A DNA stretch of 64,000 bases from a virus (taxonomy: Duplodnaviria; Caudoviricetes). Below the pieces are notes generated by a model. It searched no databases. It was not told the origin of the DNA and saw nothing but the letters and a program-made list of their open reading frames with translations. The translations under genes were made by a program, and so were the position numbers. This document shows, piece after piece, positions 1 to 64,000 of this stretch; within the stretch, counting starts at the first letter, position 1; every line of letters starts with the position of its first letter. The stretch is from the IMG/VR virus record IMGVR_UViG_3300017766_004544, positions 18,230 through 82,229 of that record. The stretch is one strand, 5' to 3'.

Positions 1-105
1 CCGGGCGCCCCAACGTCACCAGCTCACCGGCCTGGTGCTGCACCTGCTCGCCCAGGGATGTGGTCTTGCTCTATTGATCACCCTGGCGATTTGGTTCCTG
101 CTCGG

Positions 106-312
106 TTAGCGCTTCTCCAGTTCGCGCAGCCTGAGTTCGTGGTCGCCAATGCGGATCTCCAGCTCGTGGATGTCCTTGCTCAGTTCACTGCGCAGCATCT
201 GCAATTCATGCAGGATCCCGTCCATGCCGCGCTTCATGGAGCCCTGCTCAAAGGCCATCCGCCACAGGGCACCAACTGCCGCAACGCCAATGACGGCACC
301 AACTTCAATCAT
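106..312 (-). CDS. Small membrane protein with coiled coil (holin-like candidate)
   Basis: N-terminal hydrophobic helix (IEVGAVIGVAAVGALW), heptad-like C-terminus; TAGGAT 29 nt upstream. Confidence 0.45.
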   Translation of the reverse strand: MIEVGAVIGVAAVGALWRMAFEQGSMKRGMDGILHELQMLRSELSKDIHELEIRIGDHELRLRELEKR

Positions 313-371
313 TGGCGGCAGCGCCTGTGCTTACTCGCAACATCCTAAAAAACTTCGCTGAACGAGTCATC

Positions 372-911
372 ATGTCCAACCCGCCTGAGATGCGTCCGCC
401 CAAAGCGCCTGAGCATTGGGATCAGCGCTTTCTTTCCATCGCTCGCAATATCGCCGGTTGGAGTAAAGACCCCAGCACCAAGGTCGGAGCGGTGGCGGTC
501 CGGGAACGGCGGATCCTCGCTTCCGGTTACAACGGCATCCCGATGCACGTCAATGACGACATCACGCGCCTGAGCAATCGCGAGCTGCGTCTGCAGATGA
601 CCGTGCACGCCGAGGCCAACCTCATCTGCTACGCCGCTCGCCACGGCGTCTGTCTCAACGGTGCCACCTGCTACGTCTGGCCACTGATGACCTGCAGCCA
701 GTGCGCTGCCCAGCTCATCCAGGCGGGCTTCATCAAGGTCGTCATCCCGAACTTCGTCATGCCCCTGCGCTGGCAGGAGTCGTTCGAGACCGCCAAGCTC
801 ATGTTCATCGAGGCCGGCGTCGCCGTGTCGTCGATCCCGATGAGCGGTCCGATCGAGCCAGCCCTGGAGGGCTGCGAAGAGGAGCTGTTCGACCCGTTGA
901 CGGTGGCCTAA
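372..911 (+). CDS. dCMP deaminase
   Basis: SKDPSTKVGAV, GYNG, HAEAN and PxxTCSQC zinc motifs; ATG at 372 preferred over track start 312. Confidence 0.9.
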   Translation: MSNPPEMRPPKAPEHWDQRFLSIARNIAGWSKDPSTKVGAVAVRERRILASGYNGIPMHVNDDITRLSNRELRLQMTVHAEANLICYAARHGVCLNGATCYVWPLMTCSQCAAQLIQAGFIKVVIPNFVMPLRWQESFETAKLMFIEAGVAVSSIPMSGPIEPALEGCEEELFDPLTVA

Positions 912-923
912 AACCAACTACCC

Positions 924-1208
924 TTGGCGCGCACAGTGCAAGACATGGCGCGCAGTCCGCTCACGATGAAGTCCTTTCTGGTTGGCCTGCGGGTCCTCAA
1001 TCGCCTCGATGGCCGGGCTGGGCTTGTCATCGGCAAGTCCGAAGCCCTCGGCACCCGCTTCTCCCTGGTGCCCGTGGTCATTGAGGGCAGCACCCGCAAC
1101 GAGCTCTGGCCGGAGCACTGGGTGGATGTTCGCCCCACCAAGGACCAGTTCCCCGCACTCGGCGGTCGCTTTCAAGCTGCCGGCGGCTACCCCCTCCGCA
1201 TCCAATGA
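924..1208 (+). CDS. Hypothetical protein
   Basis: ORF in co-directional run; ATGA overlap with next gene. Confidence 0.55.
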   Translation: MARTVQDMARSPLTMKSFLVGLRVLNRLDGRAGLVIGKSEALGTRFSLVPVVIEGSTRNELWPEHWVDVRPTKDQFPALGGRFQAAGGYPLRIQ

Positions 1209-1471
1209 CCAAACCCAAGGCCCCCCTGCTGTCAGTCGGTGATCGTGTCCGCGAGCGTGATCGCGTCGCGGATCATGTCGTCACACCCACGTCCCCCAGC
1301 TTCCAGCAAGTCCGCGGCATCCTCAGCCACCGCCGCTACGGCATCGTGGTTGCCGTGGAGGTCAAGAAGAGCATTCGCGGTAGCGCTTGCAAGTACATCC
1401 ACGTCCAGTGGGACCACCTCAACACACCCTCGGTGCACGCCAGCTCGCGGATTGAGAAGGTTGCTGATTGA
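1205..1471 (+). CDS. Hypothetical protein
   Basis: Coupled to upstream ORF by 4-nt overlap. Confidence 0.55.
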   Translation: MTKPKAPLLSVGDRVRERDRVADHVVTPTSPSFQQVRGILSHRRYGIVVAVEVKKSIRGSACKYIHVQWDHLNTPSVHASSRIEKVAD

Positions 1472-1498
1472 TACATTCAATTCAGTAGATCGTCTCCC

Positions 1499-2209
1499 AT
1501 GGCGCGCTGGCCGATCCCACCTGATCTCCACTCAGAAATCATTGGTGGTCCGCTGTGCTTCTTCCATGAGCACAGCATTGGCAGTAAAGATGGTCGCGTT
1601 CCGCGCTACATCGACAGCCATGCCTGCGTGCGTTGCATTTCCTCGCTGACCGAGGGGCGTCTGACCCTCGACGTCCACAAGATCCACCGCAAGCACAGGC
1701 GCCGTTTCCTGGAGTTCTGGTCCTTCGTCGAGATCAATGATCCCGACGACTGTTGGCCCTGGCGGGGAGCCATGCACAGCCGCTCGAACTCCACCATCTT
1801 TCGCGTGCCCCGCCACTGGCATCGCAGCCACCAGTTCGCCGCGCCGCGCGTGGCCGCCTGGTTCAGTTGGGGCGACGTGGGCCGGCTGCCGATCAAGCAC
1901 CTCTGCGGGGACAACAGCTGCTGCAATCCCCTGCACTTGCGCGTGCAGGGGGTGCCGCACTACTACCACAACCGGCGGCTGCAATCGATCGACCTCGAGT
2001 TCAGCACCCACAAGCTCAATCACGAAACCACGCTGTTCCTCAAAACCACCCAGGAGCGTGACCCCAAGCGCTTCTTGAAACTGGAAGCAGCCAACCAGCT
2101 CTGGATTGAGTTCCGCATGCGGCAAGACGGACCGGTGACTGCCGAGGAGATCGCCGCCTTGATGACTGATGACGCTGACGACGAACCTGAGTTCGACGAC
2201 GAAGACTAG
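1499..2209 (+). CDS. His-Me finger / HNH-type endonuclease-like protein
   Basis: DDCWPWRG ... KHLCGDNSCCNPLHL resembles the zinc-binding loop of His-Me homing endonucleases. Confidence 0.65.
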   Translation: MARWPIPPDLHSEIIGGPLCFFHEHSIGSKDGRVPRYIDSHACVRCISSLTEGRLTLDVHKIHRKHRRRFLEFWSFVEINDPDDCWPWRGAMHSRSNSTIFRVPRHWHRSHQFAAPRVAAWFSWGDVGRLPIKHLCGDNSCCNPLHLRVQGVPHYYHNRRLQSIDLEFSTHKLNHETTLFLKTTQERDPKRFLKLEAANQLWIEFRMRQDGPVTAEEIAALMTDDADDEPEFDDED

Positions 2210-2257
2210 AGCATCACCAGCTCTTTATCATGAGAGGTATCGTGATCGCCGCTCGAT

Positions 2258-3112
2258 ATGTCTTTCGCAAGCCCCAACCGACCCGTTGTTGGGGATAAGC
2301 GTGTCCAGCGATGGATTGATCGGCAAGAGGAGCGCGGACAGGAGCATCCTGATGTCACGAAGTTCCTGGCCCGGCAACTCTCCAAGGACCGCGGCCTCAG
2401 CGCCAATGTGGTCAACAGCTACAACGAGGGCAAGTACCCCACCGGTAAATACGGCTCCATGGGCGCTTTTGGGGCGATCGCCGATGCTGGCCAGGACCTC
2501 GACGAGCGGTATGGACGCGGTACCAAGGCTGATATTGCTGGCCTGAAAGGAGCCAGCCTCCGCAAGGGTGATGTCTACATGGGCGCCACCGAAGTGGGGC
2601 CGGCCGCTGAGGGCAGCGACTTCACCCGTTACACGGACGGTGTACTCAACCGAGAGGTCGACATCACTGTCCTGCCCCGCTGGATGGTCAAGCAGCAACC
2701 GCAGTCAGTCAGTCCTACTGCTGCGCCAGTTCAGCAGCAGGCTGCCCCGGCTGGCACCGAGCCCAGCGTGGACCTCATCAAGGCCAGAGAGGCCTACGAC
2801 CGCGCCACGCAATACCAAAGCCAAGGCGGTGACTCGCGGGGCGGGAGCGACCTGGATCTGACGGCCTCTGGCTCCTCGCTGTATCAGAACCTGTACGACG
2901 CGGGCAGGGCAGGGGTCGCCGACTACGAGAACCGGTTCATCCCGGCCCTGGATGCCCGGGCCAAGTTGACGGCCCAGGAAATTCGCTACGGGACCGGCAG
3001 CGCTATCGACGCCCTGCCTGACAACCTCCAGCTGCCGACCTACGACAAGATGTTCCCCAAGGTGGCCGCGAAGAAGGGGCTGTACAAGTGGCTCGAGAAT
3101 CGACTTGCCTGA
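2258..3112 (+). CDS. Hypothetical protein (possibly virion-associated)
   Basis: 284-aa ORF, G/A/Q-rich like the proteins in the structural region. Confidence 0.55.
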   Translation: MSFASPNRPVVGDKRVQRWIDRQEERGQEHPDVTKFLARQLSKDRGLSANVVNSYNEGKYPTGKYGSMGAFGAIADAGQDLDERYGRGTKADIAGLKGASLRKGDVYMGATEVGPAAEGSDFTRYTDGVLNREVDITVLPRWMVKQQPQSVSPTAAPVQQQAAPAGTEPSVDLIKAREAYDRATQYQSQGGDSRGGSDLDLTASGSSLYQNLYDAGRAGVADYENRFIPALDARAKLTAQEIRYGTGSAIDALPDNLQLPTYDKMFPKVAAKKGLYKWLENRLA

Positions 3113-3171
3113 TAGGGGTTGCGCTGCGTAAGCCCTGTCCTTAGGCTGCCTGCAGTCTCTGGCCCCCACCT

Positions 3172-3885
3172 GTGCAGCCTGCTTTCAAGGTCGAGCGTGT
3201 CGCTGCGACGGAGTGCCCGCAGCAACTGATCTACATCGCGCTGCATAACGACTACTCCGAGGACTTCATTGCTTCGACAGGGCTAGCCGAGGACGACTGC
3301 GGCAAGATCGCTGTAGAGCGTCTCCTCAAGGGCGGCAAGGGGCACTGGGGTCCGCTCGAGCACCCGCAACTCACCCTGGCCCTCAAGGCCGATCACAACA
3401 CCTTGATGCAGCTGCGCACTCACCGCGTCGGCTGTTCCTATGACCTGCAATCGATGCGCTATTCGGGGCAGCGCATCGAGAAGGTGGCATCCGGCGAAAT
3501 CCCCATCGAAGACGTCTTCTACGTCCGTCCGCCCGGCAAGTACCGCGACCGTCAGGGCGATCCCTACGAGTGGACCGAAGACGACGTGGAAGAAGCCCTG
3601 GCCATGTCGCTCTCCTCGGCCATCGACTACGCCCGCCTCCGGGAGCGTGGTGTTGCCGAGGAGCATGCCCGAGGTGTGCTGATCACCAACTATTTCCAGA
3701 ACGCCATCGTCTCCGCCAACCTGCGCGCCTGGCTGCACCTGCTCGACGTCCGCCTCAAGGGTGATGCCCAGTTCGAGATCCGCTGCCTCATGGATCTTGT
3801 CGCCGGTCAAGTGCAGCGCTGGGTGCCGGAGGTCTATGGCTGGTACTCCGAAAACCGCCGCGGCAAAGCACTCCTCGCCCCCTGA
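3172..3885 (+). CDS. thyX: Flavin-dependent thymidylate synthase
   Basis: GHWGPLEH, QLRTHRVGCSYDLQSMRY (THR variant of the RHR-x7-S motif), EEHARGVL, NLRAWLHLLDVR. Confidence 0.9.
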   Translation: MQPAFKVERVAATECPQQLIYIALHNDYSEDFIASTGLAEDDCGKIAVERLLKGGKGHWGPLEHPQLTLALKADHNTLMQLRTHRVGCSYDLQSMRYSGQRIEKVASGEIPIEDVFYVRPPGKYRDRQGDPYEWTEDDVEEALAMSLSSAIDYARLRERGVAEEHARGVLITNYFQNAIVSANLRAWLHLLDVRLKGDAQFEIRCLMDLVAGQVQRWVPEVYGWYSENRRGKALLAP

Positions 3886-3888
3886 TTC

Positions 3889-4332
3889 ATGCCTCGCCCC
3901 TCCAAGATCGAACTGCTGTCGCGCTTCTTCCCTGAAATCAGGGAGAAAGTCACCAAGGCCGACAAAGAGCAGTCCATTGCCTACAACACGCTGGCCTGCG
4001 AGGTGGTCCTTGCTGACCTGCTGCGCCTCTATGACAAGGGCTTCTCTGCCCATGGCCCCGGCACGCTCTGCGTCCGCCTGCACCAGGGGGCCGGCGAGAG
4101 CAGCTACCTCGCCCTAGCCGACCTGCGCGCCGACCAGGAGCAGGCCCGCGCTGCCGGCGAAAGCGGCATCGAGTCCTCCATGAAGGCGATCGTCGCCGAG
4201 ATCGAGCGCATCAACCCCGAGAAGGCTGGCCTGGTGCTGATGGTGGACAACAGCAGCATCCAGCTCTTCCCGATCGATCGCGAGTACCCGGCCCGCTCGG
4301 TCCAGGCCCTGCTCGAGGAGTTCGCCGCTTGA
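3889..4332 (+). CDS. Hypothetical protein
   Basis: Tightly packed after thyX. Confidence 0.6.
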   Translation: MPRPSKIELLSRFFPEIREKVTKADKEQSIAYNTLACEVVLADLLRLYDKGFSAHGPGTLCVRLHQGAGESSYLALADLRADQEQARAAGESGIESSMKAIVAEIERINPEKAGLVLMVDNSSIQLFPIDREYPARSVQALLEEFAA

Positions 4333-4375
4333 CGTTGCTCCGTGTGAGCCGGCAGCCGGCCCTTCTCCCTGGCCG

Positions 4376-4996
4376 ATGAGCGACTTCAACCGCCTCGACC
4401 TGGCTCCGCCCCAGGACATCATCCTGCCGGCGCGCTCGGTCCTCGGGGCCATCGACTTCGATCCCTATTCCACCCCGATCATCAACCGGGTGGTCATGGC
4501 CTCGCGCATCCACGATCGCGACCTTGAAAGCATCGAGGATGTGCTGGCCTGCGACTGGAATGCACCCGGCCAGAAGCGTGCCTTCGTCGGGGTTCCTGTC
4601 GGCGCTGGGGCAACCCGCCGGCTGCTCAACAAGCTGCTGCGGGAATACCGGGCTGGGCGCATTTCCCATGCCATCGCCTGGATCGGTCACAACGAGTCGA
4701 TCATCCGCATGCCGTGGCTGTGGGACTTCCCGATCTGCATCCCCTACCGCCGCCTGCGGCCCTCCTACTGGGACGACGAGCTCGAGAAGTTCCGCACCGT
4801 CGCCCCGTCTGACTGGTCGGCGGTTCTGTACTTGCCGCCCGCCGACGACTCGTACGGCTTCCATGCCGGCCTCAGCAAATTTCACGTCGCCTTTTCGCCC
4901 ATCGGTCGGGTCGTCTTCAACGAGCACAGCGGGGAGGACGACTGGACCGAGGCCTACAAGGCCGCCATGAAGCAGCCCTACGACTTCCGCTGGTGA
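4376..4996 (+). CDS. Phage N6-adenine DNA methyltransferase-like protein with altered catalytic motif
   Basis: VLGAIDFDPYS (motif I-like), DW..., KLLREY, PICIPYRRL; GVPV where NPPY is expected. Confidence 0.55.
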   Translation: MSDFNRLDLAPPQDIILPARSVLGAIDFDPYSTPIINRVVMASRIHDRDLESIEDVLACDWNAPGQKRAFVGVPVGAGATRRLLNKLLREYRAGRISHAIAWIGHNESIIRMPWLWDFPICIPYRRLRPSYWDDELEKFRTVAPSDWSAVLYLPPADDSYGFHAGLSKFHVAFSPIGRVVFNEHSGEDDWTEAYKAAMKQPYDFRW

Positions 4997-4997
4997 C

Positions 4998-5480
4998 GTG
5001 ACCTTCCATTTGCCCTGCTCCGAATCTCCGTCTGACGAGTTCCGCACTCCCAGTGGCGAATGGTTCTCCACGCTCCGGGCCATTGCCTTCGATGGCTGGC
5101 TGCTCTGGAGGCATGCACTGCCAGAAGATCCGATGCTCTGGCCGGCGATGGACCAGGACGTCTTCGTGACGATCGAGGCCCTGGCCCGCCGCATCCACAG
5201 CCTGCACCAGCTCCTACCGGACTACCGCCGGCTCACGGATACACCGTTTTCGGTCAGCCGCTGGTGGGACCCCACCGATGACACCGGCGAATGGATGACG
5301 GGCGAGCGTGTCTTACTGCGCATCAACAGCTACACCGCCCGGGACATCGAACAGGAAATCCCGCCCAGGCTCAAAGGCCAGCTCAAGATCCAGGCCCGCT
5401 CCCTCAACTGGCTGGAGGTCAGCCTGCCGGAGGGACCGCACTTGTCGCCACTGACGTCCTGCCCTGACGGAAGCCCTTGA
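4998..5480 (+). CDS. Hypothetical protein
   Basis: Starts 1 nt after upstream stop. Confidence 0.55.
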   Translation: MTFHLPCSESPSDEFRTPSGEWFSTLRAIAFDGWLLWRHALPEDPMLWPAMDQDVFVTIEALARRIHSLHQLLPDYRRLTDTPFSVSRWWDPTDDTGEWMTGERVLLRINSYTARDIEQEIPPRLKGQLKIQARSLNWLEVSLPEGPHLSPLTSCPDGSP

Positions 5481-5757
5481 GTTCGGCCAGGTTGGCGCGC
5501 CCGCCCAGGGAACCTGAGCCCTCGGTGCGGAAGATCTCCCGCGCTTCCTTGGTATCCATGTTGCGCCCCGCCACCACAGCCATGCCACCACCGGCACTGC
5601 TGACGCCGCCAGTGCTCCCGCCGTAGTCCTGGCTGGCTCGGTTCTCCTGCCGCGCCCGTGACAGGTAGGAGCGCACCAGCCGATCGCTCTGTTCCTGGCT
5701 GCCAGTCTTGGCACGGAAGCCGTTATAGAAGCGGGCTTCTTTGTAGCGACGATCCAT
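5419..5757 (-). CDS. Hypothetical protein
   Basis: MDRRYKEARFYN... fills the gap between plus-strand genes; overlaps the end of 4998..5480. Confidence 0.35.
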   Translation of the reverse strand: MDRRYKEARFYNGFRAKTGSQEQSDRLVRSYLSRARQENRASQDYGGSTGGVSSAGGGMAVVAGRNMDTKEAREIFRTEGSGSLGGRANLAELKGFRQGRTSVATSAVPPAG

Positions 5758-5833
5758 GGCGCATGAGCAGACGCGCGAAACGCTTGCCACAGCGCACGCC
5801 TCTGTTTACCCTAGGCGATATTGCAACGGGTTC

Positions 5834-6271
5834 ATGTCAGCGAAGACGCGCTTTGACTTGATCCCCTTTGCCGCTGTGGGCGAGATTGCGGACGTCCTGG
5901 CCTATGGCGCCGAGAAGTACAGCGCCAATAACTGGTGTCGCGGCACTGAATGGGGGCGCTATTTCTCAGCGCTCTGCCGTCACATCTTCGCCTGGTGGCG
6001 CGGCGAGGACCGGGACCCAGAAACCGGTCTCTCTCACCTGGCCCACGCAGGCTGCTGCTTGCTGTTCCTGATGGAATACCAGCGCAACGCCTGGGGCACT
6101 GACGACCGCTTCTGTGGCCCCGACGGCCAGGCCTTCACCAAGCACGACGGCCGGAGCACCCAGCAAGATGGCACCACCGGCCAAAGCGCCTGCTGGGTCG
6201 GGAGCGACGGCCTGCAGCAGTGCGCGACTACAGGCCCCTCGATCTACGACGACGATGACGGCTTGGACTAG
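5834..6271 (+). CDS. dATP/dGTP diphosphohydrolase N-terminal family (DUF5664) protein
   Basis: RFDLIP, VLAYGAEKYSANNW, ALCRH, GEDRDPETGLSHLAHAGCCLLFL; start could be 5756. Confidence 0.8.
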   Translation: MSAKTRFDLIPFAAVGEIADVLAYGAEKYSANNWCRGTEWGRYFSALCRHIFAWWRGEDRDPETGLSHLAHAGCCLLFLMEYQRNAWGTDDRFCGPDGQAFTKHDGRSTQQDGTTGQSACWVGSDGLQQCATTGPSIYDDDDGLD

Positions 6272-6654
6272 CTGACGCCGAACTCCTGGTTGATGCGGTT
6301 GATCCGATCGGCCAGAGAATTCAGCTGCGCATTGATCGCCGTGTTCAGTTCAGCCGGGGCGGCACCGCTGCCTCCGAACACGGCCTGGGCCCGGGCCTGT
6401 TGGACCGTGGCGGCCTGGCGCTGCGCTTCGATCTGAGCGACCTGCGCGAAGGCTTGCTGCACCTCAGCCCTGGAGATCATCGTCGGCACCTGCTCCTTGA
6501 GCTCGTTGACCTGGCTGACCAGCTCGCTGAGCTGCCCGCCCACGGCCTTGACCTGGTACGAGAGCCGGCGGCGTCCCGCGCTCAGCACAATGGCTTGCCC
6601 GGAGGCCATGCCGATCAGCATGGCGGCCGCACCGGTGATGACGTAGCTGATCAC
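6268..6654 (-). CDS. Membrane-anchored coiled-coil protein
   Basis: N-terminal hydrophobic helix followed by basic RRR and Q/A-rich coiled coil. Confidence 0.55.
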   Translation of the reverse strand: MISYVITGAAAMLIGMASGQAIVLSAGRRRLSYQVKAVGGQLSELVSQVNELKEQVPTMISRAEVQQAFAQVAQIEAQRQAATVQQARAQAVFGGSGAAPAELNTAINAQLNSLADRINRINQEFGVS

Positions 6655-7127
6655 GAGATTCTCAGGCGAATGGTTTTGGCGGCATCCAGCAGGTTGGTGG
6701 GCAGAAGTTCGCGCTTCTGCACGACACCCACGACGGCCTCGAGCAACTGGGCCTCGGTGGAATTGGAGCCCAGGCGTGCCTTGAGGTTCTCACTGGTCTT
6801 GCCAGCGGCGGCGCTGGGGCGGTACCGGCGCTCGATCTCGCTGACGGCCTGAGCGACGTCCTTGCGGCTGAGGGACCCGTCAGCCAGCACGCCCGTGACC
6901 AGCTCCATCGCGAAGCGCACCTCACTGCTGCTGTACCCCTTCATGTGCTCGTTCAGCAGGGGATCGATCACCGCAAAGGCCCTGCGGATCACCGGCAGAA
7001 ACCGGCGCAGTTTGAGGTAAGTCAGCAGGGCGTTTGTGCCAATCGGCAGGGCAATCACGCCCGCCCCGATCAGCGCTGGCTCTGCGATGGCTAAAAAGCT
7101 AGCCATGGCACACATAATGCACGACAC
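6651..7127 (-). CDS. Membrane protein
   Basis: Hydrophobic ALIGAGVIALPIGTNALL segment; coupled to downstream ORF. Confidence 0.55.
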   Translation of the reverse strand: MSCIMCAMASFLAIAEPALIGAGVIALPIGTNALLTYLKLRRFLPVIRRAFAVIDPLLNEHMKGYSSSEVRFAMELVTGVLADGSLSRKDVAQAVSEIERRYRPSAAAGKTSENLKARLGSNSTEAQLLEAVVGVVQKRELLPTNLLDAAKTIRLRIS

Positions 7128-7147
7128 CGGTAATGTATCCGGTGCGC

Positions 7148-8260
7148 CTACATGCGCAGCAGCTGAGCTAGCGCAGGGGTGATCTTTGTGCGCCCGCCGG
7201 GCAGGGCCAGGTGGATATGGCTGTCATGCCCGCCGACTGGATCATCGCCGGGATGGAAGATCTCCGCGCCAGGCAGGGCGGCCTTGAGTTTGGACCCGAT
7301 CTGCTGCGTCAATGAGCGCCAATCGGAATCTGCCCGGCCCTTGAGCAGGGGCGAGCCGGGCTGGATGGTCAGGTCCAGAGCATTGCCGTCGTAGTGATGC
7401 GAGTTCGGCGAATGCTGACCCACGCCGCCAAAGGCCGGGTTCTCGGCCACCTTCAGCCCCATGCCCTGGAGCTGCTTGCCGAGCGAGACGATGTCCAGCT
7501 CGCCGCCTAGATCGCCGCCCGGAGTGCTCGCAGAGGGCAGCGCAGGCTGAGGACTCGCGGTCGCTACGGCTCCGGCGGCGGGCGCCGCCCCAGGCAGCAA
7601 GGCGGTCACAGCCGCGATCTGAGCCTCCAGGCCAGGGGAAGCGCCAAGGGCCGCCATCCGCCCGGGCTCACGGGGCTGCGCCTGTGCCGCCTCCAGGCTG
7701 CTTTGCACGAGGGCGGCGGCCACTGCTGCCAGGGGATCGCCGGGGCGGCGATCCCCGAAACCTGCACCGCCATCCAGGGGGTCGACCTCCTGCGTCAATC
7801 GGGCGGGCAATGGCGAGGCATCAGGACTGCCGCCGATCACCGGATCGAACTTCTGAGAGAACTGCTTGTAGAGATCACCACCCGGCAGCATGCGCTTGGC
7901 GGCGGCGTCCGAATTGGTCCCGAAGCTGTCGGTACCGGACTGCCCTGGATTGCCGACCAGGACCGTTCTGTAAAGCTCGGTTGCTCCATGTTTGCCGGGC
8001 TGGAACCCCCGCTGCTGGAAGTATTTCTCAACGAACGGCAACTGGCCGGCAATCGTCATCGGGCCCTGGGGCAGCCCCACCTCCTTGCGGGCCCCAGGTC
8101 CGAATTGAATCAAGCCTCGATATTGACCGCCTGCACCACCCCAGATGTTGGGATTGGTCCCAGATTCCAGCTCAAACAGGGCACCCAGCGTCCTCGGGTC
8201 TACGCCAAGTCGTTGGGCGGTTGACGCAATCGCTGCAGCATCGCCCTTTGTCAGTGCCAT
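7148..8260 (-). CDS. Peptidoglycan hydrolase: lysozyme/SLT-like N-domain + M15-like Zn peptidase C-domain
   Basis: LFELESG...GLIQFG (transglycosylase-like Glu and GLxQ); HSPNSHHYDGNALDL...HDSHIH (H-x6-D...HxH). Confidence 0.65.
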   Translation of the reverse strand: MALTKGDAAAIASTAQRLGVDPRTLGALFELESGTNPNIWGGAGGQYRGLIQFGPGARKEVGLPQGPMTIAGQLPFVEKYFQQRGFQPGKHGATELYRTVLVGNPGQSGTDSFGTNSDAAAKRMLPGGDLYKQFSQKFDPVIGGSPDASPLPARLTQEVDPLDGGAGFGDRRPGDPLAAVAAALVQSSLEAAQAQPREPGRMAALGASPGLEAQIAAVTALLPGAAPAAGAVATASPQPALPSASTPGGDLGGELDIVSLGKQLQGMGLKVAENPAFGGVGQHSPNSHHYDGNALDLTIQPGSPLLKGRADSDWRSLTQQIGSKLKAALPGAEIFHPGDDPVGGHDSHIHLALPGGRTKITPALAQLLRM

Positions 8261-8616
8261 TACAGACCCGAATCATCGTCAGGAGTCAGGACGATTTCGT
8301 CCATGTCCAACTCCATTGTGGCAATTTCCCACATCTCACGTAGATAATCATTCGCCTCGTCTTCTGTGGGCGCATAGCCCATCAGGTCTTCAAACTCTTC
8401 GCGCGTCTCAGGCTGCTGCCATGGATGTCTCTCCTCCAGGAAGAACATGAACCCAGCTTCCCGGCTGTTCGCAATGAAGGTCTGCTTGAGCTTGAATCGC
8501 GCCTCCCAGGAAGTGCACAAAGCTTCGACGAGTTCGTCCTTGCTCATGGCCTTGGCCTCGATCTCGACCCGGCGCAGCAGGTACTTCTGCTCCGAGGTCA
8601 GCTCCATGTCCTCCAT
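8260..8616 (-). CDS. nblA: NblA-like phycobilisome degradation protein with acidic C-terminal extension
   Basis: LTSEQKYLLRRVEIEAKAMSKDELVEALCTSWEARFKLKQTF follows the NblA pattern L[ST]xEQxF..R....MS.E...L. Confidence 0.7.
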   Translation of the reverse strand: MEDMELTSEQKYLLRRVEIEAKAMSKDELVEALCTSWEARFKLKQTFIANSREAGFMFFLEERHPWQQPETREEFEDLMGYAPTEDEANDYLREMWEIATMELDMDEIVLTPDDDSGL

Positions 8617-9001
8617 GGCCTTCTCCGTGACGGAACCAGGTTTCAGCTGCGGAAGCGGCGAAAGAGGGCTGCAGCCATGCCTCTATTTTCGCGGCCCTGC
8701 GCTCACAATAGAAATCTTGTTGAACGTACCAGGCGCGCCAGTCCCTGGCACTACCTTTGGCCGCGTTACAAGCCCGGCAGGCAGCGACCAGATTGGAGCG
8801 CAAGCTGCTGCCACCGAAGGCCCTGGGCTTGACGTGATCCAGGGTCATCGTCAACGGCCGGCCGTCTTGGCCAGCGCTATGGCCGCAGTAGGCACAGCCG
8901 CCCCATTCGTCCTTGATGGCCTGACGGAAGCGCCGCCTGGCCCCACTGGGCGATAGATCGATGAGGCTGAACACATAGTCATCCCAGTGTTCTGGCGTCA
9001 T
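8408..9001 (-). CDS. HNH endonuclease
   Basis: CAYCG...TLDHVKPRAFGGSSLRSNLVAACRACNAAKG; 3' 209 nt overlap nblA in another frame. Confidence 0.85.
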   Translation of the reverse strand: MTPEHWDDYVFSLIDLSPSGARRRFRQAIKDEWGGCAYCGHSAGQDGRPLTMTLDHVKPRAFGGSSLRSNLVAACRACNAAKGSARDWRAWYVQQDFYCERRAAKIEAWLQPSFAASAAETWFRHGEGHGGHGADLGAEVPAAPGRDRGQGHEQGRTRRSFVHFLGGAIQAQADLHCEQPGSWVHVLPGGETSMAAA

Positions 9002-9134
9002 CCGCCGTCTTCGGTTGAGGCAACGCTAGGCAGCAGCCACAGTGCGCAAAATGAGTGCCGCCTCGAACCTTTCTAGGATGCCGGCTTGCGATACGGCTGA
9101 CAGGGCGTACACTGACGCCGTCTCCGCTGGGACG

Positions 9135-9410
9135 ATGACCGAAGAGGCCCGCCTGCTACTGGATCGCATGGATCAGCTCGAGTCCAAACTCGAGACGATC
9201 CTGGAGTCGCTCGGCTGTCGTGAGACCGAGCAGTGGATCGACCGCAAAAACGCCTGCCGCCTGCTGGGCATCAGCGACAGCCACCTGCTCACCCTGATTG
9301 CCAAGGGCACCATCAAGGGCGACTCGATCCGCAATGTCGGTACCGCCAAGAAGGCGCGCTACCGCTTCCACCGGGTCAAGCTGCTGAATCAATACCTGGC
9401 TCGCGCTTGA
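9135..9410 (+). CDS. Excisionase-like helix-turn-helix protein
   Basis: WIDRKNACRLLGISDSHLLTLIAKG (Xis/MerR-type HTH); converges on the integrase with a 35-nt overlap. Confidence 0.6.
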   Translation: MTEEARLLLDRMDQLESKLETILESLGCRETEQWIDRKNACRLLGISDSHLLTLIAKGTIKGDSIRNVGTAKKARYRFHRVKLLNQYLARA

Positions 9411-10509
9411 ACTTATGGCCGATGCGCTCGCGCAGCGCAGCCATGTGCCGCCGGTCGATCCAGTGCCGGTAGGTGTTGTTGTGAATCTCAACAGAGTGGC
9501 CCATCAGCCGCGCACCCACGTCGGAGCTGATGCCGTACTTCAGCAAGCGGATCGCATAGGCGTGGCGCGCCGCATAGAGCGGCATGGCAATGCCCTGGTC
9601 CCGCAGGTAATCGTTACAGGCCCGTGACACCTTGAGCTTGTCCTGGCTGGGGCGGTGCATGTGATGCAGCCCCAGCTCCTCGATCCACTCCTCCGGGCAG
9701 GCCCAGACCTGCCGGTTGCCGGTCTTGGTCTCGTGGGGCACCTCCAGCACGCCGTCGGCCCCCAGGGTGCAGCCAATGATCTCGTGGGGGCGGATGCCAA
9801 AGGCCATGACGATCCCGAACATCCAGCGCCAGTGCGGCAGGCGGAGGCGGCCCCAGAACTCCAGCAGCTCCTCATCACTCGGAATCACCCGCACCTGCAG
9901 TTCGGCGCGGCTGTAGCCAGCCGCCGCCTGGGCAATCGCCTCGCGGTCGACCGGCAGGTCCAGCAAGGCAAGCGCTTGACTAAAGACCGAGCCGGTGGAC
10001 TTGCGCGAGCTCGGCGATTCGACCTGCAGCAGCGCGGCCACCAGGCGCTCCTGGTCGCAGGGCCCGCGCATGTCCCGCAGCAGGGCGATCGCCGGCTTGT
10101 ACTTCTTGCCCCAGATCGTCGCCCAGCTCTTTTCGACCTCGGGGTACTTGCGATCGAACAGGGCCTCGATCGCCTCGCAGAACTGCGGCATGGTCACCGT
10201 GGCGGCGGCGTCCTCGCCCCGCAGCCGCGCCGCTAGGCCCTCGCCCTCCCAGTCCCCCCAGTGGAAGCGCCCCTCCAGCAGCTGCTCCTCCAGCTCGAAG
10301 GCCGCTGCCGCTGCGGTCTTGAGCTGCTCGGGGCTGGCCTCTAGGCCCAGGGCGATACGGGCCTGGCGGCGCTTGCCTGGGTCGTTCTGGTCCGGCAGCG
10401 TGCCCCGCAGATAGAGGCGGTTGCCGATCTGGGCGATGCTGCAGCGCTGGAGCTGGGCGTTCTTGCGCCGCAGCTGCGGTGCCAGGTTGAAGGCAGGGAC
10501 TGGGGCCAT
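9376..10509 (-). CDS. int: Tyrosine integrase with N-terminal arm-type domain
   Basis: GIRPHEI (R), TKTG (K), YAARHAY (R), MGHS (H), HNNTY (Y); N-terminal NRLYLRGTLP typical of cyanobacterial tRNA-linked integrases. Confidence 0.9.
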   Translation of the reverse strand: MAPVPAFNLAPQLRRKNAQLQRCSIAQIGNRLYLRGTLPDQNDPGKRRQARIALGLEASPEQLKTAAAAAFELEEQLLEGRFHWGDWEGEGLAARLRGEDAAATVTMPQFCEAIEALFDRKYPEVEKSWATIWGKKYKPAIALLRDMRGPCDQERLVAALLQVESPSSRKSTGSVFSQALALLDLPVDREAIAQAAAGYSRAELQVRVIPSDEELLEFWGRLRLPHWRWMFGIVMAFGIRPHEIIGCTLGADGVLEVPHETKTGNRQVWACPEEWIEELGLHHMHRPSQDKLKVSRACNDYLRDQGIAMPLYAARHAYAIRLLKYGISSDVGARLMGHSVEIHNNTYRHWIDRRHMAALRERIGHKFKREPGIDSAA

Positions 10510-10522
10510 GGCGGCGGGGGCG

Positions 10523-10542
10523 CTTGCCTTAATTCTTGCCTA
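10523..10542. repeat. Arm-type site candidates (CTTGCCTT, CTTGCCTA)
   Basis: Two direct copies at 10523 and 10535, just upstream of the int start. Confidence 0.7.
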
Positions 10543-10586
10543 AACGCCCCCAGACGGCATTGATTCGAACTCGTTCCGACTCGCAC

Positions 10587-10615
10587 AAAAAAAGCCGCCT
10601 CGGGGAGAAGCGGCT
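10587..10615 (-). terminator. Intrinsic terminator downstream of the tRNA 3' fragment
   Basis: Minus strand AGCCGCTTC-TCCCC-GAGGCGGCT followed by a T run. Confidence 0.75.
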
Positions 10616-10646
10616 CAGGGACTGGGTTTTTACCGGTGGAACTGAA

Positions 10647-10693
10647 TCGGAGCGACAGGATTTGAACCTGCGACCCCCACTACCCCAAAGTGG
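10647..10693 (-). mobile_element. attP-like core: 3' half of tRNA-Pro(GGG)
   Basis: Minus strand CCACT-TTGGGGT-AGTGG anticodon arm, GCAGG-TTCAAAT-CCTGT T arm, CGCTCCG-A acceptor strand; no D arm or 5' acceptor strand upstream. Confidence 0.9.
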
Positions 10694-10737
10694 CTCGTCG
10701 TCGTTGAGACCCGTTGCTATGACTAGGGAGCAAGGGA

Positions 10738-10779
10738 CTTGCCTAGCGGCTCTTGCCTAGTGACTTGCCTAATGCCTAG
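10738..10779. repeat. Arm-type site candidates (CTTGCCTA x3 + ATGCCTAG)
   Basis: Direct copies at 10738, 10752, 10764 and a degenerate copy at 10772. Confidence 0.75.
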
Positions 10780-10801
10780 GGCTGGCCACTTCCTGACCCG
10801 C

Positions 10802-11026
10802 TCAGCGCTCCTCGGCCCCCAGCCCCTCGCGCAGGATTGGCCTCAGCGTCTCGGCGATGGGGAAGTGGCGCAGCAGGGCCCGCGCCTCCTTCCTGACCTC
10901 CCCAGGGACCCGCTTGGTCGCCTGCGGGTCGCTGAGCCGCAAGAGAAAGTCCCGCGTCGCCACCACAGCGGCAACCTGCTGCAGGGGGCTACTGATCGGG
11001 ACGGTCAAGCGGTAGCGGTCGCTCAC
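10802..11026 (-). CDS. Small protein resembling the BPSL0761 family
   Basis: AVVATRDFLLRL...RVPGEVRKEARALLRHFP. Confidence 0.55.
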   Translation of the reverse strand: MSDRYRLTVPISSPLQQVAAVVATRDFLLRLSDPQATKRVPGEVRKEARALLRHFPIAETLRPILREGLGAEER

Positions 11027-11391
11027 GCGGGTGTGGCCACGTCAATCGCGGCTCCGACCAGCGCATCGGCGAGACCCTTGATCTCGGTCTCGTGCCACCC
11101 GGCGGTCAGCGAGGCCAGCACCGCCTCACCCACCAGGTAGCAGTAGTCCTGGAAGAGGCCGGTGTAGGTGTTCGCCAGCGGATGCTCGGGGTTGTCCCGT
11201 TCGTCGGCGTAGTACAGGAACTCGAGGAAGTCGGCTCGGTTCTGGTCCTGGCGGACCTGCCCAGTGGGGGCAGTCCCTTGGGCCCTGCAGGCTTCAGTCA
11301 ACGGATTGCAAGACATGGCATCGCCAAGGTAGCGACCCCTTTCAATAAGGGCAGCCATGGCCTTCATTTCGAGGACTGGTTGGCAGCCCAC
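11023..11391 (-). CDS. Hypothetical protein
   Basis: Coupled by 4-nt overlap to 10802..11026. Confidence 0.5.
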   Translation of the reverse strand: MGCQPVLEMKAMAALIERGRYLGDAMSCNPLTEACRAQGTAPTGQVRQDQNRADFLEFLYYADERDNPEHPLANTYTGLFQDYCYLVGEAVLASLTAGWHETEIKGLADALVGAAIDVATPA

Positions 11392-11450
11392 GCCTGCTGT
11401 GCCGCGCGGACTGCCCGCTGTGGCTCATAATGGGGCGCCGATCCGGCCCT

Positions 11451-12293
11451 ATGAGCACCCTGCTCGCGGCCTGGGAGCAGTTCCGCGCCGAGCGAGCAAC
11501 CTCCCTGTGCCCCACCAGCCTCACCAGTGACTACGTCGTGGTCGACAAGTGGCTGCGGCGCTGCCCGCTCCAGGACCTCCACCAGTCCCGGCTGGTCATG
11601 GGCTGGGTCCTGAGCCAGTCTCCGCCCAAGTCGGCCAGGCGGGTGGCGATGTACCTCAAGTCCCTATGCCGCTGGGCGGCCAGCGAAGACATCGCCCTAC
11701 TGGAGCGCAACCCGCTCACCAGCTACCGCATGCCCAAGCCGCCCCAGGGCGAGGAAGAGGTAGTGGTGATCCCGCGCCACAAGACAGCGCTGGTGCTGAT
11801 CGCCCTGGAGCGCGACGTCATGCCCAACTGGTCCCTGTACGCCGAGTGGATGCTGCAGACCGCTATGCGCACCGGCGAGGTCCGGGCCCTGCGCTGGCGC
11901 GACATCAAGGATGACCGCATCCTGGTGCACCAGAACTTCACCTTGACCCACGGCCTTAAGACCAGCACCAAGACAAACCGACAGCGCTGGGTTCCGCTCA
12001 ATGAGCGCTGCCAGGCGATCCTGGCGCAGCTGGACACGGCTGGCGACTACCTCTTCCCGTGGAACCGCCAGGCCTTCCAGAGCATCTTCTACGACCGCAT
12101 GCGACGAGCGCAGCAGGCGGGCCTCATCGAGCGGCGGTATCGCCCCTACGACCTGCGCCACACTGCCATCTCCCGCTGGATCGAGGCGGGGATTCCCGTG
12201 GCCCAGGTGGCGGCCTGGGCTGGCAACTCGGCGGAAGTGATCTGGAAGCACTACGCCGGTGTCAGCCAGGACTACGCCATGCCGGTTCTCTAA
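11451..12293 (+). CDS. Second tyrosine recombinase (short, no obvious arm domain)
   Basis: AMRTGEV (R), TKT (K), YDLRH (R), WAGNS, KHY (Y); about 280 aa. Confidence 0.85.
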   Translation: MSTLLAAWEQFRAERATSLCPTSLTSDYVVVDKWLRRCPLQDLHQSRLVMGWVLSQSPPKSARRVAMYLKSLCRWAASEDIALLERNPLTSYRMPKPPQGEEEVVVIPRHKTALVLIALERDVMPNWSLYAEWMLQTAMRTGEVRALRWRDIKDDRILVHQNFTLTHGLKTSTKTNRQRWVPLNERCQAILAQLDTAGDYLFPWNRQAFQSIFYDRMRRAQQAGLIERRYRPYDLRHTAISRWIEAGIPVAQVAAWAGNSAEVIWKHYAGVSQDYAMPVL

Positions 12294-12466
12294 GAAGGCC
12301 GACATCTCAAAGTGCGCTCATGCCAGCCGCAGAGAGCGCCGGCACCGCTGGCGGCACTGCGCTCCGGACTATGAGCGCCTGTCCAATCCTGCCCCTCTAA
12401 GGCAGAGCGGGCTGTCCGTACTGCTGGCCTCCACCTCAAGCCCCATTCACCCCCTGGGGACCTGGC

Positions 12467-13051
12467 CTAGGGGACGTCGCTTTGCTCGCCCTCCAGATCG
12501 CTCAGATTGGCGGCGAGCTGAGGCTCGTCACTCACATCGCCCGACACGGGCTCCGGGGTGACGGGCTCGGGCGGCACGGGCGCAGGCAGGCGCGGATCGG
12601 GCGGCCAGCTGCTGTACTCGGGGCTGGTGACGAACGCTGCCAATTCCTCTGTCGTGGCAGTGGTGACGATGCCAGAAATCTTGAGCTCCGAGGCCAGTCG
12701 CAGGTCTTCCCGCCAGCCCTTGATCTCGGGGTCAACAGAGACACCGTTGTCCTGCTCGCGAATCACCATCCAGTCGGTGGGAGTGATCAGGGTGCCGGCA
12801 GTTGTACGGGTCTGCTGAGTCCACTGCTCGACGAGCTGGCTGTGGTCCTTGGGAATCAGGTTGCCGTCCGCGTCGTAGCCCCAGTAAAACCGCTGGTCAT
12901 ACGGCTGAGGATCTGGAACCTCGGTAATGCCGATGGCTTCGCGCTCTTCGGGGGTCGATAAGCGCAAAAAGTTGGCCGGGTACTGCACACCCGTCTGCGG
13001 ATCCGTGAAGGCCACGTCCGGGCTGAGTGACTTTCCGTCGAGGATGAACAT
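12467..13051 (-). CDS. Tail fibre-associated / assembly protein
   Basis: Directly downstream of the large fibre gene; QYPANFLRLSTPEEREAIGITE...DQRFYW...TDWMVIR. Confidence 0.6.
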   Translation of the reverse strand: MFILDGKSLSPDVAFTDPQTGVQYPANFLRLSTPEEREAIGITEVPDPQPYDQRFYWGYDADGNLIPKDHSQLVEQWTQQTRTTAGTLITPTDWMVIREQDNGVSVDPEIKGWREDLRLASELKISGIVTTATTEELAAFVTSPEYSSWPPDPRLPAPVPPEPVTPEPVSGDVSDEPQLAANLSDLEGEQSDVP

Positions 13052-13213
13052 GGCGATCAGGTCCGTAGTTCTAGGTTAGCTTCGGCGGCCTATAAGCGAA
13101 GGTGACTAAAAGGTTTGATGGCCTGAACGTGAGACGCCTCATAAGGACGAAGCAGGGGTTCAGGCTCTGTCATTAGAGTGTAGGTCCTGTGAGCCCAGAG
13201 GACTTGTTCACTA

Positions 13214-16200
13214 CTAGCGGGCGCGGTTGTTGGCGGCAAAGGGCGATTCGGCCCAAGCAAAACCGACATATGTGCCACTACTTGCGTTGGAATCGTTGTA
13301 TGCGTTTCTGATTTTGAAACCGTTACTTAAAAAATCCCAACCAAGGCCAGACTGAGCTGCTTCAGCATCACTTGTGTTGGCATACAAATAAGTATTGTTC
13401 AAGTTGTAAGCCCCACGAGCGGCATCTACTAATAGCCAGTTGCCGGTTGCGTCAGTGCGTTTAATTAGCAATAGCTTGGGGCGGAAAGATAATGCAACAA
13501 ATGGTCCGTCTGAGCTAGATCCATTTCCGGTGAAGGAAAACGCAGAAGAGTACCCGTCTAATGGCGCCCAGCAATACGCCACCAGAAGATTTGAAGACCC
13601 GTTTGATCCGGATTGCGTTCCAACAGAAAATACAGTTGAGGAAGGTGCAGTACCATTCCACATTGTGGATACACTGTCTGCCCCATCCGTTGCATTAAGA
13701 CGTAGGCGAAGATTGGCGTTGCCCAATGCTTGATGGTAGACCTGCCAGTTATCGGCGCTACTGCTGCGGTTTTTGACAATCAGCATTGATGGCGCAACGC
13801 CAAGCCCATGCCCAACCGTGGCGTTGGCTCCAGTTCCCGTGTACGTGACCACCGAGAACCCCGCACTCGGGTTAGCCCGCACCTGAGAAGCGATGGAGCC
13901 TTGCGTGTTCGTGACTGTTGTATTCCCGGCGTCCCAGGCCCAGGCGGCGTAAGACCCAGAGCTGGCGTTAAATCCAGCATCTGCATCTAGGCTGAAGCCA
14001 TCTGAGTTGAAAGAGGTGATGCAATCTGTCTCGGTAATCTCTGCGCTGGTCTGATCCGATGAAAGCAACTTGGTGTTGCCACGAACCGTGTCCGTTAGCC
14101 AATGACTGCGGGCGGCAGATCTCTGCTTAACCCACACCAGATCCGGCGAGAACCCCAGCCCTGAAATCGTCTGCGAACTGCCATTACCAGTCCAGAGCTT
14201 CACATCGAACAGGTCACTAGGCTTTGTGACTACTGGGGCCGGGAGGTTAGCCGTACAGAGCGCCTTGAAGCCCGCTGGTGCTTGATACGCCCAACTGCGT
14301 TGGCCCCAGTTCGAGTTAAGAGTGCAACTAACTATCGTGGCAAAAGGCCAGAACGTGCCAGTCAAACCAGACACAGCTGGGTTGGCGCCTGTGACAGGGT
14401 TGCCACTGTTTTGCCAGGTGCCGTTCTTTGAGAAATAAAGCTTACCGTTATCACCGTCATACGCGATTCCAATCACGTCTCCCGTTGTGTATGTAGCTCC
14501 ATAAGCCGAGTTGCTAGAGTCAGTGTAAACATTGCCGTCTACACTGTAATAACCACGGCGGTTAGCATCAGAAGCGGCTTGAGATGGATTATTTGAAATG
14601 CCAATTACTGCCCCACTGCCGATAGACGCAACAGTGTGCTCCCAGTAGTATTTGCCGGAGCTGACGCCTATGGTTCCGTAAATGCGGTAAACACTAGCAT
14701 TTGAAGTATCAAGATTTCCATTAGATACAACGCCGGTACTGCCTGCGATGGGGTTCCAGGTGCAGTAGTTTCCTCGAACTTGATTCCCGAGCCCAGAATC
14801 TACCTCGCTGCCATTAGTGGGAACGTCTAGTAAAGAGTCATTTTCCTTCGTGCTTTGACTGTTGTTGCTAAGTGTCGCGCCAGCCACCCAGGAGCCAGAC
14901 GGGCTTGCAAGCACAAAGCTGTTCGAGCCAGCATCCTTGGAGTAAACAATGCCAGACCCGCTCGACGCTCCACTAGCCAACACGGAGTCCCCAAGGCGCA
15001 ACTCGGATACGAACCCTGACGGAGTGGTGGTCGTTATGTTCCTCAGCCCTGCTCCACTTACCAAGATGTAGCCGTCAATCTCGATAGCGGCGGGCCAATA
15101 GAGATCGGGAGACCAGCTATCAGAGGAGTTCTTGACCGTGAAGGCTGTGATAGATGTAATGGCCTCGCCCGGCGTCATCAGGCTAGAGTAGTCAACCCAC
15201 GACCAGCCACTGCCAACGGTTGGCTTCTTGCCATTCACTTCGGTGTACATCCTATACGTCGTCCCTCCGGCAGCCGCGTTCCAGGCATTGATACAAAATA
15301 TGCGGAGCGATTTGTTGAAGGTCAGTCCAGGTGGGAACCATGTGCAGTAATAGGTTCCGCCGTTGTAGGTATAGTTTGATACATACGGTCGTGCATCAGT
15401 GCTGCCGGCAAAGGTGGCTGCCGGGAATGAGTTTGTGTATAGGTAAGAGCTGTATGTACCCGTGCTCTGATATGTAGGCTGAGAGCTGGTGCTAGTAGCC
15501 GATATGGTTCCCGAGTAGCCGATGTACGTTGAGATGTTGTTCGGCGTCCAGTTGTTGGCCGGGGAGTTGCCACTAGTGTCCTTCCCTAATGCCGCTGCGG
15601 TTGCTGCACTGTTGTCCGCGAAATCGAGGTGCCAGCCTTGCGAGCCGTAGCTGCCGGTGTACGCCTTGGGCACCCACACGCCGGTGGTCGCGGAGAACTC
15701 GCCGAAGCTGGTGGGGTCTAGGGCTTGGCCGTCGATGAAGTGGATGTCGGCGAGGTAGCCGTTGAGGTATGCGGAAGGTGTAGTGGCCGCCCCAATTCCA
15801 TGTAGTGCCGCTTGGTTTATCCCTAGATCGGCGTTTTGGCTGGGGTTTGCGGAGGTGGAAAATGCAGTTATCTGAGAACCATTGACGTACAGCTTTATTC
15901 TGTTTGCTGCAGTCGCTTGAGTTGTATCAAGCGCCAGCACTATGTGCATCCACGCAGAGCAATCCCTGAATACGGCGCTAGTGGTGAACCAAGTTGTTAC
16001 CGGACCCGAAAACTCTAACGTGTTGGTACTCTTTAAGTAGAAGATAGAAAATTGGCTGTCTGACGAAACTGGGCGGCAATCAAGAAGCGCCTGATCTGTT
16101 CCAAGCCCGCTCCGCTTCACCCACCCCGCCCAGGTCCACGTCTTGCGGTTGCCGGCTGATGCGGGGGTGTGGCTGAGAAAACTGCTGTCGGCTGCGTTGA

Positions 16201-16282
16201 AGCGGAGGGAACGTGAGATGCTGTATCCGCCAGCGCCAGCAGCATCGGCGGCCAGTAGTAGGTTGCTGTTGATCATGCTCAT
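13214..16282 (-). CDS. Large tail fibre / receptor-binding protein with ConA-like lectin and SPRY-like domains
   Basis: 1022 aa, S/T/G/N-rich beta motifs (KTWTWAGWVKRS, WMHIVLA, SGKYYWE, GDVIGIAYD, PDLVWVKQRS). Confidence 0.75.
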   Translation of the reverse strand: MSMINSNLLLAADAAGAGGYSISRSLRFNAADSSFLSHTPASAGNRKTWTWAGWVKRSGLGTDQALLDCRPVSSDSQFSIFYLKSTNTLEFSGPVTTWFTTSAVFRDCSAWMHIVLALDTTQATAANRIKLYVNGSQITAFSTSANPSQNADLGINQAALHGIGAATTPSAYLNGYLADIHFIDGQALDPTSFGEFSATTGVWVPKAYTGSYGSQGWHLDFADNSAATAAALGKDTSGNSPANNWTPNNISTYIGYSGTISATSTSSQPTYQSTGTYSSYLYTNSFPAATFAGSTDARPYVSNYTYNGGTYYCTWFPPGLTFNKSLRIFCINAWNAAAGGTTYRMYTEVNGKKPTVGSGWSWVDYSSLMTPGEAITSITAFTVKNSSDSWSPDLYWPAAIEIDGYILVSGAGLRNITTTTPSGFVSELRLGDSVLASGASSGSGIVYSKDAGSNSFVLASPSGSWVAGATLSNNSQSTKENDSLLDVPTNGSEVDSGLGNQVRGNYCTWNPIAGSTGVVSNGNLDTSNASVYRIYGTIGVSSGKYYWEHTVASIGSGAVIGISNNPSQAASDANRRGYYSVDGNVYTDSSNSAYGATYTTGDVIGIAYDGDNGKLYFSKNGTWQNSGNPVTGANPAVSGLTGTFWPFATIVSCTLNSNWGQRSWAYQAPAGFKALCTANLPAPVVTKPSDLFDVKLWTGNGSSQTISGLGFSPDLVWVKQRSAARSHWLTDTVRGNTKLLSSDQTSAEITETDCITSFNSDGFSLDADAGFNASSGSYAAWAWDAGNTTVTNTQGSIASQVRANPSAGFSVVTYTGTGANATVGHGLGVAPSMLIVKNRSSSADNWQVYHQALGNANLRLRLNATDGADSVSTMWNGTAPSSTVFSVGTQSGSNGSSNLLVAYCWAPLDGYSSAFSFTGNGSSSDGPFVALSFRPKLLLIKRTDATGNWLLVDAARGAYNLNNTYLYANTSDAEAAQSGLGWDFLSNGFKIRNAYNDSNASSGTYVGFAWAESPFAANNRAR

Positions 16283-16665
16283 TTCACGTCCAAGACAAGG
16301 CGAGCTGTGATGCGCGTGGCGGATTCGACGTAGTAGACCAGGGCGTCCGTGCCGCTAGCCGTTGCGGTCGGCGCCGTGCCCCCGGGGAACTTCCAGTAGC
16401 TCCCGTACGCCAGGGTGTAGGCGCCGCCATTGGTGATCATGATGGTGCCCGATTGTCCCGCCGTGATATTGGAGGGGTTGGCCAGAGTGCCGTTAGCTGA
16501 CAGGCTCAACGAATAGTTGTTCCCGGAAGCAAAATTCAGCGTGATTGTGCCACTGACGCTGCCTTGCGCCACGATCGTCCCCCGCTGGGCGGCACTAAAG
16601 CTCTGCGCTGTGCCAAGAGCGGCGTAGCCACTCAGGTCAGGAGATGGAACAAAGAACAGTGACAT
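16279..16665 (-). CDS. Small tail fibre-related protein
   Basis: Homologous to the C-terminus of 17918..18808 (AAQRG...NP..GQSG...YG.YWKF...D.LVYYV). Confidence 0.65.
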   Translation of the reverse strand: MSLFFVPSPDLSGYAALGTAQSFSAAQRGTIVAQGSVSGTITLNFASGNNYSLSLSANGTLANPSNITAGQSGTIMITNGGAYTLAYGSYWKFPGGTAPTATASGTDALVYYVESATRITARLVLDVK

Positions 16666-17858
16666 CAGACGTACTCCGTGACCTGAGCGGCACCGTTCGC
16701 TGAAGCCCAGATGCCGTACAGCGCATTGGTCACGATCAGCTGCTGATCCAGTAGCAGGAACCCGCCCGCTGGAATCTCGACAAAGCAGTTCGCTGTTGTG
16801 GCCGGACTACTAAAGCTCAAGTACAGCTTCGCGGTGCTGATATTGGCGACCGAGAAACCGCGGCGGCTGGCATTGGAGGCCAGGATCGTCACACTGCTGG
16901 CACTGCTGCTGATGCTGGCCGTGGTTGGGGTCCGCGCCGCCACGCTGGTGGGTTGCGTGACTCCGCTGCCATCGATCAGTAAGCGCGTGCTGTTGACCGT
17001 CAGCCCGGTTGGCAAAGGCACTGTTGCCGCACTGACCGGCTGAGTGACTCCACTGCCATCGACAGGTACTCGACTCGACACCAGGGCCGGCAGCTTGCCG
17101 TCGATGCTGCCCAGACTGGTATTAGTAGTGTCCTGCCTAGCGCTAGTGGCCGCTCCTGCCGGCAGTGGTAGAGCTGTTGCACTGACTGGCTGGGTAACGC
17201 CAGAGCTATCGACCAGCAAGCGCGTGCTGCTGATCGTCAGGCCCGAAGGCAGCTTGCTGTCCAGGCTGCCCAGGCTGGTATTGCCGGTGTCCTGTTTCGT
17301 TGAGGTGGCCGCACCTGTAGGTAGCGCTGAGGAGGCCACCGTGATCGACTCATCGCTCGGTGTAACGTCCGCCGCGCTCGGTGCGGCAATCACCGCGCTA
17401 GTCGACAGGTTGTACCAGACCTGCGTGACGACGGGCGTACTGGCGTTGACGTCGAGGATCAGCAGCCGCGCCAGAAAGTCCCCGTTGCTGTACCCCGTGC
17501 CGCCAGCTGTGGCAACGAACAGGGCTTGAGTGACATCACGCTCAGCCGTCGCCAAGGGCTTGAGGCCCGCCCCGGGTGTGGCACTTGTACCATCCGGTGT
17601 CGTCCAGGTGATCGTGATTGCACCGGTGCCTTCGTTGACTGTGTCACGGCGCACGTAGTAGGCACCTGAGTTATCGGTCCAGAGTGTGCTCTCTAGATCG
17701 ATGCTCGCTTTGATTGCGTCGCGCACCTGCGCCAGGGTGGCCTCGGTGGCCGCACCAGTGGGCAGCGCGATGCTGGTGATATTGGTCTGAATTGGATCGC
17801 GGATCTGACGTACCGCGATTTCTTCATAGTCGCGGTTGTTGATCCGAATGACAGGCAT
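16665..17858 (-). CDS. Structural protein with internal repeats
   Basis: Repeats LPxGAATSxxQDTxNTSLGS (x2) and [VI]DxSGVTQP (x3). Confidence 0.65.
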   Translation of the reverse strand: MPVIRINNRDYEEIAVRQIRDPIQTNITSIALPTGAATEATLAQVRDAIKASIDLESTLWTDNSGAYYVRRDTVNEGTGAITITWTTPDGTSATPGAGLKPLATAERDVTQALFVATAGGTGYSNGDFLARLLILDVNASTPVVTQVWYNLSTSAVIAAPSAADVTPSDESITVASSALPTGAATSTKQDTGNTSLGSLDSKLPSGLTISSTRLLVDSSGVTQPVSATALPLPAGAATSARQDTTNTSLGSIDGKLPALVSSRVPVDGSGVTQPVSAATVPLPTGLTVNSTRLLIDGSGVTQPTSVAARTPTTASISSSASSVTILASNASRRGFSVANISTAKLYLSFSSPATTANCFVEIPAGGFLLLDQQLIVTNALYGIWASANGAAQVTEYV

Positions 17859-17881
17859 CGAACTGCAGGATCCACTGTTCG

Positions 17882-17900
17882 GTTCATTCTAAGAATGAAC
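17882..17900. promoter_or_regulatory. Perfect 9-1-9 palindrome containing TAGAAT on the minus strand
   Basis: GTTCATTCT-A-AGAATGAAC in the intergenic gap. Confidence 0.5.
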
Positions 17901-17917
17901 ACCGCGCTACTTCTGGC

Positions 17918-18808
17918 TCAAGCGAAGTTCGGCGCCAACCGCGCCAATACCTCGGAACCCGACTTGACGTAATAGACGAGCAGATCAATTGCACCGCTGG
18001 TACTGGTGATGCTCGGGGTGCCACTGCTGAATTTCCAGTAGCCCCCATAGCTGACGGTGTAGGGCCCGCCGCTGGCTGGCTGGATCAACTCCACGACTCC
18101 CGATTGCCCAGCGGCAAGACCTGTGGGATTGCCCAGCACGATGTTCTGGTCCAGCACGCAACTGAAGTAATTGCCGCCACTGAAATCCGGCGTCACGGTG
18201 GCCGCGCTGACCAAGTTGACCACCGCGCCGCGCTGGGCGGCAGTGAACAGCTGAACTTGGTTCAACAAGGCCAGGGTGCCACTGGCATCGGGGATGCCGA
18301 TGTCGCGATCAGCCGTAGGGTCCGCCACAACAAAACGGGTCTCGAAGCCGTTGGCGGTGGCTCCCTCGAAGCTGAGCTGGTAGCCCGCGCCGATCTCGAC
18401 ATTGCCACTGAAGATGCCGCCGCTCTGGGGCATCGCCGCGGAGGCCAGGTCGTAGGCGGCCTTGACCGCATTGGGTGTTGCAGCTGTGGTTGTACTGGTA
18501 CTACTGGTCGAATCCGTAAGCTGCAGAACACCTGCTCCTGTGGTCGAGCCGGCGACCACTCGCGCTGCATTGATTGTCTGCGTCGTCGCCTGATTGATCA
18601 GGTTGACCTGCACATCCGCTGTCAGCTCCGCCGGCGCTCCGCCAGTGCCGTAGCGACCCAGTACGGTGTTTGCCGACATGGGAGAGAACATCCCAAAATC
18701 CAGTGGCACGACTGGCCATGCTCCCGCCCCGACCGGATCGGCGAACAAACGCTGGTTGACGCGATCGACGTATAGCGGCCTACGCTGAGGATCCGTATTG
18801 CCAGCCAT
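17918..18808 (-). CDS. Tail fibre protein
   Basis: GVLQLTDSTSSTSTTTAATPNAVKAAYD phage tail-fibre repeat. Confidence 0.75.
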   Translation of the reverse strand: MAGNTDPQRRPLYVDRVNQRLFADPVGAGAWPVVPLDFGMFSPMSANTVLGRYGTGGAPAELTADVQVNLINQATTQTINAARVVAGSTTGAGVLQLTDSTSSTSTTTAATPNAVKAAYDLASAAMPQSGGIFSGNVEIGAGYQLSFEGATANGFETRFVVADPTADRDIGIPDASGTLALLNQVQLFTAAQRGAVVNLVSAATVTPDFSGGNYFSCVLDQNIVLGNPTGLAAGQSGVVELIQPASGGPYTVSYGGYWKFSSGTPSITSTSGAIDLLVYYVKSGSEVLARLAPNFA

Positions 18809-18842
18809 TTCCGCCAGATTTTATCGCAATTCTAGGAAGCCC

Positions 18843-20251
18843 CTAAGGGACGATCACTGGGGCACCTGGGCTGCCGGGATCGACAAACTGCAAAACAGGA
18901 AATGCATTCCCACCAACCGTTACGGTACCTTCAAAGCTCTGGGTACCCGCATTAAAAATACGCAAATTCTGAGTACCGCGCTCTAGCCACCAGTCATTCT
19001 GACGGCACCAAACATCCAGGGGCTCTACCGAGTCGTTCCACAGCAGAGGGCGAGCATCTGGACGAATGGCATCACGTGGATCGCCACCCGGGAACAGGAT
19101 GATGCCAACCGCATCGGCCACCGTCATCGCGAAACGGTCCCAATTCACTTGCCGCAGCCGGAAGTAATCCATGATCTCTTCCGAGGAATACCGCCTCTCC
19201 GCCTCTGCCTGGAATTCCAGGAACGCACGCTCGTCGCCAACGGGATAGTCATCCGGCTCGAGCCACGGCACCCCACACTGCCAGCGAATCGAGTGGATGT
19301 GCTTGCACTCGCGCCGCTCGTCCCGCCGCCGAGGCAGTGTGCGCCACTGGCGGTAGTAGCCGACCCCCTGGCGCTCCCAGGCTGAGTTCACGTCCCGAGC
19401 GGCATTGGGCAGTGGGAACAGGTCCCGCCGCTGGCCCTTGTCCGGTCTCTCCAAGTTGGCGAGTGCGCCCCCGAGGTGGTCGGGGCAACAGCAGAAGAAC
19501 TTGAATGACGAGCACAGATAGCGCGATCCGTCCCCTTTCCAACTGATCGGGGCACTCGGGTCGTACGGCAGGTTGTCCCAGTACACCCGGCCATTGCGCT
19601 GCAGGCGCCCCGCCGGACGGGACAGATCAAAGGTCAGCGTCGATCCGGCGACATTCACTGCTGTCAGTGTCAGGGCCACACTGCCGGCATCGCGTTCGAC
19701 CAGGCCGCCGGGGTAGCTGGGCCCGCTCGCAGAGTCCTCGAATTGATCGCCGATGAAAATCGAGAACACCCCAAGCTGGGCGCTGGACAGGATTCCACTG
19801 ACATTGAGCGTCAGCGTATGGGTGCTTGGGTCACTGCCAGTGGTATTCAGCGTGATCCGGGCAGCTGTGATCGGTTGCGGCAGGATGATCGACCCTCGCG
19901 TTCGGCAACTCGCATACCAGGCCTTCTCCGGCGAGGTGGCGCTTGGGAACAGCGTCGTCACCTCCTTGGAGGTGCCATCGACGGCCCCTGTCACGAAGCG
20001 GGCAAGGCTGTAGATCTGGTAGTCACCCCAGCTCCGACCTGTTCCAAAGAAGTATTCCTGGCCCAGGCGCCAGCGCTTGTAATCGCTTTCTCGGTTATAG
20101 GACTCGAGGATCGTGGGATAAGCCGTGCTGCCGTACTCGCCAAGCCCGGCTCCCTTGGAGGGATAGATCCCATCGGCGCGGCGCTTGGCCGCCCGATTGA
20201 GGGACGGCGGCTGCATGCCACGGTCCAGCCTGTCGCCGCTCCGGCGCGGCA

Positions 20252-20252
<1 letters not shown>
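18843..20252 (-). CDS. Protein with SWIM-like zinc finger
   Basis: FFCCCPDH ... RECKHIHS (CxC...CxH). Confidence 0.55.
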
Positions 20253-21304
<1,052 letters not shown>

Positions 21305-21312
21305 GATCTAGG

Positions 21313-21852
21313 TCAGAAGAAGCCGCCCTGCGCGAAAACATGTACGCGTGTTGCCGCACTGGGAGCCGACAGCGCTGCACTCACTCCCACGTACACCAGC
21401 GCAGTCGAGGGTACGTACAGGCCAGTATTTTTCTTGTCCGTCTCGGTTGGATAAGTGGCCATGGTCGCGGCGGGCGACGCCAGGTTTGGCACCGGGACCG
21501 ATAGTGCTGGCAGAGAGATGTTGACGCGCTGGCCTGCGGTATTACCTGCGGGGATTGCAACGCTGGCGACGCATGCCGTATTCAGTGCTGAAACCGAGGC
21601 TGTCGTTGCAGCCGTACTCAGGAACACCAGGACTGTGCTGGCGGTTGTCGATGCTTCCGTGATGACCACCGACAGCGAATCGATGACGCCGCCATCATTG
21701 GAACTGCAGTCAACCAGTAGCGCGCATCCGGCTCCGCTGGGTGTGTTGAAATTCGTCGCTGTGGTCAGAGCAGCCGTACCGCCGATCGTTGCAAATGAAT
21801 GCAACGGGCGATCGACCAGCAAGGGCATTTTGTTGCTTGAGCTTGTTGCCAA
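21313..21852 (-). CDS. Putative structural protein
   Basis: TTG start, A/T/S-rich beta character, TAGACT 44 nt upstream. Confidence 0.65.
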   Translation of the reverse strand: MATSSSNKMPLLVDRPLHSFATIGGTAALTTATNFNTPSGAGCALLVDCSSNDGGVIDSLSVVITEASTTASTVLVFLSTAATTASVSALNTACVASVAIPAGNTAGQRVNISLPALSVPVPNLASPAATMATYPTETDKKNTGLYVPSTALVYVGVSAALSAPSAATRVHVFAQGGFF

Positions 21853-21912
21853 TCTCTACCCCCGAGGCGTCAGCCAGACTGCAAGACCTGCATTGCAGTC
21901 TAACCGTGACAA

Positions 21913-22431
21913 TCAGGCAGGCTTTGGTACGTTTCGCTTGGGCCCACTGCCCAGGGAAACGCCAGTCGACATCCCCAGGGACTGCGCGGGTTCGGCAGCT
22001 GCCGGGGCAGAGGGCCTTTTCTGCATGGCGCCATCAATCTGAGCCAAGCGGCTCCCTGCGCCAAAGCCATATCCCGGAGTACGCGGTTGGTCGGCGGCGC
22101 CCTTGGTTGGGGCGGCGGCGGCGACCAGGCTGGCAGCAGGGGGCGGGGTTGTCAGGGTCGGCTCCTCTTGGCGCATGAATTGACGACCGTCGCCATAGGG
22201 GCTGGCGTAGGTGGTCAGGCCATCTGCAATCGCGTCGTATCGAAACTCCGAGGGCTTTGCCTTGGCGGCATAGAAGTTGTTCGGGTTAGTGGGCACCATG
22301 CCTGAGGCAGCCGTGAAATCACGGCTGATCTCACGCCCCATGGCCCGGTCCTCGTACCAATGGCCTTCCTGCGGTGTCTCGCCACGGACTTCGCCCGTGT
22401 TGTAGCGACCTTGCGGATGACGGCTGTTCAT
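21913..22431 (-). CDS. Hypothetical protein
   Basis: Tightly packed in the minus-strand run. Confidence 0.55.
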   Translation of the reverse strand: MNSRHPQGRYNTGEVRGETPQEGHWYEDRAMGREISRDFTAASGMVPTNPNNFYAAKAKPSEFRYDAIADGLTTYASPYGDGRQFMRQEEPTLTTPPPAASLVAAAAPTKGAADQPRTPGYGFGAGSRLAQIDGAMQKRPSAPAAAEPAQSLGMSTGVSLGSGPKRNVPKPA

Positions 22432-22434
22432 GGC

Positions 22435-23688
22435 TCAGTAACCCAGGCGAGCGGTTCGGGTGCGCAGGCCATCGACGTAACGGCGGGCCAGCTCGTCGGC
22501 AGGATTGGGCTTGTTGCCAGGCGCATCCGGCTGCGAGGGCTCGACACCTACCTCTCCTGCTGCGGCACTGGTCGGCTGCAGAGTCGGGCCACTGCCTGTG
22601 CCGGTCGCAACTGCCTGGGCGGCTGCAGGCTGACCCAGGGAGGCGAACTGCCGGTTCAATTCAGGGCTGCTGAACGGCTCGGCGATTTCCATCTCGGCAC
22701 CCGCTGCCGGAGTGATGGCCGCCTTGGCCGTCTGGGCCCAGTTCACACCCATGTCGACCTGCGGCTGCATCGATTCCGGCAGCACGCGCGCCAGGGTGCC
22801 ATCGGCAGCTTGCTGGAAGATGCGCTGCGTCAGGGCTGCATTCTCCCGGCCCTGGATCTCGGCCACCCCAGCCTGCGCTTGCTGAAGTGCCGTTCCGTCG
22901 TAGCCAACGAGCCCCTTCATGCCGGCCTGCACCGCACTTGCCGCATCGGTGGGCATCGCAATGCGCTCCGCACCGACGGCCAGTGCGGTGCCAGCCTCGC
23001 CCGGTGCATCGAGCAGACCCCGCTTGCCCTGCTCTTCCAGGAAGCGATCGACGATGTTCTTGCCATCTACACCTTTGGGCGCGTTCTGGTTGGCGGCAAT
23101 CCATGCCTGGATGTCAGCGCGCTGGGCGTAACCGGCTGTTCCGGCCTTGGGGCCCGTCTTGGCGGCCTCGGCCAGGGCGGCCCCCGTCTGGCCTTGCCAA
23201 TAGTTCTGCGGCGCGTACTGCTGCGCCATCGCGGTCAGGTTTGAGTCACGAGCGCGCTGAGCGGGGTCCCCGTATGCAGCCGGGGCACCAAGACCAGGGG
23301 CGGGGCGAGGATCTCTGCTCTCTGATCCCTCCCGTCTGTCGATCGTGGGGGGCGCAGATCCCTCGCCCATCCGGGCCTTGTAGATACCGAGCTGTCCTTC
23401 CCGTGCCCGGATCGCGTCGTCGGCTGCTTGCATCTGCCTGGCATTGGCAGCCATTCCCTGATCTAGCGCTTCGCTGTAGCCGGGGATCCACCCCAGCAAG
23501 CCCTTGTTGACCCGTCCCTGCCAGAGATTGTCATTCGCCTGCTGACGAATCGCGCGGGCGCTGGACAGCATCTGCTCGGTCTGACCCCGTGCGCTGCGGG
23601 TCTTTGCCGATGCGGCAGCGTCGTTGTAGTTCCGATGGGTTCTCCCCTGGTCATCTACGTAGCGACCGTCCGGAAGCTTGTAACCCAC
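22435..23688 (-). CDS. Putative virion protein
   Basis: 417 aa, A/G/Q-rich, in the structural run. Confidence 0.65.
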   Translation of the reverse strand: MGYKLPDGRYVDDQGRTHRNYNDAAASAKTRSARGQTEQMLSSARAIRQQANDNLWQGRVNKGLLGWIPGYSEALDQGMAANARQMQAADDAIRAREGQLGIYKARMGEGSAPPTIDRREGSESRDPRPAPGLGAPAAYGDPAQRARDSNLTAMAQQYAPQNYWQGQTGAALAEAAKTGPKAGTAGYAQRADIQAWIAANQNAPKGVDGKNIVDRFLEEQGKRGLLDAPGEAGTALAVGAERIAMPTDAASAVQAGMKGLVGYDGTALQQAQAGVAEIQGRENAALTQRIFQQAADGTLARVLPESMQPQVDMGVNWAQTAKAAITPAAGAEMEIAEPFSSPELNRQFASLGQPAAAQAVATGTGSGPTLQPTSAAAGEVGVEPSQPDAPGNKPNPADELARRYVDGLRTRTARLGY

Positions 23689-23691
23689 TGT

Positions 23692-24111
23692 TTACCTCCA
23701 GTTCATGGAACCTGTTGCCTGAAGGACGCGAGTTCCCACGGCAGTATCTGCTGGGCCCGGGACGGCCATGATGAATTCCACGCCAGCACGCTCAAAGGCG
23801 TAACGGCGGACCTCCTCGCGGCGATAGTTCGCCACGTAGAGGGTTTCGGCTAGCAGGTCCACTTCCCGCAGGTAGACCTCCCGGTAGTCCTTGGCCGCCT
23901 TGAGCGGATCGGACTGATAGATCGCGCGATCTGTGTCCCCAGTGATGCGCTCAATGCGGCTCGGCTGGGGCTGATCCTCGACCCGGAAGATTTGAGAAAT
24001 CCGGTAGGCCTTGTCGCAGCGATCCAGATGCTCGATTATCCGGCTATAGAAATAGCTATCGGGTACGCGAGCCATCGCTTCCTCGAGGCGGGCAATGTCA
24101 CCCGCCGGCAA
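23692..24111 (-). CDS. Putative head-completion / connector protein (start probably further upstream, near 24177)
   Basis: Position downstream of capsid genes; frame stays open upstream with protein-like ELNDYDKSRCRFHLGYN. Confidence 0.55.
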   Translation of the reverse strand: MPAGDIARLEEAMARVPDSYFYSRIIEHLDRCDKAYRISQIFRVEDQPQPSRIERITGDTDRAIYQSDPLKAAKDYREVYLREVDLLAETLYVANYRREEVRRYAFERAGVEFIMAVPGPADTAVGTRVLQATGSMNWR

Positions 24112-24213
24112 GTTGGCCCCGACGTTGTAGCCGAGGTGAAAGCGACAACGGCTTTTGTCGTAATCGTTGAGTTCGATTGGACTGACCGCCGACCTTGACT
24201 GATTCTAGGATTC

Positions 24214-24645
24214 TCAGCCGACGTAGATCAGATCGGCACCGATCACCTCGTCCCAATCCACGCGGCCAATGCGCTTGAGCTGGTCAAGATTAGAGAAGCG
24301 TTCACCCGACAGACTCAGACGCAGCTCCACAATCTTCTTGGCGGTGCTGTAGCCAATGCCCTTGACGACTTTCGCAATCGCTTCAGCAGAGGCGGTATTG
24401 ATGTTCAGGCGGGTGTCCACCGGAATCACGCTCTCGGGCACGGCATCCTCATCGGCAGGCTGCTCAGCGGATTGCGGCTTGGGGCCATCGCCAACACGCC
24501 CCTTGCCAGGCTCGTAGGCCACAAGGTCGGCGAGGGCGAGATACTGCACCGCGCCAGCGGAATTGCGGATCATGGCCCAGTCCTTGTCGTGGTGGGCGAT
24601 GAACTCAACGATCTGACCGTTCTTGGTGTTCTGGTACAGCGCCAT
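24214..24645 (-). CDS. Helix-hairpin-helix (ComEA-like) DNA-binding protein
   Basis: RLNINTASAEAIAKVVKGIGYSTAKKIVELR...FSNLDQLKRIGRV. Confidence 0.8.
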   Translation of the reverse strand: MALYQNTKNGQIVEFIAHHDKDWAMIRNSAGAVQYLALADLVAYEPGKGRVGDGPKPQSAEQPADEDAVPESVIPVDTRLNINTASAEAIAKVVKGIGYSTAKKIVELRLSLSGERFSNLDQLKRIGRVDWDEVIGADLIYVG

Positions 24646-24656
24646 AACGCACAGAC

Positions 24657-24686
24657 AAAAAAGGGCGCCTGTTCAAACAGACGCCC
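24657..24686 (-). terminator. Intrinsic terminator after the capsid gene pair
   Basis: Minus strand GGGCGTCTGT-TTGA-ACAGGCGCCC followed by T6. Confidence 0.8.
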
Positions 24687-24719
24687 TCATTGTAGGGACA
24701 AACCCTCAGATCACAGAGA

Positions 24720-25358
24720 TCAGGACTCGGTGATGTAGGGGATGCTCACGTCATTCAGCTCGGCCACGGCATCGTCGAGGTAGTAAGCCACCTCGCAGAT
24801 GATGGGGGTGCCACCAGTCAGGCTGGAGGTCAGGGTCGAGCCGGCTGCGGTGCCGGCGCTGCTGGTCACGAAGACCTTCAGGGTTTCGGCGCCAGTCAGT
24901 GCCACAGGAGTGATCACAGACTTGCTGGCAGCCACGGGGGCCACGGTGCCGCTAGCCACGGCGATGGTGGCGCTGTTGGTCGACAGAGTTGTCGCGGTCA
25001 GCGCATCATCGTTGCCGATGGCGTCAGCCAGCTTGATCCGGTTGGTGTTGGTGCCAACCAGGCCAGAGAAGGCGGTGCCCACGCCACGGTCCTTACGCAG
25101 GTCAGGCACACGCACGCCCAGGTAGTAGACGTTGGCGCCAGCAGGCAGGGTCAGGCCAGTGATGTCAGCACGGGCCTTGTCATCACCGCGCTTATCGGGC
25201 GAGGGGATGATCACATCGAAGCTGGTGCCGCCGGTGGCGTTAACCAGGGCGTAGCCAGTGATGTGGTAGTACACACGGCCGGGCAGGCAAACCGCGGGCT
25301 GGCCCTGGTAGGAGCTCAGGCGGTTGACGTAGTTGCCGGGGTAGATCTTCTTAGCCAT
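24720..25358 (-). CDS. Putative capsid decoration / minor capsid protein
   Basis: Directly follows the MCP stop and precedes a strong terminator; beta-rich. Confidence 0.55.
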   Translation of the reverse strand: MAKKIYPGNYVNRLSSYQGQPAVCLPGRVYYHITGYALVNATGGTSFDVIIPSPDKRGDDKARADITGLTLPAGANVYYLGVRVPDLRKDRGVGTAFSGLVGTNTNRIKLADAIGNDDALTATTLSTNSATIAVASGTVAPVAASKSVITPVALTGAETLKVFVTSSAGTAAGSTLTSSLTGGTPIICEVAYYLDDAVAELNDVSIPYITES

Positions 25359-25374
25359 AGTTCGTTACCTCCTA

Positions 25375-26099
25375 TCAGTACACGAACGAGTAGGCCACGG
25401 TCACGAAGTCCTTGTTCAGGATCTCGAAACCGGCGAAGAGCGACCAAATCATGATGATAAAGCGACTGAAATCGTCGTTATTATTCAACAAGATCTGAGC
25501 GTTGTTGCCGCCGATGCCAACGCCCACGGCCTGAGGACCGAAGAACAGCATCGGAGCAGCGGTGGTCACGGCGCTGGTGATAGAGGCATCAGCGATCGTG
25601 ACCTGCAGGCTCTTCTCGGGTAGGTTGGTGCTCTCGAACCAACGGACGCCCTCAAAGAGGAAGCCCGAGGGCATCACGGCCTGGCCTGCCACGAAGCCGG
25701 CTTGACCGTAAGCAGGGCCCATGCCACGGAAGAAGCTGGCATTGGGGGCCAGTTCGGGCTGCATGGGGTTGACCATGCCATTGCCTGCATAACGAGCGAT
25801 CTCACGGAACGCATCGTTCTGACGCAGGTGCATCATTGCGGTGGGGTCCGCGATGCAGCGGTAGTACCCATCGGCGAAGGTGGGCACGTTGCGCTTACGC
25901 ATGTCCTTCACGACCTCGAGGAGGTCGGTCTTGACATCGAACTTGGCGGATTCGCCAGCTGCGTAGGTCAGGAAGGGGGCAGAAGCTGCCTTGGCCTTCT
26001 TCAGGGGGTAGAAGTAACCACCCTTGGTGCTGTCAGCTGCGCCATTGGCTTCAGCTTTGAAGAGTTCGTCGGCAAAAACCCGGTCACGCCAGCGCCTGT
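25375..26099 (-). CDS. Major capsid protein, exon 2
   Basis: Begins AC|AGG CGC TGG after the intron's terminal G and reads RRWRDRVFADELF... in frame into track ORF 25375..25911. Confidence 0.85.
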
Positions 26100-27296
26100 C
26101 ACTGCTGCCCCGAAGGGCCGCGAGGCTCTTTATCCTCGCGCTTGCTCTTTGTCATCGAGCAAGGTTAGACTATATCTTCACCATCCTTGAACTTCTGAAG
26201 ACCCCCTTGAACGCGTTGGCGCGCGAGGCGCTTGACGCGCTGACCGATTCACTCTCCGACAAGGAGATTGGCGAGCTCTATGGCCTGTCGAGGACGGCGG
26301 CCACCCATCATCGCAAAGCCGCTGGTGTGCGGTCGTTTGCTCAGAAGCACGGTCGACGCAGGTACGCCGACAGTTACGAGCGAAAACCTGGAGCCCAACG
26401 CGCCGTCAGCTATCGCCGCGAGATTCGCGAAGATTTCTTTCGCCAGATTGATACCCCCGAGAAGGCGTACTGGCTGGGCTTCCTTTCGGCCGATGGCTGG
26501 ATTGTCACCGAGAAAGGCGCCTTGAGGGGCGTTGGCCTTGCTCTGCATGAGAGAGATCAGGGCATCTTGGAGCAATACGCCCAAAGCGTTGGGTTCCCCG
26601 GCCCTCCCACTCGGGCTCGAGCAGGCTCACCGCTAATGCAGGTGAAGTTCACGAGTCCGGCCATGGCCGCGGATCTCGTGGCCCATGGGGTCACTCCCAG
26701 GAAATCTCGCACAATTACGTGGCCCGAGCTACAGAGTCGCCTACTCCGCCATTACGCCAGAGGCGTATTTGACGGCGATGGGTCAGTCGGGCGACGCCCG
26801 AATGGCTCTCTGGCAGCGCAGCTCACGACGGCAAGCGAGGCGTTCGCATATGGCTTCAAGTCGTGGGCCGACCCCGCCCTACCCCGGGAGACCTCCGTGG
26901 GTAAAGACAGGAATACCCACGTCTTGCGCTGGTACGCCGATAACGCCCTTGCTTTCGCCGGGCTCCTCTACGAGGGCACGACATCCGAGCGCTTGCGACT
27001 GGAGCGCAAGTACAGGGTCTTCTTCAGTTGACAAGGTGCAGGTGCGGGGCACTCGTGGGTCCGTTACCGAGTTTCCTCTCGGGACCTAGTCGTTGAACCT
27101 TCCGGCTTGTTGGCCGGATTGGCTGCTGATTACCCATGCGGCGTCAGGATTTTTAAGCGTTCACGATTGCCCTTCCGGGCTGCGTTGTAGCTCCTGAACC
27201 TATTCCGACCGCTGGCGTGATCGGGAAGGGCTTCCAGCAATTCACCCCGTGTTGCCCTAGGCGTTTCCGCCTAGGCGACCACAAGCCTTTCGGCCG
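26100..27296 (-). ncRNA. Group I self-splicing intron (1197 nt) in the major capsid gene
   Basis: P1 with U.G at the 5' splice site; IGS GCUUGUGGUC pairs both exons; P AAUUGCUGGAA, Q AAUCAGCAGCC, R GUUCAACGACUA, S AAGAUAUAGUCU; P9 hairpins; terminal G. Confidence 0.92.
26207..27031 (+). CDS. LAGLIDADG homing endonuclease, antisense within intron loop L8
   Basis: AYWLGFLSADGW and HYARGVFDGDGSV motifs, N-terminal HTH-like LSDKEIGELYGLSR; TTG start inferred. Confidence 0.85.
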   Translation: MNALAREALDALTDSLSDKEIGELYGLSRTAATHHRKAAGVRSFAQKHGRRRYADSYERKPGAQRAVSYRREIREDFFRQIDTPEKAYWLGFLSADGWIVTEKGALRGVGLALHERDQGILEQYAQSVGFPGPPTRARAGSPLMQVKFTSPAMAADLVAHGVTPRKSRTITWPELQSRLLRHYARGVFDGDGSVGRRPNGSLAAQLTTASEAFAYGFKSWADPALPRETSVGKDRNTHVLRWYADNALAFAGLLYEGTTSERLRLERKYRVFFS

Positions 27297-27714
27297 AGTC
27301 ATCCAGCAGAGTCAGCGAACCGATCGACTGGTGGAAAACATTCAGGTTGCCGGTGTCCAGCAGCAGGCGCTGGGCAGTCAGCAGGGTTTCCCGGGCCACC
27401 TTGAAGGTGGAGGGGGCGGAAGTATCGGTCGGATCAGCGGGGCCGGTGTACTCCTTGAGAGTCACCAGCACCTTATCCTTCACGATCGAGCGCGAAGATG
27501 CAGTGCCGAGGGTCTGATCAGCGGTACGCTCACGGCTGTCCTTGGTGCCAGGGGCACCCCAGAAGCGGTAGCGGTCAAGCTGAACAGTCTGGCCGGGTTG
27601 CTTGGCGAAGTCGTGCACAACCACGGGCTCGACCGCCATCTCCACGATGTACGAGGGATGGGGCCGATAGAGCTCGGCACCTAGCAGCTTCGGAAAGTCA
27701 TTGTCAATCCACAT
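27297..27714 (-). CDS. Major capsid protein, exon 1
   Basis: MWIDNDFPKLLGAELYRPHP...GQTVQLDRY...LTLLDD+T; 418 nt + 725 nt gives a 380-aa ORF; position and size fit an HK97-fold capsid. Confidence 0.85.
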
Positions 27715-27795
27715 GGGATGAAATGTCCGAGCGACAAGTGTGCGAGAAGGCACGCAAGGCGCCTCCTGGGGCTTACTATAAAACAGTCTCGTAGT

Positions 27796-28557
27796 GTGAA
27801 AAAGTTGGACGCCACAGACGTCCGGGGCCTGCTCAGCTTGTTGCTTGCTGATGGCAGTTTGGTGCCATATCGCAGTCCTGGAGGGGGATATATCCAGCTC
27901 ACGCTGACAGCCGGCGCAGCGGAGTCCGCGTTTCTCGAGGAGAAGGTCGCCGAATTCCGCCAATTTGTGCCGACGCAGGCGCAGATTGTTCACTACAAAA
28001 CCAAGCCGCGCGCCAACGGCCAGAGCACCTCGGTGCTGCGCTTTCGGGTGTCATCGACTCGCCTGCGCCCCGTCTACAACTTGCTCTACCCAACCGGGGA
28101 GCGTGAGATCAGCCAGACCGCACTCGACATGCTGGGCGCTCAAGCCGCTGCCTGGCTCTGGGCAGAAGGGGCACGGCTGCACCCAGAGGGCTACGTCGAT
28201 CTTGCCCGGGTCGGCAGGACCTTCGATGAGGCCCTGCGGGTCTGCCAGTGGATTGGAGTCTTGACCGGCGCGGAGGCAACGCTGGCCGATACCCACATCC
28301 AGCCTCGCCTGCGCTTCCAAAGGCGTGAGGCCAGCAAGATCCGCAAGGCCCTGCTGCCCTACGCACCGGCGAGTCGCATTCACTTATTCAAAGAGGAAGT
28401 CTGGGATGTCAGCCTCATTCGTAGCGCTCGCACTGAGCTACTGCTTGGGGAGGGGGACCCTTGGCCTCAAGGGGGCGAAGAAGCGGCCGTGGCTCGAGAT
28501 CAAACGCCGGGAGACGGACTTGACCTACCTGAACCACCAACTGCGCATGCTCCATAA
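27796..28557 (+). CDS. Free-standing LAGLIDADG-like protein
   Basis: VRGLLSLLLADGSL and LGAQAAAWLWAEG motifs; GTG start inferred. Confidence 0.7.
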   Translation: MKKLDATDVRGLLSLLLADGSLVPYRSPGGGYIQLTLTAGAAESAFLEEKVAEFRQFVPTQAQIVHYKTKPRANGQSTSVLRFRVSSTRLRPVYNLLYPTGEREISQTALDMLGAQAAAWLWAEGARLHPEGYVDLARVGRTFDEALRVCQWIGVLTGAEATLADTHIQPRLRFQRREASKIRKALLPYAPASRIHLFKEEVWDVSLIRSARTELLLGEGDPWPQGGEEAAVARDQTPGDGLDLPEPPTAHAP

Positions 28558-28966
28558 GGCGCATGACGGCAAGCTCGAAGCGGTCTCGGACATCGTCCAG
28601 GCCGAGGGCTTCTATGACGACCGGCGGATTCGCGTCCACAGCCCTGATCTGTACCGCGTCTACGACCTGCTCTTCTTCCGGGATGAACGCCGCCTGACGC
28701 CTGAGATTCTCCAGATCGCTGGCATGCAGGGTCTGGCTGCTCTGTGGTGCGATACCGGCACGGCCTCGCGCCGCAAGGTCGTTCTGCGGTCCTGGGCCAG
28801 CCTCGAGGAAACGCAGTATCTACGTGACTGGGTTGTGGGCTTGGGCTATCTGCCGTCGCTTGTGCAAAAGGGGCGCCTCGAGTTTCAGGGCATCTACGCC
28901 GATGACCTCATTCACGATCTCAGGCAGCTCATCCCCCGCTGCAAGCTGCCAACTCTGAGGCGTTAG
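28406..28966 (+). CDS. Second free-standing, degenerate LAGLIDADG-like protein
   Basis: ALSYCLGRGTL and QGLAALWCDTG motifs; overlaps the upstream gene by 152 nt. Confidence 0.6.
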   Translation: MSASFVALALSYCLGRGTLGLKGAKKRPWLEIKRRETDLTYLNHQLRMLHKAHDGKLEAVSDIVQAEGFYDDRRIRVHSPDLYRVYDLLFFRDERRLTPEILQIAGMQGLAALWCDTGTASRRKVVLRSWASLEETQYLRDWVVGLGYLPSLVQKGRLEFQGIYADDLIHDLRQLIPRCKLPTLRR

Positions 28967-29182
28967 CTTGGCTTTGCTATTTCGATAGCAACCCCGAAGA
29001 AGAACGGCGTCAGGGGTATCTTCTCCAGGAGCTCGGATTTTTGCCGTTTCCCTGAGCTGGTGAGTGATCCGCCGTGCGTCTGATCAGCGTGCGGCGGCGC
29101 CTGGCACTTGCATTCCCAATAACTGCCAGATATTCGCTATTCGCGTATTGAGTAGCATTGCAGCATCTCTGGTGGGCATTAT

Positions 29183-29347
29183 ATGGCTCAGCAAGGAGTC
29201 CCCGACGATCAGCAAACCGGTTGCGACCTACCCGGCGCAGGAGCTGAGCAGGCCGCCGATCCACTCGATTCCGGCATGCGGCGCAAGTTCCTGAACTTCT
29301 GCCAAGAGAATCCCTGGGCCGACGAGTGCCGCATCTATGAACTCTGA
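29183..29347 (+). CDS. cp12: CP12-like miniprotein (54 aa, absent from the ORF track)
   Basis: Translated by hand, ends FLNFCQENPWADECRIYEL (CP12 C-terminal C-x8-C); stop overlaps next start (TGATG). Confidence 0.7.
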   Translation: MAQQGVPDDQQTGCDLPGAGAEQAADPLDSGMRRKFLNFCQENPWADECRIYEL

Positions 29348-30147
29348 TGGCACTAACCCAGACCCGAGCTTACGAAGACATCCGCACCAGCTACGGCGGC
29401 AGTGATACAACACTGCCCTCTTTCTTGAGGCCGTACTACGTCCAATACAACTCCATCAGCAAGTCGCGCGACCTCGGCCAGACGGACATCCTGGTTGCGG
29501 ACCTCGCTGGCGAAATTGGATCAGAAGCCGGGAGCAACACTCTGTTCTTCAAGGTGTCCCTGCCGCGACGCGTCGAGCTCAGTGTCCGCAAGCGCGCCAG
29601 CGGCGCCAGCACCGACCGGTTCCTCAGTGTTGGCATTCTCGATGGCGAGCGCAAGCCAATTCAGTTGGACGCCAGCGGCTACGCAACCGAGTGCGACGTC
29701 TACGGTACAGAAGCGTACGAGAACCTACTGGGCGTACCAGCGGGGACTTATTACATCACAGTTGCCAGCAGTCAGTGGCAGCGCATTCCTTTTGCGATCA
29801 CGGTCTCCGTCGGGCGGTACGCACTCTTAAGTGGTGCCGCCCAGGGAGCCTTTGTCCCCGGCGGTCGTATTCCACTGGTCAAGGTCATCGCAACCGCCCA
29901 GGGCAGTGCTCCACTGGAGGGGACCCTTCTGCGGCCCAGCGTGATCAAGATGCCGCAAGGCCCTGCAGGGGGTACCGCAACGCCAACCCTGACTCTTTCG
30001 ATTATGCGCGGGGTTGCCACCGGCAGCATGGTGCCTACAGGCCGTCTGATGATGAACTGGAAGCTCAGCGGAGTTGCCAGCGGGGGCGATCAATCTCAAG
30101 GAACACTCAGCAGCGAAGCGCCGTATGGCGGCGGCTACGGTTACTAA
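29347..30147 (+). CDS. Putative structural protein
   Basis: 266 aa, beta-rich, coupled to the cp12-like ORF. Confidence 0.6.
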   Translation: MALTQTRAYEDIRTSYGGSDTTLPSFLRPYYVQYNSISKSRDLGQTDILVADLAGEIGSEAGSNTLFFKVSLPRRVELSVRKRASGASTDRFLSVGILDGERKPIQLDASGYATECDVYGTEAYENLLGVPAGTYYITVASSQWQRIPFAITVSVGRYALLSGAAQGAFVPGGRIPLVKVIATAQGSAPLEGTLLRPSVIKMPQGPAGGTATPTLTLSIMRGVATGSMVPTGRLMMNWKLSGVASGGDQSQGTLSSEAPYGGGYGY

Positions 30148-30207
30148 TAGGGCGCCACTCGCTCTTCCTAGAATCATTCCATTGCCCGCGAGTGGTCCAA
30201 CGAGGAC

Positions 30208-30624
30208 ATGGCGTTTTCCCAGTATCTGGCCGATAAAATCCTGGTTTGGGTGAAAGGCACGACATTCCCCACGGCACTGTCGACTGTCTTTGTCAGCCTC
30301 CATTCCGGCGATCCTGGTACCGCTGGGACTAGCAACAACGTCCAGTCCACGATTACTGGTAGCGCCAACCGCACCAGTGTGACGACCTCTACCTTCAGCA
30401 CTGTCGGCTCCGCCCCGGGTGGCGGATTCCAGATCACGAACAATAATTCAGTTCAGATCACCACCAACGCGGCCGGTGGCGCCACGGTGACTTACTTCGG
30501 CGTGTGGGATGCCGTCACTGGCGGCAACTTCCTGGCTTCCGGTCAGCTCACCACTTCCGTCGACGTGGTCGCCGGTGACACCGTCCAATTCAACGCCGGC
30601 GCACTTGCGATCCGTCTGGTCTGA
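30208..30624 (+). CDS. Phage structural / tail-associated protein
   Basis: YLADKIL...VSLHSGDPGT...VTYFGVWDAVTGGNFL; TAGAAT 33 nt upstream. Confidence 0.7.
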   Translation: MAFSQYLADKILVWVKGTTFPTALSTVFVSLHSGDPGTAGTSNNVQSTITGSANRTSVTTSTFSTVGSAPGGGFQITNNNSVQITTNAAGGATVTYFGVWDAVTGGNFLASGQLTTSVDVVAGDTVQFNAGALAIRLV

Positions 30625-30755
30625 TGGTCAAACCCAAGAAGTCACCGACCTGCGCCATCCACAAGGAGCCGGTCGAAAAGACGACCCGTCAAGGCAACGG
30701 TCGCCGCAGTAAAGCCAGCCATGGCCGCAAGCTCAAGCGCGGCCAAGGCAAGTAA
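30624..30755 (+). CDS. Small basic protein (43 aa, not in track)
   Basis: MVKPKKSP...TRQGNGRRSKASHGRKLKRGQGK; TGATG coupling. Confidence 0.5.
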   Translation: MVKPKKSPTCAIHKEPVEKTTRQGNGRRSKASHGRKLKRGQGK

Positions 30756-30764
30756 AAGCAGGTA

Positions 30765-31214
30765 TCAGACGAAATCGATTTCGAGCTGATACTTCAGGGT
30801 CGACTGGTCCTTTCGCTCGACCACAACCCAGAGGCGATCGCCCGCCAGCACGGTGAACGGCCCTAGAGCCACCGTTACTGTTCCGCGGGCAGGCTGCTTG
30901 CGGCTCAGGCAGGTGATCGCGGCAGTGGGCGTGGCGACGCCGCCAACCTGGCGTAGTACAGCGATATCTCCCACCGCACGATGTGAGGCTGTGAAGCCAT
31001 TCTCGCTATAAGGGCGCAGCGTGACGGTGTAGGCGCCTGCGCTGGTGCCAGCTCCGGTCGTGATCTCGTATTGATCGACCGAGCCCTGGATGCCGCCAAT
31101 TCGGGAGAAGTCGCTCTTCGTGTCTCCAGCCTTGGGTCCAACCAGCTGGCCGGGGCCCGTGATCGCCCGTTTTCCGTTGATACCCTTGCGGATGATCTTG
31201 TCGATGACGGCCAT
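30765..31214 (-). CDS. Hypothetical structural-type protein
   Basis: 149 aa; TAGACT 32 nt upstream. Confidence 0.6.
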   Translation of the reverse strand: MAVIDKIIRKGINGKRAITGPGQLVGPKAGDTKSDFSRIGGIQGSVDQYEITTGAGTSAGAYTVTLRPYSENGFTASHRAVGDIAVLRQVGGVATPTAAITCLSRKQPARGTVTVALGPFTVLAGDRLWVVVERKDQSTLKYQLEIDFV

Positions 31215-31258
31215 TTGTGCTCGCCAGGTGTCTATGCGTTAGATCAAGTCTAACGAGC

Positions 31259-32425
31259 TCAGTAATCCCAGATTGCAGAAGGCTTGACTCCGGCCCGTGC
31301 AAAGAACTTGCCATTATTGCGAGTATCGATGTGGATAAATCCACGCGGGCGACCATCGCCGTAACCACCGCTCCATCGCTGTACAAGCCATTCGTGGAAC
31401 TTCTGCAGTGATTCGCCAATGGGATAGATGTCTAAGGCCATCCCTTTGACGTGATAGCTGCCCGGCACTCCACCCACCTGACTATTGATTGGTTCAGGGC
31501 GGTACCCGCTGGTGATGCCCAGTGGGCCGGCCCACGCCGTGCGGATCGCATCGAACTGCTTGCAGACCTCGATGATCGCTTTCTCCTCCGCACTGCCGGC
31601 CTTCGGGGCCCGGCGAGCGTCGTACTGCAGAATCTCACCGACCGTGACGTACTTGCCAACCGGGCAGGCGAAATCACTCCAGTTGATCGCCCCCGAAGCC
31701 GCAGGGGCGGGCTTGGCCTGCTCCTCGAGCCAGTGCGGCGTGAACAGCACCCAGCGTTCGCCGGATCCATGCAGCGTCACCCATGCATGGCTGTCGCTTG
31801 GAATCTCATCCAGCTTGCTGACTGCCAGCAGTTCGCCTTTGGCGACAGTCTTCTTGCCAGCTTCTGACAAGTAGTGGCTGTCGATCGGGGCCTTCTTGAG
31901 CAGGGTGTCCTGCTGGGCGATGAACTTCATGGTGCCGTCATCCTCTCGTTGCCAGATCTCACCTTCGCGGTGGCGGCGATTAACCAGTCCAGGCAGTGTT
32001 CTACCCCCTGCCTTGACATAAAGGCTAAGAGCCTGAGGCATCTGCTGGTAACGCTCGGCCTTTGTCGCGCCTTCCTTCAGTACCCGCGTGATGGATTCAA
32101 ATCCTGCACTTCCGTAGAACTTGGCGCCCAGGTTCCAGGCAAAGCTCAGCAAGACAGACTGCCGCTGCGGGCCCAGTCGATCCCAGCCAGGGATGCACTC
32201 CATCGCTGGCACGAACTGTGTCTTCAGCAGTTCCTGAAGATGTGCCTTGCAGATTCGGTAGTCGCACTGGTCACCCATGCGCACGGGTTCCCCGTTCGGA
32301 TAACGGGTGAGTCCGGCGCAGATCGTTGGAATGCCGACGGGATCGAGATAGGCCTCGAGTTCGATCCCCTCAAATTCCTCGATCAGGCGAGTCGCTAAGC
32401 CCAGTGTCTGCGGGTGAATCGCCAT
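31259..32425 (-). CDS. Endolysin: GH24 lysozyme + M15 Zn peptidase
   Basis: EFEGIELEAYLDPVGIPTICAG (E-x8-D-x5-T); ITSGYRP...SYHVKGMALDI...GFIHID. Confidence 0.88.
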   Translation of the reverse strand: MAIHPQTLGLATRLIEEFEGIELEAYLDPVGIPTICAGLTRYPNGEPVRMGDQCDYRICKAHLQELLKTQFVPAMECIPGWDRLGPQRQSVLLSFAWNLGAKFYGSAGFESITRVLKEGATKAERYQQMPQALSLYVKAGGRTLPGLVNRRHREGEIWQREDDGTMKFIAQQDTLLKKAPIDSHYLSEAGKKTVAKGELLAVSKLDEIPSDSHAWVTLHGSGERWVLFTPHWLEEQAKPAPAASGAINWSDFACPVGKYVTVGEILQYDARRAPKAGSAEEKAIIEVCKQFDAIRTAWAGPLGITSGYRPEPINSQVGGVPGSYHVKGMALDIYPIGESLQKFHEWLVQRWSGGYGDGRPRGFIHIDTRNNGKFFARAGVKPSAIWDY

Positions 32426-32693
32426 AAATTCCTGCGTAGCGACGCGTGGACTGCGCCATGGGCTCGCGCCCTTCCATCATTTCGACGGCCAGATGCTGTG
32501 CCGCCGATTCGCTGTAGCCCTTCGACTGCAGCAACTCATACAAACCGAAGAATGCATCCAGCCGGCTCTCGACTGATTCGCCGCCTGTCACTGTTTCGGC
32601 TGCCAGATGCTGCGAGGCTCCACGAGGAATGCCCCGGCCGGCGTATTGCCGAACCAGGGCATCAAACAGCTCGGGGCTACCGGCTAAACGCAT
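32370..32693 (-). CDS. Hypothetical protein with internal duplication
   Basis: ASQHLAAE / AAQHLAVE repeated; TAGATT 22 nt upstream. Confidence 0.55.
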   Translation of the reverse strand: MRLAGSPELFDALVRQYAGRGIPRGASQHLAAETVTGGESVESRLDAFFGLYELLQSKGYSESAAQHLAVEMMEGREPMAQSTRRYAGIYGDSPADTGLSDSPDRGI

Positions 32694-32732
32694 TCACGTC
32701 TGACGCAGTAGACCTAATCTAGCCGGGGCTGA

Positions 32733-33023
32733 TCAGAGGCCGATATTATTCAGCAACTCAGGGCGATCAGCAATCGTTGTCAGACCGGGAAGGATGTCAC
32801 GAGGATCACCACTGCCCTGCTGGACGACGGCCAGTTGCACTGCCTTCTTGGCTCGCTGAACGAGCGCATTGGCGGCAGCCTCACGGGCCTCTTCTCGCAC
32901 CCCTTGGCGCGTTGCTTCCTGCTGCAGCGACTGCTGAACTTGAGCAGGGCCAGGGCCCGCTTTCAATTCCGCAGCCACCGGGTTGAAGTGAGCAGGCAGG
33001 TTGGGCGGCAGATTTGCCATCAC
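32733..33023 (-). CDS. Hypothetical protein
   Basis: Follows the scaffold candidate closely. Confidence 0.55.
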   Translation of the reverse strand: MMANLPPNLPAHFNPVAAELKAGPGPAQVQQSLQQEATRQGVREEAREAAANALVQRAKKAVQLAVVQQGSGDPRDILPGLTTIADRPELLNNIGL

Positions 33024-33034
33024 GTTCTCCTGGC

Positions 33035-34033
33035 TCAGCCTTCAGATACCAGCACCTTGCTGCGCAGAGCCTCGGGAGTGGCTTGGCTCAGCATCTGCCA
33101 GGCGGCCGCAGGGTTGCGCTCGCTCAGGGCAGAGAAGGTGGCCCAGAAGTCATCGCCACCGCCATTGCTGGCCTGCACGTCAGGAGCGGGCATCTCCATC
33201 TGAGGGCGCTGATAGGTCGCAGGGGCGGGAGCGAAGCGGCGCTCATTGGCGGCGACTTCGGCGGCCAGGCGATCCTGGGGCAGCTCGGTGGGGTAGGGGC
33301 CCTGAGGACCGAAGAACTCGTTGACGTACTCAGCGAGGATCTCGGGGTTGGTCAGCAGCGTGTGATACGCCGCATTGTCCTCAGCCGCAGCCTCGATCAC
33401 GGTGTGCGAGTTCTGCAGTTGACCGTGGATGGTCTGCAGTTGGCTCAGCGCCTGGGCAGTCTGCTGGGCCTGGGCGAGCAGGGCATCCTCGACCACGCAG
33501 GCGTAGCGATTCAGCAGGGCAGGGGCTTCAGCACCGAAGTGCTGCAGAACCTCAAGACTTTCGCTGCTGACGCTTTGCAGATACTCGTCGCTCGCGGCTG
33601 CGCTCGGCGCGCTGCTGTAGCTCGGAGCCTGTGCCGGAATCGCCTGGGAATAGGCCGCTGTTTGTGGGTACGCTGAGGTCAGCGGCGCCGTAACGGAGGG
33701 AGCCGCCTGGTAGCTCACCGGTGCCTGCAGGTAAGCCGCCTGGGAAGGGGCTGCCTGTTGGGTCGGAGCCGAGGAGTACCCCTGGGACTGGGATTGAGGC
33801 GTCGCGCTCAAGCTGGCGAGCAGCCCCTGGTACGCCGCCTGCCAGGGATTCGCCTGGGGCACCGAAACCGGAGCTTCCGGGGAGTAAGCCGGAGCTTGCG
33901 GTTGCGCCGTCGGGTACGAAGCTGGGGCCGCCTGCTGGATCGATGGGGAGGCCACGGTCGGCGCGGCCACGCTGGATGGGATCGAGGGCTGCGGGGTCGC
34001 TACTGCCGTCGCCATCGCTGTACTGTCCTGCAT
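33035..34033 (-). CDS. Putative capsid scaffolding protein
   Basis: Follows the portal; P/A/S/Q-rich disordered N-half and helical C-half. Confidence 0.6.
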   Translation of the reverse strand: MQDSTAMATAVATPQPSIPSSVAAPTVASPSIQQAAPASYPTAQPQAPAYSPEAPVSVPQANPWQAAYQGLLASLSATPQSQSQGYSSAPTQQAAPSQAAYLQAPVSYQAAPSVTAPLTSAYPQTAAYSQAIPAQAPSYSSAPSAAASDEYLQSVSSESLEVLQHFGAEAPALLNRYACVVEDALLAQAQQTAQALSQLQTIHGQLQNSHTVIEAAAEDNAAYHTLLTNPEILAEYVNEFFGPQGPYPTELPQDRLAAEVAANERRFAPAPATYQRPQMEMPAPDVQASNGGGDDFWATFSALSERNPAAAWQMLSQATPEALRSKVLVSEG

Positions 34034-35771
34034 AGGTCAGTTCTCTCTTAAGGAATTCGAGAGCTCGATAGACATAGGGCGTCAGATCGAGCTTGGGGTC
34101 CGCCAGCAGGGGGAGATCCGGAGCCTGCGGATGCGGGGTCTGTCGCATGTTTTGAATCAGCGACAGGAAGGTTCCAATGCTTTGCTGCGTGGCTTGAGCC
34201 ATTCGGAATGGATAGCCACTGAGCATTGCACTGCGTTCTTCGTCGGTTTTATCCGGGAAGAGGTACCTGAGGGCCTCGATGCTGTTGACACCGAGCTCCT
34301 GCAGGTTTCGCACAACAATGCTTGAGTTCAGTATATCTTCTGTGGAGTCCTCGAAGACGGGGCCGAGCCAGCGCCAATCAATCTTGCGATCGCCATCGGG
34401 GATCAAGCCAACAACACCCGGCGGTAGTTGACGAGCTTGAACTGCTTCCCCGATCTGCGCCTCCAAGGCTTCCTCGAACTGCCGGTAAGCATCGCGGAAT
34501 GCGGCAACGGCTTCCTGGTATTGCTGCGCGTCCGGGAACTCTTCCCGCATGGGAACTGGTGGGCGCTCTAGGCCGATTGCCGCGGCAAAGGATTCCCGGA
34601 AGATCTTCTCCTCGTTAAAGAGCACGAGTGAGAGCAGTTTGCACAGCCCGTAGGTGAGCAGACCCCGGCACTTCCTCGATGCCGTTGTCGCAGCTCGGCC
34701 GTAGAGGGACTTGACTTCGTATGCCGTGGCGCCAGAGCTGATGCCGAGCTCATCGACGCCGCCCATGGCATTGCGCAGTTCCTCGCGGTACTGACGGGCG
34801 TAGAGGTTCTGGTCGCCGGAGACCGCATCGGGCGTGATGTAGGCCACGCGGTCCGTGGCTTCGATATTGGCGATGATCCGCGGGACCTTGACGCCACCGC
34901 CACCGCCGGCTCCCATCGGGGAACTCAGGCGTGTCGAGGGGCGATTCGCCGCATAGAAGCCAGCCTGTGAGCTGATGGTCGGGCGGAACTCCTCTCCATC
35001 ACCAGACTCGATCAGATCCTGCTTGGGACGGCTCGAGACCAGCGTGGGGTTGCCGTAGAAGGTGATATTGGCGCGGATGTTCTTGATCAGATCGTCGTGC
35101 GTGACGATGTGGTCGCTCAGCCAATCAAACTCGCCGCTGGCATCCATGCCAGTGGAGCGCATGTTGTTGAACGACTCAACGGCCGGGATGAAGCCCAGGC
35201 TGTTGCTCAGTGTGCGCGTTGAGTTGGGCGCGTAGTTCAGCGTCGTGATGCCCGCATCAAAGCTGGGCTTCTCGTTCGTGATCGACTCCTTGATGGTGTC
35301 GCGTCGAACCTGGAGCTTGACGTAACGGAGGGATCCGCCATCACCACCCGCGATAGCCGCCATGGACCCCAGGCCGTCGCGCACCGTGAAGCTGTAGATC
35401 AGCTCTACCTCCTCGAGCTGGCCAGCCGCGTCGTAGTAGGCGCGGTAGTTCTCCTTGCTGAACCACATCAGCCGGTAGGTGTCGCCGACCGGACGGAAGT
35501 ACCACAGACCCTTCCCGTCCAGCAGGAAGTCATCGATGATGCCCTCAAGCCGGGCGTCGATCTCGTTCTCTTCGATCAGCGCTGCCAGGAAGCTCTTACG
35601 AAAACCGAAGGTGTCCTGCGCTGGGTAGAACTCCAGTCCCTGGCGCAGCATGAACAACCGCATCTGCGAGAGATGCGAGTTGACCACCATCGTGTCGACG
35701 CCAGCCGTGCCATCACGCTTGCGCGCGGCCTCCAGAATGCGGCGAAAACGCTCGGTTTTGGGTTGGCTCAT
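33552..35771 (-). CDS. Putative portal protein
   Basis: Directly downstream of TerL, about 580-aa globular part plus a 160-aa tail overlapping the scaffold gene. Confidence 0.7.
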   Translation of the reverse strand: MSQPKTERFRRILEAARKRDGTAGVDTMVVNSHLSQMRLFMLRQGLEFYPAQDTFGFRKSFLAALIEENEIDARLEGIIDDFLLDGKGLWYFRPVGDTYRLMWFSKENYRAYYDAAGQLEEVELIYSFTVRDGLGSMAAIAGGDGGSLRYVKLQVRRDTIKESITNEKPSFDAGITTLNYAPNSTRTLSNSLGFIPAVESFNNMRSTGMDASGEFDWLSDHIVTHDDLIKNIRANITFYGNPTLVSSRPKQDLIESGDGEEFRPTISSQAGFYAANRPSTRLSSPMGAGGGGGVKVPRIIANIEATDRVAYITPDAVSGDQNLYARQYREELRNAMGGVDELGISSGATAYEVKSLYGRAATTASRKCRGLLTYGLCKLLSLVLFNEEKIFRESFAAAIGLERPPVPMREEFPDAQQYQEAVAAFRDAYRQFEEALEAQIGEAVQARQLPPGVVGLIPDGDRKIDWRWLGPVFEDSTEDILNSSIVVRNLQELGVNSIEALRYLFPDKTDEERSAMLSGYPFRMAQATQQSIGTFLSLIQNMRQTPHPQAPDLPLLADPKLDLTPYVYRALEFLKRELTYAGQYSDGDGSSDPAALDPIQRGRADRGLPIDPAGGPSFVPDGATASSGLLPGSSGFGAPGESLAGGVPGAARQLERDASIPVPGVLLGSDPTGSPFPGGLPAGTGELPGGSLRYGAADLSVPTNSGLFPGDSGTGSELQQRAERSRERRVSAKRQQRKS

Positions 35772-35780
35772 GGGTCTAGT

Positions 35781-37325
35781 TTAGGTCCATTCGATTTGCG
35801 CAGCTCCGCGCTTCATCAGCCCCTGCACCACGATATTGAGGCTGTCGGCGCAGTCGTCATGGGGGCTATGGCCGAAGTTCGTGATCTCATCGATCATGTA
35901 GCTGAAATCGCGGTACTTGTTGAAGATGATCTTCTTCGCCTGGAACAGGCCGAGGATGCCGCGTAGTCGTGCGAGCTTGTCGCCGCGGAAGCCCTTCACA
36001 GGCGAGATGTGCAGGTTGTACAGCTGCCATTCGTTGAACAGCACGCGCTTGAGGTCCCCCTCGAAACTCTTCTGATAGGCCACGACCTCAGGCCAGATCG
36101 TCACCGCTGAGGCTGTCGGGAAGTACTGGCCGTCATCGTTGACCGCCAGCAGGTTCCACTCCATCAACAGCTCGCACAGCGCCTCGACCTTTTCGATGTT
36201 GCCCATCGAGCGCATGCGCCTGTAATCGATGATGTAGCACTTGTCGTCGACCCGCCCGGCCAGCGTGAACACGGTCCAGTCGTTCCGCTCGCTCATGCCC
36301 GCGGAGAGGTCGATCCCGACACCGACCATGTCATAGGTATCCGGCACCTCGCCCCGTACAAACAGCTCCGGACTGACGCCCAACTCCGTCGAGCGCACCG
36401 GCTGGTTCAGGTACTGGTACGAGAACGAGATCCGGTCGTCATTCTGCAGCTTGAGCAGGTACTTGGTGGACCACATCTCAGGCCAGTAGGACTTGGGGCG
36501 GCCGTCCTCGTCGTAGCGCAGTGCCGACTGGACAACCGTCTTCCAGCCCTTCTTCTCGGTGTAGATGGTCGAGAACAGGTCGTCAAAGTGGAAACGCGTG
36601 CCCAAGGCGATGGCCCGGGCACCCTGGAACATGGTCGGCACAATCACCGCATTCCAGTTGTTCTCCATCTCCCGGCGGATGTCCGGGTTGGCGATGGATG
36701 CTGCACTCTTGATCGCGTCATCCACCACGATCAGCGAGCTCCGCTTGGAGGTGATCGTTCCCTTCAGGCCAGCGCAGGCGACCGTGAAGGCGTCCTCCCC
36801 TCGGACGTCGATGTCAGCAAAGTCCCAGTCGATCCCCCACAGTTCGTCCGAGGTCCTGGTCTTGGACAGCCGCACGCACGGAAAGATCTCCTGGTAGGTC
36901 TTGGAGAGGATCAGGTTCTTGATGGCCGCACTCTTGTTGCGCGCGACGTCCACGTTGTACGACACGTACAGGATGCGCAGCAGCTTCTTGGCCAAGGCGT
37001 GCCTGCCGATCAGCCAGCCCAGCAGCAGACCCAGCACCGTGCTTTTGGCGCTGCCTCTGGGGCTGAGTAGGCAGGTATTGGGGCCCGCGATGTCGAGCAG
37101 ATGCTCATTGCTGTGCCCGGTCAGGAAGGCCCTATGCCATTCCTTCATGTGCCGGGCGGGGGGCTTGCCCATCAGCTCACAGAAGTAGCCGAAGTTCTCC
37201 CGCGCCTTAAGGACGTGCGGCGGGAGGACGGGCTCCTCGACGACCACCTCTGGCTGCTTCCTGATGCTTTGAGCCGCCTTGAGCGCACTGCGTTTGCGCG
37301 CCAGGGCAATCGATACGCCTGCCAT
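35781..37325 (-). CDS. terL: Terminase large subunit
   Basis: PRGSAKST (Walker A), LIVVDD (Walker B), GTRFH, GIDL and HDDCADS nuclease motifs. Confidence 0.92.
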   Translation of the reverse strand: MAGVSIALARKRSALKAAQSIRKQPEVVVEEPVLPPHVLKARENFGYFCELMGKPPARHMKEWHRAFLTGHSNEHLLDIAGPNTCLLSPRGSAKSTVLGLLLGWLIGRHALAKKLLRILYVSYNVDVARNKSAAIKNLILSKTYQEIFPCVRLSKTRTSDELWGIDWDFADIDVRGEDAFTVACAGLKGTITSKRSSLIVVDDAIKSAASIANPDIRREMENNWNAVIVPTMFQGARAIALGTRFHFDDLFSTIYTEKKGWKTVVQSALRYDEDGRPKSYWPEMWSTKYLLKLQNDDRISFSYQYLNQPVRSTELGVSPELFVRGEVPDTYDMVGVGIDLSAGMSERNDWTVFTLAGRVDDKCYIIDYRRMRSMGNIEKVEALCELLMEWNLLAVNDDGQYFPTASAVTIWPEVVAYQKSFEGDLKRVLFNEWQLYNLHISPVKGFRGDKLARLRGILGLFQAKKIIFNKYRDFSYMIDEITNFGHSPHDDCADSLNIVVQGLMKRGAAQIEWT

Positions 37326-37393
37326 GCGCTTAATCTACTTGTTTTTCACTATTCCCAGGGAGGTTGGCTGGATCCAGCAGCGGAATTCCCTGC

Positions 37394-37903
37394 CTACTTC
37401 TCGCTCTCCAGTTGCGCCCACACAGACTCGAACGCTGAATCCAGCGCCGTCGTGACGTCTTCGTTGTCCTTGAAGATCGTTCGCAGTTGGCGCATCACCG
37501 AATCAGCCCCGGCCAGGATCAAGCCCTTGCGATCGGTGGCACGCGTCATCTTGTCAATCTCGGATAGGTGCCCCCGCAGTTCCTTCGACAAGTGGGCGAT
37601 GCGGCTGGCGGCGGCATCCGGTTTGACCAGGTCCGCCTGGACCTGTTGCCGCAAGAAGTCCACGTCGGCCTCCAGCTTGCAGGCCTCGGCTAGCAGGAGC
37701 TCGCGCTTGTTCAGCTTGCGGTAGTGCTTGTTGACCCATCGCTCCAGGGCCGTGAAGCTGTCGCTGTAGCCAAGCACGCTGGCGTACACCCAGATCTCGT
37801 AAATCGAGTAGGTGTTCTCCGCATAGTTCAGAAAGCCTTCACGGCGATCGTCGTCTAGCGCTGCCAGGAAAAACGCTACCGGCCCCTCGCCCAGTGCTGC
37901 CAT
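37394..37903 (-). CDS. Terminase small subunit candidate
   Basis: Helical 169-aa protein directly upstream of terL (positional inference). Confidence 0.4.
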   Translation of the reverse strand: MAALGEGPVAFFLAALDDDRREGFLNYAENTYSIYEIWVYASVLGYSDSFTALERWVNKHYRKLNKRELLLAEACKLEADVDFLRQQVQADLVKPDAAASRIAHLSKELRGHLSEIDKMTRATDRKGLILAGADSVMRQLRTIFKDNEDVTTALDSAFESVWAQLESEK

Positions 37904-38601
37904 TAGCCGTAAAAACGTGCACCCTGTGAACGTATCGCGCCTCGGGCATCTGCGCGCATCTTTCTCTCCTCGAGCCCCTTTTGCCCCAGTGTTTCACGCT
38001 CCTGACGACCCTGCTCCTGAAGGCCCAGTCGCTGCTGCTCGCCCTGCGTGACATAGCCCAGGCGCGCCTGATTGCCAGTCTCCCGAATACCAGCGCGCTG
38101 CTCCTCCCCCTGCTGAGCGAGAGAGTCTCGAGCGATGCTGCCCTCGACGCCCAGCAGCTTCATCGTGTTGGCGGTTTTCAGGTTCTCCTGGCCGCTCTGG
38201 AAGTTGCCAAGCGAGCCGAGGAAGGCATCGTTATAGGCAATCGCCATGCCCGTATTGGCCTGGGTTTTGCCGATATCGAAGAGAGAACCAACGCCAAGTC
38301 CAGCCAGGGTTTCGTTGTTGCCGAACTTGCCCAGTAGATCCCCGATGATGCCCACCCCGGCGTTGACGTAACTGCCCCCTGGGGTCGCAGGACTGTATTG
38401 ATCGCCACCCCCTACCCGGCCTGGTGCGACCGCCGGTGCGCTACTGGTAGTAGGCGCCTGTGCGGGCTTGTTTTCTTTTGCGTACGCCTTGACTCGCTGA
38501 TACGCCTCCTGGGATTTGACCTGCTTTGGCTTCAGGTCCAGCGCCTTGGCTGCGGCTTTGTAATCAGCGTTGCCGCGAACTTTGCTTGCAAACGATGCCA
38601 T
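37903..38601 (-). CDS. Putative virion protein with 11-aa repeats
   Basis: QGEEQRAGIRE/TGNQARLGYVT/QGEQQRLGLQE/QGRQERETLGQ. Confidence 0.65.
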   Translation of the reverse strand: MASFASKVRGNADYKAAAKALDLKPKQVKSQEAYQRVKAYAKENKPAQAPTTSSAPAVAPGRVGGGDQYSPATPGGSYVNAGVGIIGDLLGKFGNNETLAGLGVGSLFDIGKTQANTGMAIAYNDAFLGSLGNFQSGQENLKTANTMKLLGVEGSIARDSLAQQGEEQRAGIRETGNQARLGYVTQGEQQRLGLQEQGRQERETLGQKGLEERKMRADARGAIRSQGARFYG

Positions 38602-38613
38602 GGTTCCTCCTGA

Positions 38614-39207
38614 TCAACCGAACAGAGATGCAGCAGCTAGGCCGAGGCTCCCCAGCAGTGCGCCGATATTGCTGAGGTTGGGGCGGCGGGCTTCGGCTTG
38701 CGCGGCCAGATTCTTGTCCTGAGTCTTCGCCAAGAACTCCAGAACATCTCGCCTGGCGCCCGCGTCTACGTGGTCTGCCAGATAACGCTCCTGCTCCAGG
38801 ACAGGGCCCAGCAGTTGAAGCTTGGCCTGGCTCTGCGCACCCAGTAGGTCTTTCTGGTTCTCCGTGCGTGCAGATTCCCTTTCAATCCCAAGCCGCTCCA
38901 GACGCTGCCTGATGTCCAGATCGCTGGTCGTGCCGGGGCCGCCACCGAGCTCCAGGCGCAGCTGGCCTTGCTGGCGCTGCTGCTTCAGCAGCAGGTTGTT
39001 CAGGCCCTCAAGGCGCCGGCGATGATCCTCCGGGGTCTCACCCTGCTTGGGATTCAGCTCGGCACGCAGGCTTGCATCCAGTCGCGCATTCTCGAGCTTC
39101 TTCTGCTTGTCCTCCGCGCTGCCAGGCACCGGCAGGCCGGTGAAAAGCTTGAAAGCGGTGTTGTAAGCGCTAGTTTGAAACCCGTCTAGCAGATTAGAGG
39201 CAGCCAT
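38614..39207 (-). CDS. Putative virion protein
   Basis: Coiled coil plus hydrophobic C-terminus. Confidence 0.6.
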   Translation of the reverse strand: MAASNLLDGFQTSAYNTAFKLFTGLPVPGSAEDKQKKLENARLDASLRAELNPKQGETPEDHRRRLEGLNNLLLKQQRQQGQLRLELGGGPGTTSDLDIRQRLERLGIERESARTENQKDLLGAQSQAKLQLLGPVLEQERYLADHVDAGARRDVLEFLAKTQDKNLAAQAEARRPNLSNIGALLGSLGLAAASLFG

Positions 39208-39253
39208 CGCTACTCCCGAGGGAGCCTTACTTGCCCCATCCTAGAGAATCTCC

Positions 39254-39676
39254 TCAGCCCAATCCCTTGAGTGCCTCGGATACGAAACTATTGCTTCTCA
39301 GCAAGTTCGATCCCCTGCGGTTGCGCTCTGCTTGGCTGAAGTCGCCGAGAGCATTCAGGAGCGCGAGCGGATCCCCTGCCTGAACGCCAACTGCAGCACT
39401 GCTCGGAAGTGACATTGCCAGGAGCTCACCCGCCATTCGCATGGCCCCAGAGCGCCGATTCGCGGCCCTGACCAGCGCATTCTCGGCCGCAGTCGCCTCC
39501 AGGTTCTGCCGAAGCCGCTCGTTTGCGCCCACTTCACGCAGGGCAGCCGCAGCCAGTTCAGCTTGCGATGCAGCCTTCTCCCCGGGGATCTTCCCCAGTG
39601 CCTGTGTCCCGATGTTGCTTAGGACGTTCCCAAAGCCAGGGATCAGTGCTAATTCTTCGAGGTTGACGGATGCCAT
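39254..39676 (-). CDS. Putative virion protein
   Basis: ATG 1 nt after the upstream stop. Confidence 0.55.
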   Translation of the reverse strand: MASVNLEELALIPGFGNVLSNIGTQALGKIPGEKAASQAELAAAALREVGANERLRQNLEATAAENALVRAANRRSGAMRMAGELLAMSLPSSAAVGVQAGDPLALLNALGDFSQAERNRRGSNLLRSNSFVSEALKGLG

Positions 39677-39677
39677 C

Positions 39678-40424
39678 TCAGGCCATGCCTCCAAGGATGG
39701 CGTTGGTCATGGCTAGCTGCTGCTGGGCTCCGGACTGCTGCTGGGCAAGCAGGCCCTCCGCCATGGCGCGTTGCAGCATCTGCTCGGCGGCAATGCCAGA
39801 GAGCATCTTCTGGCGAGCTTCCTCGTTGCGGAGTGCCACCTGGGCGGCCTGATCCTGGAGCGGCATCAAGATCCGGGCCCGCTCAGCTTCTGCCTCTGCC
39901 GCGGCTCGTGCCTGCTTCTGCATGTTGCGGATAGCCCGGTCTTCGGGGGAACCCTCGGCGAGGTCGGCCGCAAGCGTGGCCAGGCTCTTACCAGCGCCGC
40001 CACCCAGTGCATTGCCGATGGCGGCGCCGACAAGCCCACCCAGCGGATTACCTGCGGTGAGAAGGGTGCCCAGGACTGCCCCGCCTGCTCCGCCACCCAA
40101 TCCGCCCAAGGCACTACCACTGGCCTGCGCGATATTGCGGCCCGCGGACTCCGTGGGGTCATTCAGCTCGCTAGCAGCAGACAGGAGCGTGAGGATGGAC
40201 CCCAGCCCAGCAACCCGTCCCATGCGCAGCCTGCCGTCTTTGGCAAGGCCCATGGCTTCCAGAGGCTTGTCGGCGGCCATCCGAAAGCGATCGCCAAAGG
40301 GAACCTTGTACGGAATCGCCTCAGCCAGGAGAGGCGTCACATCAGCAGAGGGCGCCGGTTGAGGCTCCCTACTGCCGGGGACGTTCAGGTAAGCGCGGGT
40401 GTAACTATCCATCCCCTGCCACAA
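39678..40424 (-). CDS. Putative internal / ejection protein
   Basis: Gly-rich hydrophobic GGLGGGAGGAVLG segment plus coiled coil; TAGAAT 14 nt upstream. Confidence 0.6.
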   Translation of the reverse strand: MWQGMDSYTRAYLNVPGSREPQPAPSADVTPLLAEAIPYKVPFGDRFRMAADKPLEAMGLAKDGRLRMGRVAGLGSILTLLSAASELNDPTESAGRNIAQASGSALGGLGGGAGGAVLGTLLTAGNPLGGLVGAAIGNALGGGAGKSLATLAADLAEGSPEDRAIRNMQKQARAAAEAEAERARILMPLQDQAAQVALRNEEARQKMLSGIAAEQMLQRAMAEGLLAQQQSGAQQQLAMTNAILGGMA

Positions 40425-40467
40425 GGGTTTCTACTTTGATTCTAAGTAGATCGCAGTGTTCGCTTCC

Positions 40468-40770
40468 CTAGATAAACAAGCCGGGATTCCCAGCGGCGGC
40501 GCCGCCTACTTTGCCTACGAGGGTCAGGATCTCTCCCAGGGGATTCTTGGCTGCATCAGCCCGGATCTGAGCGGCCTCAACCTGTGAATCAGCCAGATAC
40601 TTCTGAGCGCGCAGGTGGGCTTGAGAGGCCAGGCTATTACCCACCAGCTGCGCACTGGTGTCGTACTTCTTTGCAGCTACGCCACCCAGCGCGTCGGCAC
40701 CTTCCCGGGATGGCTCGAAGCCGCCCTCCAAGCCATCCATCCCAGAGAAAGATCCGAATGCCATCGTCAA
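40468..40770 (-). CDS. Putative internal virion protein
   Basis: A/G-rich, coupled to the upstream gene. Confidence 0.55.
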   Translation of the reverse strand: MTMAFGSFSGMDGLEGGFEPSREGADALGGVAAKKYDTSAQLVGNSLASQAHLRAQKYLADSQVEAAQIRADAAKNPLGEILTLVGKVGGAAAGNPGLFI

Positions 40771-42101
40771 CTCACCGCAGGTAGAGAAGGCAGCTCCTCC
40801 AACGGCTCTTCAACGGGTGCTTTCCCTTTGAGAGCCCGACGAATCGATTCTAAGGTGTGCCCCGCAATCGCAGTTCCGCCCATGCCCAGACTGCTGTAGA
40901 GAATCGTCTGCAGCGCAACTTCTCGCTCATTCTTCATCTGCAGGTCTTCGTAGCGGTTGTACGCATCTGCGATGTCTGCCGGTCCAATATCCGAATCCGG
41001 GTTGCCCGCTTCTCGCTTCATTTCGACCCATGTCTCCCGAAGGCCTGCGGCTTCCTGCAGGTCTCCTTTCCCGGCCAGTCGTGCTCCAGCCTTGCGGGCA
41101 CCGACGCGGCCGCCAATCACCGCTGCCACTGCAGGCAGGATGCCGGTGGCGAGCGGGATGCTCTTGCCCAGGAAGGTCACCTCGGGCCCATGGATTCCCT
41201 CCGCTGTGGCCTTCAGTGGTAATGCATTACCGAACAGATACGACTTGTACGCTTCGTACTCACCCTTGGTGACGTCGGGCCGCTCCTTGACGAATTCCTC
41301 GTACGGCAAGAGTGCGCCACTCCGGCCCAGGAAATAGCGCGAGCCCATCTCGGCCAGGGGATCCGCAGTCTGCGTTGGATCCATTTCACTCGGCACCACT
41401 GCCTTGAAGCCGGGCTGCCGGTACGCATTGCCAACGGCCATCGACACGCCGATCAGCGCAGGCAGGGTGGTCGCCATCCGCACTGTGCGGTTCTTGATCA
41501 GGGGAGCCTGGCGCCCGAGGGCCTGGTACTCCTGCGCCGCGTTCTGCGTGCCCTGCAGTATGGCCAGCTGCGTCAATGCCTGCGGGGCATTCAGGAACCA
41601 CCAGATGTTGCGCAGGCCATCGGATGCCAGGTCTGCCAGCCCGACCCCTGCGGCTTGAGTGGCGGCGGCCCTGAAGCTGTCACCGGTCGGCACCTCGCCA
41701 CCGGGCACAGGGAACTTGCCGACGCGAACCGTGTTGCGCTGGACCTCCGGATCGCCCTCCATTCCGAGTGAGGGGTTCCCATCTCGGTAAGCATCCAGGC
41801 GCTGGATTTCCTCCTCGCTGATACCGCCGAGAGGTACAGAGCCGATGGCCGCTCGCGCTTTCCTGGCATCCTCCGGCAGCATGCCCACAAGCTTCTGCCC
41901 GACCTGTGTAGCGGCGAGATTCTCCGGCAGGCGCTGGCGGGCGTAATTCAGGAGCTGCGAGCCCTGGAGCATCTGCTCAACAGGCGTGCCCTCGTACTCA
42001 TCGCCCAGTCGTCGGCGGATCTGAGCTTGGGCCGTGCCGGGCAGGGCTACAGCAGATCGCTCCAGCCCGTACAGCAGTGCATCGCGCGAGAACTCAGCCA
42101 T
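40767..42101 (-). CDS. Putative virion protein with hydrophobic segments
   Basis: 444 aa in the structural run. Confidence 0.65.
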   Translation of the reverse strand: MAEFSRDALLYGLERSAVALPGTAQAQIRRRLGDEYEGTPVEQMLQGSQLLNYARQRLPENLAATQVGQKLVGMLPEDARKARAAIGSVPLGGISEEEIQRLDAYRDGNPSLGMEGDPEVQRNTVRVGKFPVPGGEVPTGDSFRAAATQAAGVGLADLASDGLRNIWWFLNAPQALTQLAILQGTQNAAQEYQALGRQAPLIKNRTVRMATTLPALIGVSMAVGNAYRQPGFKAVVPSEMDPTQTADPLAEMGSRYFLGRSGALLPYEEFVKERPDVTKGEYEAYKSYLFGNALPLKATAEGIHGPEVTFLGKSIPLATGILPAVAAVIGGRVGARKAGARLAGKGDLQEAAGLRETWVEMKREAGNPDSDIGPADIADAYNRYEDLQMKNEREVALQTILYSSLGMGGTAIAGHTLESIRRALKGKAPVEEPLEELPSLPAVS

Positions 42102-42610
42102 CAGGTCAACAACGCTCCCCCACCGGTCAACAGGGAATTAAGCAGCGCTTCTTGCATCAGCCGCTCCTCTTCCTGGGCCAGCAGCTGCTCCTGCTCCTGC
42201 TTGCTTTGCCCTTCCATCGCGCGCTCGTACACGCCTGTGGCAATGGGCCTCGGCGCAAACATCGGCAGGGGCGCGGCAAGAATGTCGCCAGCGGTCATCG
42301 CATGGGACAGCTTCTGGGCGCGCTCGGCTGGATCCTTGAGGTACTTGCTCGCGGGGTACAGGGCCTCGCCTACGCCTCGACCAGCCGCACTACCCAGGAC
42401 TGAGCTGCCGGCACCGATCAGCATGTCTTCTGCAGCCAGAGCAATCCGATCGCTCAGCGGGGTCCCCTCCGGGGCCATGCCTGCACTGATCAGCGCGAAA
42501 CCTGCCTCGGGACCCAGTCGCAGGGCCAGCTCGCCTTTGCTTTGCGGAAGGATGTCCTTGAGCAGGTCGCCGAGCTTCGCCAGACCCATGGCCATGCGCG
42601 AGTTAGCCAT
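42101..42610 (-). CDS. Putative virion protein
   Basis: Stop/start overlaps on both sides. Confidence 0.6.
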   Translation of the reverse strand: MANSRMAMGLAKLGDLLKDILPQSKGELALRLGPEAGFALISAGMAPEGTPLSDRIALAAEDMLIGAGSSVLGSAAGRGVGEALYPASKYLKDPAERAQKLSHAMTAGDILAAPLPMFAPRPIATGVYERAMEGQSKQEQEQLLAQEEERLMQEALLNSLLTGGGALLT

Positions 42611-42888
42611 TACGCCATCCCTCCTTCTTCCGGTGAAGCGGGACCGAAAGGACCGCTAGACCAATAGCCAGTCCAATCCTTGTAGTACCCCCTCATATTC
42701 GGGTCTTTGGTACTGGATCCGAAGTCGCCGACCATCCCAATGTTGTCCTTGAGCTCTTTCCCGGCAAAGCGAATCGGAGTGCCGGCCTCGTAGCCGAAGG
42801 TGACCGGAGCTTCAGACCGGGTCAGCTTATTTTCCACCCCTTGCCCCAAGGCGGTGACGATATCCTTGCCGTCGTATCTGAACGCCAC
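42610..42888 (-). CDS. Hypothetical protein
   Basis: TAGACT 24 nt upstream. Confidence 0.55.
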   Translation of the reverse strand: MAFRYDGKDIVTALGQGVENKLTRSEAPVTFGYEAGTPIRFAGKELKDNIGMVGDFGSSTKDPNMRGYYKDWTGYWSSGPFGPASPEEGGMA

Positions 42889-42924
42889 AGAGCAGTCGTA
42901 CCGATACGGCTCAGTCTAACGACG

Positions 42925-43164
42925 CTATTTAGCGATCACATTCCGGTAGAAGTTTGCTTTCTTCACCATCTTGTCCGAGTAGTCCTTAGGGCTGCTCAAG
43001 ACTTTGTCGGCGAACTCCTTGCGGCCCTCGGGACTGTCCGCATGGCCAGCCTTGGTTGCGGCCGCACTGAATGTCCCACCTGTGCCGCCCTTGCCGGCAG
43101 GCTTACTCATTTTCTGAAAGGCCGTCGCGAGGCTTCGGGCCTTTTCACGTTTCCCTTCGCTCAT
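42925..43164 (-). CDS. Small basic protein
   Basis: GTFSAAATKAG...FADKVL...KKANFYRN; coupled to the upstream gene. Confidence 0.55.
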   Translation of the reverse strand: MSEGKREKARSLATAFQKMSKPAGKGGTGGTFSAAATKAGHADSPEGRKEFADKVLSSPKDYSDKMVKKANFYRNVIAK

Positions 43165-45494
43165 CCCCGCCGGCCGAAGTTTGCAACGAAGCGATCAGCG
43201 ATCCCACCGGTGTATCCCTGGCGGCGGAGCTGCAGTCGCTCGATGCCAGCCTGGCGCTCCATTGCCTCGGGGTCCGTCGCTGGGGAAGCCGGTGCATTGA
43301 GCATCGAGCTGGTCACTGTGTTGGTTGCGGCGGCTACGGGTGCGGCAGACGCAGCCTCAGCGGTGGCCTGAGCCTCATAGCGCTGCGACTCGCGCTGAGC
43401 AGAGAGGCGTCCAGCCAGGAGAGCCATGGCTTTTTCCTGCGCGGGCGAGCCAACACTGGCTCCGAGACCCTCGGCCATCATGTTGTAGCCGCGCTGGCCA
43501 CGAACGTGACGCCCTGTGCCGCTGATCGACTCGAAGTCGTTCTGATATTTGCGGCGAATTTGCTGAGGGCCGGGCGTCGTCTCGACAGGCGCGCGCTTGC
43601 CAGTCAGCTCCAGCAGCGTGGCCATGGGGTCACGGGCGGGAGTCTCCTTCACGGGACCCACCGTGGTGCCGTAAGCGTTGGTACCACTGCTGCGGCCCGG
43701 CGCCGAACTCCGGCGAGCAACGTCGGCCAGGTACAGACCCTGGCTCACATCACCCGTGAGAGCAATGGCGGCCCGATCCAGCACGTCAACAGGCCCAGCG
43801 GGGGCGGATTTGACAGATACACCACCCGGAGCATCCCCAAAGTCGCCATAGCGGCCCTGCGGCAGAGCGCCTGCTGCATCCGAATCACCGCCCTCGAAGC
43901 CAAACAGCTCACCGGCCGCAGCCTCGACGCCCTGACCACTGCTGTTGCCCTGGATTTGGCGAATCAGATCCAGGATTGAGCCTTCTCCGCGCTGCACGGA
44001 GGCCAAATCACTGCCCAATTCACCGATTGAGGCCTCGGAGAAGAGGTCCACTTCGCGCCCACCGCGCAGTTCTGACACCGCCTGACCCAGCAGGGTGCGC
44101 GCGTTGGTACCAGGGGCGAACAGGGGGCGTCCATCGTCCGATTTCAGCGCCAAAAGCGCCTCGCGATCCACGGGAATCGCCTGGGTGGTGCCTGGTTTTT
44201 GGCCAGGAACCTCCAACTCGCCGGTGATCAGCGCTTTGGCGAGCAACTTGTACGAGGACGCTGCCTCGTCGGGCTCCTGCATGAAGGATCCGCCAGCCAG
44301 TTCACGCAGAAAACCCTCAAATTTCGGGCTTTGGAACGTCTTTTCGGCGTACGTGCGGTCCCACTGGTTACCCAGGACCGGCGCAGGGCCGTACTGGCCG
44401 TCTGCCGTGACCCCCAGCGTCGGGGCGATCTGCTCGCGAATCGCGGTGCTGTCGCGGTTATAGGGGCCGCCGACACGGAAATACTGCTCCAGCTCGGTAA
44501 CTACCTTGCGCAATGGGTCTTTCGGGTCGGGGCGGGTCACCTCCGTGACCTTGCGATCGCCTTCTGCATCGGTGACGGCGTAAACAGGCACCTCGCCATC
44601 CGAGCCCGGTGGGCGCATGTAGCCAACCAAGTTCCGGTCTCGCTCGCCAGCCGGGAGCGAACGCGCGCGACCAGCGGAACGGGCAGCCTCCAGGGCGCTA
44701 GCCGTGATCACTGGCGTGCGCTCTTCGTTCATGGCCTCTTTAACGAGGTCGCCAATAGTGATGGGTCGTTCGCGCTGGAATGACGCGGTGTTGTCCGACT
44801 CGCCAGTGAACGAGCCGTCACGTCCCTTGCGGCGGTTCAGGACTTCGGAGTCGACAACCTGCGAGGGGTCGATTCGTACGGTTGCCGGGCGGAACCCTTG
44901 GGCTGTTTCGGTCGTCCAGCTGCCACTACGGCCGCCCGCTCGTGCCACGCGAGCCGGAACTTCGACGTTGTAGTACGGGTTGATGTCCGCGGAGATCTGC
45001 TTGCGCGGCGCGTATTCAGTCGGGTCCTCGGAAGTAAACGTCCCCTTCTCCTCATTAGCGCTCACGGATTCGTCGACCGTGCGTGCGCTAATCGGTTCCT
45101 CGCCCAGGAGGGCATTCGCAGCCGCCTCGAGGTCGGAGATTTCCGCGTCGCGCACTACGCCCCCGCGGTTGCCGAGAACGCGCTGCAGGAGAGCCTCTGC
45201 TTTTGTGGCAGCGCGATCGGCTTCCCGAGCCGGGCCAGGGCGCTCGGTGTCAGCCCAATTGCTCAAGCGCTTCAGGCGGTCCAAGCTGTCCAGGCGAGAT
45301 TCGGGCCGGTAACCAGCACGGCGCCCGTCCTCGTCGGTGTACGACGTGCCAGCGATCAGCGTCTCGTAGCCGCGCGGGGTGACGTAGTAATTATTTGGCT
45401 CGTTGGGTGCAGGCAAACCCACGATATTTGCGGGTTGTGGTGTTTCCAACCCAACCAGCTGACGATATAAATCAGCGGGGTCCCGAGGTGCCAT
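43161..45494 (-). CDS. Large hypothetical protein, first gene of the minus-strand region
   Basis: 777 aa; TAGACT 30 nt upstream. Confidence 0.65.
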   Translation of the reverse strand: MAPRDPADLYRQLVGLETPQPANIVGLPAPNEPNNYYVTPRGYETLIAGTSYTDEDGRRAGYRPESRLDSLDRLKRLSNWADTERPGPAREADRAATKAEALLQRVLGNRGGVVRDAEISDLEAAANALLGEEPISARTVDESVSANEEKGTFTSEDPTEYAPRKQISADINPYYNVEVPARVARAGGRSGSWTTETAQGFRPATVRIDPSQVVDSEVLNRRKGRDGSFTGESDNTASFQRERPITIGDLVKEAMNEERTPVITASALEAARSAGRARSLPAGERDRNLVGYMRPPGSDGEVPVYAVTDAEGDRKVTEVTRPDPKDPLRKVVTELEQYFRVGGPYNRDSTAIREQIAPTLGVTADGQYGPAPVLGNQWDRTYAEKTFQSPKFEGFLRELAGGSFMQEPDEAASSYKLLAKALITGELEVPGQKPGTTQAIPVDREALLALKSDDGRPLFAPGTNARTLLGQAVSELRGGREVDLFSEASIGELGSDLASVQRGEGSILDLIRQIQGNSSGQGVEAAAGELFGFEGGDSDAAGALPQGRYGDFGDAPGGVSVKSAPAGPVDVLDRAAIALTGDVSQGLYLADVARRSSAPGRSSGTNAYGTTVGPVKETPARDPMATLLELTGKRAPVETTPGPQQIRRKYQNDFESISGTGRHVRGQRGYNMMAEGLGASVGSPAQEKAMALLAGRLSAQRESQRYEAQATAEAASAAPVAAATNTVTSSMLNAPASPATDPEAMERQAGIERLQLRRQGYTGGIADRFVANFGRRG

Positions 45495-45530
45495 ACCGCA
45501 AGCCGGTATTCAGTACGTCAGACAAGTCTA

Positions 45531-46300
45531 TCGAGACTCATGCGTCGCACCCGCGCGGGATGTGTTTTCCGTGCCGTGTAAAACGCCAAAATTTCACACG
45601 AGGAAGCGTCGCGCTAAAGCAAGGCCGCTCCCCTGGAGAGCTCTAATTTTTTGCTGCGCCGCGCGGTGCACATCAAACACCCCCGTCAGGTTGCGTCTGC
45701 GCCCAAACAAAAAAAAGAAGTAGACGCGCGCGCCCTTGTAGTAGCAGAAGCGAGCAGCAGCAAGCGAACGCAGGGCAACGGTACAGCAACGGTACATATG
45801 AACAACCGCTGCTTACAGTTGCACACTCAAATGCAACGCGCTCTACCGCTTCCACACGCGCACGCTTCTTAAGCTTTCACACGCAACTGCACATGCAATC
45901 GCTTGCTATACAACAGCACGCGCATCTGACACGCTACGCACGCACGCGTAACTACGAGCCTCGCGCTCTCCCGTGCCCCCGCTCGCTCTCTCACTCTCGG
46001 CGCCAAACTCAATGCCCACCGTGGGTTTGAGGGGTGCGCTGCTCTCTTCGTGCTCCTATTCTAACGCGTTACGGTGTTGACCAATGCTTCTATTGTGCTC
46101 TCTGTTTTACTCTCCGCACATTCTCCACGACTCCACTCTCGCTCCGCTGGAGGTTGCTCACCACGACACGCTCCACCCCGCGTCTGCTCTGCCACCAGCG
46201 CTTCTACACGCTCGCGTCGCGCCGTGCTTGGACCCTGCCCCGCTGTTAAATCACGCCAAGGGTACACGCCGCGCGCGTTAACGGGGGTGGGTTCAGGAGT
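45531..46300. other. Non-coding divergence region with strong compositional skew
   Basis: No credible ORF; A/C-rich then C/T-rich halves; tandem GCAACGGTACA x2 at 45775-45796. Confidence 0.65.
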
Positions 46301-46311
46301 GTGATCCTCAA

Positions 46312-46343
46312 CAGCAGTGCATACGCGCTGCCTGACTCCGATG
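46312..46343 (+). promoter_or_regulatory. Early cassette R1 (motif part only)
   Basis: CAGCAGTGCATACGCGCTGCCTGACTCCG-ATG. Confidence 0.75.
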
Positions 46344-46520
46344 ACACGCGCTCTCCTCGCATTCCTCATCGCCACCCCGGTTCTCGTCATCACCGGCATC
46401 CACTCGGCAGTCGCTCAGCTCGACACCGCCACCCGCACCCAATGCGCCCAGCAGCATTGGCCCGTCCACCAGCACGCCGCCCACCTCGAGTTCTGCCGGA
46501 CCTATCTGGCAACTCGTTAA
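46341..46520 (+). CDS. Small protein with hydrophobic N-terminus
   Basis: MTRALLAFLIATPVLVITG...; directly after R1. Confidence 0.5.
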   Translation: MTRALLAFLIATPVLVITGIHSAVAQLDTATRTQCAQQHWPVHQHAAHLEFCRTYLATR

Positions 46521-46539
46521 CTTCTCCTTGTGGGTTCCA

Positions 46540-46619
46540 GCCCTCACTCCGCTTGCCCGGGGTGGGGGCTTTTCTATTGACCTCCAACAGCAGTGCATTG
46601 GCGCTGCCTCACTCCGATG
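46540..46619 (+). promoter_or_regulatory. Early cassette R2 (12-bp hairpin, T tract, motif)
   Basis: GCCCTCACTCCG/CGGGGTGGGGGC, 18 nt, CAGCAGTGCAT at 46588. Confidence 0.85.
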
Positions 46620-46814
46620 ACCATTCCCACATGGTTCGGCTACGCCCTCGGCTCCCTCGGTGGACTCGCCCTCGGCTGCCTCATTTATGGCGGCATTGGC
46701 TATCTGCTCTTCGGCGCCCATGGCCTCATTGGCGGCGCCGGTATCGCAGTCGGCTTCGCTCTCTACGGCCTCACCCTCATCAACCCCGTCAAGACACCAC
46801 ACCTCTTTCGCTAA
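46617..46814 (+). CDS. Small two-helix membrane protein
   Basis: Gly-rich hydrophobic sequence after R2. Confidence 0.55.
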   Translation: MTIPTWFGYALGSLGGLALGCLIYGGIGYLLFGAHGLIGGAGIAVGFALYGLTLINPVKTPHLFR

Positions 46815-46824
46815 CCACGCCCTC

Positions 46825-46897
46825 GCCCTCACTCCGCTCACCCGGGGTGGGGGCTTTTTTATTGCCCTCTTTCAGCAGTGCATTCGCGCTACCTGAC
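46825..46897 (+). promoter_or_regulatory. Early cassette R3
   Basis: Same hairpin arms as R2, 18 nt, CAGCAGTGCAT at 46873. Confidence 0.85.
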
Positions 46898-46941
46898 TGA
46901 CGGCACGTGGTTCTTTCGCCCCGGGATCCCCGGTTACCACC

Positions 46942-47214
46942 ATGACGGAAGGCAAGCTCTACCGTCTCAGCCAGCAACTTCGCCTCCTGGCGCGCGCTGG
47001 CGTCACGCTCACCGACGACGGCCGCAAGCTCCACGGCGAGATCTCCCAGGAGGTCGAAGTCGCACGCGAGCACCTCAACGCCATGATCGACCAGATCATG
47101 GACGGCCACCCGCTCGGTGATCTCCAGCGCCGGCACGTCGCCTGGTGCCAGGAGCTCGCCAACCTCAATCGGCCGGCAATACACCAGCTCGAGCTGGACG
47201 TTTGCCCCTTCTGA
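46942..47214 (+). CDS. Hypothetical protein
   Basis: Between R3 and R4. Confidence 0.55.
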   Translation: MTEGKLYRLSQQLRLLARAGVTLTDDGRKLHGEISQEVEVAREHLNAMIDQIMDGHPLGDLQRRHVAWCQELANLNRPAIHQLELDVCPF

Positions 47215-47230
47215 GCTCGAGCACACACAC

Positions 47231-47301
47231 GCCCTCACTCGCTTTTGCGGGTGGGGGCTTTTTTATTGCCTCCTTTCAGCAGTGCATTGACGCTGCCTGA
47301 C
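47231..47301 (+). promoter_or_regulatory. Early cassette R4
   Basis: Hairpin with compensatory CGC/GCG change, 18 nt, CAGCAGTGCAT at 47277. Confidence 0.85.
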
Positions 47302-47343
47302 ATGAGGCGTGGTTCTTTCGCACCGGCACCGCCGGCACCACCC

Positions 47344-47841
47344 ATGGCAATCGCCACCAAGGCCGACCTCGAAGCTCGCATCAATGAGCTCGAAGCCCAA
47401 CTCGCCGCCTCAATCGGAGACCCCAAAACGGCTGGCATGGTCCGACTCGTCGGCATGCTCAAAGCCGTGAAGGACATCTCCCGTCCCGATGGCGGCAAGT
47501 TCACCATCTCGGCCATCCTCACCAACTCCACCAGCGACAACCGCGCTGGCAAGGACATCCGCGTCGACCTCCCCATCGACTCGATCATCGCCACCGACAA
47601 CGGCGTTCCCATCGCGACTGACATCCAGCAGATCGCGAACACCACCGAATGGGCCAGGGTCGCCATCAGCGGCTACTGGACCGTCTACGGCGAGATCACC
47701 CGCAACGACCGCGGCTACCCCGTCGCCTACCGCAGACAACTCCGCGCTCAGCGCATCGAGGTCCTCAATTCAGCTCCCGCAGCTGAGCCCGAGACCCTCA
47801 AGCCCTACGCCGAGCCCACCAGCGAAGAAGTTGCCTTCTGA
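47344..47841 (+). CDS. Possible single-stranded DNA-binding protein
   Basis: Beta-rich core, Pro/Ala linker and acidic-aromatic C-terminal tip (SEEVAF). Confidence 0.4.
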   Translation: MAIATKADLEARINELEAQLAASIGDPKTAGMVRLVGMLKAVKDISRPDGGKFTISAILTNSTSDNRAGKDIRVDLPIDSIIATDNGVPIATDIQQIANTTEWARVAISGYWTVYGEITRNDRGYPVAYRRQLRAQRIEVLNSAPAAEPETLKPYAEPTSEEVAF

Positions 47842-47848
47842 GCTCACC

Positions 47849-47878
47849 GCCCCACTCGCCTTGCCGGGTGGGGCTTTT
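47849..47878 (+). terminator. Hairpin of the same family (R5, no motif)
   Basis: GCCCCACTCG/CGGGTGGGGC + TTTT. Confidence 0.7.
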
Positions 47879-47890
47879 CAGTCACACACC

Positions 47891-48085
47891 ATGCTCATCG
47901 ACTCTCTAGTCATGACACTCACCCTGCAGATCACCCCGGCAGAAGCCATTGCCCTGCGCGACGCCCTAGCGCTCTCAGGCCGCAAGCCTGACTACAACTT
48001 CACGCTGGATCCACTCTGGGACCAGGTCAGTGACTTCATCTATGACATGGCCCAGCAGGGCATCCTGCCTGTCAACTCTTACTAG
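47891..48085 (+). CDS. Hypothetical protein
   Basis: ATG 12 nt after R5. Confidence 0.5.
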   Translation: MLIDSLVMTLTLQITPAEAIALRDALALSGRKPDYNFTLDPLWDQVSDFIYDMAQQGILPVNSY

Positions 48086-48161
48086 GCCAGGCAGCCCTGC
48101 TTATACCCTCCAATCGCAAGAAATTCCGCTGTCCTACCCTTCCTTCTCTACTCACGCTCCC

Positions 48162-48326
48162 ATGCGCTACCTCTTCCCGCTCCTTGCCCTACTGGCACTA
48201 GCGCCCTCGACCGCCCTGGCCCAGAGCCGCTGCTACCAAGTCGCAGCCTGGCTCCCGCCTGACATGCTCAACTGCCAGGAGGCCGGCAAAGCCCAGCTGG
48301 GTATGCCCATCTGGCTCTGCTGCTAG
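48162..48326 (+). CDS. Small Cys-rich protein with signal peptide
   Basis: MRYLFPLLALLALAPSTALAQ...C...C...CC. Confidence 0.5.
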   Translation: MRYLFPLLALLALAPSTALAQSRCYQVAAWLPPDMLNCQEAGKAQLGMPIWLCC

Positions 48327-48350
48327 TCGCCAGACCCCATCCCACCTCGT

Positions 48351-48404
48351 ACCCCACTCGGCCTGCCGGGTGGGGTTTTTTACTGCGCCCCTGCAGCCGT
48401 GCAT
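48351..48404 (+). promoter_or_regulatory. Early cassette R6 (variant)
   Basis: ACCCCACTCGG/CCGGGTGGGGT + T5, 17 nt, CAGCCGTGCAT. Confidence 0.75.
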
Positions 48405-48438
48405 GGGGCGCACCTTCCTTCGTTCTTTCGCAACCACC

Positions 48439-48723
48439 ATGCGCAACACCATCATCACCATCGCGGCCTGGACCGCAGCAATAGCCATCGTCTTCTGGCA
48501 GCGCCTGCTCTGGCCTGGCCTGAAGACCTTCTTCCCCGGCATCGAAGACCTTTTCTCCGAGCCCAGGACTCCAGTACGGGAAAGCACCGTACCCACCCAG
48601 CTCGAGACCCTGGTCATCGAATGCCAGCCCGCGCGCCCGCAGCGCGTCAGCACTGCCAAGACCAAGGCCCGGACCGCCGCTCCTAAGGCGAAGCCCCGCG
48701 CCGTCGCCGGCCTCACCGCCTGA
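48439..48723 (+). CDS. Membrane-anchored small protein
   Basis: N-terminal hydrophobic helix, basic C-terminus. Confidence 0.55.
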   Translation: MRNTIITIAAWTAAIAIVFWQRLLWPGLKTFFPGIEDLFSEPRTPVRESTVPTQLETLVIECQPARPQRVSTAKTKARTAAPKAKPRAVAGLTA

Positions 48724-48758
48724 TCTGCTCCTTACTGCAAACTATTCTCATTAAGCAC

Positions 48759-48992
48759 ATGGTTCTCACTCAGTACCGCCCTGATCGTCGCGTCCGCCTC
48801 TCCGTGCGCGGCACCCCCGACCAGCTCGAGCCCATCGGCCTGGTTCTCGAGCAGCTGTTCCCCGGCGAGGTCATTGTCACCTCCGACGAAGACCTCAGCG
48901 ACGAACTCGACGACGAACGCATCGAAGTCCTGGAGGCCATCTACGAGCGCACCCTCGAGGAGCGCTACGCATGGCCCGCTCCTGCCTTCTGA
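48759..48992 (+). CDS. Hypothetical acidic protein
   Basis: ORF followed by a terminator hairpin. Confidence 0.55.
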   Translation: MVLTQYRPDRRVRLSVRGTPDQLEPIGLVLEQLFPGEVIVTSDEDLSDELDDERIEVLEAIYERTLEERYAWPAPAF

Positions 48993-48997
48993 TCCCC

Positions 48998-49050
48998 GCC
49001 CTGCCAGCACCCCGCTAGCAGGGCTTCTTTTTCTGCATTGCCAGTGCATT
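48998..49050 (+). promoter_or_regulatory. Early cassette R7 (divergent)
   Basis: GCCCTGC/GCAGGGC + TTCTTTTT, then GCCAGTGCATT. Confidence 0.55.
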
Positions 49051-49102
49051 ACCTCGTCAACTTCCGCGAATCCCCCGCCACCTGCACCTCCGCACCTGAC
49101 GC

Positions 49103-49435
49103 ATGACCATGAATACAACCAACCTCCACCCCCTGGCAGTCACCGGACCCGCGGACTATCCCACCGGCTCGCTGGTGGGGTACTGCCGCACCACCTACGC
49201 CACCCTGATCGCCAGCCTCGGCCTGCCGCACCACCACGACATCGACGGCAAAGTCACCGTCGAGTGGGCTTTTCGCTGCGCCGATGGCACCTCCTTTCAT
49301 GTCTACGACTGGAAGGAGGCCGCCACGCCCAAGGCCGACTACTGGTGGCACATCGGCGGCAATGGCCCACGTTCGCTCAAGGCCTTTGCTCGCCACACCG
49401 GACTGCCCATCTCCTACACCCAAGACCTGCCATGA
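49103..49435 (+). CDS. Hypothetical protein
   Basis: DGKVTVEW...VYDWKE...WHIGG, folded-looking small domain. Confidence 0.6.
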   Translation: MTMNTTNLHPLAVTGPADYPTGSLVGYCRTTYATLIASLGLPHHHDIDGKVTVEWAFRCADGTSFHVYDWKEAATPKADYWWHIGGNGPRSLKAFARHTGLPISYTQDLP

Positions 49436-49469
49436 CATCGCTCACTACCTGCGCCCCCGCACCCGACGC

Positions 49470-49667
49470 ATGACCTTCAACATCTCTGAGGTCCAGGCCA
49501 CCCAGACCCTCACCTACACGCCCGCTCTGTATCTCGAATACTGCTTAGAACAGGAACAAGAGCCAACCGAAGACGGTTTCCTGTCCTACATCAAGCCCGA
49601 CATCGACGAAGACTTCGGCGGCTACTTCGGCACCGTCCTAATCCGCTATCAAGACGACCACCCATGA
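49470..49667 (+). CDS. Hypothetical acidic protein
   Basis: ATGA coupling to the next ORF. Confidence 0.5.
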   Translation: MTFNISEVQATQTLTYTPALYLEYCLEQEQEPTEDGFLSYIKPDIDEDFGGYFGTVLIRYQDDHP

Positions 49668-49855
49668 CCACTGCCAACCTCCACGGCGACGACAAATCCC
49701 TAGAGCGCCGCTTCATCGTCGGCACCCTGGCGCTCGACTCCAATCTCAGCCTCGCAGCAGAGGCCCGCGTCCTCCTCGACATCGAAGACTCCGTCAGCAG
49801 CTGCGCCCAGCTCACGGCTGACTTCCGGCGCCTGATGGGGCCTGTTACCGACTAG
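49664..49855 (+). CDS. Hypothetical protein
   Basis: Coupled ORF. Confidence 0.45.
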   Translation: MTTANLHGDDKSLERRFIVGTLALDSNLSLAAEARVLLDIEDSVSSCAQLTADFRRLMGPVTD

Positions 49856-50064
49856 ACCCCGAACGCCACTTCCGGCTGATACCCGCCACTCACCGTGAAG
49901 TGCGGCTCACTGCCCTCTGGCGCCATCGGGTTTCCTGGCCACAACGGCCCAACCCCAGCCGACAGCTTCAATCCATCCAGTGACCCATTGCTCAGCCCCT
50001 TCCGAATATCCATCGGATCTAGCCCCAGCCGGGCACCAGCAAGCATCGGAAAGTCGTTATCCAT
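49852..50064 (-). CDS. Hypothetical protein
   Basis: Part of a minus-strand insert within the early region. Confidence 0.45.
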   Translation of the reverse strand: MDNDFPMLAGARLGLDPMDIRKGLSNGSLDGLKLSAGVGPLWPGNPMAPEGSEPHFTVSGGYQPEVAFGV

Positions 50065-50198
50065 GACTTTTCAGCTTGCAAAGGCGGACTGCTTCTTCCG
50101 CCATGACGTAATGGGACGTCCGGGTACGGCCACCTGCTTCCAAGGCGGCCTTGATCCGGACCCACAGCTCACATTCCCAGCGCTGCGGCAATTCCACA

Positions 50199-50684
50199 TC
50201 AGGCCAGCGGTGCCTGACGCTCGTCCTCAGCCTGCTGGCCTTGCTGCAGATACTCCATCAGAGCCATCAGGCCCTGACCGGCAGCGGTCAGGCCGGCAAC
50301 CGTGCCGCCGCCGATGGCGCCGTAAGTCGCCACCTGACCAGCACGGCTCATGGCATCTGTTCCCGACAGCATGTCGTTGAGCCGAACTCCCAGGCCAGGC
50401 TTCTCTGCCGCAGCCGCCTGCTGATACAGGGCTTCCCGCCCAGGCTGGGCACCCCGTGCCCGGCTCTGCAGCACCTTGATGTAATCCTCCGGAGAGCCTT
50501 GCAGTCGATCTGCAATTGCAGCACTCACGCTGGCAACGTCAGGGTTCTTGACTCCCATCCGCCCCGACAGATCATCGCGAATCGATTGCAATTGCTGGGA
50601 GCGGGCATCCATTGCACGCTCGGCCATTGACTGGCGCACGCGCTCATCAAGGCCCTGGATCTTTGCGCCAATGTCGCGAAGCAT
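50199..50684 (-). CDS. Virion-like protein inverted within the early region
   Basis: A/Q/G-rich with GAIGGGTVAGLTAAG; TAGAAT 29 nt upstream. Confidence 0.55.
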   Translation of the reverse strand: MLRDIGAKIQGLDERVRQSMAERAMDARSQQLQSIRDDLSGRMGVKNPDVASVSAAIADRLQGSPEDYIKVLQSRARGAQPGREALYQQAAAAEKPGLGVRLNDMLSGTDAMSRAGQVATYGAIGGGTVAGLTAAGQGLMALMEYLQQGQQAEDERQAPLA

Positions 50685-50734
50685 CGCGGAACGACTCGTA
50701 CTGCGTTGTTTGCATTCTAATTGCTTGTTTTGTG

Positions 50735-50762
50735 GCCTCTTACAGCAGTGCATGTAAGGGGC
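50735..50762 (+). promoter_or_regulatory. Early cassette R8 (motif within a 10-bp hairpin)
   Basis: GCCTCTTACA-GCAGTGCA-TGTAAGGGGC; CAGCAGTGCAT at 50743. Confidence 0.7.
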
Positions 50763-50795
50763 CTGCTTCGTTTCACATCACTTTCGCAACCCACC

Positions 50796-51170
50796 ATGGA
50801 ACTCAACCTCGGCCCTATCTCCGCTCGCCTCTACTCCGGCAGCAACTGGACCCACGCCGAACTGGCCTGGGTCTCTAACCGCAACGGCGGCATGGCTCGC
50901 CGTGAGACCGCCATCAACGCCGGCTTCAAGTCCGACCACCTCACCGAGATGGCCGGCAAGGACAACCCCGCCGACACGTTCGAGTGCCCTGAAACCGGCG
51001 CTCTGTACTTCGGCAAGATCGTCTCCTCGCCCACCGGCGTCTACGCGATCTCGGCCAAGGAGGTCTACACCAAGACCCTCTACACCAAGGCGGTCAAGCA
51101 CGGCCTGGCCGCTGCCGAGACCGCAACCGAGTCCGTAACCGCTGACGCCAAGGCCATCATCGCGGCCTGA
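50796..51170 (+). CDS. Hypothetical protein
   Basis: After R8, ends at a terminator. Confidence 0.6.
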   Translation: MELNLGPISARLYSGSNWTHAELAWVSNRNGGMARRETAINAGFKSDHLTEMAGKDNPADTFECPETGALYFGKIVSSPTGVYAISAKEVYTKTLYTKAVKHGLAAAETATESVTADAKAIIAA

Positions 51171-51177
51171 TCTCCCC

Positions 51178-51216
51178 GCCCCGGCGAGCAATCCGCCTGC
51201 CGGGGCTTCCCTTTCT
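51178..51216 (+). terminator. Intrinsic terminator candidate
   Basis: GCCCCGGC/GCCGGGGC + pyrimidine tract. Confidence 0.6.
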
Positions 51217-51255
51217 GGATTTTCCGGCCACAATGCGCAAGCTACGGCTTGCAGC

Positions 51256-51468
51256 ATGCGAGATGCCATCGATTCACGCCTGCTTCCGCTGGTTCGCCTC
51301 CGTGATGCGACTGCGGAACTCCTGCTTGAAGCGCAACGCGCCCTCAGCGCAGGCTGCCCCTCTCAGGACCGCCGCTCCGTCCAGGCAATCAAGCGGCAAC
51401 TGGCGTCCTTTGACCGCCACCTCAAGCGATCGCGGGCAGCGCTATCTGCTGTGCCGCGTCACCACTGA
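51256..51468 (+). CDS. Hypothetical protein
   Basis: Helical 70-aa ORF. Confidence 0.4.
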   Translation: MRDAIDSRLLPLVRLRDATAELLLEAQRALSAGCPSQDRRSVQAIKRQLASFDRHLKRSRAALSAVPRHH

Positions 51469-51491
51469 CCACCGCTTCTCCGTCTACGTCT

Positions 51492-52208
51492 ATGACACTG
51501 ACACCACACTCTGCTGGCGCTGTGACTTCAGCAGCCAGCTCGAGCGCAACACCTACGTCAACCACCTCCGCACCGGCCAACCATCCGCCTGGCCGCAAGC
51601 GCTCGTTATCCAGCACTACGTCGGCCCACGCCACGAACACGAGCTCTACTGACCCAAGAGCACAGGGCGCAGAGTCTCTCTACGCCCTCGGCATCCAGGC
51701 CCAGTACGTCGACGGCGAACTGGCTCTTGCCGCTGAGCTCCTCGGCTCGGATGACCCCGAACAGGAGGACACCGCGATCCGCCTGGTCGAGCAGTACCTC
51801 GAGGCCCAGGCCCACACCGCGGCTCTACTCGAGTCCAAGGCCGACAACATCTGCCGCTACATCGATCACCTGCAAGCGGTCGCCAAATTCCGCAAGGACC
51901 AGTCCCAGCGCCTAGCGGAACTGGCCGCAGCCGACGAGAAGCGCGCCCAGTCGCTCACCGACTACATGCTCAAGGTCCTCACCACCTTGCAGCCCGAGGC
52001 GAACCGCTTCTCCCTGCCCACCCACGAACTGCGCTCCCGCCGCAGTGAGGCCGTCGAGATCGAGGACGAAGACCTCCTCCCTGACGACCTCTTCAAAAGC
52101 AAGACCACCCGCTCCCCCGACAAGACCGCGATCAAGGCCGCCCTTAAGGGAGGCCAAGAGATCGCCGGCGCTCGCATCGTTCAACGCACGAACTGGACCA
52201 TCAAATGA
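51492..52208 (+). CDS. Siphovirus Gp157-like protein
   Basis: KADNICRYI...RLAEL...EAVEIEDEDLLPDD...PDKTAIKAALKGGQEIAGA; start uncertain. Confidence 0.75.
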   Translation: MTLTPHSAGAVTSAASSSATPTSTTSAPANHPPGRKRSLSSTTSAHATNTSSTDPRAQGAESLYALGIQAQYVDGELALAAELLGSDDPEQEDTAIRLVEQYLEAQAHTAALLESKADNICRYIDHLQAVAKFRKDQSQRLAELAAADEKRAQSLTDYMLKVLTTLQPEANRFSLPTHELRSRRSEAVEIEDEDLLPDDLFKSKTTRSPDKTAIKAALKGGQEIAGARIVQRTNWTIK

Positions 52209-52429
52209 TCACCACCTCCATCGCCATCGCCGACTTCGAGACCTTCTACGCCTACCGGGGCCGCACCGTGGACGCCATGCGGCAACACGGCGGCGGCTTT
52301 GTCTCCAGCCTGGCCGCTGCTCTCTCAAGAGCGGACGGCAACAACGCCCGCAAGATCTACGACACCTGGCCGGAGATCGTTCGTGACTTCGGTCCCGGCT
52401 CCCGCTTCTTCGACGTCACGCCCCGGTGA
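52205..52429 (+). CDS. Hypothetical protein
   Basis: HGGGFVSSLAAALSRADGNNARKIYDTWPE; coupled. Confidence 0.55.
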   Translation: MITTSIAIADFETFYAYRGRTVDAMRQHGGGFVSSLAAALSRADGNNARKIYDTWPEIVRDFGPGSRFFDVTPR

Positions 52430-52466
52430 GCCCCATCCAGTCCTTTCGCACACCAGCCAACCACTC

Positions 52467-53084
52467 ATGGCCGTCCGTATCACCACCTCAGACCCCAAGC
52501 CCAGCACCAAGACCGAGCACCGCGGCTACTACTACTTCTACTTCAACAAGAAGCTTGCCAACGGCGGCGAATGCGCAGCACTCGTCCCTGACTCCATCCG
52601 TGACATCGTCAAGAAGGGCTTCGTCTTCGATGACAGCTGCCTCACGTTCGACACAGACCTCAAGGCTTCTGTTCTCAAACTTGACTTTGACGAACCGGAA
52701 CTGGCGGATCCTGCGATCCCTGCTCGAGAGGAAGGCTGGTCCGATCCTGACCATCTCGCTGCCCTCGAGTCCGCCGACCCGCAGGCCATGACGGCAGTCG
52801 CCCATCGCACTGCCGTGATCCCCAATCGCGGCGTCAGGCCGGCCACGGTCCGCAAGCGCAACGCCGAAGCCCGTGCCGCTGAGCACAACATCGACATCGA
52901 CCTGCTGATGCTGATTGAACAGGCCTCCCGTGCCTTCAATCTCACCTGCAAGCTGATCGGCACGGCCGAGAAGCCCCGCCCTATGGAAGCTCAGAAGATC
53001 GTCGTCACCTGCATGATCCCCTGGCTCAAGGAACGCGGCGTCACCCTCAGTGACAACGACGAAAAGGCCATGAATTACTCATGA
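52467..53084 (+). CDS. Hypothetical protein
   Basis: About 205 aa; CTTTCGCA in the leader. Confidence 0.6.
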   Translation: MAVRITTSDPKPSTKTEHRGYYYFYFNKKLANGGECAALVPDSIRDIVKKGFVFDDSCLTFDTDLKASVLKLDFDEPELADPAIPAREEGWSDPDHLAALESADPQAMTAVAHRTAVIPNRGVRPATVRKRNAEARAAEHNIDIDLLMLIEQASRAFNLTCKLIGTAEKPRPMEAQKIVVTCMIPWLKERGVTLSDNDEKAMNYS

Positions 53085-53317
53085 CCAATCCACTGTTCCG
53101 CAAAGATCCCTGCCTCAGATACGCGATCGAGCTGGGCTTCCAGCTCACGCCCGGCCGCAAGCACTGGCATGCCCGTCACCCCGATGGCGGGCGCACCATC
53201 GTCCCTTTCGGCCGCAAGCGATCGGCCAGGTCCGAGCGCAATATCCACGCCTCTCTCCGCCGCGCCGCCCATGACCACTCAGTCACGCTCCCTGCGCCTG
53301 GCCAGCCAGCTGCATAG
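53081..53317 (+). CDS. HicA-like protein
   Basis: AIELGFQLTPGRKHWHARHPDGGRTIVP resembles the HicA G-x-H...HP.G...VP pattern. Confidence 0.55.
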   Translation: MTNPLFRKDPCLRYAIELGFQLTPGRKHWHARHPDGGRTIVPFGRKRSARSERNIHASLRRAAHDHSVTLPAPGQPAA

Positions 53318-53531
53318 GCAGGGCTTTGCCTGGCCCGGCGGCTATCCCCTCTTCGCACTCCTTGATGACGGCGGCATTCTCTGCCGCCACTGCGCCGGAA
53401 CCGAGCGCCGCTGGATTGCCACCACCACCGGCTCTGACGGCTGGTGCGTCCAGGCCCTGGCCATCAACTACGAGGACCCCGAGCTCCGCTGCTCCCACTG
53501 CAACGCAGCCATTGAGGCCGCCTACGCCTAA
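53271..53531 (+). CDS. Small zinc-binding protein
   Basis: FAWPGGYP...CRHC...CSHC. Confidence 0.6.
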   Translation: MTTQSRSLRLASQLHRQGFAWPGGYPLFALLDDGGILCRHCAGTERRWIATTTGSDGWCVQALAINYEDPELRCSHCNAAIEAAYA

Positions 53532-53554
53532 CTCCCCACCCACTACTCACACCT

Positions 53555-53764
53555 ATGGACCACTTCGGCCAATTCCCCGTCCGCACCCAGCAGCACTTCG
53601 CTGTCACCCCAGAAGAGCAGGACGCCCTGGTTAACGCCCTGGTCTTCTTCCATGACTACTTCAGCCCTGGCGAGACCAACCTCGCCGACTGGCGCGACGT
53701 CGCCCAGGACCAGCGCCTCGGCCTCTACTCAAACCTCGCCCACAAACTCGCCACCTCTCGATGA
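53555..53764 (+). CDS. Hypothetical protein
   Basis: Small ORF in a dense run. Confidence 0.5.
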   Translation: MDHFGQFPVRTQQHFAVTPEEQDALVNALVFFHDYFSPGETNLADWRDVAQDQRLGLYSNLAHKLATSR

Positions 53765-53878
53765 CCAAGACCGAACTGATGAGGCTATCAGCCAGGTTCG
53801 ACACGTTTGAGCGCTACCTAATTGTCATGGCCTTGGAGTATTACATCCTGAATAAACAGGCAGACCCTATCGCTGGCG

Positions 53879-54118
53879 GTGTGCCTTATCGAGAGGACAT
53901 GCAACACCTACGTACCCAGTTCCTCGCCAATGGCTGACACTATCTACTCCTCAATTCAAGTGACGAAACCCGGCCACGTCTCTGCTGATGACTGCTGGCA
54001 AACAATTCTCATGCTGGCCTCGCAAGTCGAACGGGGCCGCAGCATCGCCAGTGCCATCGATCGCATTGAGATGACCATCCACCACTACCGCACAAGCAGT
54101 GCTGACTTGGATGACTGA
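53879..54118 (+). CDS. Hypothetical protein
   Basis: Small ORF, start uncertain. Confidence 0.35.
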   Translation: MCLIERTCNTYVPSSSPMADTIYSSIQVTKPGHVSADDCWQTILMLASQVERGRSIASAIDRIEMTIHHYRTSSADLDD

Positions 54119-54326
54119 CTCTGCTTACTACTGGGCCGTCACTGGGCGCATCCTCTTCGACGACGAAGACACGCCCTATTGCACCGACCTACCGGCTACG
54201 GAGTCTCAGGCTCTCAACCAGTTCCATGAACGCCTACGTGAACAGGACCCAGTCCGTTACAGCGAGCATGGAGTTGTCGTGTCATCCAGGTTCCGCTCAA
54301 CCGAGCCCATCGACTGCATGTCATGA
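54099..54326 (+). CDS. Hypothetical protein
   Basis: Coupled to the next ORF. Confidence 0.5.
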   Translation: MLTWMTDSAYYWAVTGRILFDDEDTPYCTDLPATESQALNQFHERLREQDPVRYSEHGVVVSSRFRSTEPIDCMS

Positions 54327-54646
54327 CTGACCATGTTCCACGCCTGCCATCCCCATCCGGTCACGTCTCATCGCCCGTTCAAGGGATCGAACTAGCCACA
54401 GTCCTGGCCGTTTCAACCCAACACATGCCAACGGTCGACGCGGACCTGTCGCCCTGGTCCTGGGGCGCCCCACCCGAACTTGGCATCGAGTGGATCTACG
54501 CCTACGACGAGGACCCCAGCATCGGTGACGAGGTAATCCCGGCCTGGCTGCTGACCATCTGTCGGGTCGCAAGAGATAAGTACAACGCAAACTGGATTCT
54601 CCTCGATCCAGCCGGTGAAGTTCTCCCCGATTTTCCCACCTATTGA
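54323..54646 (+). CDS. Hypothetical protein (DUF5983-like STxH motif)
   Basis: LAVSTQHMP...WILLDPAG. Confidence 0.5.
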   Translation: MTDHVPRLPSPSGHVSSPVQGIELATVLAVSTQHMPTVDADLSPWSWGAPPELGIEWIYAYDEDPSIGDEVIPAWLLTICRVARDKYNANWILLDPAGEVLPDFPTY

Positions 54647-54650
54647 GACC

Positions 54651-54869
54651 ATGGTCTACAAAACTATGCAGGTGTCCGTCCATCTGCACGCTTCGGACAT
54701 CGATCGCCTCCGCTTGCTCTTGGATCTCGAATGGCGACGGATTCAAGACGAGTCGCCCTATGCCTTTGACGAACCCACCAGCTATGCCAGCGCCATCAAC
54801 AAGCTGCGGTGGCAGTTTATCCACCTACAGGACAGCAATCTCGCACCCGAAGGCCTGATGAACCCATGA
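54651..54869 (+). CDS. Hypothetical protein
   Basis: Coupled run. Confidence 0.5.
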   Translation: MVYKTMQVSVHLHASDIDRLRLLLDLEWRRIQDESPYAFDEPTSYASAINKLRWQFIHLQDSNLAPEGLMNP

Positions 54870-55159
54870 CCGATCCAACCTTCAACCTGCTCCAACTCGA
54901 ACACCGCCCCAACTGGTACGAGCATCTCTCCCAAGTGGAAGCGGCCATGGCCCATGAAGCCCGCGTCCACCGCCTGCGCTGGCAGGCAGGCTGGACAACC
55001 GATGAGGGCGGCTGGTATTCCCCCGAGGGAATACATGAGTCCGACTGGGAACACGTAGAGGGCTATCCGCTCCCGGAAGACCCCGAGTTCCCAGCCTGGG
55101 CCTCCGCCTTCTACTTCTACGAAGCCCTCGACATCGCCGACACTCCCTCCATCTCATGA
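54866..55159 (+). CDS. Trp-rich hypothetical protein
   Basis: ATGA overlaps on both sides. Confidence 0.55.
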   Translation: MTDPTFNLLQLEHRPNWYEHLSQVEAAMAHEARVHRLRWQAGWTTDEGGWYSPEGIHESDWEHVEGYPLPEDPEFPAWASAFYFYEALDIADTPSIS

Positions 55160-55389
55160 ATAACGACCAGGCCAACACCAAAGCCAGCGTCCCCATGTAC
55201 GACTTGCTGGACATCGCCTGCGCCGCTCAGGCCGCAGTGGAACATGAGAAGCTCGCCGAGAAAGAGCACGCCTTCAAGCATGTGCTCAATCGAGTCTTCG
55301 GCTACATGACCCCGGAAGCCAAGGCAGAGTTCAATGCCTGGGTCGATCGCAAGGGCTGGCGCGCCAAAGAAACCATCATCCTGCCTTGA
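55156..55389 (+). CDS. Hypothetical protein
   Basis: Coupled run. Confidence 0.55.
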   Translation: MNNDQANTKASVPMYDLLDIACAAQAAVEHEKLAEKEHAFKHVLNRVFGYMTPEAKAEFNAWVDRKGWRAKETIILP

Positions 55390-55390
55390 C

Positions 55391-55636
55391 ATGATTCACA
55401 CGCCCATGACCCTCACCGAGATCGCCACTGCCGTCGACGCCGGACGCACAGTCCACTGGCAGAACGGCAGCTACACCGTGCGCAAGGGCCCAGCCCACGA
55501 CGACGCCCCCGGCAATGCCGCCAATCCCGCCCTGCGCTATGTCATTGCCCATGAAGCTGGCAACTGCATCGGCCTGACCTGGCGCGATGGCATCACGCTC
55601 AATGGCAAGGAGTGCGACTTCTTCGCGCTCGACTAG
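55391..55636 (+). CDS. Hypothetical protein
   Basis: AVDAGRTVHWQNGSYTV...IGLT. Confidence 0.55.
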   Translation: MIHTPMTLTEIATAVDAGRTVHWQNGSYTVRKGPAHDDAPGNAANPALRYVIAHEAGNCIGLTWRDGITLNGKECDFFALD

Positions 55637-56118
55637 CAGCCGCGCAGGATGCTCTTCAGCATCCACGACGTCTTGAAGGCTGAGCCCACCAGCTCAGCCA
55701 TGTAATTCTGAACGTCCGGCGCGCCGGCTCCTGCGGCCACCTGCTCCAGCTCCTTGGCCATGAAGCCCATGCCTTCAATGTTGACGTAATAGGCCATCAG
55801 CATCGAGCGCCCCTCGTAGCTCTCGACGTTCTGGAAGGGCGGCATCGCCTCTTTCAGGCCGCAAGCACACATCGGCATGAAGTGATCCAGTGTCCGCACC
55901 TGCTCGGCCACCTGGTCGAACTGCTCGAGGTGCTCCTCGTAGCGCTCCTTCAGGAACGCATGCACCTCCAGGAAGTTCGCACCTTCGTAGTTCACATGGA
56001 TCAAGTGACTCTGGGTCTGCAGCTCCTTGAGCAACGACGCCAGCACGATCAACTGCTGCACCAGCAGGGCGACACCATCGCCCTCGCAGGACTGCATCTG
56101 CACCTGTGGCATCTCCAT
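55633..56118 (-). CDS. dps: Dps / ferritin-like protein
   Basis: HLIHVNYEGANFLEVHAFLKERYEEHLEQFDQVAEQVRTLD has the Dps H...H...D-x3-E ligands; start may be GTG 56142. Confidence 0.8.
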   Translation of the reverse strand: MEMPQVQMQSCEGDGVALLVQQLIVLASLLKELQTQSHLIHVNYEGANFLEVHAFLKERYEEHLEQFDQVAEQVRTLDHFMPMCACGLKEAMPPFQNVESYEGRSMLMAYYVNIEGMGFMAKELEQVAAGAGAPDVQNYMAELVGSAFKTSWMLKSILRGC

Positions 56119-56180
56119 CAGGAGCCCTTGTTCGTGCTGCACGATCCAGCTATCTAACCTTCGCCCCAGTCTATTCAGCC

Positions 56181-56250
56181 GCCCCTGCCTGATCCTCAGG
56201 TGGGGGCTTTTTGCGTGCACTCGTTCAGCAGTGCATTGCCGTTGCCTGAC
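56181..56250 (+). promoter_or_regulatory. Early cassette R10
   Basis: GCCCCTGCCTGA/TCAGGTGGGGGC + T5, 18 nt, CAGCAGTGCAT at 56226, GCCTGAC. Confidence 0.85.
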
Positions 56251-56255
56251 TTCGC

Positions 56256-56873
56256 ATGAATGCTCTTGTTCCTGTTGACGACCCCTTCTACCTGGATGAC
56301 ATCAACGATCCCCTCGCCGCCGCCATCACCAAGCGACCCCCTACTGCCAAGTTCATCCGGCTTGGCATCAACCTGGTCGGCCAGCTGTACGAGTACGGCG
56401 AGTCCCACGCCGCGCCCAAGCGCGTCCTCTCGGGCCCCGACGACGGCCTGAACTTCCTCGGTGTCCACGACATCCGGGCCTGCGAGCGGCAGGGCGATCG
56501 CCGCAAGCTCTACCTGGACGTCACCCTCGGCTCCCCCCACCCCTACCACCTCTTCGTCCTCTCGCTGCCGGTCTTCAACTACAGCCCCGACCGCAGCTCC
56601 TGGCCGGTGCGCACCCTGCTCGGGTCGCTCGCCATGGCTGACAGAATGCTTGACATGCGAGCCATGGCAGGCACAATCTGTGCGCGGCGGGGCACCAAGC
56701 CCAACGCTTACGGCCACGTTGCCAACTTCATCGACCTCTTCGTCTACGGCGAACAGGGCGGCGAAGCACCGGCGCGGGTCTCGTCAGAAGCCATCGACCC
56801 TGACCGCCACACCTTGGAGGTCACCGTCGATCGCCTGCGTCGCTCCCTTGACCTCGAGCCCCAGTTCCCGTGA
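56256..56873 (+). CDS. Hypothetical protein
   Basis: 205 aa after R10. Confidence 0.65.
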   Translation: MNALVPVDDPFYLDDINDPLAAAITKRPPTAKFIRLGINLVGQLYEYGESHAAPKRVLSGPDDGLNFLGVHDIRACERQGDRRKLYLDVTLGSPHPYHLFVLSLPVFNYSPDRSSWPVRTLLGSLAMADRMLDMRAMAGTICARRGTKPNAYGHVANFIDLFVYGEQGGEAPARVSSEAIDPDRHTLEVTVDRLRRSLDLEPQFP

Positions 56874-57463
56874 CCGCAACCCCCGAAATCCCGGACAGCA
56901 TCTCGCCCGAGATGCTCGACACCCTGCTGCGTGGGCGCAACCCGCTGCCCATCAGTCAGGTCGTCCCAGCCCTGGACTTCGGGGGCGAAATCGGCGCGCC
57001 CTGCGACCTTCAGTTTGCAATCTGCCAACTGATCGAGCGCTCCAGCAATGGCACCAACATCATCCAGATGTTGGTCGCGGCCATGCACCTGCTGACCGAC
57101 GTCGAATGCCATTTCGAGAAGCACCTCAACTCCCTGGCCCTGGAAGACGAGCCCTACGACCAGCTCCCCGCAGCTGATCAGCAGGCACTGGGACGCGTGA
57201 TGCGCGGCCACACCATGGGCCTCAAGGTCGCTGTCAAGCACCTCGAGGACGTGCTCACCCAGGTGGGCTACCCCTACTACAGCCAGCGCGCGCAGGCACT
57301 CATCGAGGACCGCTTCAAAGACAAGCGTGTCCTGATGCGTGATTTCCGCAGTCACCTCCTCATCTCTGACGAGCTCCTCGACTCCCTGGACGTCGAGCGC
57401 AGCGCTGTCACCACCTACCTCGACCACATCACCGATCACCCAAACGATTCTTCTGAACTATGA
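56870..57463 (+). CDS. Hypothetical protein
   Basis: GTGA coupling. Confidence 0.6.
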   Translation: MTATPEIPDSISPEMLDTLLRGRNPLPISQVVPALDFGGEIGAPCDLQFAICQLIERSSNGTNIIQMLVAAMHLLTDVECHFEKHLNSLALEDEPYDQLPAADQQALGRVMRGHTMGLKVAVKHLEDVLTQVGYPYYSQRAQALIEDRFKDKRVLMRDFRSHLLISDELLDSLDVERSAVTTYLDHITDHPNDSSEL

Positions 57464-58485
57464 CCGCCACCATCACCACAGCACTCCACGCCACCGCCAC
57501 CTCGACCAGCAAGCTCACGGCCGCTGATCGCTCCCTGTTCAAGGGCACAGCCGCAGAAGTCCAGCCCTGGATGAGCGACACCGAGATCCTTGCCTCGATC
57601 GGCTGCAACTTCAATGTTGTACGTACACCCGCCGTACATGCCGGGCGCTCCTACCCCGACTGCCAGCTCTGGCTGCGCGATGACAACCAGGACCTCCTCG
57701 GCTTCTTTGGCGCCAAGCGGCAGGCCATCCAGCCTTCCACCTTCATCGATTACTTCCGCGCTTTCTGCGACGCCTCCGATAAGGCCATCTCCCTCGACGT
57801 GGTCGGCGCTTACAACAAGGGCCGCAGCCTCTACATGGCCGCCAAGCTCAGCGGCAACAACGGCGAGTTACTCCAAGCCGAAGGAGGGCTGGGCATCAGC
57901 CGCACCGGTCACTCCGCCTATATCAACAAAGAAGACCGCACCGACCACTGGCTGGTCCTGAGCGAGTCCTTCGGCGAGGCACTACGCCCCCGCGTCTCAG
58001 TCATCGCCAATGAGCTGGTCTGCACCAACGGCCTGGCCCGCAAGGTCACCGAATGCGAAGTCAAGCTCAGCCACACCCAGGCCATGAGCGCGGACATTGT
58101 CCATGCCGTCCTGGGTCATGCCGTCCGGCAGTGCAAGGCCTACGACCGCATGAAGGAGCGCATGATCGCGACCGAGATCTCTATGGATACCGCCCGCGCT
58201 GCTCTGCGTACCTACTTCGCTGACCCCGAGGGCCAAGGCCGCCTGGCCCAGCGGCTCGAGCAGATCTACACCAGCGATCTGATTGGCGGCGAGCTCGATA
58301 CCCGCACCGGCAATGCCTGGCGCCTGGCCTCGGCCGTCACCCAGTACACCTCCCACGAGAAGGTGCGCAACGACGCCAAAGCCTTCCGCTCCCAGCTCGA
58401 AGGCGCCCGAGCCCGTACCGCCAGCGGCTTCCTGGCCTTCCTCGAGAACCAGTTCCTCGAGCACCGCGAACTCGTCGCTGCCTGA
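57460..58485 (+). CDS. DUF932/DUF945-like phage protein
   Basis: QAIQP...GAYNKG...RPRVSVIANELVCTNGL...SHT...GNAWRLASAVTQY. Confidence 0.75.
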   Translation: MTATITTALHATATSTSKLTAADRSLFKGTAAEVQPWMSDTEILASIGCNFNVVRTPAVHAGRSYPDCQLWLRDDNQDLLGFFGAKRQAIQPSTFIDYFRAFCDASDKAISLDVVGAYNKGRSLYMAAKLSGNNGELLQAEGGLGISRTGHSAYINKEDRTDHWLVLSESFGEALRPRVSVIANELVCTNGLARKVTECEVKLSHTQAMSADIVHAVLGHAVRQCKAYDRMKERMIATEISMDTARAALRTYFADPEGQGRLAQRLEQIYTSDLIGGELDTRTGNAWRLASAVTQYTSHEKVRNDAKAFRSQLEGARARTASGFLAFLENQFLEHRELVAA

Positions 58486-58495
58486 TCTGCGCCCC

Positions 58496-58530
58496 TCGCC
58501 TCACGCCTGTGGGGCGATCTCCTCTTCTTT
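58496..58530 (+). terminator. Hairpin of the early family
   Basis: TCGCCTCAC/GTGGGGCGA + pyrimidine tract. Confidence 0.55.
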
Positions 58531-58538
58531 CGCATCTC

Positions 58539-58733
58539 ATGCTCACCCTCCAACAACTCACACCCGCCCAGCAGCAGCGCTTCCTCGATTGCGCCGCTGA
58601 GAAGAACACGCCCGTCGATGTCCTCCTCGAAGACTTCCGCCCTGATCCCTTCATGGACGGGGCCATCACCGGGACTTTGCCCTGGTGCGGGCTTTACGGA
58701 CTCATCGAAGCCAACGGCCGCTCCCACACCTGA
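58539..58733 (+). CDS. Hypothetical protein
   Basis: LPWCGLYGLIEANGRSHT. Confidence 0.5.
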   Translation: MLTLQQLTPAQQQRFLDCAAEKNTPVDVLLEDFRPDPFMDGAITGTLPWCGLYGLIEANGRSHT

Positions 58734-58737
58734 GGCC

Positions 58738-58947
58738 ATGACCGACCGCCACTTCATCACTGATGCAGACATCCATGACTACTCCATCTATGTCGCCAAG
58801 CTTGCCGCCGTTGCCACCCCGGGTGATCCGCCGCCGTCGCGTTTCCGTACCCGCTTCCTCTGGGCGCACGGCGCGCTGCCGCCTGATCAGCTCGTCCACG
58901 ATCAAAACGCCGAAGCGTTCTGTAGGGCACAAGCGCAGGCTGCTTGA
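58738..58947 (+). CDS. Hypothetical protein
   Basis: Small ORF. Confidence 0.4.
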   Translation: MTDRHFITDADIHDYSIYVAKLAAVATPGDPPPSRFRTRFLWAHGALPPDQLVHDQNAEAFCRAQAQAA

Positions 58948-59162
58948 AATGGCAGTCCTCATCGGCTGCACGCTAATCCTCGCTGGCACCCCCTGGCCCA
59001 CGGTGCAATCACCACAGGGCAACTACGCCAATGGGCTGACAACCGGCCCCTGACTCAATCGCTCCCTACGCAAAGTGTCAGAAACTGACAACCCCGTCGT
59101 CTGACATCAGGCTCCGCAACCCCTAGGGGTCCGTCGATCTGACCCAACTCCAGACATCTGTC

Positions 59163-59375
59163 GTGCTTTATCTCACTCCGCTCCTCAAGGCCAAGCACCG
59201 CATCGAACGCTTTGCTTCGATATCACGCCGCATCGTGGATACCAGCAAGCGTCATCCCTGGCTTTCGATCCCGCTGCTGCCGCCCCATCTCCTGGTGCGG
59301 TGGCTGTCTCGGCGTGAGTACGACAGGCTCAACGACCTGGGCTATCCGCTGACCCGTCAACGCACCAGGGTCTGA
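59163..59375 (+). CDS. Hypothetical basic protein
   Basis: Small ORF. Confidence 0.4.
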   Translation: MLYLTPLLKAKHRIERFASISRRIVDTSKRHPWLSIPLLPPHLLVRWLSRREYDRLNDLGYPLTRQRTRV

Positions 59376-59382
59376 GCAAGCC

Positions 59383-59775
59383 ATGGCCATGCACTGCCGC
59401 ACCTGCAATTCCAAGCAGACCCGTGTCACCTGCACGGAGATCTACCCCGACCATCAACGTAGGTATATCCGCTGCTTCGACTGTGACACCCGGTTCATCA
59501 CCAAGGAGTGCTACATCAAGCCCAAGCCAGGCCCCAAGCGAGGCGCTACCCGGCGCAACATCAACTACGCCCTCAAAGGCGAAAGCAACCCGCTGGCGAT
59601 CCTGCAGGACAAGGATGTCTATGCCATCCGGCAGGCCTACGACCAGGGCCTGACCTACATGCAGATCAAGAGCCGCTTTGGCATTGCCTCGAGCACGTAC
59701 TACCGCATCGGCAAGCGCACGTCCTGGTCCCATCTACCTGAGCGAGAGCAATGGCAACCATCGACCTCCTTCTAG
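59383..59775 (+). CDS. Zinc-ribbon + HTH regulator-like protein
   Basis: CRTC...TRV...RRYIRCFDCDTRFITKE (NrdR/Ogr-like) plus KGESNPLAIL...IRQAY...IKSRFGIASST. Confidence 0.65.
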   Translation: MAMHCRTCNSKQTRVTCTEIYPDHQRRYIRCFDCDTRFITKECYIKPKPGPKRGATRRNINYALKGESNPLAILQDKDVYAIRQAYDQGLTYMQIKSRFGIASSTYYRIGKRTSWSHLPEREQWQPSTSF

Positions 59776-59901
59776 ATCAGGCCATCACGGTCCTGCTTCC
59801 CAACGGCGGCCGGCTTGTCTTGACTCACAACGCAGACGCCACGCGCCTGGAGCACTGGCACGACGACACCCTCGCCTCACAACACTCACTTCCACCTCAC
59901 C

Positions 59902-60078
59902 ATGCTCATCACTCAAGCCCCCACCCGCCGCAACACCAGCGTGAGCAAGAGGGTCACGATCTCTCTCAACCCGACGCTATTCACCCTCCTGCAGATGCGC
60001 AGTGACCAGGAAGGGCGCTCCCTGTCCAACCTCTGTGCCTACTTGCTCGAGAACGCCATAAGCGAGCAGGGCGCCTAA
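59902..60078 (+). CDS. Ribbon-helix-helix protein (58 aa, not in track)
   Basis: Translated by hand: KRVTISLNPTLFTLLQMRSDQEGRSLSNLCAYLLE. Confidence 0.7.
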   Translation: MLITQAPTRRNTSVSKRVTISLNPTLFTLLQMRSDQEGRSLSNLCAYLLENAISEQGA

Positions 60079-60107
60079 ACGATTGTCCGACCACCAACCC
60101 ACCCTCC

Positions 60108-60139
60108 GGCCGTCTCGCATCGTGCGGGGCGGCCTTTTT
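60108..60139 (+). terminator. Intrinsic terminator
   Basis: GGCCGTCTCGCA/TGCGGGGCGGCC + T5. Confidence 0.75.
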
Positions 60140-60407
60140 GCATGCACCTCAACAACTGTGCATGTTCCCCAGACCCTCAGCCGTTCACCTCCGGCTCTCG
60201 CCACCGCAGGCCGAAACCCTGTACTTCGAGTTACTGGGCCTTCTGGCGCACTACCGCGAGTCCAACACCTGCGTTGAGCCCAACGAAGAGCGCGCCCTGC
60301 TCAGCTCGATCACCCAATTGGAACTCGGTATTCAGCGGGCACAGGCCGTAGCCGAGACCCAGCTTCAGCACATGCGCGCCGCCGCTCTTCGCCAGGAGGG
60401 CGCATGA
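60138..60407 (+). CDS. Hypothetical protein
   Basis: Coupled to the next gene. Confidence 0.5.
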   Translation: MHAPQQLCMFPRPSAVHLRLSPPQAETLYFELLGLLAHYRESNTCVEPNEERALLSSITQLELGIQRAQAVAETQLQHMRAAALRQEGA

Positions 60408-61189
60408 CCCTGTCAGATCAACTGCTCCGGTTCGGGCATGGCAACGCCAAGCTGCCCAACACCACCATGACGTTTGCCTTGCCCGCTGGCTTCACCTGCC
60501 CGGGCGCTCTGCTCTGCCTGTCCAAGGCTGACCCGGTGACCGGCAGGATCACCGATGGCGAGCACACTCTGTTTCGCTGCTCCGCCGCCAGCGAGGAAAC
60601 CCGGCCTTCGGTCCGCAAGGCGCGCCACCACAACTGGTCACTGCTGCGCGGTCTCAACACTGGCGCCATGGCCGATCTCCTGGATCTGTCCCTACGCGCC
60701 CAGGTCCGCAGCTACACCGAACGCGTCCGCTGGTTCACCTCCGGCGATTGCTACAACGACCAGCTGCGTGATGCCCTGATCGAGACCGCCCAACGCCATA
60801 GCGGCCTGCAGTTCTACCTGTACAGCAAGAACCTGCCGCTCTGGCTGGATCGCGGCGTACTGCGCCCCTTGCCCAGCAACATGACCATGACCGCCTCCTG
60901 GGGCGGGCGCTACGACTTCCTCCTGGCAGACGGTCTGTTTCCCAGGACGGCAAGGGTTGTCAATACGCAAGAAGAGGCATACGCTCTGGGCCTGGCCGTC
61001 GACTTCACCGACGCGCTGGCCTACCAATCAATACCAACTCATTTCGCACACCTAGTTCATGGCACCCAGCCCAAGCACTCCGCAGCCGGTCAAGCCATCC
61101 AGCAGCGCCGCGCCCAAGGCCAGTTCTCCGGCTACTCACGCAGCGGCCATTCCCATGCTCGTCCACTACCCGTCCCTGCCGGTCAATGA
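60404..61189 (+). CDS. GP88-like protein
   Basis: GNAKL...FALPAGFTCPGALLC...VRWFTSGD...FYLYSK...PSNMTMTASWGG. Confidence 0.7.
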   Translation: MTLSDQLLRFGHGNAKLPNTTMTFALPAGFTCPGALLCLSKADPVTGRITDGEHTLFRCSAASEETRPSVRKARHHNWSLLRGLNTGAMADLLDLSLRAQVRSYTERVRWFTSGDCYNDQLRDALIETAQRHSGLQFYLYSKNLPLWLDRGVLRPLPSNMTMTASWGGRYDFLLADGLFPRTARVVNTQEEAYALGLAVDFTDALAYQSIPTHFAHLVHGTQPKHSAAGQAIQQRRAQGQFSGYSRSGHSHARPLPVPAGQ

Positions 61190-61547
61190 CGTCTACTTCC
61201 CCCTCCACAACGGGGCCCAACTTCGTGACCTCATCAAGACCTGCGCAGACAATGACATCGAGTACAGGCTGCTCTACGACCACGGCCGCAAGTTCCACTA
61301 CACCCCGGACTGCCGTCGCACTGCCCGCTGACCTCAAGATTCAGCGCAGCGAACTCCTGGCCTTCGGGGCGCTTCTGCCCCATGAGGCCGGTGGGCTGCT
61401 GCTGGGTTCCTACTCGCCCAGCCGGATTCTCAATCTCCGCACGGGCCGCCAGTGGTCAGCCTGGCAGTGGCAGGAAGTCTTGCGTTCCCATTACGAGCAG
61501 ATGACCGGACCATCCGCTACCTCGGATCCAGGCGCCACCCCAGCTCA

Positions 61548-61727
61548 ATGAACCCTGACGACCTCGATGTCGAGTACTACATCGACTCCCACGGGCACGA
61601 CTGCTATCGCATCTGTATCCCAGATGGGCCATGCTCGATCGTCTCATCCGCTCACCTAATTGACGAGCGCAAGGCACAGCTTCTCCGCATGTACCCGCAA
61701 TGCCTCCCATCGTCACCTTCGGACTGA
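61548..61727 (+). CDS. Hypothetical protein
   Basis: ATGA coupling to the upstream small ORF. Confidence 0.45.
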   Translation: MNPDDLDVEYYIDSHGHDCYRICIPDGPCSIVSSAHLIDERKAQLLRMYPQCLPSSPSD

Positions 61728-61936
61728 CCTGGCTACTCGGCATCCTTGCCGTCACGATCTACCTCACCCAGTTCTCATGAAACGCTCTGCCTTCTTTGCC
61801 CTGGCGCTGGGCATCACCCTTGGCGCGTTGGCACGCTGGGCAACCACCCCCAACCGCGCCACTCAGCCCCGCTAACAAATCACCCACTGCCACTCGCAGT
61901 AACCGCAACAACGCATCAGCAGACTCAACCGCACCA

Positions 61937-62200
61937 ATGGTTAGCTATCTCACCAGGAAGATGTCTGACAAAGACTTCTATCTGTCTCAGGCATCGAGGC
62001 CCAGGCCTGCGACTGCCTACAGCAAGTACCGAGGCGTCAGCAAGGGCAACAAGGGCTTGTATCGAGCCACGCTCACATACAAGGGACGGCGCTACTACCT
62101 CGGCAACCATGCCAGTGAGATCGAAGCAGCTCACGCCTACAACAAGGCAGCACTCGCAATCATTGGCGAGCACGCCATCATCAATAACATCCCCGAATGA
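61937..62200 (+). CDS. Stand-alone AP2 DNA-binding domain protein
   Basis: SKYRGVSK...YRA...RRYYLG...EIEAAHAYNKAA. Confidence 0.85.
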   Translation: MVSYLTRKMSDKDFYLSQASRPRPATAYSKYRGVSKGNKGLYRATLTYKGRRYYLGNHASEIEAAHAYNKAALAIIGEHAIINNIPE

Positions 62201-62511
62201 CCGACTACACAGCAACCCCCGAGCAGTGGGCCCTGCTTGAAGAGCAGAGTGCCCCTGAGTACGACAGCACTATCCTCGAACTCCGCACCCGCGTTGAAGC
62301 CCTGGAAGCTGCTAACTCCAAACCAACTCCTAATCCAAGCCAAATTAGGAGTTCGCTGGTTGACCGGGTGGCCCGTGCAATCGGCCGAGACGACGAGCCC
62401 ATCAACTGGGAGCCAGAAGCCCGCGCTGCTCTTCTCGAAGTGCTGGCCTGGCTTAAGGAAGGCGAGCACACATGGGCTTCGCTGAAGCTGGAGCAGGAGG
62501 TCGAACGATGA
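62197..62511 (+). CDS. Hypothetical protein
   Basis: MTDYTATPEQW...ILELRTRVEALE. Confidence 0.6.
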   Translation: MTDYTATPEQWALLEEQSAPEYDSTILELRTRVEALEAANSKPTPNPSQIRSSLVDRVARAIGRDDEPINWEPEARAALLEVLAWLKEGEHTWASLKLEQEVER

Positions 62512-62690
62512 CCGACTTTCACCCCGCACCATTCCAAGACTTCTCCACCGAGCTACGCGATCCGTGGCCTGTTGTGGAGCGGCTACGCATGGCACTGCGC
62601 GAGGCCGAGCGCTACTGCCTTGGCGCTGAAAACACAACTGGTCACTGCATCGCATCCCTTCTTGAAGTCCTGCCCAACGAAGATGACTAA
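62508..62690 (+). CDS. Hypothetical protein
   Basis: Coupled run. Confidence 0.5.
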   Translation: MTDFHPAPFQDFSTELRDPWPVVERLRMALREAERYCLGAENTTGHCIASLLEVLPNEDD

Positions 62691-62964
62691 TCAACGCCTT
62701 ATTTCGCCGCCCGCTGAAATCATCCGCCAATGGGAAGCCGAATGGGACGCCAACGGTGCCGCCCCTTGCGACAAGGCCCTCTACATCGCCGCAAAGGCTG
62801 CAACATGGGGCGCAAAGTCTGCCATTGAGTGCGCCCTCAAGGACACCGCTTCATGTCACTGGCGTGTTGCCGATGGCCCCGAAGACGGAGTGCAGCTTGT
62901 GCGAGCCAGTGATTTGATGGCTTGGGCTGCTGCCATTGGCAAGCGTTACGAGGTGGAGCAATGA
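62683..62964 (+). CDS. Paralogous family member (PP..i.QW...AA.WGA)
   Basis: ISPPAEIIRQW...KAATWGA. Confidence 0.6.
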   Translation: MTNQRLISPPAEIIRQWEAEWDANGAAPCDKALYIAAKAATWGAKSAIECALKDTASCHWRVADGPEDGVQLVRASDLMAWAAAIGKRYEVEQ

Positions 62965-63323
62965 CCCACCCCCTCACACCACCGCCGAAGCTGGTGCAGC
63001 AGTGGGGGCACGACGCCAACCTTTCAGGCGTGCCACACAACGATGAACACTGGGCGTACGAACAGCACATCGCCAACCGAGCCGCCCAATGGGGCGCCGA
63101 CCAACAACTTGCAAAAGATGCAGAGTGGCTAAATCACAATGCCCTGAACCAACCGCATCTGCGGATTGCCCCAGTGGGTGAATCGTTGAAAGAAGCAATG
63201 CGCCACAAGCCGCTGAGTTTGAAGGAGCAGGCGATGGAGACACTCAAGTATCCAAAAGATCTATGGAGTGAATCCGAGGTAGATACCATCCGACGCGCCT
63301 TGGAGGCCCTGCCCGATGACTGA
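62961..63323 (+). CDS. Paralogous family member
   Basis: HPLTPPPKLVQQW...AAQWGADQQL. Confidence 0.65.
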   Translation: MTHPLTPPPKLVQQWGHDANLSGVPHNDEHWAYEQHIANRAAQWGADQQLAKDAEWLNHNALNQPHLRIAPVGESLKEAMRHKPLSLKEQAMETLKYPKDLWSESEVDTIRRALEALPDD

Positions 63324-63603
63324 CCCCACCCCCACCGACTGGCGAGCGCTGTGCGCCCGCATGGGTGATGAGCTGGATCATTACCGAATTGGGAAGGAAG
63401 GCTATGACAGAAGCCACCCTTTGGCGGCTGAAGCCCGCGCCGCCCTAACCCAGCCCGCGCCGCAGGGGCCGAGCGATGAGGAGCTGTACGACTACTGGAT
63501 CGATACCTCTCCAGAGTTTGGTTGTGCTGATTCTGTTGGGTTTGCCCGCGCCGTCCTCGCCCGCTATGGCACCCCCACTATCCAGGAGGACTACAACCGA
63601 TGA
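63316..63603 (+). CDS. Hypothetical protein
   Basis: TDWRALCA...PSDEEL...FARAVLARYG. Confidence 0.6.
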   Translation: MTDPTPTDWRALCARMGDELDHYRIGKEGYDRSHPLAAEARAALTQPAPQGPSDEELYDYWIDTSPEFGCADSVGFARAVLARYGTPTIQEDYNR

Positions 63604-63758
63604 AAAGCCTTGACGACTACACCGCAATCGGAGCAGCTGTCTTACTGCTGCTGATCATGATTGCTGGGGCTTGGTGGTGGCTGCCCCAAAAATGGCAAGC
63701 CTGCCAAAAGCTCTACGACAACAAGCCGGCGCAGATCTTCTGCCTGGGCTCTAAGTGA
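63600..63758 (+). CDS. Small membrane protein (not in track)
   Basis: IGAAVLLLLIMIAGAWWWLP; ATGA coupling. Confidence 0.5.
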   Translation: MKSLDDYTAIGAAVLLLLIMIAGAWWWLPQKWQACQKLYDNKPAQIFCLGSK

Positions 63759-63767
63759 GGAGAACTA

Positions 63768-64000
63768 ATGACTGACCACCCCATCACCCCACCGCCGGAG
63801 CTGGTGCAGCAGTGGAATGAAGAAGCCGTAGGCACTCATTTTCTGCCTTACGGCTATTCGCAGTTCATCGCCACCCGCGCCGCCCAATGGGGCGCCGACC
63901 AAGAGCTGGAGGCGTGCCTAAGGCTGGTTGAGATTGACGCAGGTGAGGATGCTTATGACTTTGCTCGCTACATCCGCGCCGCCCGCCGCCCCAAGCCGCC
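63768..64000 (+). CDS. Paralogous family member, truncated by the window end
   Basis: MTDHPITPPPELVQQW...AAQWGADQELEAC. Confidence 0.65.
   Translation, partial: MTDHPITPPPELVQQWNEEAVGTHFLPYGYSQFIATRAAQWGADQELEACLRLVEIDAGEDAYDFARYIRAARRPKP

Follow-up and report, generated by a model that had tools for sequence, protein, structure and literature searches.

The region 10523-10778 of the DNA analysed here is very probably an attP that is used by the lambda-type integrase Int1 encoded next to it; it belongs to a phage of freshwater picocyanobacteria whose 82-kb genome is complete and unintegrated. The window, i.e. the whole stretch of 64 kb that was analysed, corresponds to bases 18230-82229 of an IMG/VR record of 82,229 bp. 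In brief, the site combines the 3' part of a tRNA-Pro(GGG) gene with direct repeats on both sides and an intrinsic terminator. This reading draws on the anatomy of the site, its non-randomness, an exact match to host genes, the predicted fold of the integrase and the products of natural integration by related elements. The features are, in the order of the window:

9135-9410, plus strand: candidate Xis/RDF, a gene for an HTH protein; the reading frame opens at 9042, with a probable ATG start at 9135
9376-10509, minus strand: int1, encoding Int1 (P0001), a 377-aa tyrosine integrase of the heterobivalent type, assigned here to the attP
10523-10542, plus strand: P' arm, two direct repeats, CTTGCCTT (10523-10530) and CTTGCCTA (10535-10542)
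10564-10583, plus strand: tandem 10-mers, TTCGAACTCG / TTCCGACTCG, between the terminator and the P' arm
10585-10616, minus strand: intrinsic terminator, a 10-bp stem with a 5-nt loop (10616-10592) and a T run to about 10585
10647-10693, minus strand: attP core, nt 28-74 of tRNA-Pro(GGG), which run from the anticodon stem to A73 and match host genes in all 47 bp
10678-10692, minus strand: inferred crossover region, the anticodon stem-loop CACT-TTGGGGT-AGTG, 15 bp
10682-10688, minus strand: probable overlap, the 7-nt anticodon loop, flanked by the stem halves, which would act as core-type inverted repeats
10738-10778, plus strand: P arm, three exact copies of CTTGCCTA (10738, 10752 and 10764; spacing 14 and 12 bp) and a partial copy at 10771-10778
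11430-12293, plus strand: int2, encoding Int2, a 287-aa integrase and the only clear PF00589 match near the site, 650 bp from the P arm

The phage, the tRNA core and the terminator

The record has direct terminal repeats and a CheckV completeness of 100%, and describes a tailed phage with a G+C content of about 62%. The window codes for TerL, a portal-like protein, an endolysin, a tail fibre, a spanin and an SLT-domain protein. Phage genes flank the site, with spanin, SLT and HNH genes to the left and tail fibre, portal and TerL genes to the right. ARAGORN found no tRNA gene in the window and none in the remaining 18 kb of the record, thus the tRNA-Pro copy is a fragment. The 15-mer of the anticodon arm occurs a single time in the whole record. 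Since the phage is complete, ends in terminal repeats and has one core but no tRNA gene, the attP is in its unintegrated form. The first-pass annotation had taken the site for the unintegrated form, and these observations, together with the phage genes on both sides, bear this out.

The phage recurs, since a near-identical integrase (99%) is encoded on 5 contigs of up to 80.8 kb; an integrase with 84% identity to Int1 is found on others. In related phages, the integration module occupies different genome neighbourhoods. Two further reading frames, orf74 and orf122 (10802-11391), look coding, and a family search with them found none. We did not find a sigma-70 consensus promoter in the region 8900-11600.

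Read in the tRNA sense (minus strand, 10693-10647), the core is CCACT-TTGGGGT-AGTGG-GGGTC-GCAGG-TTCAAAT-CCTGT-CGCTCCG-A. This comprises, in order, the anticodon arm (GGG), the variable loop, the T arm, the 3' acceptor strand and the discriminator. The exact 47-mer is present in 85 genome contigs, nearly all from cyanobacteria. Freshwater Cyanobium, Synechococcus and Vulcanococcus account for most of them; the others include Leptolyngbya and Acaryochloris, among further cyanobacteria. With few exceptions among 80 host loci, the 47-mer is the 3' end of a 74-nt gene that ARAGORN calls as tRNA-Pro(ggg). The core had earlier been recognised as tRNA-Pro(GGG) from the anticodon arm to the discriminator, and its 47/47 identity to host genes agrees with that. 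The further claim that the core identifies the host site was right in that the site can be named, but the 47-mer resolves the host to cyanobacteria only. Flank similarity and G+C content point to Cyanobium or freshwater Synechococcus as the host clade.

The terminator lies about 30 nt downstream of the tRNA fragment and upstream of int1, and its fold has a z of -2.7. The 66 nt past the tRNA end are identical in 64/66 positions to the element-borne terminator at the attL of a related element in the metagenome-assembled genome (MAG) SRR6231161_bin.94 (L032). They are identical in 50-53/66 positions to the native terminators at three empty sites of the UW140-type clade (L068, L053 and L012); in shuffles, the mean was 34.6 and the maximum 42. 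By this similarity, the terminator is a homologue of native host tRNA-Pro terminators, and not a phage invention. In bin.94, the native terminator is of a different type and stays at attR, while the terminator of the element follows the functional tRNA. A replacement terminator just 3' of the tRNA end had been proposed in the first-pass annotation; it is present, and bin.94 displays the predicted swap, but the terminator is host-like.

The tandem 10-mers are candidate sites for an accessory protein, which may be Xis or a host factor. Relatives carry a different tandem pair in the same place, e.g. CCGGTCGATT/CCGGTCGGTT in L032.

Integrated relatives, the crossover and lysogeny

Related elements are found integrated, with attL and attR junctions as well as empty attB sites. 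We found such pairs in MAG SRR6231161_bin.94 (attL L032, attR L039; empty sites L051 and L056), in a Synechococcus UW140-type MAG (attL L040, attR L021; empty sites L012, L053 and L068) and in the isolate Vulcanococcus limneticus LL (attL L018, attR L075; empty sites L002 and L048). In all three pairs, attL consists of a complete tRNA and an Int1-type gene, and attR is a partial tRNA copy on another contig. In the bin.94 and UW140 pairs, the homology between attR and the empty site resumes 1-2 bp before the 47-bp core. A fourth element, in genome G004, has both ends on one 580-kb contig, with the tRNA at C1:226856 and an identical partial copy of 52 bp at C1:251777-251828. This element is 24.9 kb long. 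Compared with the phage, its integrase is 56% identical, its xis-like gene 62% and its DUF932 gene 72%.

The genome search with the 47-mer, as suggested in the first-pass annotation, thus gave exact tRNA-Pro matches and, for related elements, attL/attR junctions and empty sites. The earlier idea that integration regenerates tRNA-Pro with the terminator of the element is borne out in these relatives by the complete tRNA at attL and by the terminator swap in bin.94.

The element of V. limneticus LL encodes a Prim-Pol/AAA_25 primase-helicase, type I restriction-modification genes and a PIN gene. The G004 element encodes CHAT/CHASE2, a sigma-70-like factor, DUF932 and a glycosyltransferase. There were no phage structural genes among the ORFs scanned in these two elements, and from their gene content both look like tycheposon-type islands.

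Two types of attP occur with the same integrase family. In the 3'-type, represented by the window and nine relatives, identity with the tRNA runs from nt 28 or 29 to the 3' end. In the 5'-type (L090/L091, L099/L100 and the diverged L095), about 85 bp of host-like upstream sequence is followed by tRNA nt 1-43, after which the sequences diverge. Arm repeats still occur on both sides in the 5'-type, and a homologue of the phage endolysin is located further upstream. Both types share a single segment, CACTTTGGGGTAGTG, which is the anticodon stem-loop. As this is their sole overlap, strand exchange is predicted to take place within the anticodon arm. The crossover would most simply span the 7-nt loop, with the stem halves serving as core-type inverted repeats. 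The identity block of nt 28-74, together with the complete tRNA genes at attL of the relatives, places the system among the tRNA-targeting ones that use the anticodon loop.

That the phage is capable of integration is well supported. Stable lysogeny of the phage itself is not supported. It should be noted that one does not imply the other, because T7-like cyanophages integrate at tRNA-Leu without forming lysogens; S-TIP37 and P-SSP7 integrate by means of int and attP and form no stable lysogens (PMC8776855). For a long time, stable lysogens of picocyanobacteria have been hard to find, as have sequenced temperate phages (PMC6157547, PMC8776855, bioRxiv 10.1101/325100).

There is accordingly a real, if lesser, chance that the site is a working integration device without classical lysogeny, and that the phage integrates transiently in an essentially lytic cycle, for which S-TIP37 and P-SSP7 are the precedent (PMC8776855). 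We did not find a repressor of the Peptidase_S24 type in the phage, and its HTH_3 match, at 13 bits, was sub-threshold. A search with the TerL of the window gave no hits in the five host genomes that carry related integrated elements, i.e. no whole prophage. Scans of metagenome and viral contigs, leaving out the phage's own record, for an attL pattern (host tRNA 5' part, gap, phage P' repeats) and for a P-arm/core pattern gave 0 matches, which is uninformative as the scans had no positive control. Neither a repressor or immunity module nor whole prophages in hosts were therefore found, but the absence of recognisable genes is weak evidence, and in uncultured phages the repressor often escapes recognition. 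With five arm sites, an arm-binding domain and a conserved Xis-like gene, the module is, on the other hand, more elaborate than that of the T7-like cyanophages, which implies regulated and directional integration and excision; the related elements, moreover, persist integrated in genomes.

The arm-type repeats and the recombinase

The reading of the region as an attP used by Int1 gains further from the repeats around the core. There are only 4 exact copies of CTTGCCTA in the 64 kb, at 10535, 10738, 10752 and 10764, all on the plus strand. A copy with one mismatch begins at 10523, and the partial copy AATGCCTA at 10771-10778 overlaps the third right copy. Six direct repeats, two to the left and four to the right, had been counted in the first-pass annotation; the two on the left stand, whereas the right side has three full copies and a partial one. 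Only two 8-mers of the whole window attain 4 copies within 260 bp, one of them at another place, and this clustering was seen in 0/60 random 64-kb sequences of a Markov-1 model. The repeats thus stand on both sides of the core and are unlike it in sequence. In the tRNA sense, those of the P' arm read TAGGCAAG / TAAGGCAAG, and they lie 13 bp from the start codon (ATG) of int1.

Each element has a private repeat motif, located just before the int start codon and again upstream of the core or at attR. In the tRNA sense, this is TAGGCAAG in the window and the UW140 element, AGTACACGCC in bin.94 and GGTCCACC in V. limneticus LL. In ten attPs from viral contigs, the offsets of the motif relative to the anticodon arm are about -79/-67(/-53) and +137/+149, regardless of the motif sequence, and in the integrated relatives the attR motif is the same as the attL motif. 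Because the positions are conserved while the sequence turns over, and because Int1 has a lambda-like N-terminal domain, we read the TAGGCAAG repeats as predicted arm-type sites of Int1. The sequence groups of the N-terminal domain track the arm motifs, but they also track the overall phylogeny, and this covariation is therefore confounded and not independent evidence.

It is improbable that the CTTGCCTA repeats are instead operator or iteron sites of a regulator of int transcription or of replication. The P' pair does lie in the 5' region of int1, where an operator would be expected. Yet in about ten attPs the same private motif flanks the core at fixed offsets, and in integrated elements it is present at either end; an int operator is not needed at those positions. 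Int1 has a predicted lambda-like N-terminal domain, and the two roles are compatible.

Int1 matches the PHROG integrase family phrog_1 (E 7.7e-10) and has no Pfam match at E 0.01. Pfam alone would pick the wrong integrase, since it missed Int1 while matching Int2. A profile built from Int1 and 15 relatives matches XerC-like, XerD and Brujita Int chains in the PDB. R240, K262, Y312(for H)-x-x-R315, H338 and Y347 are invariant in the 16 relatives. These are the catalytic residues R-K-H-R-H/W-Y of tyrosine recombinases, with the first His being Tyr312.

An AlphaFold (AF2) model of Int1 from the 16-sequence alignment has a pLDDT of 86.5 and contains an arm-binding-like N-terminal domain, a core-binding domain and a catalytic domain. 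In the N-terminal domain, strands at 23-28, 31-39 and 47-57 and a helix at 60-79 are modelled with a pLDDT of 90-95. The best Foldseek match is full-length lambda Int (1z1g/1z1b), over 362-373 columns. Int1 is thus predicted to have the arm-binding N-terminal domain of the lambda type.

Homologues of Int1 are encoded directly 3' of a complete tRNA-Pro(GGG) at L032, L018, L040, L103 and L162. A tblastn search with Int1 against 50,697 phage records gave no match. Relatives in viral contigs were likewise missed by a single-protein scan, and an alignment-based search was needed to find them.

It is also improbable that the site is a relic, a decaying module from an island or prophage that has gone out of use. 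Degraded integrases of the Int1 family do occur beside tRNA-Pro (fragments at L079, a frameshifted gene at L055), and the differing neighbourhoods of the module among related phages would also fit such an origin. Here, however, int1 is intact, carries all the catalytic residues and has a strong codon-position bias, with the G+C at one codon phase at 0.79-0.95 across 9380-10579. The core is identical to the host genes over its full length, the five repeats are intact, and the 99% and 84% identical integrases are encoded on several contigs.

Int2 and the integrase of Synechococcus phage S-LBS1 share 60% identity. Its homologues (53-74% identity) are present in 32 viral contigs, usually between an orf194 homologue and the tail-fibre gene, and we did not find relatives in genome contigs. 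That the attP serves Int2 and not Int1 is hardly credible, in spite of the clear PF00589 match and the short distance to the P arm: the tRNA-Pro core was found within 2.5 kb of Int2 homologues in 0/32 viral contigs and no Int2 homologue was found beside tRNA-Pro in host loci, 287 aa leave no room for an arm-binding domain at a site that has arm repeats, and the P' repeats abut the start codon of int1, whose homologues are consistently adjacent to the tRNA. We therefore assign the attP to Int1. Int2 was also considered as a tail-fibre invertase, and there were no convincing inverted repeats around 10780-16400.

The candidate excisionase gene is convergent with int1 and overlaps its 3' end by 35 bp. 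The codon-position G+C favours the plus frame at this gene. All database matches are sub-threshold: Pfam HTH_17 at E 0.0014, the PHROG excisionase families at 0.005-0.006 and the NCBIfam 'excise' at 0.0023. Homologues stand beside int in relatives, such as the one in the G004 island and one with 38% identity at L097 (E 3e-23). The two genes converge in the window and G004; in most viral contigs they point in the same direction. The HTH protein is a candidate excision factor.

Proposed mechanism and known systems

From this evidence we infer where the strands cross, how the arms are bound, autoregulation, the role of the Xis-like protein and activity in this phage. In brief, the core-binding and catalytic domains of Int1 would bind the anticodon stem halves, both in the phage copy and in the host tRNA-Pro(GGG), and strands would be exchanged across the 7-nt loop. 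The N-terminal domain would bridge to the TAGGCAAG sites, of which the P arm has three and the P' arm two. After integration, attL would consist of the 5' part of the host tRNA joined to the 3' part from the phage, followed by the phage terminator, the P' arm and int1. The tRNA would stay intact and terminated, and the terminator would also shield int1 from read-through from the tRNA. The displaced 3' fragment of the host gene and its native terminator would be retained at attR. As the P' sites are so close to the start codon of int1, Int probably represses its own gene. The HTH protein encoded at 9135-9410 may provide the excision function.

The mechanism is the textbook one and nothing is overturned by it. 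Mycobacteriophage L5 (tRNA-Gly) and HP1 (tRNA-Leu) have heterobivalent integrases with a crossover in the anticodon loop, and the 3' part of the tRNA is regenerated.

As in the lambda Int/attP system, there is a three-domain Int (by its predicted fold), arm repeats on both sides that are distinct from the core, and an int gene beside attP. Also shared with lambda-type tRNA-targeting systems are the inverted-repeat core with a 7-nt centre, a small HTH protein as candidate excisionase-like partner and an element that supplies the 3' part of the tRNA. Unlike lambda Int, Int1 has no detectable sequence similarity to it (12-17% in structural alignments) and has Tyr in place of the first His of HxxR. 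The arm sites of the window, 3 + 2 with a spacing of 12-14 bp, the P' pair that abuts the int start and the host-like terminator also differ from lambda.

The T7-like cyanophages P-SSP7 and S-TIP37 likewise have an integrase and an exact tRNA-derived attP, and for them integration into a picocyanobacterial tRNA was shown experimentally (PMC8776855). Their site is in tRNA-Leu, in the first half of the gene and 39 bp long, and arm repeats or Xis are absent from that report (PMC8776855). The phage of the window, in contrast, is an 82-kb tailed phage with about 62% G+C and freshwater hosts.

The same arrangement is found in the ORF018R region of Planktothrix phage PaV-LD (HQ683709), where the gene for a 377-aa integrase is accompanied by four GTCTAATC direct repeats, a terminator and then a 3' fragment of tRNA-Pro(GGG) that begins in the anticodon stem. 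The host of PaV-LD, however, is a filamentous cyanobacterium, and its integrase has no significant BLASTP similarity to Int1; at an E of 0.09 we do not claim that the two belong to a common family. The att site of PaV-LD is unannotated in HQ683709, and we found no description of it in the literature searched; nor did this literature yield a description of the attP family of the window.

A marine lineage of uncultured cyanophages with integrase and NblA, and the relic prophage island of Synechococcus WH8016, resemble the present case in that a cyanophage with integrase and nblA is linked to an island bounded by tRNA-Pro (bioRxiv 10.1101/325100). That lineage is marine and has a split DNA polymerase; a search of the text gave no mention of an attP or att site (bioRxiv 10.1101/325100).

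The integrated relatives resemble tycheposons, with the recombinase right after the tRNA, a partial tRNA at the far end and defence or replication cargo (bioRxiv 10.1101/2020.12.28.424599; PMC8995045). These relatives fit the class of small islands without full virion genes, whereas the window carries a full tailed-phage genome. The target also differs, being tRNA-Pro(GGG) in freshwater lineages as against Pro(tgg) in the Prochlorococcus list. We speculate, with considerable doubt, that one integrase/arm-site system at tRNA-Pro(GGG) is common to full-size phages and small defence islands of freshwater picocyanobacteria, and that the islands are satellites or exchange partners driven or cross-activated by the phage Int/Xis. 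If true, such cross-activation would be a tycheposon-helper relationship in lakes.

In this record the phage genome is complete, its integration module is specified in full, and the exact host site is given. Natural 5'-type and 3'-type variants narrow the crossover to 15 bp, and natural integration products of the same integrase family are available. Vulcanococcus limneticus LL is in culture and carries such an element, and could be used for work on excision and induction. Orthogonal pairs of integrase, arm code and tRNA-Pro might serve as integration tools for Cyanobium and Synechococcus. As to its origin, the family of this integrase may derive from a near-universal chromosomal paralogue, present in 282/301 Cyanobiaceae genomes.

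Genes beside the attP and their arrangement in relatives

Two small genes and a second recombinase follow the P arm, one of the two repeat-bearing sides of the attP, in the window:

10802-11026, minus strand: small gene with strong coding bias, GC3 0.91
11023-11391, minus strand: small gene with strong coding bias, GC3 0.78
11430-12293, plus strand: Int2, a tyrosine recombinase of 287 aa, 60% identical to the S-LBS1 integrase

Both small genes are read towards the P arm, and a family search gave no family for either. Homologues of the two alongside both Int1, the integrase assigned to the attP, and Int2 were found only in L124 (IMGVR_UViG_3300016665_000872), an 85-kb relative that has the same layout as the window, xis-int1-attP-orf74-orf122-int2. 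The attP-like region of L124 (1608-1918) carries paired arm repeats of the TAGTCCAC / TAGTACAC type. The core of this site is a sequence other than tRNA-Pro, and the window-type architecture has therefore been retargeted to another site.

Int2 homologues usually sit with an orf194 homologue on one side and a tail-fibre gene on the other, as seen in 32 viral contigs. The order in the window is Int2, orf194 and fibre gene, the latter two at 12467-13051 and 13214-16282, both on the minus strand. Neither an att site nor an invertible segment was found for Int2.

The excisionase-like gene of the window (9042-9410) and int converge and overlap, an arrangement shared with the G004 island. In most of the viral-contig relatives (e.g. 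L097, 4099-4443) and in Vulcanococcus limneticus LL, the excisionase-like gene lies downstream of int on the same strand. In effect, one small gene is inverted locally between the two arrangements.

Variants of the attP

Some relatives of Int1 are accompanied by a 5'-type attP, in which the tRNA-Pro 5' half (nt 1-43) takes the place of the 3' half and is preceded by approximately 85 bp of host-like sequence. These sites lie approximately 150-200 bp upstream of the int genes on IMG/VR contigs L090/L091, L095 and L099/L100. Integration of this type would restore tRNA-Pro at attR, with a phage-borne promoter region ahead of the tRNA, the mirror image of the 3'-type with its terminator.

An unannotated attP-like site is also present in Planktothrix phage PaV-LD:

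L088 (from HQ683709), 2380-2560: attP-like site adjoining the ORF018R integrase

There, four direct repeats of GTCTAATC are followed by a terminator and then by a 3' fragment of tRNA-Pro(GGG) beginning in the anticodon stem.

Apart from the arm repeat, a single 8-mer of the window clusters as tightly: GCCGCCTG, with four copies in 226 bp (33702-33927) within the portal-like gene.

Integrated elements and a chromosomal match to the Int1 family

Two elements integrated at tRNA-Pro(GGG) carry cargo that is of defence type plus replication. The element in V. limneticus LL (G001:C41:1-14000) encodes a type I R-M system, a PIN protein and a Prim-Pol/AAA_25 primase-helicase, and that in G004 (C1:226700-252200) encodes CHAT/CHASE2, a sigma-70-like factor, DUF932 and a glycosyltransferase. 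In neither element could a virion gene be recognised.

The Int1-family profile also gives full-length matches (E about 1e-60 to 1e-80 in sampled picocyanobacterial genomes) to a largely single-copy chromosomal gene, found at one locus each in 282 of 301 Cyanobiaceae genomes. One example is:

L164, 1471-2823, minus strand: chromosomal gene matching the Int1-family profile

ARAGORN scans of 24 loci (L163-L186) gave no tRNA beside this gene. In the one locus read, it adjoins a ferrochelatase-like gene, called by eye from the translation. One possibility is that this chromosomal gene encodes a domesticated or housekeeping recombinase, kin to the mobile integrases.

The exact cyanobacterial tRNA-Pro(GGG) 47-mer, the attP core, is present on genome contigs of MAG records (L012, L030, L034, L035, L058, L065 and L103) variously titled Pimelobacter simplex, Chitinophaga pinensis, Bordetella parapertussis, Bifidobacterium breve, Acidovorax caeni and Asaia bogorensis. 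These organism names appear to be wrong. The flanks or tRNA-proximal sequence of several match Cyanobium or Synechococcus loci, and L012 is 95.6% identical over 4.5 kb to L040, a UW140-type attL.

Follow-up and report, generated by a model that had tools for sequence, protein, structure and literature searches.

A putative mobile group I intron with an antisense homing endonuclease gene interrupts the predicted major capsid gene of an S-EIV1-like cyanophage

Introduction

In an uncultured S-EIV1-like cyanophage, the reading frame for the predicted major capsid protein is broken in two by a long insert. This poses the question as to whether the insert is a group I intron that removes itself from the capsid message and, if so, whether it serves the phage as a control element or is a mobile element residing in the gene. 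A preliminary description, made from the sequence alone, had proposed such an intron and had seen in its folding a possible control point for capsid production; it also regarded a capsid gene as an uncommon location, a novelty that was overrated. Mycobacteriophage LittleE (Cluster J; Pope et al. 2013, PMC3706429; GenBank JF937101 genes 13 and 14) has an intron in its major capsid gene, the splicing of which was proven by RT-PCR and N-terminal protein sequencing, and the same paper cites a capsid-gene group I intron in lactococcal phage Tuc2009. A capsid-gene intron with an antisense LAGLIDADG gene was known before, and LittleE is the direct precedent. Here we describe the cyanophage locus within a 64,000-nt stretch of DNA (the window), taken from a complete 82-kb virus genome that has terminal repeats and is kin to Synechococcus phage S-EIV1.

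Results

The insert divides a predicted major capsid gene

Joining the two capsid fragments in silico (GAT GAC T, ending at 27297, to AC AGG CGC TGG, starting at 26099) yields a coding sequence of 1143 nt and 380 aa with zero internal stops and with LLDD-Y-RRW across the junction, and both the coordinates and the frame across DDYRRW are exactly those proposed earlier. The predicted ligated-exon junction is GATGACT joined to ACAGGCGC (in RNA, GAUGACU joined to ACAGGCGC), and the strings CTGCTGGATGACTACAGGCGCTGG and GATGACTCGGCCGAAAGG are diagnostic for spliced and unspliced molecules, respectively. Read without splicing, exon 1 runs on as SAERLVVA and ends at a TAG at 27273-27271, the early stop that had already been noticed. 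Exon 2 alone matches the major head protein profile phrog_1357 at 2e-16, and a match spanning both exons reaches 1.6e-20 over residues 34-377 of the intron-less homologue. Look-alikes of the protein in the Atlas bear Phage_capsid_3/4, and the genes that precede it on its strand include a terminase and a portal-like gene. The whole-length profile match and the position in a head-morphogenesis module thus both indicate that the interrupted gene encodes the phage major capsid (head) protein. Searches of the PDB and Pfam with the capsid protein sequence gave no match, and an AlphaFold2 model of the intron-less protein, made from a shallow alignment, has a mean pLDDT of 35.9, too low for assigning an HK97-type fold. 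An intein was considered and rejected, given the in-frame stops and an ORF that sits on the other strand.

Uninterrupted alleles define the insert precisely. In S-EIV1 the capsid protein is a single 383-aa frame with LTLLDDYRRWRDRVF and no intron, and exon 1 of the window is 80.6% identical to it at the amino acid level. The closest intron-less allele belongs to the metagenomic relative L003: its capsid protein is 99.2% identical to the spliced product of the window (100% over exon 1), and its DNA is colinear with the window on either side of a clean 1197-nt gap, with 90-92% identity in the flanks. The S-EIV1-like lineage comprises at least 596 contigs in IMG/VR, and our survey covered the best 80 of these relatives. 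The capsid gene is uninterrupted in 77 of the 80, and 78 of the 80 lack an intron at the site used in the window (DD/YRRW); the intron-less alleles that were to be sought are, in other words, common among the closest kin.

The insert has the anatomy of a subgroup IA group I intron

As shown in Table 1, the P4-P6 and P3-P7-P8 domains follow each other in canonical order, with complete pairing in every core helix of the window. P1 continues into an inner stem (GGCC/GGCU) with a GAAA loop (27295-27284) and has a U.G wobble at the splice site, formed by U27297 and the G at intron position 17. P3 (CGGGGU/GCCCCG) is paired at 6 of 6 positions, and its outer pairs are CG, UA, GC and AU in related introns, i.e. 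they covary. P7, which forms a pseudoknot with P3, is invariant in 18 of 18 family members, whereas four of the five outer pairs of P7.1 covary; all 17 of the pairs listed for P8 form. The pairings named in the preliminary description (P1, P10, P3, P4, P7, a P7.1-like insert and three P9 hairpins) are all there and fully complementary, and the terminal G is present. The P5 extension is present as well, but measures 92 nt and not the ~110 nt given for it. Judged by its sequence, the insert is a group I intron, and we place it in the subgroup IA type because P7.1 is present. It would be expected to splice itself in a guanosine-dependent manner.

Table 1 Features of the interrupted capsid locus (window coordinates; splicing, helices and gene functions are predicted).
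Feature	Position	Strand	Description
Capsid exon 1	27297..27714	(-)	139 codons and first base of Tyr140; last base U
Group I intron	26100..27296	(-)	1197 nt; last base is the terminal G (26100)
Capsid exon 2	25375..26099	(-)	last two bases of Tyr140, 240 codons, stop
In-frame UAG	27271..27273	(-)	8 codons into intron, within P2 5' strand
P1	27276..27301	(-)	exon UGACU (27301-27297) with guide GGUCG (27280-27276)
P10 guide GCUUGU	27281..27286	(-)	6 bp with exon 2 start ACAGGC (26099-26094)
P2 hairpin	27256..27275	(-)	8 bp, GAAA loop; covaries in intron family
P3	27045..27249	(-)	27249-27244 with 27050-27045; encloses P4-P6 and P7.1
P4	27239-27234/27129-27124	(-)	UGCUGG/UCAGCA; covaries in family
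P5	27231-27228/27135-27132	(-)	covaries in family
P5 extension	27227-27136	(-)	92 nt (whole P4/P5 block 27124..27239)
P6/P6a hairpin	27097..27123	(-)	
P7 5' strand GACUA	27087..27091	(-)	R element GUUCAACGACUA; pairs with UAGUC at 26172-26168 (S element AAGAUAUAGUC)
P7.1 two-part hairpin	27058..27086	(-)	between P7 and P3'; subgroup IA-type peripheral element
P8	26179..27044	(-)	long interrupted stem (27044-27015 with 26204-26179); endonuclease gene in loop
P9	26163-26141	(-)	covaries in family
P9.1	26140-26119	(-)	covaries in family
P9.2	26118-26107	(-)	UUCG loop
Co-conversion-like tract	26062..26098	(-)	exon-2 bases +2 to +38
LAGLIDADG homing endonuclease gene	26207..27031	(+)	274 codons, inside P8, antisense to intron
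Sigma-70-like site TTGTCA-18-TATCTT	26149..26178	(+)	upstream of endonuclease gene; consensus match

Profile searches and covariation agree with this anatomy. The Rfam group I model RF00028 (Intron_gpI; gathering cut-off 50 bits) matches both halves of the ribozyme in a region scan, at 27301-27039 (38.9 bits, E 5e-8) and at 26180-26143 (12.7 bits), 51.6 bits in total; on the whole genome the E value is 6e-10. A covariance-model check thus finds the intron, but each half stays below the cut-off and Rfam returns no match at gathering score across the window, because the 860-nt P8 insert splits the match. The LittleE capsid intron likewise scores below the cut-off (30.7 bits) though proven to splice, and 13 related introns from the same gene in relatives of the window phage clear it (50.7-101.5 bits). 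A sequence-only family HMM (nhmmer), built from the introns of 11 endonuclease-free relatives with the window left out, recognises the two window halves at E 6.5e-38 (124 bits) and 4.5e-11 (36 bits), and finds nothing besides this intron over the 82-kb genome. Across the 11 relatives, 41 of 63 pairs show compensatory changes, and 95.5% of the paired cells are complementary vs. 73.7% after shuffling and 30-46% when the partners are slid; RNAalifold recovers P2 to P9.1 from the family. Among 18 family introns the P1 guide fits the exon context at all of the at least 12 insertion sites, always with the U.G pair and a terminal G. One same-site intron (in L052) has ACCGGC opposite GCUGGU, a compensatory P10 change relative to the window. 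Exact intron-less alleles, profile matches, family covariation and an exon-matching guide together bear out the earlier claim that a group I intron splits the major capsid gene.

An antisense LAGLIDADG gene fills the P8 loop

About 70% of the insert (intron positions 266-1090) is taken up by a gene on the opposite strand that the preliminary description had overlooked. A stop-free frame mirroring it on the sense strand of the intron is absent, each frame there having 7-8 stops. The encoded protein has two motifs in a single chain, LSADG and FDGDG (YWLGFLSADGWI and YARGVFDGDGSV), each with a catalytic acidic residue, and a helix-turn-helix-like N-terminus. Pfam LAGLIDADG_3 matches it in two stretches (5.8e-8; 33.3 bits vs. 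a cut-off of 22.5) and phrog_4645, an endonuclease family, at 3e-41; a PDB sequence search gave no match. The start codon is uncertain (TTG at 26207, or alternatively CTG at 26195), since the TTG of the window is TTA in the ortholog of L032. Relative to that ortholog there are 149 nt differences, distributed 29/20/100 over the codon positions, with 85 codons changed synonymously and 40 non-synonymously; the ribozyme parts of the two introns are 94% identical. This pattern is that of a frame under purifying selection, as judged from the one pairwise comparison, and the enzyme would be expected to cut intron-less alleles at or near the insertion site, thereby driving homing.

Being on the opposite strand, the endonuclease gene needs its own plus-strand transcript. 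A sigma-70-like site lies upstream of it, on sequence that forms the P9 loop and J8/7 when read on the ribozyme strand; the search for such sites found 2 vs. 0.7 expected, and L032 and L007 show a like arrangement. We infer that this site may act as the endonuclease promoter. The heptamer TTAGACT, considered as a shared promoter element, is not enriched in the window, with 4 copies vs. ~3 expected from base composition.

Two further, partly degenerate LAGLIDADG_2-like ORFs stand free directly upstream of the capsid gene (27718-28966). They are also kept in intron-less relatives, and one of them is related to an enzyme encoded in a relative's capsid intron.

These genes raise the possibility that splicing depends on a protein, be it the intron's own LAGLIDADG enzyme acting as maturase, a free-standing LAGLIDADG-like protein or a host factor. 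LAGLIDADG proteins are known maturases in organelles, and both the retention of the two neighbouring ORFs without the intron and the kinship of one of them to an intron-encoded enzyme would fit such a role. The neighbouring genes, however, also occur in wholly intron-less genomes, most introns of the family are ORF-less yet reside in an essential gene, and the core is canonical and complete, with P2, the P5 extension, P7.1, P9.1 and P9.2 as stabilising elements. We therefore regard a need for a protein helper as unlikely.

The intron is sporadic and adjoins a co-conversion-like tract in exon 2

Four further contigs, which stem from different samples, have this intron at this very site, and in a tree the site-A introns form one clade with support 1.0. 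This recurrence bears on the trivial explanation that the insert is dead or artefactual, i.e. that splicing has been lost and a broken capsid gene marks a defective genome, or that the assembly is chimeric. The record is a metagenome assembly, and the missing Rfam match at gathering score could be taken in the same sense, but the genome is complete with its terminal repeats, neither exon is damaged and their protein matches that of intron-less alleles at 99% identity, every core helix is preserved and the endonuclease frame appears to be under purifying selection. Such an explanation is barely credible.

Within the first 45 nt of exon 2 the window has 12 synonymous differences from L003, all of them at +2 to +38, vs. 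a difference rate of 5.3% elsewhere (binomial P ~3e-6). This burst looks like the co-conversion tract that homing leaves behind, although selection for P10 pairing or chance recombination could also have produced it. Sporadic distribution, a homing endonuclease gene and a co-conversion-like footprint together are the signature of a selfish mobile element, and the intron bears that signature.

The proposed control point fares poorly in this light. If ribozyme folding or splicing efficiency timed or dosed capsid production, splicing would be required for capsid output, which is trivially the case, and an antisense transcript covering the P8 loop might conceivably influence the pre-mRNA. Against this, 78 of the 80 closest relatives do without the intron at this site, including L003 with its near-identical capsid, and the phage therefore has no need for it; the homing gene and the tract in exon 2 speak for selfish spread, and Rfam scans found no sensor or riboswitch-like element. 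A regulatory role is accordingly highly unlikely. We consider the insert to be, very probably, a mobile subgroup IA group I intron in an S-EIV1-like major capsid gene, carrying an antisense homing gene in P8.

Related capsid genes harbour a swarm of introns

Among the best 80 of the at least 596 relatives, introns occupy at least 13 insertion sites within the 380 codons of the capsid gene. The extreme case is L181, with six introns in one capsid gene, the shortest exons measuring 12 and 23 nt. Most members of the intron family are without any ORF; where endonuclease genes are present, they come in two layouts, on the antisense strand within P8 or on the sense strand between P7 and P3'. The reading that we somewhat favour is that the capsid gene is a hot spot for one radiating intron family, with guides retargeted to each site and with a core that, in the antisense type, doubles as promoter. 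A literature search, which was not exhaustive, returned no report of introns in S-EIV1-like capsid genes, of such an intron swarm or of more than three group I introns per phage gene. What is new here is the presence of up to six such introns in one capsid gene, and of at least 13 sites.

Discussion

The observations can be combined in the following model. The capsid pre-mRNA would be transcribed off the minus strand, and the guide GGUCG would pair with the exon end UGACU to form P1 with its U.G wobble. From its binding site in P7, a free guanosine would then attack 3' of U27297, P10 (GCUUGU/ACAGGC) would align exon 2, the terminal G would be exchanged, and ligation would restore LLDD-Y-RRW and with it the capsid protein of 380 aa. 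The in-frame UAG would meanwhile bar ribosomes from the ribozyme core. Transcription of the endonuclease gene possibly starts at the sigma-70-like site. If intron-bearing and intron-less phages infected a cell together, the enzyme would cleave the uninterrupted capsid alleles close to DD/YRRW, and repair off the intron-bearing genome would copy both the intron and a little of the adjoining 3' exon.

Other cyanophages, too, have group I introns in genes that encode proteins. Cyanophage S-PM2 has an intron in psbA with a neighbouring free-standing endonuclease, F-CphI, an arrangement that recalls the LAGLIDADG-like ORFs beside the capsid gene of the window. Pf-WMP3 has a DNA polymerase intron with I-PfoP3I (PMC3428280). 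The genes concerned are different in both phages, the enzymes are HNH or free-standing, and the antisense layout is absent. The intron of the window has P1-P10, P7.1 and the R/S core in common with those of T4 td (I-TevI) and nrdB, the SPO1 DNA polymerase gene and Twort orf142 (three introns), and short stretches of its P6-P7 core match, at the DNA level, introns in phages of Streptococcus, Escherichia and Bacillus. With classical phage IA introns (PMC2988022 and textbook accounts) it shares the early in-frame stop, an ORF in a peripheral loop, a sporadic distribution and presumably homing with co-conversion; those introns, however, carry sense-strand ORFs, mostly of the GIY-YIG or HNH type, and reside mostly in DNA-metabolism genes, in contrast to an antisense LAGLIDADG gene in a late structural gene. 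An antisense endonuclease gene within a peripheral helix, in need of its own promoter, is also found in nuclear rDNA group I introns such as L2066 (PMC9548176), which are eukaryotic, interrupt rRNA genes and encode His-Cys box enzymes expressed by Pol II with spliceosomal introns.

The closest parallel is LittleE. In both phages the major capsid gene contains a group I-type intron, with a U before the intron and a G at its end, both have a bottom-strand (antisense) LAGLIDADG gene within it, and in both the intron is sporadic among close relatives. The host of LittleE belongs to another phylum and its capsid gene is unrelated; the 820-nt intron encodes a 177-aa single-motif enzyme, as opposed to 1197 nt and a 274-aa two-motif enzyme with an N-terminal extension in the window, and a comparison of the two endonucleases showed no resemblance outside the motif (E 0.07). 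The capsid gene of LittleE contains a single intron, as against up to six in relatives of the window phage.

For practical purposes, gene callers split or miss this capsid gene, and the GenBank record of the intron-less S-EIV1 also mis-annotates the capsid locus. Since cyanophages are commonly counted and classified by their capsid gene, unrecognised introns will break primers, read mapping and protein clustering for this lineage. With one to six ribozymes tolerated in a structural gene that is expressed late and at a very high level, splicing in the cyanobacterial hosts would have to be very efficient. The family represents a natural series of close ribozymes with varied guides, with or without endonuclease genes and with these genes in either orientation, making it useful for studying the spread of introns to new sites and the expression of antisense homing genes. 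Finally, intron endonucleases can shape the contest among co-infecting phages, as in PhiPA3, where such an enzyme mediates competition between them (PMC11620839).

The capsid gene and its uninterrupted alleles

The window spans positions 18230-82229 of a virus record that is complete, with terminal repeats, at 82,229 bp; in the phage collection searched, its sole cultured relative is the Synechococcus phage S-EIVl. The capsid gene lies downstream of the terminase and portal-like genes within a minus-strand head module (Table). In the interval separating the portal-scaffold region from the capsid gene, this head/virion module also encodes a 388-aa protein (31259-32425, minus strand), which has endolysin-type and peptidase-type PHROG matches and may be a virion-associated cell-wall hydrolase.

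The two capsid exons flank a 1197-nt insert with the 5' end CGGCCGAAAGGCUUGUGGUC and the 3' end ...GCAGCAGUG. As the preliminary description proposed, the exons join into one 1143-nt frame (380 aa), and the unspliced frame stops 8 codons into the insert. The intron-less alleles that it suggested seeking exist: S-EIVl has one uninterrupted 383-aa frame reading ...SLTLLDDYRRWRDRVF... over the predicted junction, and the gene is uninterrupted in 77 of the best 80 loci among at least 596 IMG/VR stretches matching exon 1. These include L003, the closest such allele, whose capsid protein is 99.2% identical to that of the window and whose DNA is 90-92% identical on either side of a clean gap where the intron is absent (window 27297 = L003 4418; window 26094 = L003 4424). 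Because L003 aligns on both flanks of this gap and the S-EIVl frame reads across it, the junction is fixed to single-base precision. Over residues 34-377, a stretch covering both exons, the intact homologue matches phrog_1357 (major head protein; 1.6e-20), and Atlas neighbours bear phage capsid families. The S-EIVl capsid locus (L001:3926-5152) corresponds to GenBank KJ410740.1 60784-62010, annotated as a minus-strand hypothetical CDS (60784-61545) and a short CDS on the plus strand (61540-62010). One plus-strand 383-aa ORF (60859-62010) covers the locus and is homologous to the entire capsid protein; the major capsid gene is probably mis-annotated there.

Table. Features of the window and of multi-intron capsid loci in related contigs
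Feature	Coordinates	Strand	Details
Capsid exon 1	27714-27297	minus	ends ...CTG GAT GAC T
Capsid exon 2	26099-25375	minus	begins AC AGG CGC TGG
LAGLIDADG ORF	26207-27031 (intron positions 266-1090)	plus	antisense to intron; Pfam and PHROG matches
Sigma-70-like site	26149-26178	plus	TTGTCA-18-TATCTT; consensus match only; just upstream of LAGLIDADG ORF
LAGLIDADG_2-like ORF	27718-28557	plus	Pfam 5e-5
LAGLIDADG_2-like ORF	28325-28966	plus	Pfam 0.015
Portal-like virion protein	33552-35771	minus	head module
Large terminase	35781-37325	minus	head module
Capsid locus, 6 introns	L181:3648-6310		exons 12, 95, 150, 175, 219, 69, 429 nt
Capsid locus, 4 introns	L129:3000-5280
Capsid locus, 3 introns	L052:4001-6990		23-nt exon between two introns
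Capsid locus, 2 introns	L007:4001-6600

Ribozyme architecture and family evidence

All pairings named in the preliminary description are present and fully complementary, with corrected intron positions for P3 (48-53/247-252), P4 (58-63/168-173) and P5 (66-69/162-165). In the proposed covariance-model check, Rfam returned no match at the gathering threshold, and at an E-value threshold RF00028 matched 27301-27039 (38.9 bits, E 5e-8; P1 to P3') and 26180-26143 (12.7 bits; J8/7, P7', P9), the match being broken in two by 860 nt within P8. The genome-wide E-value is 6e-10. As a yardstick, the capsid intron of mycobacteriophage LittleE, for which splicing is proven, scores 30.7 bits with Rfam. The P7.1 hairpin, located between P7 and P3', makes the architecture suggestive of subgroup IA.

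Sequence comparison with relatives provides much stronger evidence for a group I intron than the window's own Rfam scores. Related introns occur in the same capsid gene of contigs L007, L032, L052, L129, L174 and L181, and 13 related introns exceed the Rfam cut-off (50.7-101.5 bits). For 11 endonuclease-free family members, RNAalifold finds P2, P3, P4, P5, P6, P6a, P7.1, P8, P9 and P9.1, with compensatory changes in 40 of 58 pairs, or 41 of 63 when P7 is included as a pseudoknot. With P7 included, 95.5% of all alignment cells are paired vs. 73.7% after shuffling, and shifting the partner by 1-3 columns reduces pairing to 30-46%. An HMM of these 11 members, which exclude the window, matches the window's intron (E 6.5e-38 and 4.5e-11) and nothing else in its genome. 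Finally, in all 18 introns, spanning at least 12 sites, a guide near the 5' end pairs with the exon end of its own site, with U.G at every splice site and G as the last intron base. P10 shows a compensatory change between the window (ACAGGC/GCUUGU) and the same-site intron of L052 (ACCGGC/GCUGGU).

An antisense endonuclease gene

The preliminary description had missed an endonuclease ORF antisense to the ribozyme. This ORF contains two LAGLIDADG motifs (LSADG and FDGDG), matches Pfam LAGLIDADG_3 above cut-off and phrog_4645 at 3e-41, and sits in the P8 loop, the long stem of which is made from the ORF's own ends. Relative to the orthologous intron of L032 it has 149 base differences, distributed 29/20/100 over the antisense-frame codon positions, and 85 synonymous vs. 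40 non-synonymous codons, showing that the ORF is a genuine gene on which selection acts; identity in the ribozyme parts is 94%. The start codon of the ORF is uncertain: L032 has TTA in place of the TTG at 26207, whereas a CTG at 26195 is conserved. The sigma-70-like site is formed by the complements of the P9 loop (GAUGRCAAA) and J8/7 (AAGAUA), which read TTGYCA, 16-18 nt, TATCTY, and a similar pair is present in L032 and L007. The ribozyme core may double as promoter of the endonuclease gene, but introns that lack an ORF conserve the P9 loop and J8/7 as well, so that conservation alone is no proof of a promoter.

Such a layout is already known in kind: LittleE likewise has a spliced capsid-gene intron whose bottom strand encodes a LAGLIDADG ORF (Pope et al. 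2013, PMC3706429, which also cites the Tuc2009 capsid intron), and antisense endonuclease genes are known in nuclear rDNA introns (PMC9548176). Our literature search found no report of such an intron in S-EIV1-like cyanophages.

Intron swarm and indications of mobility

Multi-intron relatives have at least 13 insertion sites in this one capsid gene, and in-silico splicing restores intact 380-382-aa capsid proteins in every one of them; our literature search found no description of this swarm. In L174, the intron at capsid codon 48 (L174:4505-5426) has a LAGLIDADG_2 gene (Pfam 3e-14) on its sense strand, placed between P7 and P3', unlike the antisense P8 placement in the window; members of one intron family therefore harbour endonuclease genes of either orientation, and not always in the same loop. 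The L174 enzyme and the window ORF at 27718-28557 share 27% identity (E 3e-11). The latter is one of two overlapping, free-standing LAGLIDADG_2-like ORFs beside the capsid gene, which begin 4 nt from its start codon in the opposite direction; their region (27718-28966) has 71-90% DNA identity in intron-less relatives, and both may be relatives, free-standing or domesticated, of the capsid-intron endonucleases. More than 115 IMG/VR contigs (L083-L197), several giant-virus bins (GVMAG) among them, contain the 17-nt R-element word of the intron family, GAAGGTTCAACGACTAG, so putative group I introns with such a core are widespread in very different viruses; the intron analysis covered those contigs with capsid homology.

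An intron at the window's insertion site (LLDD-Y-RRW) is present in just two of the 80 closest loci and, overall, in four other IMG/VR contigs, and introns at the same site group together across genomes. Exon-2 positions +2 to +38 (26062-26098, minus strand) contain 12 mismatches to L003, all synonymous, compared to a rate of 5.3% elsewhere (P about 3e-6); the 100 nt upstream hold only a single mismatch. This asymmetric 3' footprint has the look expected of a co-conversion tract left by a homing event. Selection on P10 pairing could contribute to the mismatch cluster. The suggestion that the intron is a control point of capsid output finds no support, because near-identical phages do without it. 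The insert is best read as a group I intron that is self-splicing, mobile and selfish.

Follow-up and report, generated by a model that had tools for sequence, protein, structure and literature searches.

A gene for an intron-borne endonuclease has to be expressed without damage to the ribozyme on which the safety of the host gene depends. To our knowledge, phage solutions to this problem have been worked out only for sense-strand genes such as that of I-TevI in phage T4, where late promoters and a sequestered ribosome-binding site keep expression in check. The account in PMC3073962 gives the same two limits on the expression of sense-strand phage intron endonuclease genes. The T4 td intron with I-TevI and the introns of Staphylococcus Twort-like phages and Bacillus phage 0305phi8-36 (ORF036) resemble the element analyzed here in being group I introns with an endonuclease gene in a peripheral loop, where it is kept from disturbing the ribozyme, and the Staphylococcus and Bacillus phage enzymes are distant homologues of the protein described below (26-31% identical). 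In all of these phage cases, however, the gene is on the sense strand, whereas the strand is inverted in the window, the 64,000-nucleotide stretch of IMG/VR record IMGVR_UViG_3300017766_004544 that we analyzed (positions 18,230 to 82,229).

The His-Cys box enzyme I-DirII is like the window's enzyme in that its gene lies antisense to the host intron. That gene, in a nuclear rDNA group I intron of Didymium iridis, is expressed from its own promoter (Johansen et al. 2006, as cited in PMC3073962), and it is one of the antisense nuclear rDNA cases to which the first-pass annotation of the window had alluded. Unlike the window's gene, it is eukaryotic, with an RNA polymerase II promoter, a spliceosomal intron, and a poly(A) tail, and its host gene encodes rRNA rather than a protein.

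The first-pass annotation was aware of no example in a phage capsid gene, yet one has been published: gp13/gp14 of mycobacteriophage LittleE (PMC3706429). The capsid gene gp13 contains an 819-bp intron that is spliced in vivo, as shown by RT-PCR and protein sequencing (Pope et al. 2013, PMC3706429). As in the window, a major capsid gene is split by a group I intron, with a U at the end of exon 1 and a G at the end of the intron (GenBank JF937101), and a LAGLIDADG ORF, gp14, lies wholly inside the intron on the bottom, opposite strand, a layout that we checked in JF937101. There is no sequence relationship between gp14 and the window's protein (BLASTP E = 0.07): gp14 has 177 amino acids and one stretch matching Pfam LAGLIDADG_3, whereas the window's protein has 274 amino acids, two motifs, and a helix-turn-helix. 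The gp14 ORF lies 3′ of the entire ribozyme core (core 1259-1462, ORF 1465-1998 of L128), whereas the window's ORF is in loop L8, and LittleE is an actinobacteriophage, whereas the window's virus is a cyanophage. Judged from these comparisons, the two layouts are analogous, not homologous. In the LittleE record, gp14 (L128 1465-1998; JF937101 9064-9597) is annotated as an HNH endonuclease; it matches LAGLIDADG_3 with 23.3 bits (cut-off, 22.5), and the 2013 LittleE paper assigns it to LAGLIDADG (PMC3706429).

The source record of the window is a complete 82,229-bp IMG/VR virus with direct terminal repeats at its ends, of which the window is a part. The phage collection contains a single cultured relative of this virus, Synechococcus phage S-EIVl (KJ410740), which has the same neighboring genes and a homologous capsid protein (81% identity of the exon 1 protein to its N-terminus and 61% identity of the exon 2 protein) but neither the intron nor the endonuclease gene. 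Two − strand ORFs of the window, 27271..27993 and 25375..25911, both match a single uninterrupted 383-aa ORF of S-EIVl (L001 3581-4732). The split gene and its insert have the following parts.

27775..27802, − strand: candidate promoter of the capsid gene (TTTTCA, 16 nt, TATAGT), a consensus match only
27297..27714, − strand: exon 1 of the major capsid protein gene, with ATG at 27714; its last base, the U of GAUGACU, is base 1 of a split Tyr codon
26100..27296, − strand: group I intron of 1197 nt, inserted after GATGACT, with its last base, G, at 26100
25375..26099, − strand: exon 2, including the stop codon; it starts ACAGGCGCUGG and matches phrog_1357, major head protein (E = 2e-16)
26207..27031, + strand: homing endonuclease gene, 274 codons long if TTG 26207, the first canonical start, is used; the product has an N-terminal helix-turn-helix and a pair of LAGLIDADG domains

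The S-EIVl capsid ORF is uninterrupted across the window's break point and reads ...SLTLLDDYRRWRDRVF... there. Removal of the intron yields a frame that is colinear with the S-EIVl capsid gene and with the 76 related capsid loci, fetched from IMG/VR, that have no insert at the split codon, all of which read ...LLDDYRRWRDRVF...; the spliced junction, LLDD-Y-RRWRDRVF, agrees with all of them. Left unspliced, the exon 1 frame meets a stop nine codons inside the intron. A second intron upstream of 27714, suspected from the ORFs at 27718-28966, was ruled out, as the S-EIVl capsid start aligns with ATG 27714.

Several features of the surroundings are recorded here in their own right. In the S-EIVl record, the 383-aa major capsid ORF is unannotated (L001 3506-4732, equal to KJ410740 60784-62010) and is overlain by a wrong-strand CDS, AHV82227, and a partial CDS, AHV82228. 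Just upstream of the window's capsid gene, divergent from it and co-oriented with the intron endonuclease gene, are two overlapping LAGLIDADG_2-like ORFs on the + strand (27718..28557 and 28325..28966 within 27718-28966; Pfam E = 5e-05 for the first). They are absent from S-EIVl; since homologues (39-95% identity) occupy the same position in most related capsid loci, they are fixed in the lineage rather than sporadic. On the − strand at 24648-24748, between a gene ending at 24720 and a gene starting at 24645, there is a sub-threshold match to Rfam suhB/mmgR (29.3 bits versus 41), also found in L083; it consists mainly of a GC-rich hairpin and a U run and is probably an intrinsic terminator. 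Finally, a 54-codon ORF at 29183-29347 on the + strand has an ATGA overlap with the next + strand gene (29347..30147) and looks like a real small gene.

The insert has the parts of a group I ribozyme. With the Rfam model Intron_gpI (RF00028), cmscan aligned 27301..27039 at 38.9 bits (E = 2e-07); the 0.8-kb insert in L8 breaks the alignment and so keeps the score under the gathering value of 50. At the gathering threshold the whole window had no Rfam match, and the intron appears with an E-value threshold only. The aligned elements are P1, P2, P3, P4-P6, P7, an extra hairpin between P7 and P3′, which is as in phage IA-type introns, and then P3′. The corresponding intron of L083 aligns from end to end (49.3 bits), with the 0.8-kb insert located in the P8 loop; that of L085 scores 47.3 bits over its full length, and the endonuclease-deleted copy in L131 scores 60.3 bits, over the gathering score. 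The U.G splice-site pair is present: GACU at the end of exon 1 (27300-27297) is matched by GGUC (27280-27277) in P1, and the intron ends in the G at 26100. The guide sequence and the elements beyond the aligned region are as follows.

27277..27285, − strand: internal guide sequence CUUGUGGUC, in which GGUC pairs with the exon 1 end GACU (P1) and CUUGU pairs with the exon 2 start ACAGG (P10)
27015..27044, − strand: P8 5′ strand (CACC, CCUUG, AACU, GAAGACCC), the last 17 nt of which coincide with the final five codons and stop of the + strand ORF
26179..26204, − strand: P8 3′ strand (GGGUCUUC, AGUU, CAAGG, GGUG)
26100..26178, − strand: J8/7, the P7 3′ strand (GAAGAUAUAGUC), P9 with a conserved GAUGACAAA loop, two further 3′ hairpins, and the terminal G, placed by the nine-intron alignment and by cmscan of L131

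The extension of P8 that the first-pass annotation described could be read throughout (CACC/GGUG, CCUUG/CAAGG, AACU/AGUU, and GAAGACCC/GGGUCUUC). Across nine copies of the intron, compensatory changes are found in P2 (AGGC/GCCU to GACAG/CUGUC) and at the base of P8 (CCUUG/CAAGG to UCAAG/CUUGA), and the P8 extension occurs as GAAGACCC/GGGUCUUC, GAAGAUCUC/GAGAUCUUC, and GAGAAUCC/GGAUUCUC; the copies with compensatory P8 changes are those of L085, L134, and L135. P10 covaries with the 3′ exon (CUUGU/ACAGG in the window, CUGGU/ACCGC in L085, and CCUGU/ACAGG in L136). The L9 loop, GAUGACAAA, is unusual and stays constant in the nine introns while the P9 stem covaries. By these structural signs, the insert in the capsid gene is a group I intron, and we predict that it is self-splicing.

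The endonuclease ORF (26207-27031, + strand) lies wholly within this intron and is read from the strand that does not encode the ribozyme or the capsid protein, so the opposed orientation that had been noticed at first inspection stands (listed ORF 26024..27031 on the + strand, exons and intron on the − strand). The listed frame, which is open from 26018, after an in-frame stop at 26015-26017 inside exon 2, is the sole long frame in the intron; no sense-strand open frame runs across the endonuclease gene, where each of the three sense frames has 12-13 stops. Seven CTA/TCA codons occur within the gene. The encoded protein matches Pfam PF14528 LAGLIDADG_3 (33.3 bits versus a cut-off of 22.5) and phrog_4645, endonuclease (E = 5e-41), and it has 136 homologues in a large protein collection. 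Because a sequence search of solved structures returned best E-values of only 0.7-0.95, a fold search was needed. An AlphaFold2 model built on 35 homologues (pLDDT, 88.7) has three short N-terminal helices, a disordered linker, and two alpha-beta-beta-alpha-beta-beta-alpha domains, and the top Foldseek matches are all LAGLIDADG endonucleases or maturases with probability 1.00, including I-Tsp061I, bI3 maturase, I-AniI, I-OnuI, and PI-SceI. Three regions of the protein can be delimited.

26246..26320, + strand: N-terminal helix-turn-helix region (DSLSDKEIGELYGLSRTAATHHRKA); three short helices in the model and a weak match to a phage repressor helix-turn-helix
26456..26506, + strand: LAGLIDADG motif 1 (YWLGFLSADGWIV; LGFLSADG, catalytic D96); D96 and G97 are invariant in 35 homologues
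26747..26794, + strand: LAGLIDADG motif 2 (RGVFDGDGSV, catalytic D191); 31 of 35 homologues have D191, and all have G192

Both LAGLIDADG helices end in an acidic residue followed by Gly (SADG with D96 and DGDG with D191), and the acidic motifs are thus intact, as the first-pass annotation had it (LGFLSADG, D96; GVFDGDG, D191). In the model, the N-terminal sequence SDKEIGELYGLSRTAATHHRK looks like a helix-turn-helix, and the protein is predicted to fold as a monomeric two-motif LAGLIDADG enzyme with cleavage activity.

Substitution patterns point to strong purifying selection on the endonuclease, with a dN/dS of about 0.05-0.2. Relative to L083, the 40 codons after TTG 26207 have a pS of 0.55 and a pN of 0.045, and the dN/dS of the helix-turn-helix region is ~0.05. 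For the remaining 234 codons, the values are 0.48 and 0.085 against L083, and they range over 0.48-0.74 (pS) and 0.09-0.42 (pN) across comparisons. The 35 in-frame codons before TTG 26207, which are antisense to P7′, P9, and the 3′ hairpins, have a pS of 0.11 and a pN of 0.094 against L083 (dN/dS, ~0.8) and so look non-coding. From the change at this point, constraint at the protein level begins at ~26195-26216.

The start codon itself is less clear. In-frame TTG codons of the window are at 26207 and 26216, and no canonical start is common to the relatives. L083 has TTA at the position of TTG 26207, and the first 48 codons of its open frame include no ATG, GTG, or TTG; the position aligned with open-frame codons 30-31 reads TTG TTG in L084, GTG in L085, and CTT CTG in the window. 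No ribosome-binding site is evident for the ORF. TTG 26207 is our best call, not a settled one, and the true start may lie anywhere within about 26195-26216. Of the proposal that TTG 26207 follows the stem, the position stands, at 2 nt past GGGUCUUC; as a start it is not conserved.

The first-pass annotation also held that the gene fills L8 exactly. The stop codon (27029-27031) does directly adjoin the CCUUG strand of P8 (27036-27032), and the fit between stop and P8 is identical in L083 and L084, so the proposal describes the window's sub-lineage well. The last five codons (RVFFS), however, are antisense to AACU..GAAGACCC, and the ORF therein overlaps the P8 extension; in L085 and L134-L137 it runs farther, toward and into P3′/P7.1. 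Measured from the P8 5′ strand, the ORF overshoots by 3 nt in L136 and L137, by 26 nt in L135, and by 56 nt in L134 and L085, where the end falls inside P3′ and the P7-P3′ hairpin. Ends at 3 to 56 nt past P8 indicate that coding overlap with the opposite-strand ribozyme is tolerated. An exact fit in L8 is therefore a trait of one sub-lineage and not a conserved rule.

Seven related contigs have the same backwards layout, with endonucleases 43-85% identical to that of the window (L083, 85%; L084, 76%; L135, 55%; L134, 52%; L085, 45%; L136 and L137, 43% each). A survey of orientation in related introns, which had been proposed at the outset, thus gave a uniform result: in every close relative that was placed on DNA, the gene is antisense at the same capsid site. 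More distant homologues (25-37% identity) occur in other phages; some, from Staphylococcus phages and Bacillus phage 0305phi8-36, are annotated as intron endonucleases on the sense strand. For several of these distant loci, core-motif regular expressions suggested same-strand ribozyme cores just downstream, of which cmscan confirmed that of L119 only. In L119 (3001-3903), a distant homologue with 30% identity lies directly upstream of a same-strand ORF-less group I intron (Rfam 49.6 bits, 3660-3903) and may be a free-standing endonuclease beside an intron. In the wider family, then, sense or adjacent arrangements exist.

Closely related capsid genes are found in three allelic states: without an intron, with an intron and its gene, and with an intron from which the gene is deleted. 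The last state is represented by L131 (1507-1955) and the identical L132, in which the same intron at the same site is 449 nt long after a 748-bp internal deletion that left ~12-14 codons at each end, out of frame; this intron is a textbook degeneration stage of the homing cycle. The nearest intron-less allele, L003, encodes a capsid protein identical to that of the window over exon 1 (100%) and 98.8% identical over exon 2. In a comparison with L003, mismatches in the spliced coding sequence amount to ~2% over most of the first 700 nt, but the 60 nt immediately 3′ of the insertion site contain 14. This cluster looks like a co-conversion tract left by homing, and it could equally reflect intron loss in L003 by recombination. 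Five of the nine alleles with the intron have the 3′ flank ACAGGCGCTGG, and a sixth has ATAGGCGCTGG; ACAGGCGCTGG is missing from all 80 alleles that lack the intron. Pairing in P10 may select for this flank. Among close relatives we thus find what marks a mobile intron, namely, presence/absence polymorphism at one site together with a mismatch tract.

The capsid genes of this group have further irregularities. A second patch of mismatches with L003, 19 in 90 nt, covers nt 870-960 of the coding sequence (listed as the window 26390-26480 region), distant from the intron site, and suggests further mosaic recombination inside the capsid gene. Relatives also carry capsid introns at several different sites (three each in L084, L055, and L136 and two in L046, L085, and L137); the other introns are all ORF-less, with lengths of 210-390 nt and Rfam scores of 52-92 bits. 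In this group of phages, the capsid gene is a hot spot for such introns.

How the backwards gene is expressed has to be considered separately. Upstream of it, for ~12 kb, there is no + strand ORF of at least 150 aa except those that are simply antisense to − strand structural genes. Given this and the purifying selection on the protein, a separate + strand transcript of the endonuclease gene is a logical requirement, and such an RNA would of necessity be complementary to both the capsid pre-mRNA and the excised intron. A consensus scan, which returned 2 sites in 4.1 kb versus 0.9 expected, places one candidate in the 3′ part of the intron.

26149..26178, + strand: candidate sigma-70-type promoter of the endonuclease gene (TTGTCA, 18 nt, TATCTT), from the consensus scan only

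The candidate -10 hexamer is complementary to the near-universal GAAGAUAUAGUC (J8/7-P7′), and the -35 hexamer to the L9 loop GAUGACAAA. The -10 hexamer and the spacing are unchanged in 9 of 9 introns and the -35 hexamer in 8 of 9 (TTATCA in L136), and the same bases are also constrained as RNA in their role as ribozyme elements. As a promoter, TTGTCA-18-TATCTT is therefore suggestive only. No terminator was found downstream of the ORF.

We propose, with good though not complete confidence, that an S-EIVl-like cyanophage carries here, in its major capsid gene, a mobile group I intron with an autonomous antisense homing endonuclease gene in L8. This proposal draws on where the intron begins and ends, on its ribozyme core, on the fold of the protein and its catalytic residues, on purifying selection, on the layout in relatives, on the gene-deleted derivative, and on the recombination tract. 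The gene would have its own + strand promoter within the 3′ portion of the intron (TTGTCA-18-TATCTT at 26149-26178 being the likeliest), and translation would start near 26195-26216. In a mixed infection, capsid alleles that lack the intron would be cleaved by the enzyme around CTGGATGACT/ACAGGCGCTGG, and their repair would transfer the intron to them along with part of the flanking exon sequence. The reversed orientation would keep ribosomes from ever travelling along the ribozyme and would also uncouple endonuclease expression from late capsid transcription, which is very strong. The observation made in the first-pass annotation is thereby confirmed overall, and its interpretation is supported in part.

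A different view of expression, which we regard as unlikely, is that the endonuclease is real and expressed, but from a start farther upstream, in the antisense of exon 2, or from a phage-specific type of promoter, possibly with a non-canonical start codon such as CTG 26195. The frame is indeed open from 26018, right after the exon 2 stop, the TTG of L084 and GTG of L085 align with codons 30-31 (CTT CTG in the window), and the promoter scan barely exceeds expectation; yet the 35 codons before TTG 26207 look untranslated at a dN/dS of ~0.8, and the -10 hexamer and spacing inside the intron are kept in all nine copies, with the -35 hexamer in eight. That the ORF is a silent relic or a chance open frame, unexpressed in GC-rich DNA, is very improbable: the excess of pS (0.48-0.74) over pN (0.09-0.42) across 234 codons, together with Pfam, PHROG, and fold matches that are all to LAGLIDADG enzymes and the 136 homologues, speaks against a suspicion that arises from the 62% G+C content of the window, in which long spurious antisense ORFs are common, and from the want of an evident ribosome-binding site or conserved start.

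The protein could also have a main role other than homing, as a maturase for the capsid intron or as a weapon against co-infecting relatives, the latter being what is reported for the PhiPA3 intron endonuclease (PMC11620839). Such a shift would agree with the maintenance of the gene under purifying selection down to 43% identity, with the presence of bI3 maturase and I-AniI among the best structural matches, and with the need of a capsid gene to splice very efficiently. We nevertheless find it quite improbable, given that both catalytic Asp residues are retained, that the intron of L131 and L132 persists without the protein, and that a recombination tract lies at the insertion site; maturase or weapon roles are, moreover, compatible with homing.

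Beyond the homing proposal, the arrangement invites a more elaborate reading, which we offer tentatively and, taken as a whole, with more doubt than belief: a timing circuit in which ribozyme elements double as an antisense promoter. The L9 loop, J8/7, and the P7 3′ strand might serve on the other strand as the endonuclease promoter, allowing early synthesis by the host RNA polymerase. Head-on transcription of the capsid gene and abundant excised intron RNA might later silence the endonuclease, a shut-off by the excised RNA being conceivable because it is perfectly complementary to the endonuclease mRNA. The P8 extension, for its part, might bring the two ends of that mRNA together, by pairing of its 5′ leader with its 3′ end, and so reduce translation.

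The finding leaves the catalogue of known element types unchanged, as a backwards endonuclease in a phage capsid intron is already known from LittleE; the lineage represented by the window is an independent and well-populated addition to that one published case. Throughout this lineage of cyanophage capsid introns the reversed orientation has persisted, even as the protein has diverged to 43% identity. The intron-less alleles, the alleles with intron and gene, the gene-deleted alleles, and the putative co-conversion footprint together make a good natural system for asking how and when an antisense endonuclease gene is transcribed in a bacterial virus, whether the excised intron silences it, and why capsid genes might favor this orientation.

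Follow-up and report, generated by a model that had tools for sequence, protein, structure and literature searches.

A gene-start hexamer on the complement of a group I intron core as a candidate promoter of an antisense homing endonuclease gene in an S-EIV1-like cyanophage

The encroachment of intron ORFs on ribozyme sequence, reportedly described by Edgell et al. in 2011 as 'core creep', is said to concern coding sequence on the same strand. In bacteriophage T4, intron-internal phage promoters for endonuclease genes are established (2010, PMC2988022), and I-TevI represses its own late promoter via an operator that resembles its homing site (PMC2988022). Antisense endonuclease genes have been described in two other settings. 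The major capsid gene of mycobacteriophage LittleE contains an intron with a bottom-strand LAGLIDADG ORF (Pope et al. 2013, PMC3706429), and the searched text of that paper makes no mention of a promoter. The nuclear rDNA group I introns of Didymium carry antisense His-Cys box endonuclease genes, I-DirII and I-DsqI (PMC9548176, PMC3073962).

The locus presented here, which is known from sequence alone, combines features of these systems. As in 'core creep', one DNA stretch would serve both the ribozyme core and the expression of an endonuclease, although the signal would be one for transcription on the opposite strand and not coding sequence on the same strand. As in T4, a phage-type promoter would be located within a group I intron, directly upstream of the endonuclease ORF and separate from the promoter of the host gene. 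Its word would be the phage's own short -10-type element, and that word, TAGACT, is found inside the intron 23 nt before the aligned endonuclease start. A further parallel is possible: in T4 the I-TevI operator, which resembles the homing site, overlaps the promoter, and here a stretch over the candidate promoter region shows a resemblance of 14/18. However, the T4 ORFs are sense-oriented and occupy peripheral loops, with their promoters in loop DNA, whereas the present gene is antisense and its candidate -10 element lies on the complement of the P7 and J7/9 core. The likeness to LittleE consists in a group I-like intron in a phage major capsid gene with a LAGLIDADG gene on the opposite strand, but the phage group and the intron are different. 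The Didymium genes (PMC9548176, PMC3073962) are likewise antisense to the ribozyme and are expressed from an internal promoter of their own; they differ in being eukaryotic genes that have a pol II promoter, are polyadenylated and contain a spliceosomal intron, and in their insertion in P9.2 or P2-type peripheral loops, with no overlap with the catalytic core claimed. Intron-internal endonuclease promoters and antisense endonuclease genes are already known; the new part is the proposed promoter on the complement of P7 and J7/9, of which no description was found in the literature compared.

The phage is an uncultured S-EIV1-like cyanophage with an 82,229-bp IMG/VR genome bounded by terminal repeats, and the window, that is, the whole stretch of 64,000 nucleotides that was analysed, corresponds to positions 18230-82229 of that genome. 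In the phage collection, Synechococcus phage S-EIV1 was the only cultured relative found, with 69 % DNA identity over the head gene. This gene is split as follows.

25375 to 26099, minus strand: exon 2 of the major head gene (PHROG 1357 major head protein, E 2e-16; tblastn to 80 relatives)
26100 to 27296, minus strand (read from 27296 to 26100): IA-like group I intron of 1197 nt in the major head gene (Rfam RF00028; exon-junction comparison)
27297 to 27714, minus strand: exon 1 of the major head gene, with its ATG at 27714 (the alignment with S-EIV1 and relatives begins at MWIDNDF.../MAVEP...)

The last base of the 5' exon is U (27297) and the last base of the intron is G (26100), so that the junctions read GATGACT/CGGCC... 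and ...GCAGTG/ACAGG. Joining 27297 to 26099 restores the frame and yields ...LLDDYRRWRD..., as in the uninterrupted S-EIV1 gene; according to tblastn, the head gene reads through as LLDDYRRWRD in approximately 73 of 80 IMG/VR relatives, which are devoid of the intron. No match was obtained in an Rfam search at the gathering threshold, and the intron was recovered in E-value mode only. The 5' piece (27301->27039, P1 to P3', model positions 1-253) scores 38.9 bits with an E-value of 6e-8, below the gathering score of 50 because the L8 insert of 840 nt splits the match, while the 3' piece, UGAAGAUAUAGUCUAACC at 26180->26143, comprises the S element and P9 and scores 12.7 bits separately. The RF00028 alignment bears out the identification of TTAGACT on the plus strand as the reverse complement of the S element and P7 3' strand of a minus-strand group I intron. 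The elements of the 3' core are listed below.

26180 to 26194, minus strand: P8 3' strand and its extension (5' strand at approximately 27024-27040)
26173 to 26179, minus strand: J8/7, GAAGAUA, the complement of which reads TATCTT at 26173-26178
26168 to 26172, minus strand: P7 3' strand, UAGUC, within the S element (Rfam alignment; pairs with GACUA at 27091->27087)
26164 to 26167, complement of the plus strand: J7/9, UAAC
26141 to 26163, minus strand: P9 hairpin, CUUGCUC / GAUGACAAA / GAGCAAG, with the loop complement TTGTCA at 26149-26154

Covariation is seen for P8, P9 and P9.1. The P9 stem covaries in relatives L088 and L344 and in the endonuclease-less mini-introns described below, and P8, obtained by folding the joined flanks of the insert, is present in four lineages, with a different paired sequence in L088. 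The P7 3' strand UAGUC, on the other hand, is invariant across eight related introns, and the P7 assignment is based on this invariance together with the Rfam alignment. RNAalifold applied to endonuclease-deleted cores recovered P2, P6, P7.1, P8 and P9.1, whereas the long-range helices P3 and P7 were missed. The L9 loop is invariant in the introns that carry or once carried an endonuclease gene.

The intron is occupied by a gene on the strand opposite to the ribozyme.

26195 to 27031, plus strand: LAGLIDADG homing endonuclease gene that fills L8, with its stop codon at 27029-27031 (Pfam, PHROG, aligned start)

The protein matches Pfam LAGLIDADG_3 (PF14528) with 33.3 bits against a cut-off of 22.5, and PHROG 4645 with an E-value of 3e-41; its motifs LGFLSADGW and RGVFDGDGS are kept in five lineages, and a PDB sequence search gave no match. 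The dN/dS ratio against relatives is 0.06-0.2, which indicates purifying selection and therefore an expressed enzyme. Together with the patchy distribution of the intron among the 80 relatives searched by tblastn, this selection is an indirect sign that the enzyme may cleave the intron-less allele. The start had originally been assigned to the in-frame TTG at 26207, 35 nt downstream of TTAGACT at 26165-26171 on the plus strand. Both the word and the distance are correct, but the codon is not kept in relatives (TTA in L086, CTA in L087). The aligned start is at 26195, a position occupied by CTG in the phage studied here and in L086, TTG in L087 and L344, and GTG in L088, and translation probably begins at this CTG. 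As CTG is a rare initiator, it counts against TAGACT being the working promoter.

The first codons of the endonuclease gene (AACTTCTGAAGACCC, 26190-26206) are complementary to its last codons (GGGTCTTCTTCAGTT, 27015-27031) and extend P8 in the intron RNA; the same helix could also form in the antisense mRNA, where it could mask the start codon. Directly upstream of the head gene start, and divergent from the head gene, a 279-aa ORF (27718-28557, plus strand) shows a weak LAGLIDADG_2 match (E 5e-5, 23.6 bits against a cut-off of 25). This ORF may be a further homing-endonuclease-like gene, free-standing and co-oriented with that of the intron enzyme; the frame opposite to it on the head-gene strand remains open and aligns in several relatives.

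The placement of the gene in L8, as originally predicted, was corroborated: the ORF runs from stem to stem of P8, its stop abutting the P8 5' strand and its start region following the P8 3' strand. There is therefore no room for a promoter inside L8, and any local promoter must overlap the 3' core or the P9 region. Such a local promoter is required since the neighbouring upstream genes, between 12467 and 25911, all have the opposite orientation. The complement of P9.1 (26119-26140, plus strand), located just before the candidate promoter, forms an intrinsic-terminator-like hairpin followed by a T-rich run, which could insulate the endonuclease gene against antisense read-in. Given an expressed enzyme, other-strand neighbours and this hairpin, a promoter is needed between approximately 26140 and 26190. 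The interval includes one copy of a hexamer that recurs in front of genes of this phage.

26166 to 26171, plus strand: TAGACT, the candidate -10 element, 23 nt before 26195, the usual spacing of the other sites
21897 to 21902, minus strand: TAGACT, 44 nt upstream of the gene at 21313-21852
31247 to 31252, minus strand: TAGACT, 32 nt upstream of the gene at 30765-31214
42913 to 42918, minus strand: TAGACT, 24 nt upstream of the gene at 42610-42888
45525 to 45530, minus strand: TAGACT, 30 nt upstream of the 777-aa gene that heads a long minus-strand structural block
56168 to 56173, minus strand: TAGACT, 49 nt ahead of the probable ATG of a ferritin/Dps-like gene, the ORF of which had been over-extended

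The three further TTAGACT copies named in the original prediction, at 44, 32 and 24 nt upstream of the starts at 21852, 31214 and 42888, are all found, each on the minus strand. The shorter hexamer is the stronger signal. All nine copies of TAGACT in the 82-kb genome are located 22-49 nt upstream of a co-oriented gene, and eight of the nine fall in the -70 to -11 zone of co-oriented starts, which makes TAGACT rank first of all hexamers (binomial p 8e-11); the one exception is the copy before the over-extended ORF of the ferritin/Dps-like gene. The zone covers 4.2 % of positions, with starts taken from our own gene calls based on codon usage, and the next non-overlapping word of the zone in this genome is TAGAAT (p 2e-4). 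The copy that heads the structural block follows a 1-kb divergent gap. The distance from TAGACT to the aligned endonuclease start is 23-24 nt in this phage, L087 and L344, and 17-33 nt at most other sites.

The number of copies is in itself unremarkable. TTAGACT occurs four times against 2.07 expected, and 15 of 100 shuffles reach four, which is not significant; GTTAGACT is not significantly enriched in count either, and its one-mismatch 8-mer variants are no commoner than in shuffles. Global avoidance of TAGACT was considered and rejected: a reversed-word control suggested a 5- to 10-fold depletion, but this was misleading because all words containing TAG are rare, and Markov models of order 1-4 predict 8-14 copies against the nine observed. 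The signal of TAGACT is one of placement, not avoidance. Another word, TGCTAT/ATAGCA, has eight copies genome-wide, all of them intergenic (p 9e-7), for example at 10715, 28975/28985, 45904 and 61602 of the window, with one pair forming an inverted repeat at 28975-28990; this word, too, may have a regulatory role.

Related phages use the same or similar words. In G003, a 56-kb contig with the same intron, TAGACT ranks first (6/8 in the zone, p 2e-7) and TAGAAT second. TAGACT is also enriched in G006 and present together with TAGAAT in G001, and TTAGAA is also among the words of these two genomes. An orthologous gene (MAVFNKL...) retains TAGACT 25-30 nt ahead of its ATG in approximately 14 relatives, despite diverged flanks. 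AT-richer members enrich other TAnnnT words, namely TAAACT, TAAAAT and TATAAT in S-EIV1 and TACAAT in G005. In G002, the 90-kb contig of L088 from a GC-rich lineage, CCATACCCTC is found at at least 22 gene starts, 14-30 nt before the start codon, and TACCCT (22/37 in the zone, p 2e-22) replaces TAGACT as the gene-start word. In the G002 intron, TACCCT occurs 42 nt before the GTG start, on the strand complementary to the P9 stem; as an independent replicate of the arrangement studied here this copy was set aside, since its flanks are non-consensus and its spacing is longer than typical, and it lends weak support only. Capsid exon 1 of G003 also contains a TAGACT in antisense orientation that precedes no gene, and the hexamer is therefore not strictly avoided where it is useless.

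On the simplest reading, the TAnnnT words are presumably bare -10-type promoters read by the host RNA polymerase. Neither sigma-70 region 2 nor a T7-type polymerase was detected in the phage, apart from one weak region-4-like hit (E 0.016), and the negative result for PF00940 is a weak one in that control genomes also gave nothing. The lineage-specific nature of the words hints at a divergent phage transcription factor, which would fit them. TAGACT might instead be associated with gene starts without being a promoter, as a site where a phage regulator binds or RNA is processed, which would imply co-regulation. The nine sites share no -35 box (at the intron copy, TTGTCA is only 11 nt from TAGACT), and the sites at 21897 and 31247 lie in small hairpins, both of which would suit such a role. 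Nevertheless, TAGACT and its enriched variants all conform to TAnnnT, stand 20-45 nt before starts in a single orientation, and include the site that heads the long structural block after the divergent gap, and a function other than that of a promoter is considered very improbable.

TAGACT at 26166-26171 is therefore proposed, with a probability of roughly 0.5, as the working -10-type promoter of the antisense LAGLIDADG gene. The host RNA polymerase would read the bare TAnnnT hexamer (TAGACT, less often TAGAAT) without a -35 box, the antisense transcript would begin at approximately 26178-26180, and translation would start at 26195. As the ORF fills L8, the promoter would be placed on the complement of the 3' core of the ribozyme. 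Four bases of the hexamer (26168-26171) are complementary to the P7 3' strand and would be fixed by P7; the other two (26166-26167) are complementary to J7/9, and the complement would read TAGACT when the second base of J7/9 is A. The original prediction had the conserved core supply a ready-made promoter. The gene-start association of TAGACT, which points to a -10-type signal, supports part of this idea, but the promoter would not be ready-made, as P7 gives only four of its bases and, of 35 other viral introns that share the R element, only six give TAGACT. The loci examined lent no support to the related expectation of a preference of antisense endonuclease genes for L8: distant homologues of the enzyme are sense-oriented and located upstream of R, and the ORFs in P8 inserts of other introns are sense-oriented as well.

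The ribozyme core could also double as a promoter through J8/7. In this case, the working element would be a host sigma-70-type promoter, TTGTCA (26149-26154)-N18-TATCTT (26173-26178), and TAGACT would merely be located in its spacer. This pair is the only match of a promoter scan in 25300-27700, and bipartite matches of the kind (-35 box 5/6, spacer of 16-18 nt, TAnnnT) number only 10 genome-wide on both strands. No endonuclease-bearing lineage, G002 and L344 included, has lost TTGTCA or TATCTT, despite the covariation of the P9 stem, and the L9 loop, of which TTGTCA is the complement, varies in the endonuclease-less mini-introns. Yet TATCTT is uninformative, being complementary to the AAGAUA of the S element, a segment shared by the Rfam consensus and all related introns examined, and conservation of the L9 loop may have another cause, as it repeats the end of exon 1, GAUGAC. 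The rarity of bipartite promoters in this phage also speaks against one here, as does the lack of a -35 box at any TAGACT site. Moreover, the leader to 26195 would be only approximately 10 nt, and in G006 the TTGTCA/TATCTT pair is intact where the gene is dead and TAGACT has been lost. The bipartite element is thus judged unlikely to be the promoter in use.

For the hexamer itself as the promoter, the most informative position is its first T (26166), the complement of the second base of J7/9, which varies among related introns. This base is A, giving T in the hexamer, in four endonuclease-bearing lineages: the phage studied here, L086/L262, L087/L263 and L344, the last with an endonuclease of 51 % protein identity and a covaried P9 stem. 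A metagenome scan added only two close relatives, L262 and L263. The base is G, giving C in the hexamer, in L088/G002, which bears an endonuclease gene and uses another promoter word, and in L345/L346 (G006), where the endonuclease gene has been deleted to a remnant of approximately 100 nt. The change in G006 is one of only five substitutions in approximately 97 nt of intron, a coincidence with a chance probability of approximately 5-10 %. The base is C, giving G in the hexamer, in four endonuclease-less introns of 252-254 nt (L049, L058, L062 and L063). Among the 35 other viral introns with the same R element, it is G in 26, A in six, C in two and U in one. The presence of TAGACT tracks a live endonuclease gene, but the number of independent events behind this association is small, about three, which counts against the proposal. 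Since the second base of J7/9 varies among related introns, it is suggested to be unconstrained by splicing, and the decisive state looks selected, as if the promoter were tuned at a freely varying base.

The introns compared above display further features. The in-frame deletion in L345/L346 joins approximately the first 15 to the last 11 endonuclease codons and keeps P8 with its extension. The mini-introns of L049, L058, L062 and L063 are homologous to the present intron and inserted 21 nt (7 codons) upstream, after ATTGGGT (e.g. L049:1297-1572), and the same ribozyme is therefore found at two neighbouring sites in different phages. In L087 (1921-2900) and L263, which are of the G003 type, a second R-element match is located in exon 2 of the head gene, where the tblastn match is broken by approximately 470 nt; the gene probably contains a second intron here, one that lacks an endonuclease gene.

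The association with the J7/9 base also bears on the possibility that the intron copy arose by coincidence. AGUCUA would then be just an allowed variant of the S element and J7/9, the intron TAGACT would be silent, and the gene would depend on stray antisense transcription or on weak transcription from elsewhere, for instance from TATCCT at 26130 (complement of the P9.1 loop) or from within exon 2. The AGUCUA variant is shown by chance in 17 % of related introns, and the sequence around the intron copy is a poor fit to that of the other sites: four bases upstream, A replaces the T that is usual there, and A also follows the hexamer. A CTG start suggests that expression may be very low, and T4 segD provides a precedent for an antisense endonuclease gene without a recognisable promoter (PMC2988022). 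However, purifying selection on the endonuclease gene is strong, all other genomic copies of TAGACT stand before a gene, the T state tracks the live endonuclease gene, and the hairpin formed by the P9.1 complement would block read-in from exon 2. A chance occurrence is accordingly regarded as improbable.

A further resemblance concerns the sequence that overlaps the candidate promoter region. GTCATCGAGCAAGGTTAG (26151-26168, plus strand) is identical at 14/18 positions to the complement of the last 18 nt of exon 1 (27298-27315), that is, to half of the homing site. The alignment score of the L9-P9-J7/9 complement with the exon-1 end is 10, against a 95th percentile of 9 in shuffles, and the resemblance of the L9-P7 region to the exon-1 end reaches 16/18 in L088 and 18/21 in L087; lineage-specific covariation between the exon-1 end and this region was not found. 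By analogy, 26151-26168 could be an I-TevI-like operator over the candidate promoter, or else an RNA mimic of the exon. In its full form, the proposal would have the antisense of the P7 3' strand and J7/9 recruited as a lineage-specific endonuclease promoter that is switched by a single J7/9 base, with the L9-P9 complement as a possible operator for autorepression; this scheme is tentative and, taken as a whole, somewhat doubtful.

If the hexamer does act as the promoter of the endonuclease gene, one 6-bp stretch would serve on both of its strands, as part of the guanosine-site helix P7 in RNA and as a promoter in DNA, which would explain how an inverted endonuclease gene can be maintained within a loop that it fills completely. 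The notion of 'core creep' would likewise be widened to cover transcription signals in addition to coding sequence. A change of T to C, as found in nature, would then be expected to abolish promoter activity and to spare splicing, because related introns carry that base. Beyond the intron, the analysis provides probable promoter words for the widespread and almost unstudied S-EIV1-like cyanophages, TAGACT/TAGAAT in most GC-rich members and CCATACCCTC in one lineage, with which the transcription units of these phages may become predictable from sequence.
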